From Promethearchaeia archaeon (lineage in GTDB: Archaea > Asgardarchaeota > Lokiarchaeia > Sigyniarchaeales > SOKP01), in contig JAWOFX010000074.1 of assembly GCA_046497275.1 (NCBI GenBank), forward strand, positions 1 to 17,069: a stretch of DNA of 17,069 nt. Direction: 5' to 3'. The position numbers and the translations under genes are program-made. Every line of letters starts with the position of its first letter. Within the stretch, counting starts at the first letter, position 1. The notes beneath the pieces are model-generated. The model saw only the letters and a program-made list of their open reading frames with translations. It was not told where the DNA came from and ran no database searches. Of the stretch, positions 1 through 17,069 are shown in pieces.

Positions 1-329
1 GTTCCCAAAACTAATTTATTTTCATGAACCAATAGAGTTAAGGAGGGACTTGTTAAAGTACTTTTTATATGTGCATCAGAATTTCCTTCCATATGAGAGA
101 AATTGGCATTTTTAGGAACCATTTTTTTAAGATGTTGGATAATATCTTTTTTTACCGAGGGATCGGCATTTTCATTAATAGTTATCCCAGCAGTTGTATG
201 TGGTACAAAAAGATGGCAAATACCTTCTGAAATTTTACTTTCCTCAACTAAATTCTTAATTTTGTTTGTAATATCCAACAGAATTTCTCTTTCAGGAGTC
301 TTTATATCCACTTTTTTAAATATTATCAT
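1..329 (-). CDS. yjbQ: YjbQ/UPF0047 family protein (secondary thiamine-phosphate synthase enzyme), 3' end runs off the window
   Basis: Not in the ORF track. Manual translation from ATG at 329 gives MIIFKKVDIKTPEREILLDITNKIKNLVEESKISEGICHLFVPHTTAGITINENADPSVKKDIIQHLKKMVPKNANFSHMEGNSDAHIKSTLTSPSLTLLVHENKLVLGT. The motifs HTTAGITINENADP, H-x-EGNSDAHIKS and LVLGT(WQ) are characteristic of YjbQ. Confidence 0.93.
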   Translation of the reverse strand, partial: MIIFKKVDIKTPEREILLDITNKIKNLVEESKISEGICHLFVPHTTAGITINENADPSVKKDIIQHLKKMVPKNANFSHMEGNSDAHIKSTLTSPSLTLLVHENKLVLG

Positions 330-428
330 AGTTATCTCTTAATTCAAAAATTTTTTTCATTTAGTGAACTATCTTACTCACTATTTAATCTTTATTTTAA
401 AAATAATTATAGAAAAATCGAGTTAAAA

Positions 429-1193
429 TCATATAAATTTCCCATGTTTTCCTTTTCCCTTGGAAAAATTGTTGCTTCCTTCCAAATATTCTCCACTCGC
501 AAGTGTTTTTAAACCATATTCAAATTCATTTTTCATAGCTTCTTTTATACTCATACCAAATTGCTCATATGCTGATAAACGATCATTTCTCATACAAGTT
601 TGTGGAAATTTAGCTATTTCTAAAGCTAATTTCTCTGATTCTTTTCGTGAATTCCCATCTTCAACAATTCTATTTGCCAATCCCCAATTTAAGGCTTCTT
701 CAGCCCCAATATCACGTCCAGTCAAAATCATGTCTAATGCCCTACTCAATCCTATAAGTCTAGGTAATCTAACCGTTCCTCCATCAATTAATGGCACACC
801 AAATCTTCTACAAAAAACACCAAAAATCGCTGATTCTTCCATAACACGTAAATCACACCAAAGAGCTAATTCAAGCCCCCCTGCTACGGCATATCCAGAA
901 ACTGCCGCAATAACAGGCTTAGATAACATCATACAACTAGGTCCCATTGGAGCATCTCCTTCCTTCTGTATTCTATTTGTTTCTCCCTCTGCTATCGCTT
1001 TCAGATTCGCTCCAGCACAAAAATTTCCCTCTGATCCCCATAATACTGCAACTAAAGCATCATCATCCTTTTCAAAGTTTCGAAATGCCTCAGCAAGTTT
1101 TTGTGCACTTTTTTTGTCAATTGCATTTCTTACTTCTGGATTTTTAATTATTACTGTGTAGATAGGATAATCCTTTTCTATTTCTATTGACAT
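429..1193 (-). CDS. Enoyl-CoA hydratase/isomerase (crotonase superfamily)
   Basis: 254 aa. Contains VRNAID, oxyanion-hole segments FCAGANLK and AVAGGLELALWCDLR, and GLSRALDMILTGR. Full crotonase length. Confidence 0.95.
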   Translation of the reverse strand: MSIEIEKDYPIYTVIIKNPEVRNAIDKKSAQKLAEAFRNFEKDDDALVAVLWGSEGNFCAGANLKAIAEGETNRIQKEGDAPMGPSCMMLSKPVIAAVSGYAVAGGLELALWCDLRVMEESAIFGVFCRRFGVPLIDGGTVRLPRLIGLSRALDMILTGRDIGAEEALNWGLANRIVEDGNSRKESEKLALEIAKFPQTCMRNDRLSAYEQFGMSIKEAMKNEFEYGLKTLASGEYLEGSNNFSKGKGKHGKFI

Positions 1194-1283
1194 ACACTTA
1201 GATAAGCTAAAAAGATTAAAAAAGATTTTATTAAAAAAAATTATTTAGATTTTTGGGAATCTAAGATATCGATTTTTTGGTAT

Positions 1284-2624
1284 CTAATATTTAGTGAACT
1301 TTCTGATGTAATATACAGCAGAAATTAAAATACCGACTAGGATTGGAATGGTTATAGCTAAAAAGAGTGGCATATTAGAAAGGATAATTTCAAAAAGATT
1401 GATGTCTTGGGCTATACTGTATATTTCTAAAATTGGTCCAATGATTGCTATAATGGTAAAGATTTTAACAAATCGATTTAGTACTTCAGAACGTTTTTGA
1501 GTTAATTCCTCCAATTTCTCATTAACTTCAGATGTTAATAATGCATTTTTCTCTCGTAAAGTCTCCAACATAGGAGTATAATACCACTCGTTATCAATAT
1601 TACGCCACATTATCACTGAACTAGGACTTAAGTTTATTATAGAATCTTTCAGAGTTAATAAAAATAATTCCAGTTGATCGGATAATTTCTTTAAGGAAGC
1701 GAGTTCTGCCTCCAATTCCTTAATCCTGGGTTCACTCTTTCTCTTTGTTTTGAATTTAGCAAACTCGTTGAATAATATCGTATCTAATAAACTAGTGGCA
1801 GCATAATAATATTCAGCAATTTCTATTACCCTTTCCAATCTTATATCTTTCGGTCGATTATTTCTATTATAAATATAGAGAGAAAAATTAAAAGAGGGAT
1901 ATACTTGAGCATATTCATTCAAGGAACAATTACGAGGTCCCTCCATTTGAGATGAAAAGAGGACGTCTTTATAACGATTATAATCCTCTTGAGATATAGG
2001 GTTGTTTGTATCTAATTCAAAAAAAAATATTCTATGATACCATAAGCAAGATCGAATAGGTAGATAATCAAGGCTTTTAATCTTTAATTCTTGACTGATT
2101 TCCTCATAGGAATCAAGAGGAATCATTTCTTCTTCGAGAACTTTTCTTAAATCATTGGTATCATTTTCAATAATCGGATTTAAAATATCACATAATTCAG
2201 ATGTAAAACGTTCTACCAATTCTCTATATTCTTTCACTTCAAATTCCCGGTTTAGATTGACATCGACCTTAGCTCGGAATGTACCAGCACCATAATCATG
2301 AAAAAATAATAGGATTCTTTGAATATCAAAATTAATTCCTTCAAATTCAATTGATCTTTCGATATTAGTGAAGTTCTTACCTATTAAAGAAGGAGGGACC
2401 ATAGTAGTACCACCATATACGGATGAAAATTCTACATCCCACAAAACCTCTCCTTTGTCATCATTTTCGATAAACCATTCTTTTTCATTTGCTTGTTGGA
2501 AGTGTTTAATTATAGAATTTTGAATTTTTGTATATCCTAAATTAATTAAATTGGATGAATCTATGAAGAATCCCGTATAGAATGGTCCGATAAATATTAC
2601 TTTATATTTTCCTTTTATCGTCAT
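1284..2624 (-). CDS. Hypothetical membrane protein with CorA-like architecture (soluble N-domain, long helices, two C-terminal TM segments, no GMN motif)
   Basis: 446 aa ORF. Long amphipathic or coiled-coil helices (IKELEAELASLKKLSDQLELFL, LETLREKNALLTSEVNEKLEELTQKRSEVLNRF) precede two hydrophobic segments (about residues 385-404 and 419-439) and a basic tail RKFTKY. The CDS is secure; the CorA-like call is inference. Confidence 0.6.
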   Translation of the reverse strand: MTIKGKYKVIFIGPFYTGFFIDSSNLINLGYTKIQNSIIKHFQQANEKEWFIENDDKGEVLWDVEFSSVYGGTTMVPPSLIGKNFTNIERSIEFEGINFDIQRILLFFHDYGAGTFRAKVDVNLNREFEVKEYRELVERFTSELCDILNPIIENDTNDLRKVLEEEMIPLDSYEEISQELKIKSLDYLPIRSCLWYHRIFFFELDTNNPISQEDYNRYKDVLFSSQMEGPRNCSLNEYAQVYPSFNFSLYIYNRNNRPKDIRLERVIEIAEYYYAATSLLDTILFNEFAKFKTKRKSEPRIKELEAELASLKKLSDQLELFLLTLKDSIINLSPSSVIMWRNIDNEWYYTPMLETLREKNALLTSEVNEKLEELTQKRSEVLNRFVKIFTIIAIIGPILEIYSIAQDINLFEIILSNMPLFLAITIPILVGILISAVYYIRKFTKY

Positions 2625-2753
2625 TTTAGATAAATATATTGATTAAGTTTTAGATTATAGATGTTAGTATATATTCAACTTAAGACAATATAATTGTTGC
2701 TTAAAATTAGAATGAAAATAGGGCTTAAAAAAAAAATTGAAGTGAAAATAAAT

Positions 2754-2963
2754 CTAATTTTTATATTTTTTTATCATTACTACAATCGCTATCATTGCTA
2801 TACTTGAAATCATAAAGATTATATTATAACCTGGAACAGAAACAGGACCAACATTGAGTTTATAATCAACAGTGGTAGATTCCTGATCGGAATCCTCATT
2901 CAAAAATACGAAATAAACTGAGGGGATTGTGTCTTGTTCTGAAGGATCACAAACTGAATGCAT
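2754..2963 (-). pseudogene. Orphan C-terminal fragment of a surface protein with a Loki-CTERM-like sorting tail
   Basis: 69 aa ending VSVPGY-NIIFMISSIAMIAIVVMI-KKYKN (PGY motif, TM helix, basic cluster). There is no N-terminal signal peptide and only about 40 aa precede the tail. It could alternatively be a real small protein. Confidence 0.55.
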
Positions 2964-2966
2964 TGA

Positions 2967-3179
2967 TCAATATAATGGTGAAATCTCATACATAGAAATT
3001 TCTTGATCCTCTAAAAGGGCCAAAAGTTCAGAACATATCGATTCTTTTATTAAATACCTATCATGCGCTTCCTTTGATAGATTTGATACTAATTGTGGAT
3101 GATATTTTTACTTATATTTAAAGATTTTTTCTCTGATTTTTTCCCGCAAGATGAAATCATTCATGTTTTCTCTATTCAT
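2967..3179 (-). pseudogene. Possible small interrupted gene, in frame with the downstream sorting-tail fragment
   Basis: From ATG 3179: MNRENMNDFILREKIREKIFKYK*(TAA 3110-3108)KYHPQLVSNLSKEAHDRYLIKESICSELLALLEDQEISMYEISPLY*(TGA 2969-2967). Composition looks protein-like, but no family was recognised. Confidence 0.35.
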
Positions 3180-3367
3180 GATATTAATTAATCATATTTT
3201 GATAAATATATTTTATAAAATGAATCTAAATCAATTTAATTTCTAAAAATTTTCAAAAAAAATTGAAAGAAAGTTTTAAGATAATAAGTAGATACATTTG
3301 ATTGAGATAAAAATAAATTGAAAAATTATAAAATTTAAAAAATTGAGATAAAAATCAAAAGATTTTA

Positions 3368-4459
3368 TTATTTGGCTGTAAGTAAATCGCTCATTTCTAA
3401 AAATGTGCTTGTCCTCATCAACGCAGCTTTTAGGAATTGAAAACCTATATCGTATGTAGAACCATCGCCGCCGATATGAATCACATAGGGGATCTCCTCA
3501 TCCATAGTTTCCCCAAACAAGCCCTTTCTCTTAAGGATTTTATATGATGTCGACAGTGCATCAGCGACCGTTGCTCCAGACTCGAACAAATGATGTACCC
3601 ACGGCACTTTCCAAGAGGTCACATTATCTTTCGAAGTCGATACTTCGGAACAGCTTGTATTGTTTACATAAATCATATTATTTCCCGCAACTTGATAAGC
3701 TGCTGTGGCCATTTGGAATAGAACCATTCCTGCTCCACATCCCGGACAGAGACCATGTCCCGGTAGGAGATGCTCTTGAGGCTTCAGTTCTTTCCGATCA
3801 ATACGGTACACATCGTTAGGTTTCTCAGGTCCGAATTGCTCTATAAGTTTTTTCACTTTACTATTTCTCTGTTCTGTACTGAATATTATCTCATTTATCT
3901 CTTTCTCTCTAAATTTTGGTTTGAATAAGTGTCGAAATCGCCCCATGGATTGTAGATATTCTGTAAATGTGTCTTTATCTACGTCAAGACCCCGATAATA
4001 GGAAAAGCTAGGCATTCCCTCTTCAACTCGGATAGTATATAATGGCCAATAACCAGAATCGGTTGCGAGTTTTGAGATCTTAACTGCATCCTTTGCGTCA
4101 TGTCTCCACCCTCGCATACAGTCAGAATATGCTTGAATAAAAGCCGAGCCATCTGTTTTCAATGCTTCCATTATTTTTCCCATTAAATCAATTGGATACG
4201 CAGGATTTACTGTTGCTAAAAATAACTTTTTCGCTCCATAAAATGCAAAGGGGGTGACTAAATCTTGTTTGAGTCCAACTTTGCCCGGAATCTTTTCTCC
4301 AGCCGGTCCCGTCGTGGTGCTTGCGAATGGGGGTGTGGCCCCTGATTCCTGTATACCTGTATTCATAAAGGCTTCATTATCATAGTTTAAGAATAGAACA
4401 TTGCATTTTTCAGTTCGAGCGAGAATATCCTCCATTTTAATTATATTTCGTTCTGACAT
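3368..4459 (-). CDS. porB: 2-oxoacid (pyruvate/2-ketoisovalerate-type):ferredoxin oxidoreductase beta subunit, circularly permuted
   Basis: 363 aa containing all PorB motifs in swapped order. Residues 20-200 carry YDNEAFMNTGIQ, STTTGPAG, DCMRGW, GYWPLY and GRFRHLF. Residues 229-349 carry PGHGLCPGCG, NTSCSEV, WKVPWVH and IGGDGSTYDIGFQ. Confidence 0.93.
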   Translation of the reverse strand: MSERNIIKMEDILARTEKCNVLFLNYDNEAFMNTGIQESGATPPFASTTTGPAGEKIPGKVGLKQDLVTPFAFYGAKKLFLATVNPAYPIDLMGKIMEALKTDGSAFIQAYSDCMRGWRHDAKDAVKISKLATDSGYWPLYTIRVEEGMPSFSYYRGLDVDKDTFTEYLQSMGRFRHLFKPKFREKEINEIIFSTEQRNSKVKKLIEQFGPEKPNDVYRIDRKELKPQEHLLPGHGLCPGCGAGMVLFQMATAAYQVAGNNMIYVNNTSCSEVSTSKDNVTSWKVPWVHHLFESGATVADALSTSYKILKRKGLFGETMDEEIPYVIHIGGDGSTYDIGFQFLKAALMRTSTFLEMSDLLTAK

Positions 4460-4640
4460 AAAATATCAAATCTGTGATGAATATGAAAAAATTTGTTAGT
4501 TATAGTTTTTAATCTCATTAAAATATGACGCTAAGAATTTATAAAATTGTTATAGTTAAAAAATCTAATTTTAAAAACCAGAGATTTCTTTTGCCGTTAG
4601 AAATTTTTCCTTTTGAATAATTCTAAAATTTTTTTTTAAT

Positions 4641-4828
4641 TAGGGTGTATTTTATTCATACATTCTTGATTCACATCCTTTGGTCAGTTTTTTCTAAAAT
4701 AATATCTCTTAATTTATCATTAAGTGAAGATATAATTCTATTTTACTTACAAGTCTTTGAATTTACTAACCCAAGAGATTCCAGAGCTTATGCACCAAAT
4801 CTTAAAAAAACTCTTATAAAACACCCTA
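4641..4828. mobile_element. Candidate MITE or IS relic (about 184 bp core, 4643-4826) with short imperfect terminal inverted repeats and a possible TA duplication
   Basis: Left end TTAGGGTGTATTTTAT (from 4640). Right end ATAAAACACCCTAA (4816-4829), whose reverse complement is TTAGGGTGTTTTAT. The core is flanked by TA at 4641-4642 and 4827-4828 and sits in a 610-bp intergenic gap. No transposase is present. Confidence 0.35.
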
Positions 4829-5069
4829 AGTGAAGATTTTCAATGAACAAATCGATGTAAAATTAAATTTAAGATGTATTAAATTTTGTTTTATAGTTTA
4901 ATAAATTTTATTATTGAATAAAACAGACATTATAAAAACTCTACTAGTAAAAGTTTCCAAATAGAAAACTTTATCACTAAAGATTAATTAAATAATTTAG
5001 TTCTTCAAGAAGAACTTTTATTTATACTATAAAATACAATATATAAAATATATTAAAAAGGTTTTAAAA

Positions 5070-5315
5070 TTGACTAAAGGAACAGTAAAATGGTTTGACA
5101 ACCGCAAAGGCTACGGATTTATTAACTCTGAAGACGGAGAAGATGTATTTGTTCATTACACTGCTATTGAAGGTGATGACGATAACTATAAATCTTTAAA
5201 TGAAGAAGATAAAGTGGAGTTTAAGGTTGTAGAAGGAAAGAAAGGTCCTCAAGCGGAAAATGTCGAAGTAACAGAAAGAGCACCTCAAAAAAGTAGAGGC
5301 AGCTTTCGCTTTTAA
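5070..5315 (+). CDS. csp: Cold-shock domain protein with short basic/aromatic C-terminal tail
   Basis: TTG start. Contains GTVKWFD, RNP1 KGYGFI, RNP2 VFVHY and [10 protein letters not shown], followed by the tail [14 protein letters not shown]. Confidence 0.96.
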
Positions 5316-5877
5316 GAAGGATATTTATATCAAATAACATAATGTTTGAAATAGAACTGCGTTATTATTTTGAAAAACAAAATTTTTCATTTCCAAGTAC
5401 TAAATTAATAAGTAGTACGTAATAGTTAAGAAAATTAATTTCCGATTGTTACCGAGACTTATCTTTTTTTTAATTAAATTTTAATTTATGATTGATCTAA
5501 ATGAATAATTTTTATTTTATTATTTTGTATTTTTCAAAATATTATCAATAGGAGGAAGAGAACTAATCTGGAAATTTAAGATATTTTCCTCTATTATTCT
5601 CCAAATTGTTTAAGCAATCTATATTTAGCTTGCCTTAGTTGAATTTTTTATATATATCAAAAAAACTTTTAAAATATTCTAATTCTTAATTCAAAATCCT
5701 AATTTCATTATTTATATAATGGTTATTAGATCTATTATAGATTCAATTTACTTCCTTTATGATATTTAACTAATTTAAAAATACACGATATCATTATATT
5801 TTTTATCGATTCTAAAAATCCTATAAAAAGCATAAAATTATCAAAAAATAAAAATTAGTTAGAAATAATGAGATGAA

Positions 5878-7092
5878 TCACATATTTATTCCATATATTT
5901 TATCTTTGGTTTCACGAACGCCCAGATACATATAGAGCTTGCCGTTCATATCATTCACACTTTCCATTTTTCTTTTTGCGACAGCCAATTCATCCCTAGT
6001 GACATCCCTTCCACCTAAACCAACTATAAAACTTCTGAAAAGTGTTCCTAATGGATACAAAGCAGAAGCTACTGACATTGAAAACGGAGGTAACATTCCA
6101 TTAAGCGAATCTGATTTTTCGAGTATAATTAATTTTTCTAACCCATGATCTTCCACGAGTTTTCGTAATTTTTCATACGGAAATGGTCTGAATGCACGAA
6201 TTTTAATTAAGCCTACATCGGGATTTTTGGTCATCCAACTAATAATATTTCCTGACATAGAACCCATTGTTACAAAAGCCATCTTAGAAGAATTATCCAA
6301 ATTATAGGTTTCGATCAGATTGTATTCTCGTCCGGTGGCCTTTTCGAACCGTTCAAACGCATCTTGCATGATATCTAATACGGGTTCTTTATCGACATCT
6401 AAACTTTTTCGAAACTCCATAAAATAACTTGGAGTGACAATTCCACCCCACGTTCCGGGTTTTTTAGGAGTAATTCTATGTCGTGGCTTTTTAGGTGTTA
6501 ATTTTCTAACAGTTTCATCTGGAATTAGTGTAACATTTTGAACAGAATGGGAAATAATAAATCCATCATGGACAAACATGGTTGGAAATAATGAGTCCTC
6601 AGAAATCATTACAGATAAAATTGCAGCATCATATGTTTCTTGAACATTCTCAGAGACTATGCAATTCCATCCAATTTCGGAATTTGTTTCTGTAAATTCC
6701 CACGTATTCCAAATGGATAAATTCGGAGAATTAAATGCTCTCGCACTTATCATCATTGTTAAGGGAAGTCTCCATCCAACAGCCATTGGAAGAGCTTCAG
6801 TCATTAATAAATATCCTTGCGATGCAGTCGCTGTGAATGTTCGCGCTCCAGTAGCACAAGCAGCTGTAGAATAGCTCATGGCAGCTAATTCAGACTCGAC
6901 ATTTATAAAGGCCGCTTCTAATCTCCCTTGATGGACAACGTCAGATAACCCTTCTACTGCTTGGGTTTGCGGTGTAATTGGAAACGCGCAGATTACATCA
7001 GGATCCGTTTGGGTAACTCCTCCCGCTACCGCATAATTCCCAATCATAGTGGTTTTAATTGGCTCTTTAATTTCTGCAAAAAAAAGCTTCAT
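5878..7092 (-). CDS. porA: 2-oxoacid:ferredoxin oxidoreductase alpha subunit
   Basis: 404 aa. Contains GNYAVA, AFPITPQT (canonical YPITP), VESE with the catalytic Glu, FTATASQG, MFVHDGFIISH, and the C-terminal transketolase-like domain IKIRAFRPFP...FIVGLGGRDVT. Pyruvate versus branched-chain specificity cannot be determined by eye. Confidence 0.95.
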   Translation of the reverse strand: MKLFFAEIKEPIKTTMIGNYAVAGGVTQTDPDVICAFPITPQTQAVEGLSDVVHQGRLEAAFINVESELAAMSYSTAACATGARTFTATASQGYLLMTEALPMAVGWRLPLTMMISARAFNSPNLSIWNTWEFTETNSEIGWNCIVSENVQETYDAAILSVMISEDSLFPTMFVHDGFIISHSVQNVTLIPDETVRKLTPKKPRHRITPKKPGTWGGIVTPSYFMEFRKSLDVDKEPVLDIMQDAFERFEKATGREYNLIETYNLDNSSKMAFVTMGSMSGNIISWMTKNPDVGLIKIRAFRPFPYEKLRKLVEDHGLEKLIILEKSDSLNGMLPPFSMSVASALYPLGTLFRSFIVGLGGRDVTRDELAVAKRKMESVNDMNGKLYMYLGVRETKDKIYGINM

Positions 7093-7264
7093 TGGTTCTA
7101 TGGATATCTTCTATCACCTTTCATTTTATAATTTATGTATAAAAAAATCATTCTTTAAATTACTAATATTATTTAATATTAATTTTTAAACTTTTTACCT
7201 ATAAACTAGCAATTGAATAAACAAAGTAAGGTTAATAACTATTAACCTTTTAAACAAAAAAAAT

Positions 7265-7750
7265 TTAGGTTCGTTTTCGGAGAGGCTTGATTTTATCTTT
7301 CAGTGTAAAATTGGGATCTTCGTTACACGGATAATCAATAGGAGAATCATCTAGCAAATCCTCTATTTTTTGATCTGAGAAACTCAACTTCCACTGGGAG
7401 ACTCCATTTGAAACTTTCTGTTCCAATATTTTTTGATTAGTTAGATGCGTTAAATAACCTCGAATAGTTCTTTTTCGAAGTCCTGTTTCTTTAGAAATTT
7501 GCTTAGTTGTTTTAAATTTCATACTTTCAAGACTTTTCAGTATGTCTCTTAATGTGTCTATTTTCGTAGTTCTTGACTTGAACAGATATTTAGCACCACT
7601 GATTTCTTTTATTTTTGCTGCGGCTTCGGGGTATGTATTAATTTCGGGATAATAGTTCAAGAATGCTATGGCATCGTTCAAACCCATTTTAAATAGCATA
7701 TCTCTGAAAACTGTGCTATTAGCGGTTTTTTCACGGTATCCAACTTCCAT
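7265..7750 (-). CDS. Winged helix-turn-helix domain protein, putative transcription regulator
   Basis: The segment LRDILKSL...TTKQISKETGLRKRTIRGYLTHLTNQKILEQKVSNGVSQWKL matches the wHTH pattern. The start codon is uncertain because the frame stays open for 13 more codons upstream. Confidence 0.75.
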   Translation of the reverse strand: MEVGYREKTANSTVFRDMLFKMGLNDAIAFLNYYPEINTYPEAAAKIKEISGAKYLFKSRTTKIDTLRDILKSLESMKFKTTKQISKETGLRKRTIRGYLTHLTNQKILEQKVSNGVSQWKLSFSDQKIEDLLDDSPIDYPCNEDPNFTLKDKIKPLRKRT

Positions 7751-7912
7751 TAGAATGTTTTTAATTAGTTCAGAAATTCTTAAGAATTCTTATATTTAAG
7801 ACCGATCCTTTTCTATTCTATACTGGCTAGAAAAGCCTCTCCTTTTATAAAGAGTAAGGAATTTCCAGATTTGGAATATTTTTTATAGATAACACATTTT
7901 ATTTTTTTAGAT

Positions 7913-9229
7913 ATGAACAAAAAAGCACTAATTATTTCTATAATTGCTATAATATTAGTAGCAAGTATATTTGGGGTACTTTTGGTAATGAATTGGGGAG
8001 ATCCAGATACAACTTATGATTATTTTTTTGAAACTCAAGAGGATCAAATGTTTTATTATTCATCTTTTGCAGTAGATGATGATGGTAATCTCTATATTGG
8101 GACATCTCATAAGCAGTATTGGCAAGCAGAGGGCAGGGAATGGTCAGAGAATTATTATCTCTATTCATTTTATCCTAACAATACTAAACGATGGGAATTT
8201 CCAACAAGTAATTCTGAAGTTGTTAAAGGGGGTCCCGCAGTCCATCCCGATGGACTAATTATTTTTGTTACAGAAGCAATGAGTTCGAGTGGTTCACAAC
8301 CAAATGCAATATATAATAAATTATATGCATTAAATACAGATGGGACACTTAACTGGTCATCGATTCCTTTAGAACCTTCATCTGGAGATATTGATGATGG
8401 TCCATGGGGTTCAAATTGTCTAAATCCTGCTATTGATTCTAATGGACATATTTACATTCAGAGCCAAGATAATATCACTTCATTTTACAAAAACGGCACA
8501 ATTAGGTGGTATAATGATTCTTTGACAACTCCATTTAAGTCTTCCGGATCTCCATCCATTTACAATGATACTGTTTACTTTCCATCCGGGGGAAATAGTA
8601 AAATCTCTATCTCTGCCTTTTATACAAATGGAACTTACAAATGGCATTATGAAATTAACTATGATGACAATAGATTTAATATGATCTCTATTGATGATAG
8701 CGGATTATTATATGCTGGAACAGATGCCAATACCTTCCATATTATTAATCCCGATGGGACACAAAATAAAACATATCCAATACCAACCTCAAATGCGAAA
8801 GTGAGAGGAGATATTGCGATAGATTCCGATGGAATAATTTTTCTTGGAACTAAAAACGATCAAAATTCGGAATTCTATGCTCTGAATACGAGTGGGACAG
8901 AAGTATCGGTTAAATGGAAATATAATAGCCCTTTAAGAGATGTGTATTCTTCACCAACTATTGCAGATGATGGTTCTATATTTTTTGCTACTGAAGACCG
9001 TAAAGTTTTTCGTGTAAATAAGCAAAATGGCGACTTAATCAAAATTTATGAAGTAGAAAGAGATATAACTTGGTGTTCTTGTACATTCGATGATGACAGT
9101 ACACTTTATATCGGTGATATGGGAGGATACCTATATGCAATTGAGTTGAGTAATGTTGGATTGGCAGATACACCTTGGTCTTGCTTAGGCGCTAGCTTTA
9201 AAAGAACTCGATGCCAGAGGGCACAATAA
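7913..9229 (+). CDS. Membrane-anchored or secreted PQQ-like (BamB-type) beta-propeller repeat protein
   Basis: N-terminal basic plus hydrophobic segment MNKKALIISIIAIILVASIFGVLLV. Repeated blades of the form PAID-x-DG-x-(I/L)Y ... YALN-x-DGT-x-(K/N)W. The C-terminal TPWSCLGASFKRT segment is typical of such repeats. Confidence 0.85.
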   Translation: MNKKALIISIIAIILVASIFGVLLVMNWGDPDTTYDYFFETQEDQMFYYSSFAVDDDGNLYIGTSHKQYWQAEGREWSENYYLYSFYPNNTKRWEFPTSNSEVVKGGPAVHPDGLIIFVTEAMSSSGSQPNAIYNKLYALNTDGTLNWSSIPLEPSSGDIDDGPWGSNCLNPAIDSNGHIYIQSQDNITSFYKNGTIRWYNDSLTTPFKSSGSPSIYNDTVYFPSGGNSKISISAFYTNGTYKWHYEINYDDNRFNMISIDDSGLLYAGTDANTFHIINPDGTQNKTYPIPTSNAKVRGDIAIDSDGIIFLGTKNDQNSEFYALNTSGTEVSVKWKYNSPLRDVYSSPTIADDGSIFFATEDRKVFRVNKQNGDLIKIYEVERDITWCSCTFDDDSTLYIGDMGGYLYAIELSNVGLADTPWSCLGASFKRTRCQRAQ

Positions 9230-9423
9230 CTAAATTCAAATATCTATAATTTACTTTTTTTATTTTATTTTTTATAAAATTCCAAGGAAAAATAACAGAT
9301 TTCATGTAAGTAATAACGTTGGATATTTCGTAATATATAAAGTATTTTTAGTCTCAAGTACAAATAATGTTTACAAATAATTTTAGTTAGTATAAAAAAA
9401 TATAAAATAGAAATGTATGAGAC

Positions 9424-9430
9424 AAGGTGA
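9424..9430 (+). promoter_or_regulatory. Shine-Dalgarno site (AAGGTGA) for the acyl-CoA dehydrogenase relic
   Basis: AAGGTGA lies 5 nt upstream of ATG 9436 and matches the archaeal GGTGA consensus. Confidence 0.6.
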
Positions 9431-9435
9431 ATAGA

Positions 9436-9618
9436 ATGGAAGGACAAATCAATTTTGAAGATTTGGATTTGGAATTTGGATTTTCATGCATGCCCGAACG
9501 ATTGCACTATTTTAATAAAGAGGAAAATGAGTTTCGAATGGAAGTTCGTAAATGGTGCAAGGAAAATGTGGCGCCGGTTCTGGAAAGGATCCATAAGGCC
9601 ACAAACCGTGCGGGATGA
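9436..9618 (+). pseudogene. Acyl-CoA dehydrogenase N-terminal fragment
   Basis: YFNKEENEFRMEVRKWCKENVAPVLERI matches the first helix of acyl-CoA dehydrogenases. The frame ends at TGA 9616-9618 after about 60 codons. Confidence 0.75.
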
Positions 9619-9805
9619 TGACACTATTAGAACAATAATCATTACTGGAACGGGCAAAGCATTCTCGGCAAGGGAAGATAAAAAAAAATTTAAAGAAAGT
9701 ATTGAAAATGGGATCCCAGGACAATTTATGGACGATTTAACAAAAGATCTTTATAAAATAGCAGAGAGATTGGAGCAATATGCTGAAAATGCGAAAAATA
9801 AATAA
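9608..9805 (+). pseudogene. Internal enoyl-CoA hydratase (crotonase) fragment
   Basis: In the +1 frame relative to the ACAD fragment: RDDDTIRTIIITGTGKAFSAREDKKKF, matching the crotonase D-x-x-(V/I)R-x-IIITG-x-GKAFSAG-x-D motif with AGG (Arg) at the Gly position. It ends before the KPVIAAVNG segment. Confidence 0.8.
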
Positions 9806-9896
9806 ATTGAAAACAATTTTAGAAGACTAAAAACTTAAATTCGTTTTTTCATCTATTAGAGATATCGCTTACAGATTTATCGTTGTCTTTATACAT

Positions 9897-11333
9897 TCAA
9901 TATTTATCTTTATTATGCAAATTTGAGAAAAGGAATTTAAATAAGCCTTTAATTATCGCAAAATTTAATAGCCTGATAAGATGGTACCTAAAGCCTCGTA
10001 AAAATATTAATTGCAGTATTCGTGTAAATGGCTTTTTAGAGAACAGGGTTTCTTTATAAGCTTTTGATAAATAATATTTAAGATCAGTGGGAGTTAAAAA
10101 AGGATATTTAATTACTGGTTCAGCCCAATTGTATTTACGGAAATCATTGGTCAATAAGAGATTTTTTTCTAATACTTCATCCATAAGGGCTGTGCCTGGA
10201 AAAGGAGTTAACAAAGAAAAAGTCGGAAGGTCAATATTTAATGATTTAGTGATATTGATCTGACTTTCGAGGTCTTGTTTTTTTTCTTTAAGATCAGCGC
10301 CAATTATTATATTCCCTTGGATAATATATCCAAGATCATGGAGGATTTGTAGAGCTAATTGAATTTGCTTAAATTTTATCTGCTTATTGAGCATTTTTAG
10401 GGCGCGATCCGAAAAACTTTCCAACCCGAGGAAAAGAAAGATAAACCCAGCATCTGCCATTTTTTTGAAAAGTTCTGGATGTTTTACAATCATATCTACT
10501 CTTGCTTGTGCCATAAAATATTTATTAATTTTATTTTCTATTATTTCATCGCATAATTGATTTATAAATTTTCTATTAACTGTGAAATTATCATCAACAA
10601 TGTAAATTAATCCTGCATGATTCTTGATATTTGGAGTTTTTAATTCTTTAATAATACTTTCAACTGACCTAGTTCTATAAGATCGTCTATAAAAATTATG
10701 AATACAGCAAAATTTACAAGAATACGGGCATCCACGACTTGTTTCAATATAATCTATAGGAAAGCCAAGATAAGCATATTCTATTTTCATCTCATCTCTA
10801 TAGGATCGGTATGGAAGCCTAGATCCACTCATACTGATAAATTCACGATCTTTATTATGAATTTGTACGCCATTTATTTTATATGAAAGTCCCAATACAT
10901 CTATTGTTCCTCCATTTTCAAGCAGTTCTCTAAAGGTTAGTTCTCCTTCTCCACGAACAATAATATCAATAGATTCATAATTTAATGTTTCTGAGGGAGC
11001 TAATGTAGGATGCCATCCTCCTATTACTGTTTTAAAACCAAATTTTCTGCACAACTTTGTTATTTCGAGAATACGTTCGATTTGAAATGTATAATTAAAA
11101 CTTATTCCCACGTAATCTGGATTGAACTCAATTAAAGTTCTTCTAATCGTGTCCAAGTTTACATTTTTCAAGCGTTTATCAAGGATTATAATATCCGCAA
11201 TATCTATAATATATGATGCGATATATTCTAAGCCTAATGGGGGAAAAATGATATTAGCTTGCGGACCATAACTTTTAAATTCTGGATAATCTGGCATTAT
11301 TAACAACACACGTTTAATTGTAAGCGCCCCCAA
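9897..11333 (-). CDS. B12-binding-domain radical SAM protein
   Basis: 478 aa with a TTG start. N-terminal cobalamin-binding-like domain (PPLGLEYIASY, GGWHPT, IIVRGEGE), radical SAM motif SRGCPYSCKFC, then VDDNF, GLES, TPFPGT and an amphipathic basic C-terminus. Confidence 0.93.
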   Translation of the reverse strand: MGALTIKRVLLIMPDYPEFKSYGPQANIIFPPLGLEYIASYIIDIADIIILDKRLKNVNLDTIRRTLIEFNPDYVGISFNYTFQIERILEITKLCRKFGFKTVIGGWHPTLAPSETLNYESIDIIVRGEGELTFRELLENGGTIDVLGLSYKINGVQIHNKDREFISMSGSRLPYRSYRDEMKIEYAYLGFPIDYIETSRGCPYSCKFCCIHNFYRRSYRTRSVESIIKELKTPNIKNHAGLIYIVDDNFTVNRKFINQLCDEIIENKINKYFMAQARVDMIVKHPELFKKMADAGFIFLFLGLESFSDRALKMLNKQIKFKQIQLALQILHDLGYIIQGNIIIGADLKEKKQDLESQINITKSLNIDLPTFSLLTPFPGTALMDEVLEKNLLLTNDFRKYNWAEPVIKYPFLTPTDLKYYLSKAYKETLFSKKPFTRILQLIFLRGFRYHLIRLLNFAIIKGLFKFLFSNLHNKDKY

Positions 11334-11525
11334 AATATAATAAAAAAAAATCTAATATTCTAAAGTGCAATTTTAGATAAAATTTTAGTTTTTTTATTAA
11401 AAAAGCATAATTAAGTTTACATTTAATTTTGGATAAGATTTTAATACGTAAATTTATTGATAGTATATTGATTCAATTAAAAATAAAATCCTTTTATTAA
11501 ATCTATAAAAAGTAAGAGGATAATT

Positions 11526-12095
11526 ATGTATTGTCCTGTATGTGGAGAGAAAATCGAATTTCCAGACGCCAGTTTTTGTCCCAGTTGTGGTAGTGAAATT
11601 CATATAACTTCTGGAGTTTCAAAATCGATACCACAAGAAGATGAAAATGGAGAAATAAAGCCAGAAAACCAATCCATTAATGTGGAACTACCTCAAGTCG
11701 AAGAAACTGAACTTAAGAAGCAAGAAGGGACAGGACCATATTCTGCGAAGACTCTTGCATTCGCACTCGTATCTTGCGGAATTGGGGGTGTTACTTTAGG
11801 AGTGGGAGGATTTATCAATTTTATCAGATATATCATATCATCATCAGGTGTTCCTCCTCCTGGTAGTTTTCCAATAATAAATCCACTTCTTTTAATCACT
11901 ATACTGATTGTGGCTCGAATTGCCGGTTTGACTTTTGGAATAGCAGCAAAAACGAATGGAAATAAGGCTATCGAATATGAACCAGAAAACGGTGTTCAAC
12001 AAGTCGGAAATATTTTTTCATATATTGGGATCATAATTAATTCAATATTCTTAGTAGTCTCAGGATTCTATTTATTTACACTACTTTTCCTTTAA
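11526..12095 (+). CDS. Zinc-ribbon domain membrane protein
   Basis: N-terminal CPVC...CPSC, an acidic linker, then three hydrophobic segments. Confidence 0.85.
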   Translation: MYCPVCGEKIEFPDASFCPSCGSEIHITSGVSKSIPQEDENGEIKPENQSINVELPQVEETELKKQEGTGPYSAKTLAFALVSCGIGGVTLGVGGFINFIRYIISSSGVPPPGSFPIINPLLLITILIVARIAGLTFGIAAKTNGNKAIEYEPENGVQQVGNIFSYIGIIINSIFLVVSGFYLFTLLFL

Positions 12096-12240
12096 TTATT
12101 TTCTTAAAGATTATACCTATGCTTGTTTTTTATTTTTTAAAGGGTCTTTGTTTAAGCAATTAGCAAATCAATGTATAATTGAATTAATAATGAAGAAATC
12201 TATTTTAAATAATTTTATCCTATAACAACTTAAATAACTG

Positions 12241-12570
12241 ATGAAAGTGTCATTGACTATGGAAAAAAAATTCATAGGTATGTGTGGAGCATATTGTGGC
12301 TTTTGTGAATGGAAAGAGGAAACCAATTGCCTGGGATGCCAAACATGTAAGGGGGAGTTGTTTTGGGGAAAATGTAAGGTAGCAAAATGTTGCAATGAGA
12401 AAGATTATCTTCATTGCGGTTTTTGCCCAGATCTACCCTGTTTTGAGCTTCAACAAGCTTTTGATCACCCTGAACATGGAGATCAAGGAGAGAGACTGGC
12501 TAATCTAAAAAATTGGGCTAAGGGGGATAAAACAATTATAAAATTAGGAAAATTTCCTAAGAAAAGTTAG
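12241..12570 (+). CDS. DUF3795-like Cys-rich protein
   Basis: Pattern CG-x-YCGFC...C-x-GC...C-x-V-x-KCC...HCGFC-x-DLPC. The true start may be ATG 12259 (MEKKFIGMCG). Confidence 0.85.
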   Translation: MKVSLTMEKKFIGMCGAYCGFCEWKEETNCLGCQTCKGELFWGKCKVAKCCNEKDYLHCGFCPDLPCFELQQAFDHPEHGDQGERLANLKNWAKGDKTIIKLGKFPKKS

Positions 12571-12752
12571 ATTGAGTATACTCAAGTTCTTAAATTTGAT
12601 AAGAGAATAGCACAAATTACTCCTAAGCAACTGCCAGCAGGAGTCACCAATCCTAGAATTGTTAATTAGTTTTTATTAATTTTTTCTTTAGAGTAAACAA
12701 ATAGATTTTTCTTTTAAAACTGAGTTCTTGAATAAAAATAGGGTAAATTAGT

Positions 12753-13754
12753 TTAAGTACCTTCTTGTGTTTCTTCAGGGATGGCACATGAAGCTGGATC
12801 CTGTTTTAATCTTTTTGAAATCGCATTTACAGGACAGATTTCCAAACAATTCTGACATGCTTTACAATGTTCTTTATCTATTCCTGCCATGTGATACTTT
12901 CCATCATCACCTTTTTTTCTCAGTATGGCAAAATCAGGACAAATAAACCAACATTGAGCACAATCAGTACAAGTTTCTTCATCCCAAATCATTTCATATT
13001 CTCCCCATGACCCTGTATTTACTTGATCACTCCCAACTTCAATTACTTCCTCATCGCAATACCATACACCAGCTTTATCGACTTCTTTATATCCAGGTAA
13101 TCCCAATTCTACTTGTTGCCAATCTATTTTGGTATCAACAGAAAAGTCAATATTTTTATTAATTTCATAAACACATGTTTCTTCAATAGCTTGCTTTATT
13201 GCTGCAATATTTTTAGCTGCGATCTCATCTTTAAAGCGACGCATAACTGCATCTGATAATTCTTCAAATGAAAATAGATGTGAAACCCTTACTAATGCAC
13301 CTAAGATTATAGTATTTGTAATATTTCGCCCTAAAACCTCCAAAGCAATTCGAGTAGCATCGATCGTAGCTACATTAATATCTGTTCTTTCTACGATATC
13401 TTGTATTTCTTTCTGATTCATTGTAGTATTAACAATTAACCATCCTCCTTCGGGTACTCCCGCCGTTACCTCGACCTCTGTGAGAAGAGAAGGATCTAAT
13501 ACAGAAACAAAATGAGGGGCATACACTTGTTCATTGGATCTAATTAAATCATCATTTAAACTAAGGCGAACATAGCTTTCAGTTGGGCTACCCATACGTT
13601 CTGCCCCAAATCGTGGTTGACAAATTCCATATCCATAAAACGCCTCAACACATAAATTTGATGCTGTCACTCCACCTTGGCCCCCTCTTGCATGAAATCG
13701 AAGATTAACACAATTTTCCTTTAATAGCTCTTTCATTTCCTCAGATGAATACAT
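12753..13754 (-). CDS. porC: 2-oxoacid:ferredoxin oxidoreductase gamma-delta fusion subunit
   Basis: 333 aa. The gamma domain has RFHARGGQGGVTA, FGAERMGSP, IDATRIALEVLGRNITNTIILGA and KNIAAI. It is followed by the delta domain NTGSW with two ferredoxin motifs, CTDCAQCWFICP and CKACQNCLEICP. Confidence 0.95.
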   Translation of the reverse strand: MYSSEEMKELLKENCVNLRFHARGGQGGVTASNLCVEAFYGYGICQPRFGAERMGSPTESYVRLSLNDDLIRSNEQVYAPHFVSVLDPSLLTEVEVTAGVPEGGWLIVNTTMNQKEIQDIVERTDINVATIDATRIALEVLGRNITNTIILGALVRVSHLFSFEELSDAVMRRFKDEIAAKNIAAIKQAIEETCVYEINKNIDFSVDTKIDWQQVELGLPGYKEVDKAGVWYCDEEVIEVGSDQVNTGSWGEYEMIWDEETCTDCAQCWFICPDFAILRKKGDDGKYHMAGIDKEHCKACQNCLEICPVNAISKRLKQDPASCAIPEETQEGT

Positions 13755-13921
13755 AATAGCTCAATTCATATTATAATTTGAATCAGTTCTTTATTGTAAT
13801 ATTTTGAGAAATTTAAAATTTGTATATATTTTTCATTAATATGATATGATTTAAAATTCAGATAAATAAAGAGAATTTTAATTAAAAACATTGGAATTGT
13901 TTTACTTATTTTTAACTTTAT

Positions 13922-14428
13922 TTATTCATTTTTCCCATTATCTACTGCTTTTATATAATCTGGTTTGAATGTAGTTCTAAGCATATTAGAATTCCCAGAA
14001 GAGATTGATTTTCCGTTCATATCATATATCTCTGCCACTGCGTGAATGATATTACGTCCTTCTCTCTTTATTTTTGCGATTACTTTGACTTTCTCCCCAA
14101 CTTTAACTTTTCCCAAATAATCAATGTGAAAATCAATAGTGATTGGAAAACCTTCATACCCTAATGTTGCAGTGGTCATTCCAATTGTATCATCCATCAT
14201 TCCGCATTGCATACCTCCATGTAATAATCCTGTGGGATTTGCCATCTCAGGTCTCACTTCAAACTCAATCTCGATTAAACCTCGTTTAGCTTGAATCAAC
14301 TCCCCATTTAACCATTTGGAAAAAGGGGGGATTCCTGGAAAAGATCCAATGCTTTTTCCCTTGGCAGCGTTAAATAATTTAATTACTCTTTCTGACCTTT
14401 CTTGTATCTCTTTTTCTTTTGATGACAT
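13922..14428 (-). CDS. PaaI/hotdog-fold acyl-CoA thioesterase
   Basis: Contains NPTGLLHGGMQCGMMDDTIG (HGG motif plus catalytic Asp) and TIDFHIDYL. Confidence 0.93.
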   Translation of the reverse strand: MSSKEKEIQERSERVIKLFNAAKGKSIGSFPGIPPFSKWLNGELIQAKRGLIEIEFEVRPEMANPTGLLHGGMQCGMMDDTIGMTTATLGYEGFPITIDFHIDYLGKVKVGEKVKVIAKIKREGRNIIHAVAEIYDMNGKSISSGNSNMLRTTFKPDYIKAVDNGKNE

Positions 14429-14534
14429 TATATATATTCCCTCAATAAGATTTGATTTGGATAAAACAGATTCGATTATGAATGATTTCTTTATATTTTA
14501 TAAAAACTCCAAATTCATTAAATTTATTTTTTAA

Positions 14535-14660
14535 ACGGATCTATTAGAAAATGCAATTTTGTTAGGATCAGGAATTATTGGTTATGGAATAGCTCAAGTC
14601 GGTTTAATGGCGGGATATAATGGAATTTTACCAATTAATGTCGATTATAACTTTTCTTAA
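14535..14660 (+). pseudogene. 3-hydroxyacyl-CoA dehydrogenase N-terminal (Rossmann) relic
   Basis: Not in the ORF track. The frame ACG GAT CTA...TAA reads (T/M)DLLENAILLGSGIIGYGIAQVGLMAGYNGILPINVDYNFS*. GSGIIGYGIAQVGLMAGYN matches the GxGxxGxGIAQ...AGY start of the family. There is no ATG; ACG occupies the expected start position. Confidence 0.75.
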
Positions 14661-15813
14661 GGATATTAATCACATCATCCTTTTCTGGTACAATTGCGTG
14701 ATTCTTATAGTCAGGAAGTTTAAAAGTATCAATACATATTTCTTTAAGGGTATTTTCTTTCACATTTTTGTCTTTAAAGCTCATCCACATGCCGATTTCT
14801 TTTAAGAATTTATCCATTTCATCACATGCTTTTTCTGCTGCCATCATATCTGATTCATCCTTCAAGATAGGATTGAACAATCTCCCTACAGTTGCATACT
14901 TCTTAACTTTATGTTTCCAAGTCCACCTATTTATTTCAGGATATACGAGTGCCAATGCTTCACCATGAGCGATGTGAGAAACGTTTCCACCTATAGCCAT
15001 TCCTATTCCATGTGGTAAGGTTACACCAGCGTTAGAAATGGAAAGACCCCCCAGAGTATTCGCCCAATGAAGAGCTTCCCTTGCATCTCTATTTTGTCCG
15101 TCCTTCATTGCTACTGGTAAGTATTTAATAATAAGTCTCATGCTCTCTAAAGCATGGATATCTACATAATCAAAAGCACTAGTTTGAGATGTATAACTTT
15201 CAAATGAGTGACAAAAAGCATCCCAACCAGTTGTAGCAGTAACATGAGCGGGCATCGTTAGAGTTACCTCAGGATCAATTATAGCAATATTAGGACAAAG
15301 TAATGTATCTGCTAGCGCATATTTCAAATGTATGACAGGATTGGTAATAACAGAAACAGGAGTTACCTCAGTTCCCGTTCCTGCAGTAGTGGTCACTGCT
15401 ATAATTGGAAGTAATTTATCTTCAATCGGTTTTCCATCTATCACACGATAAGCCCATGCGTCACCCTCATGAGTTACTCCTACTGAAATCGCTTTTGCTA
15501 CATCTATAGAAGACCCTCCTCCCACACCTAAAATCACATTAGCATCATGCTTCTTAGCCACTTCTGTGCCAGCGTTTACCATATCTGTTGTTGGATTAGA
15601 TGAAACCCCATTATAACGTTTAACATCGATTCCAGCTTCTTTACACAAGCTGGTAATCGACTCTCTAAGCTGCTCTAAACTTTTGCCTGAACCTGTGACC
15701 AAACAACATTTTTTTCCATATTGGGCTACAATTTCTCCTATTTCTTTTACCCTACCCCATCCAAATCGAATATCAGTAGGGTTATAATAATTAAAACTAT
15801 TCAATTCTTCCAC
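14635..15813 (-). CDS. Iron-containing alcohol dehydrogenase
   Basis: GTG start. Contains FNYYNPTDIRFGWG, GGGSSIDVAK, TTAGTGTE, and metal ligands in DAFCHSFE, LPHGIG and AHGEA. Confidence 0.95.
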   Translation of the reverse strand: MEELNSFNYYNPTDIRFGWGRVKEIGEIVAQYGKKCCLVTGSGKSLEQLRESITSLCKEAGIDVKRYNGVSSNPTTDMVNAGTEVAKKHDANVILGVGGGSSIDVAKAISVGVTHEGDAWAYRVIDGKPIEDKLLPIIAVTTTAGTGTEVTPVSVITNPVIHLKYALADTLLCPNIAIIDPEVTLTMPAHVTATTGWDAFCHSFESYTSQTSAFDYVDIHALESMRLIIKYLPVAMKDGQNRDAREALHWANTLGGLSISNAGVTLPHGIGMAIGGNVSHIAHGEALALVYPEINRWTWKHKVKKYATVGRLFNPILKDESDMMAAEKACDEMDKFLKEIGMWMSFKDKNVKENTLKEICIDTFKLPDYKNHAIVPEKDDVINILKKSYNRH

Positions 15814-16863
15814 CTATTCTTTATCAACATCAATAAAAACTTTCATTACTTCATCTTTTTTATTATCAATATATTTATAAGCTTTATCATAATCTTCGAA
15901 TGAAAAATGCATGGTCATCAATGGTTCAAGGATTATTTTTCTGGTAGCTACAAGCTCGATAGCTTTATGATAGTCATCTCTTTGGTACATTAAAGTGCCA
16001 ATCAGTTTGAGTTCATGATCTTGTACAAATCCAAGATTAATCGCTGGTTTTTCACCATAAACACCAACGATAATGATTTCTGATCCTTTTCTTGCGTTTT
16101 CAATTGCAGCATCTATTGTTTCATTAACACCAACACATTCAATTATCAAATCCGCTTTGTCTGGTCCAAAGGCGTTTATAATTTCTTCAGATAAATTTTG
16201 TCTGATTGGATTATTGGTAAAATCAATTCCTACTTCTTTTGCAATTCCTAGTCGAAAATCACTTAAATCCGTAATCATTACTGCTTTTGCTCCTAGCGCT
16301 TTTGTTACTTGTCCTACTAAGTTTCCAATAGGGCCCGCTCCCATGATTAAAACATTAAAGCCCTTAACATCTTCACCTCTTAACACCGCGTGAACAGCTA
16401 CAGCACATGGTTCAATCATTGCGCCCTGTTCAAAGGTCATATCATCAGGAAGTTTAACAATTTTTTCTGAATCAACCGCAAAAAACTCGGAACCCACACC
16501 AGTTATTTGAAATCCCATAACCTTTAAATCATCACAAATATGATACTCTCCATGATTGCATTGATAACATTGATTGCATACCACTTGAGGTAGAATAGTC
16601 ACCTTGTCACCTGATTCAAGATTCTTTACGCTTGAACCAACTTTTTCGATTTTACCTGAAACCTCGTGACCTTGAGTAATAGGATAGCTAGTATAGGGAT
16701 GCTTTCCATGATACACATGAATATCGCTTCCACAGATACCAATTCTCATTATTTTTATGAGAACATCATTTTCCTTTAAATCTGGAACTGGAATATTGTG
16801 AAACTCTAATTTGCCAGGAGCTGTCAATACTTCTTGTCGCATTACTTTCATTATTTTTTTCAT
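15814..16863 (-). CDS. Zinc-dependent medium-chain dehydrogenase (sugar/polyol dehydrogenase-like, NAD-type)
   Basis: Contains CGSDIH, GHEVSG, structural-Zn motif CNQCYQC-x7-C, EPCAVAVHA, Rossmann GAGPIG and an acidic residue at TDLSDFR. Confidence 0.95.
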   Translation of the reverse strand: MKKIMKVMRQEVLTAPGKLEFHNIPVPDLKENDVLIKIMRIGICGSDIHVYHGKHPYTSYPITQGHEVSGKIEKVGSSVKNLESGDKVTILPQVVCNQCYQCNHGEYHICDDLKVMGFQITGVGSEFFAVDSEKIVKLPDDMTFEQGAMIEPCAVAVHAVLRGEDVKGFNVLIMGAGPIGNLVGQVTKALGAKAVMITDLSDFRLGIAKEVGIDFTNNPIRQNLSEEIINAFGPDKADLIIECVGVNETIDAAIENARKGSEIIIVGVYGEKPAINLGFVQDHELKLIGTLMYQRDDYHKAIELVATRKIILEPLMTMHFSFEDYDKAYKYIDNKKDEVMKVFIDVDKE

Positions 16864-16950
16864 CCTTAATTATACTATAAAAATTAATTAGATTATAATT
16901 AATTATCCAATAATAAGAAAAAATTAAAATTATACATAATCAGATTAAAC

Positions 16951-17069
16951 ATGACCTCTGAAGATAAATATAAACCAACCTGGAATTCTTTAAAAAGGCA
17001 TAGAAATCCAGAATGGCTTGATGATGCTAAATTTGGCATCTATTACCATTGGGGAATCTATTCCGTCCC
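16951..17069 (+). CDS. Alpha-L-fucosidase (GH29), 5' part only
   Basis: Not in the ORF track. [40 protein letters not shown] matches the GH29 N-terminal signature Y-x-PTW-x-SL...PEW-x-x-DAKFGI-x-x-HWG-x-YSVP. Confidence 0.92.

Follow-up and report, generated by a model that had tools for sequence, protein, structure and literature searches.

A naturally occurring, circularly permuted PorB-like beta subunit of a 2-oxoacid:ferredoxin oxidoreductase in Loki-type Asgard archaea

A gene of a Promethearchaeia archaeon was found to encode a beta subunit of a 2-oxoacid:ferredoxin oxidoreductase (OFOR) in which the two halves of the canonical PorB chain occur in reversed order. We put at roughly 85% the probability that this protein is a natural circular permutant of the PorB-type OFOR beta subunit, with an ordinary fold, its own alpha and gamma-delta partners, an ordinary OFOR function and a single origin. 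The permuted subunit is most likely functional. OFORs are ancient and central enzymes of anaerobic carbon metabolism, and PorB combines the ThDP-binding PP domain with the proximal [4Fe-4S] cluster. The motif that is interrupted here, GDG...N, is to our knowledge the signature of every ThDP enzyme. The initial annotation of this DNA, made from the letters alone, knew of no description of such a protein, and a search of full text literature, with most subscription journals outside its coverage, likewise returned no description of a permuted OFOR beta subunit or of any circular permutation inside the ThDP PP domain, the nearest papers dealing with different subjects. The protein is a known enzyme in a new form, its permuted order being one for which no published description was found, and it illustrates clearly how the fold of a core enzyme can evolve through permutation.

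The window, by which we mean the whole 17,069-nt stretch of contig JAWOFX010000074.1 that was analysed, carries at 3368..4459 (minus strand) a complete coding sequence for the permuted PorB-like OFOR beta subunit (P0001), recognized by its motifs, its crossed matches and its homologues. The frame begins with ATG, encodes 363 amino acids and contains no internal stops, in agreement with the uninterrupted frame claimed by the initial annotation. All of the motifs and residue numbers given there were recovered, namely NVLFLNYDNEAFMNTGIQ at residues 21-38, C114, PGHGLCPGCG at 233-242, C270, G331-D332-G333 and AALMR at 345-349. The annotation had further proposed that the order of the halves is the reverse of that in canonical PorB, and that alignment of each half to PorB profiles should give crossed matches; such matches were found. 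Against chain C of PDB entry 9bt4, the PorB of M. acetivorans, residues 21-192 of the window protein align with chain positions 119-283 and residues 226-349 with positions 5-115, and the beta subunit of oxalate oxidoreductase (5c4i_C) gives the same crossed two-piece pattern. The NCBIfam PorB profile NF008819 matches residues 1-215 with profile positions 118-288 and residues 215-363 with positions 5-121, for a total of 214.8 bits, which is below its cut-off of 405. Pfam TPP_enzyme_C matches only through profile positions 68-150, at residues 14-109. The window beta subunit thus has no colinear, above cut-off match to either family model because of the permutation itself, and NCBI records label permuted beta subunits "hypothetical". 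Since the rearrangement defeats the family models and leads to such labels, metabolic reconstructions of Loki-type Asgard archaea can miss one of three Por-type enzymes.

A custom HMM built from 55 canonical beta subunits gave the same picture across the family. In 28 of 28 members the match was crossed, with HMM positions ~120-300 falling on residues ~19-208 and HMM positions ~4-125 on residues ~224-354. With E values of 1e-46 to 1e-63, and with the same order present in more than 120 full-length homologues, the pattern in the window protein is far beyond chance. From the crossed coverage, the breakpoint falls in the loop that connects the helix after GDG to the strand leading up to DN, and as the break lies inside that loop, the two halves of the ThDP/Mg motif stand at opposite ends of the chain. 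The initial annotation had located the break within this motif, and the positions of its parts bear this out, GDG (331-333) being near the C terminus and D27-N28 near the N terminus.

Read from its N terminus, the protein consists of five segments, all encoded on the minus strand. Residues 1-18 (4406..4459) form a new N-terminal extension that lies outside the canonical PorB HMM, carries the family-conserved sequence NIIxxEDLLxR, and consists in the AF2 model of a strand (residues 4-8) and a helix (9-13). Residues 19-208 (3836..4405) correspond, by profile and by structure-sequence matches, to the C-terminal half of canonical PorB (HMM 122-299), and hold the DN half of the motif (D27, N28), N33, the Fe-S ligand C114, GYWPLY and GRFRHLF. 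A gap in the HMM coverage marks the new linker between the old C terminus and the old N terminus (residues 209-223; 3791..3835), which is conserved in the family, has an invariant Y218 and lies within the uninterrupted reading frame. The initial annotation was right in placing a linker here, and its length of 28 residues needs correction: because the canonical HMM covers residues 19-208 and 224-354, about half of those residues are the normal PorB C-terminal helix and only ~15 are new. Residues 224-354 (3398..3790), again identified by both profile and structure-sequence matches, correspond to the N-terminal half of canonical PorB (HMM 7-125) and hold C238, C241, C270, G331-D332-G333 and the helix after GDG. 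The gene closes with a conserved C-terminal tail of ~10 residues (355-363), apparent in the family alignment, and the stop codon (3368..3397). The chain begins at the beta-strand ending in the Mg/diphosphate ligands D27-N28, passes through the old C-terminal half and across the ~15-residue linker to the old N terminus, and terminates just past the strand of GDG331-333 and its helix.

The oddness of this order is the one point in favor of an artefact, whether a misassembly, a collapsed tandem repeat, or a gene whose transcript is put back into the normal order before it is translated. Such an explanation is next to impossible given that the junction sits within a single uninterrupted reading frame, that protein sequence conservation extends to the linker and to the extensions at both ends, and that the order is shared by independent assemblies (~180 clusters) and by two closed genomes. 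Assemblies in NCBI, JGI, ENA and Logan contribute more than 120 protein clusters that align colinearly to 96-100% of the window protein, with identities of 53-98%, and when the copy of Ca. Harpocratesius repetitus (L052) was used as the query instead, 178 clusters were found below 1e-60. That copy is encoded in a closed 4.36 Mb genome labelled Ca. Harpocratesius repetitus. The other closed genome, labelled Ca. Lokiarchaeum ossiferum, encodes on its 6.27 Mb contig a protein titled "hypothetical" that is also colinear with the window protein (52% identity), and since this is a cultured species, the claim is testable at the bench. A twin protein, 98% identical to that of the window, occurs as identical copies on four contigs from four samples. 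The same order, which the initial annotation had suggested looking for in Asgard genomes, is therefore found across Loki-type genomes, and its recurrence in independent assemblies and in both closed genomes rules out misassembly without read mapping. Among the matches listed from 1.84 billion cluster representatives, there was one colinear full-length protein (54% identical, labelled Helarchaeota) together with a few fragments; nearly all of the other matches listed consisted of two stretches, with best-stretch coordinates that fit the canonical order, and the few one-stretch matches listed span one half only.

In an alignment of 28 members of the family, at 53-85% identity, residues Y26, D27, N28, E29, A30, N33, T34, G35 and Q37 are invariant, as are G331-D332-G333 and all four of the expected [4Fe-4S] ligands (C114, C238, C241 and C270), whose retention the initial annotation had recorded in the window protein. 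Between the window gene and that of its twin (L100) there are 62 synonymous and 7 non-synonymous differences, giving a dN/dS of 0.025 at a dS of 0.32, and the other unsaturated pairs have values of 0.05-0.07. Selection on the permuted beta subunit is strongly purifying. That a permuted subunit is kept under selection indicates that a cut at the helix-to-strand loop is tolerated by the PP domain, and this offers enzymologists and protein engineers a ready-made permutation site. By the usual architecture of the fold, this loop is presumably at the edge of the sheet, away from ThDP.

The window protein was modelled with AF2 using the family alignment. The model is compact (pTM 0.88, mean pLDDT 80.8), and the only regions of low confidence are the loops where the cofactors would normally sit. 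Sequential comparison with Foldseek and VIA-align matched one half per alignment, over ~170-180 residues with Z of 11-13 to PFOR domain VI, PorB and the oxalate oxidoreductase beta subunit, while the other half of the model scored Z ~5; the TM-score against 9bt4_C, normalized by target, was 0.51. Matches of one half at a time are what is expected of a permutant under sequential aligners. Modelling of the complex, which had been suggested in the initial annotation, gave a score of 0.76 for the predicted pair of alpha and permuted beta subunits versus 0.00 for the best of three controls. The pair passes a mark that is reached by 58 of 80 solved complexes and by 2 of 110 mismatched pairs; because solved OFOR complexes exist, this pass measures likeness to them and not the binding of this particular copy. 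Contact agreement among the runs was at least 96%, the pLDDT of the partner was 84, and the modelled interface is formed by beta residues 260-349 and alpha residues 59-103. The models are in keeping with an ordinary fold and an ordinary contact between alpha and beta, and the permuted beta subunit most likely folds as an ordinary PP domain. OFORs assemble as dimers of heteromers, and domain swapping is possible for permuted proteins, so one can also picture the first half of one beta chain pairing with the second half of another. The compactness of the monomer model, the confident and reproducible 1:1 alpha/beta model, and the short conserved linker, which is consistent with closure within one chain, make domain swapping very improbable.

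Among known systems, the closest to the window protein is the PorB of the four-subunit enzyme of M. acetivorans (9bt4 chain C), which is the best sequence match (E value 2.3e-46) and is among the best structural matches (Z 11.3). The two share the ThDP motif residues, the four cysteine ligands, the C-terminal helix, and the alpha and gamma/delta partners. They differ in the order of the halves, residues 21-192 and then 226-349 of the window protein meeting the segments 5-115 and 119-283 of the chain in reverse, and in the ~15 linker residues, the 18-residue N-terminal extension and the ~10-residue C-terminal tail that the window protein adds; in addition, gamma and delta are fused in the window. 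The oxalate oxidoreductase beta subunit of Moorella thermoacetica (5c4i, 5exd and 5exe) is the second-best match (E value 3.5e-45, Z 11.3-11.4), has cysteines at the positions aligned with C114, C238, C241 and C270 and, unlike the window protein, has the canonical order. The PP-domain fold is also shared by domain VI of single-chain PFOR, represented by 1b0p of Desulfovibrio africanus and 6cin of Moorella thermoacetica (Z 12.4-13.2 over ~180 residues), but this domain is in the canonical order and is one part of a 1,200-residue chain. Two canonical operons of other Asgard classes (L104 and L105, in G277 and G157) have the same layout as that of the permuted gene, including a fused gamma-delta, with alpha subunits that are 33-34% and beta subunits that are ~39% identical to those of the window, but their beta subunits are in the normal order. 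In the ThDP superfamily at large, PYR and PP domains occur in varied order or on separate chains. These shuffles likewise rebuild the ThDP site from scattered parts of the sequence, but they move whole domains, whereas in the beta subunit described here the cut falls within the PP domain and splits the GDG...N motif.

The proposed enzyme would consist of the permuted beta subunit paired with the alpha subunit at 5878..7092 and the fused gamma-delta subunit at 12753..13754. It would carry out the ThDP-dependent decarboxylation of a small 2-oxoacid, likeliest pyruvate or a close analogue, after which the acyl group would be transferred to CoA and the electrons passed through three [4Fe-4S] clusters to ferredoxin. 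In alignments with D. africanus PFOR, beta residues D332, N28 and N33 fall on D963, T991 and N996, and alpha residues T40, R118, L125 and I127 on T31, R114, L121 and I123; we take these PFOR residues to be its Mg and pyruvate contacts. On the basis of these aligned contacts, a small, pyruvate-like substrate is the best guess, and we would give it roughly even odds. The retention of the pyruvate-type T/R/L/I residues in the window alpha subunit also suggests that oxalate should not be the substrate.

A different possibility is that the permutation has functional consequences. Both chain ends are free and conserved, one being the N-terminal strand and helix with NIIxxEDLLxR and the other the C-terminal helix, which is lengthened, with its tail. 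These ends border the two halves of the ThDP/Mg motif, and they might constitute a new element that alters cofactor loading or holding, or the docking of partners. If so, the Loki-type OFOR would differ from its two canonical PorAB paralogues in cofactor exchange, regulation, stability or substrate range, which would explain why the permuted form has been retained beside them on a long stem. We regard this proposal as rather unlikely, and favor a permutant with ordinary OFOR function.

In order to determine the distribution of the permuted form, 301 genomes of the phylum were surveyed with a junction-spanning query (residues 150-275). The query matched as one piece in 66 genomes. These included 58 of the 68 genomes of the window's family, six of the seven genomes of a second family belonging to the same taxonomic order, and the sole genome of a third family of the same class. 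One further genome, from a distant family, had a one-piece match on a single 2.8 kb contig at 75-85% identity, and this is probably a stray contig. Elsewhere the matches covered one half only, as is expected of canonical genes. Other Asgard families gave weak "junction" matches containing internal stops, which were examined as candidate decayed permutants or tandem-beta intermediates and rejected, being the ordinary canonical operons L104 and L105 or a canonical beta subunit with an intein (L106). By their NCBI titles the carriers are Promethearchaeota, Promethearchaeia, Lokiarchaeota and Helarchaeota, with a few MAGs labelled Thor- or Hermodarchaeota. Ca. Prometheoarchaeum is not among the named matches, a statement that concerns those matches and does not imply absence from that organism. 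Among the genomes searched, the permuted clade is almost confined to one class of the phylum. Loki-type Asgard archaea are used in reasoning about the host of eukaryogenesis.

A phylogenetic tree was produced after the two halves had been put back into the canonical order, for alignment only, together with 53 canonical representatives and the beta subunits of the window's own genome. The permuted proteins form one clade (SH-aLRT 100, stem 0.98) that falls within PorB-like sequences, close to clusters containing Bathyarchaeia PorB, and is not adjacent to the canonical PorBs of the same genome. The monophyly of this clade points to a single origin, and the permutation most likely arose once, in an ancestor of the Loki-type class. 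The route may have been a fusion or tandem duplication, after which the two outer ends were lost. Duplication and then loss of both ends is the textbook route to a circular permutation, and the evidence for it here is thin. Only ~4-5 canonical positions (HMM ~121-125) are matched at both termini. The ranks of the two halves in BLAST searches against 54 canonical beta subunits were uncorrelated (rho -0.15), with only P0128 and P0131 in both top-ten lists, a result that speaks neither for one parent of the two halves nor for two. No tandem-beta intermediate was present among the candidates from the junction survey, which were ordinary operons or an intein. An intein site was also considered as the source of the break. 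The intein in a canonical beta subunit (G145) is inserted at YMN|TGIQ, 12 residues past the breakpoint and not at the breakpoint itself, and this explanation was rejected.

Genes for gamma-delta, alpha and the permuted beta subunit are contiguous in five whole genomes and in ~30 loci, with gaps of 0-15 bp or overlaps, and alpha and beta abut in most relatives. The alpha orthologues of the carriers are 64-94% identical to one another and 31-36% identical to other alpha subunits of the same genomes; by sequence, the alpha subunit that accompanies the permuted beta is a dedicated paralogue. In the window this subunit is a 404-amino acid protein with POR_N and PFOR_II domains (5878..7092, minus strand), assigned from its domains, its orthologues and the complex model. 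The fused gamma-delta subunit (12753..13754, minus strand) was identified by domain and motif matches, and has a POR domain and retains both CxxCxxCxxxCP ferredoxin motifs. The genome to which the window belongs encodes two canonical PorAB pairs and three other OFOR beta subunits besides the permuted one; given those two pairs, the permuted enzyme is an extra Por-type enzyme and not the sole one.

On the minus strand the order in the window is ZnADH, FeADH, 4HBT, gamma-delta, alpha, beta and ECH, with flanks as in the relatives. Neighborhood comparison shows that the 4HBT thioesterase (13922..14428, minus strand) lies upstream of the operon in five related loci, and that the enoyl-CoA hydratase (429..1193, minus strand) is often downstream. 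The operon itself is split, gamma-delta being separated from alpha by ~5.6 kb of other genes and alpha from beta by 1.4 kb, which include a cold-shock-domain gene on the plus strand (5070..5315). These insertions mean that co-expression is not assured. A MITE was considered for the space between alpha and beta and was rejected, as just weak AT-rich inverted repeats are present. An apparent alpha-beta fusion in another locus (L047) was rejected as well, its 705-amino acid frame being produced by a scaffold gap of Ns.

The spread of the three subunit genes over 10.4 kb raises the possibility that the window gene is a decaying or inactive orphan, left by an operon torn apart by insertions, and that the enzyme is no longer formed. 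Several features of close relatives point the same way. In the twin lineage (L100) alpha is represented next to beta by no more than its last 126 codons and a PIN/MazE toxin-antitoxin pair has been inserted downstream, and in the next-closest relative (L055) beta has an insertion of ~31 nt with a frameshift. Ten of the 68 genomes of the window's family had no match to the junction query, five of these ten being 99-100% complete, which indicates that the enzyme is dispensable; the locus is unstable. The window copy itself, however, bears no mark of decay. Each of the three subunit genes is intact, the beta subunit keeps each of the family-invariant residues, and its terminal branch is of ordinary length (0.077 versus 0.07 for its neighbor). 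The low dN/dS against the twin likewise speaks against decay, as does an intact alpha orthologue with 94% identity in the other genome of the window's genus. We therefore judge an inactive orphan to be quite improbable and consider a working, dispensable enzyme the better account of the window locus. Upstream of the isolated window beta gene there are TATA-like strings, which carry no weight because the region is so AT-rich, and the 113 nt upstream of the gene are common to the window and the twin contig.

The genes for the fused gamma-delta subunit, alpha and the permuted beta subunit lie contiguously in about 30 related loci, but in the window the operon (3368-13754) is broken up by two insertions. 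The first, of approximately 5.6 kb, carries wHTH, PQQ-propeller, B12-radical SAM, zinc-ribbon and DUF3795 genes, while the second, of 1.4 kb, carries a cold-shock gene on the opposite strand (5070-5315, plus strand). The flanks remain syntenic with the related loci, with the 4HBT thioesterase gene (13922-14428, minus strand) upstream and the enoyl-CoA hydratase (ECH) gene (429-1193, minus strand) downstream. A 116-aa ORF (9455-9805, plus strand) gave a weak hit to ECH_2 (E value 5e-4) and may represent the remnant of an enoyl-CoA hydratase gene within the inserted block.

The contig bearing a 98% identical twin of beta (L100) has a different arrangement. At L100:6830-11710, alpha is reduced to its final 126 codons, which adjoin the cold-shock gene and beta; ahead of these codons lies a degenerate duplicate, 135 nt long, of a portion of alpha. 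A PIN/MazE toxin-antitoxin pair, not present in the window, is inserted 3' of beta. Between this contig and the window, dS was approximately 0.05 for the segment comprising the 3' end of alpha and the cold-shock gene versus 0.32-0.48 for beta, ECH and the gene lying between them (1284-2624, minus strand), and this difference suggests that the former segment was recently exchanged. The intervening gene is conserved in the twin contigs with a dN/dS of 0.076; its 446-aa product has a hydrophobic C-terminus and no Pfam match.

In the next-closest relative, MAG YT6_002 (L055; 88% identity), the permuted beta gene is disrupted directly after NTGIQ by an insertion of approximately 31 nt (~6090-6130) with two stops and a frameshift, which reflects either pseudogenization or an error in the assembly. 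The Helarchaeota permuted-beta cluster contains products of 223 and 104 aa (P0272/P0273), encoded by adjacent genes (ACTSR3_09440 and ACTSR3_09445) on a single contig, and these may represent a split or frameshifted copy.

A 695-aa PorB of canonical order from a different Asgard class (L106:741-2828) bears an intein with Intein_splicing and LAGLIDADG_3 domains, positioned within the ThDP motif at YMN|TGIQ. Searching 301 genomes of the phylum with a junction-spanning query (beta residues 150-275) also returned, from two other families, numerous open frames with lengths of 690-723 aa, suggesting that this intein is common there. Lastly, one genome from a distant family includes a contig of 2.8 kb (L107; G211:C23:1-2801) whose gamma-delta, alpha and permuted beta are 75-85% identical to those of the window, for which mis-binning is a more likely explanation than transfer.
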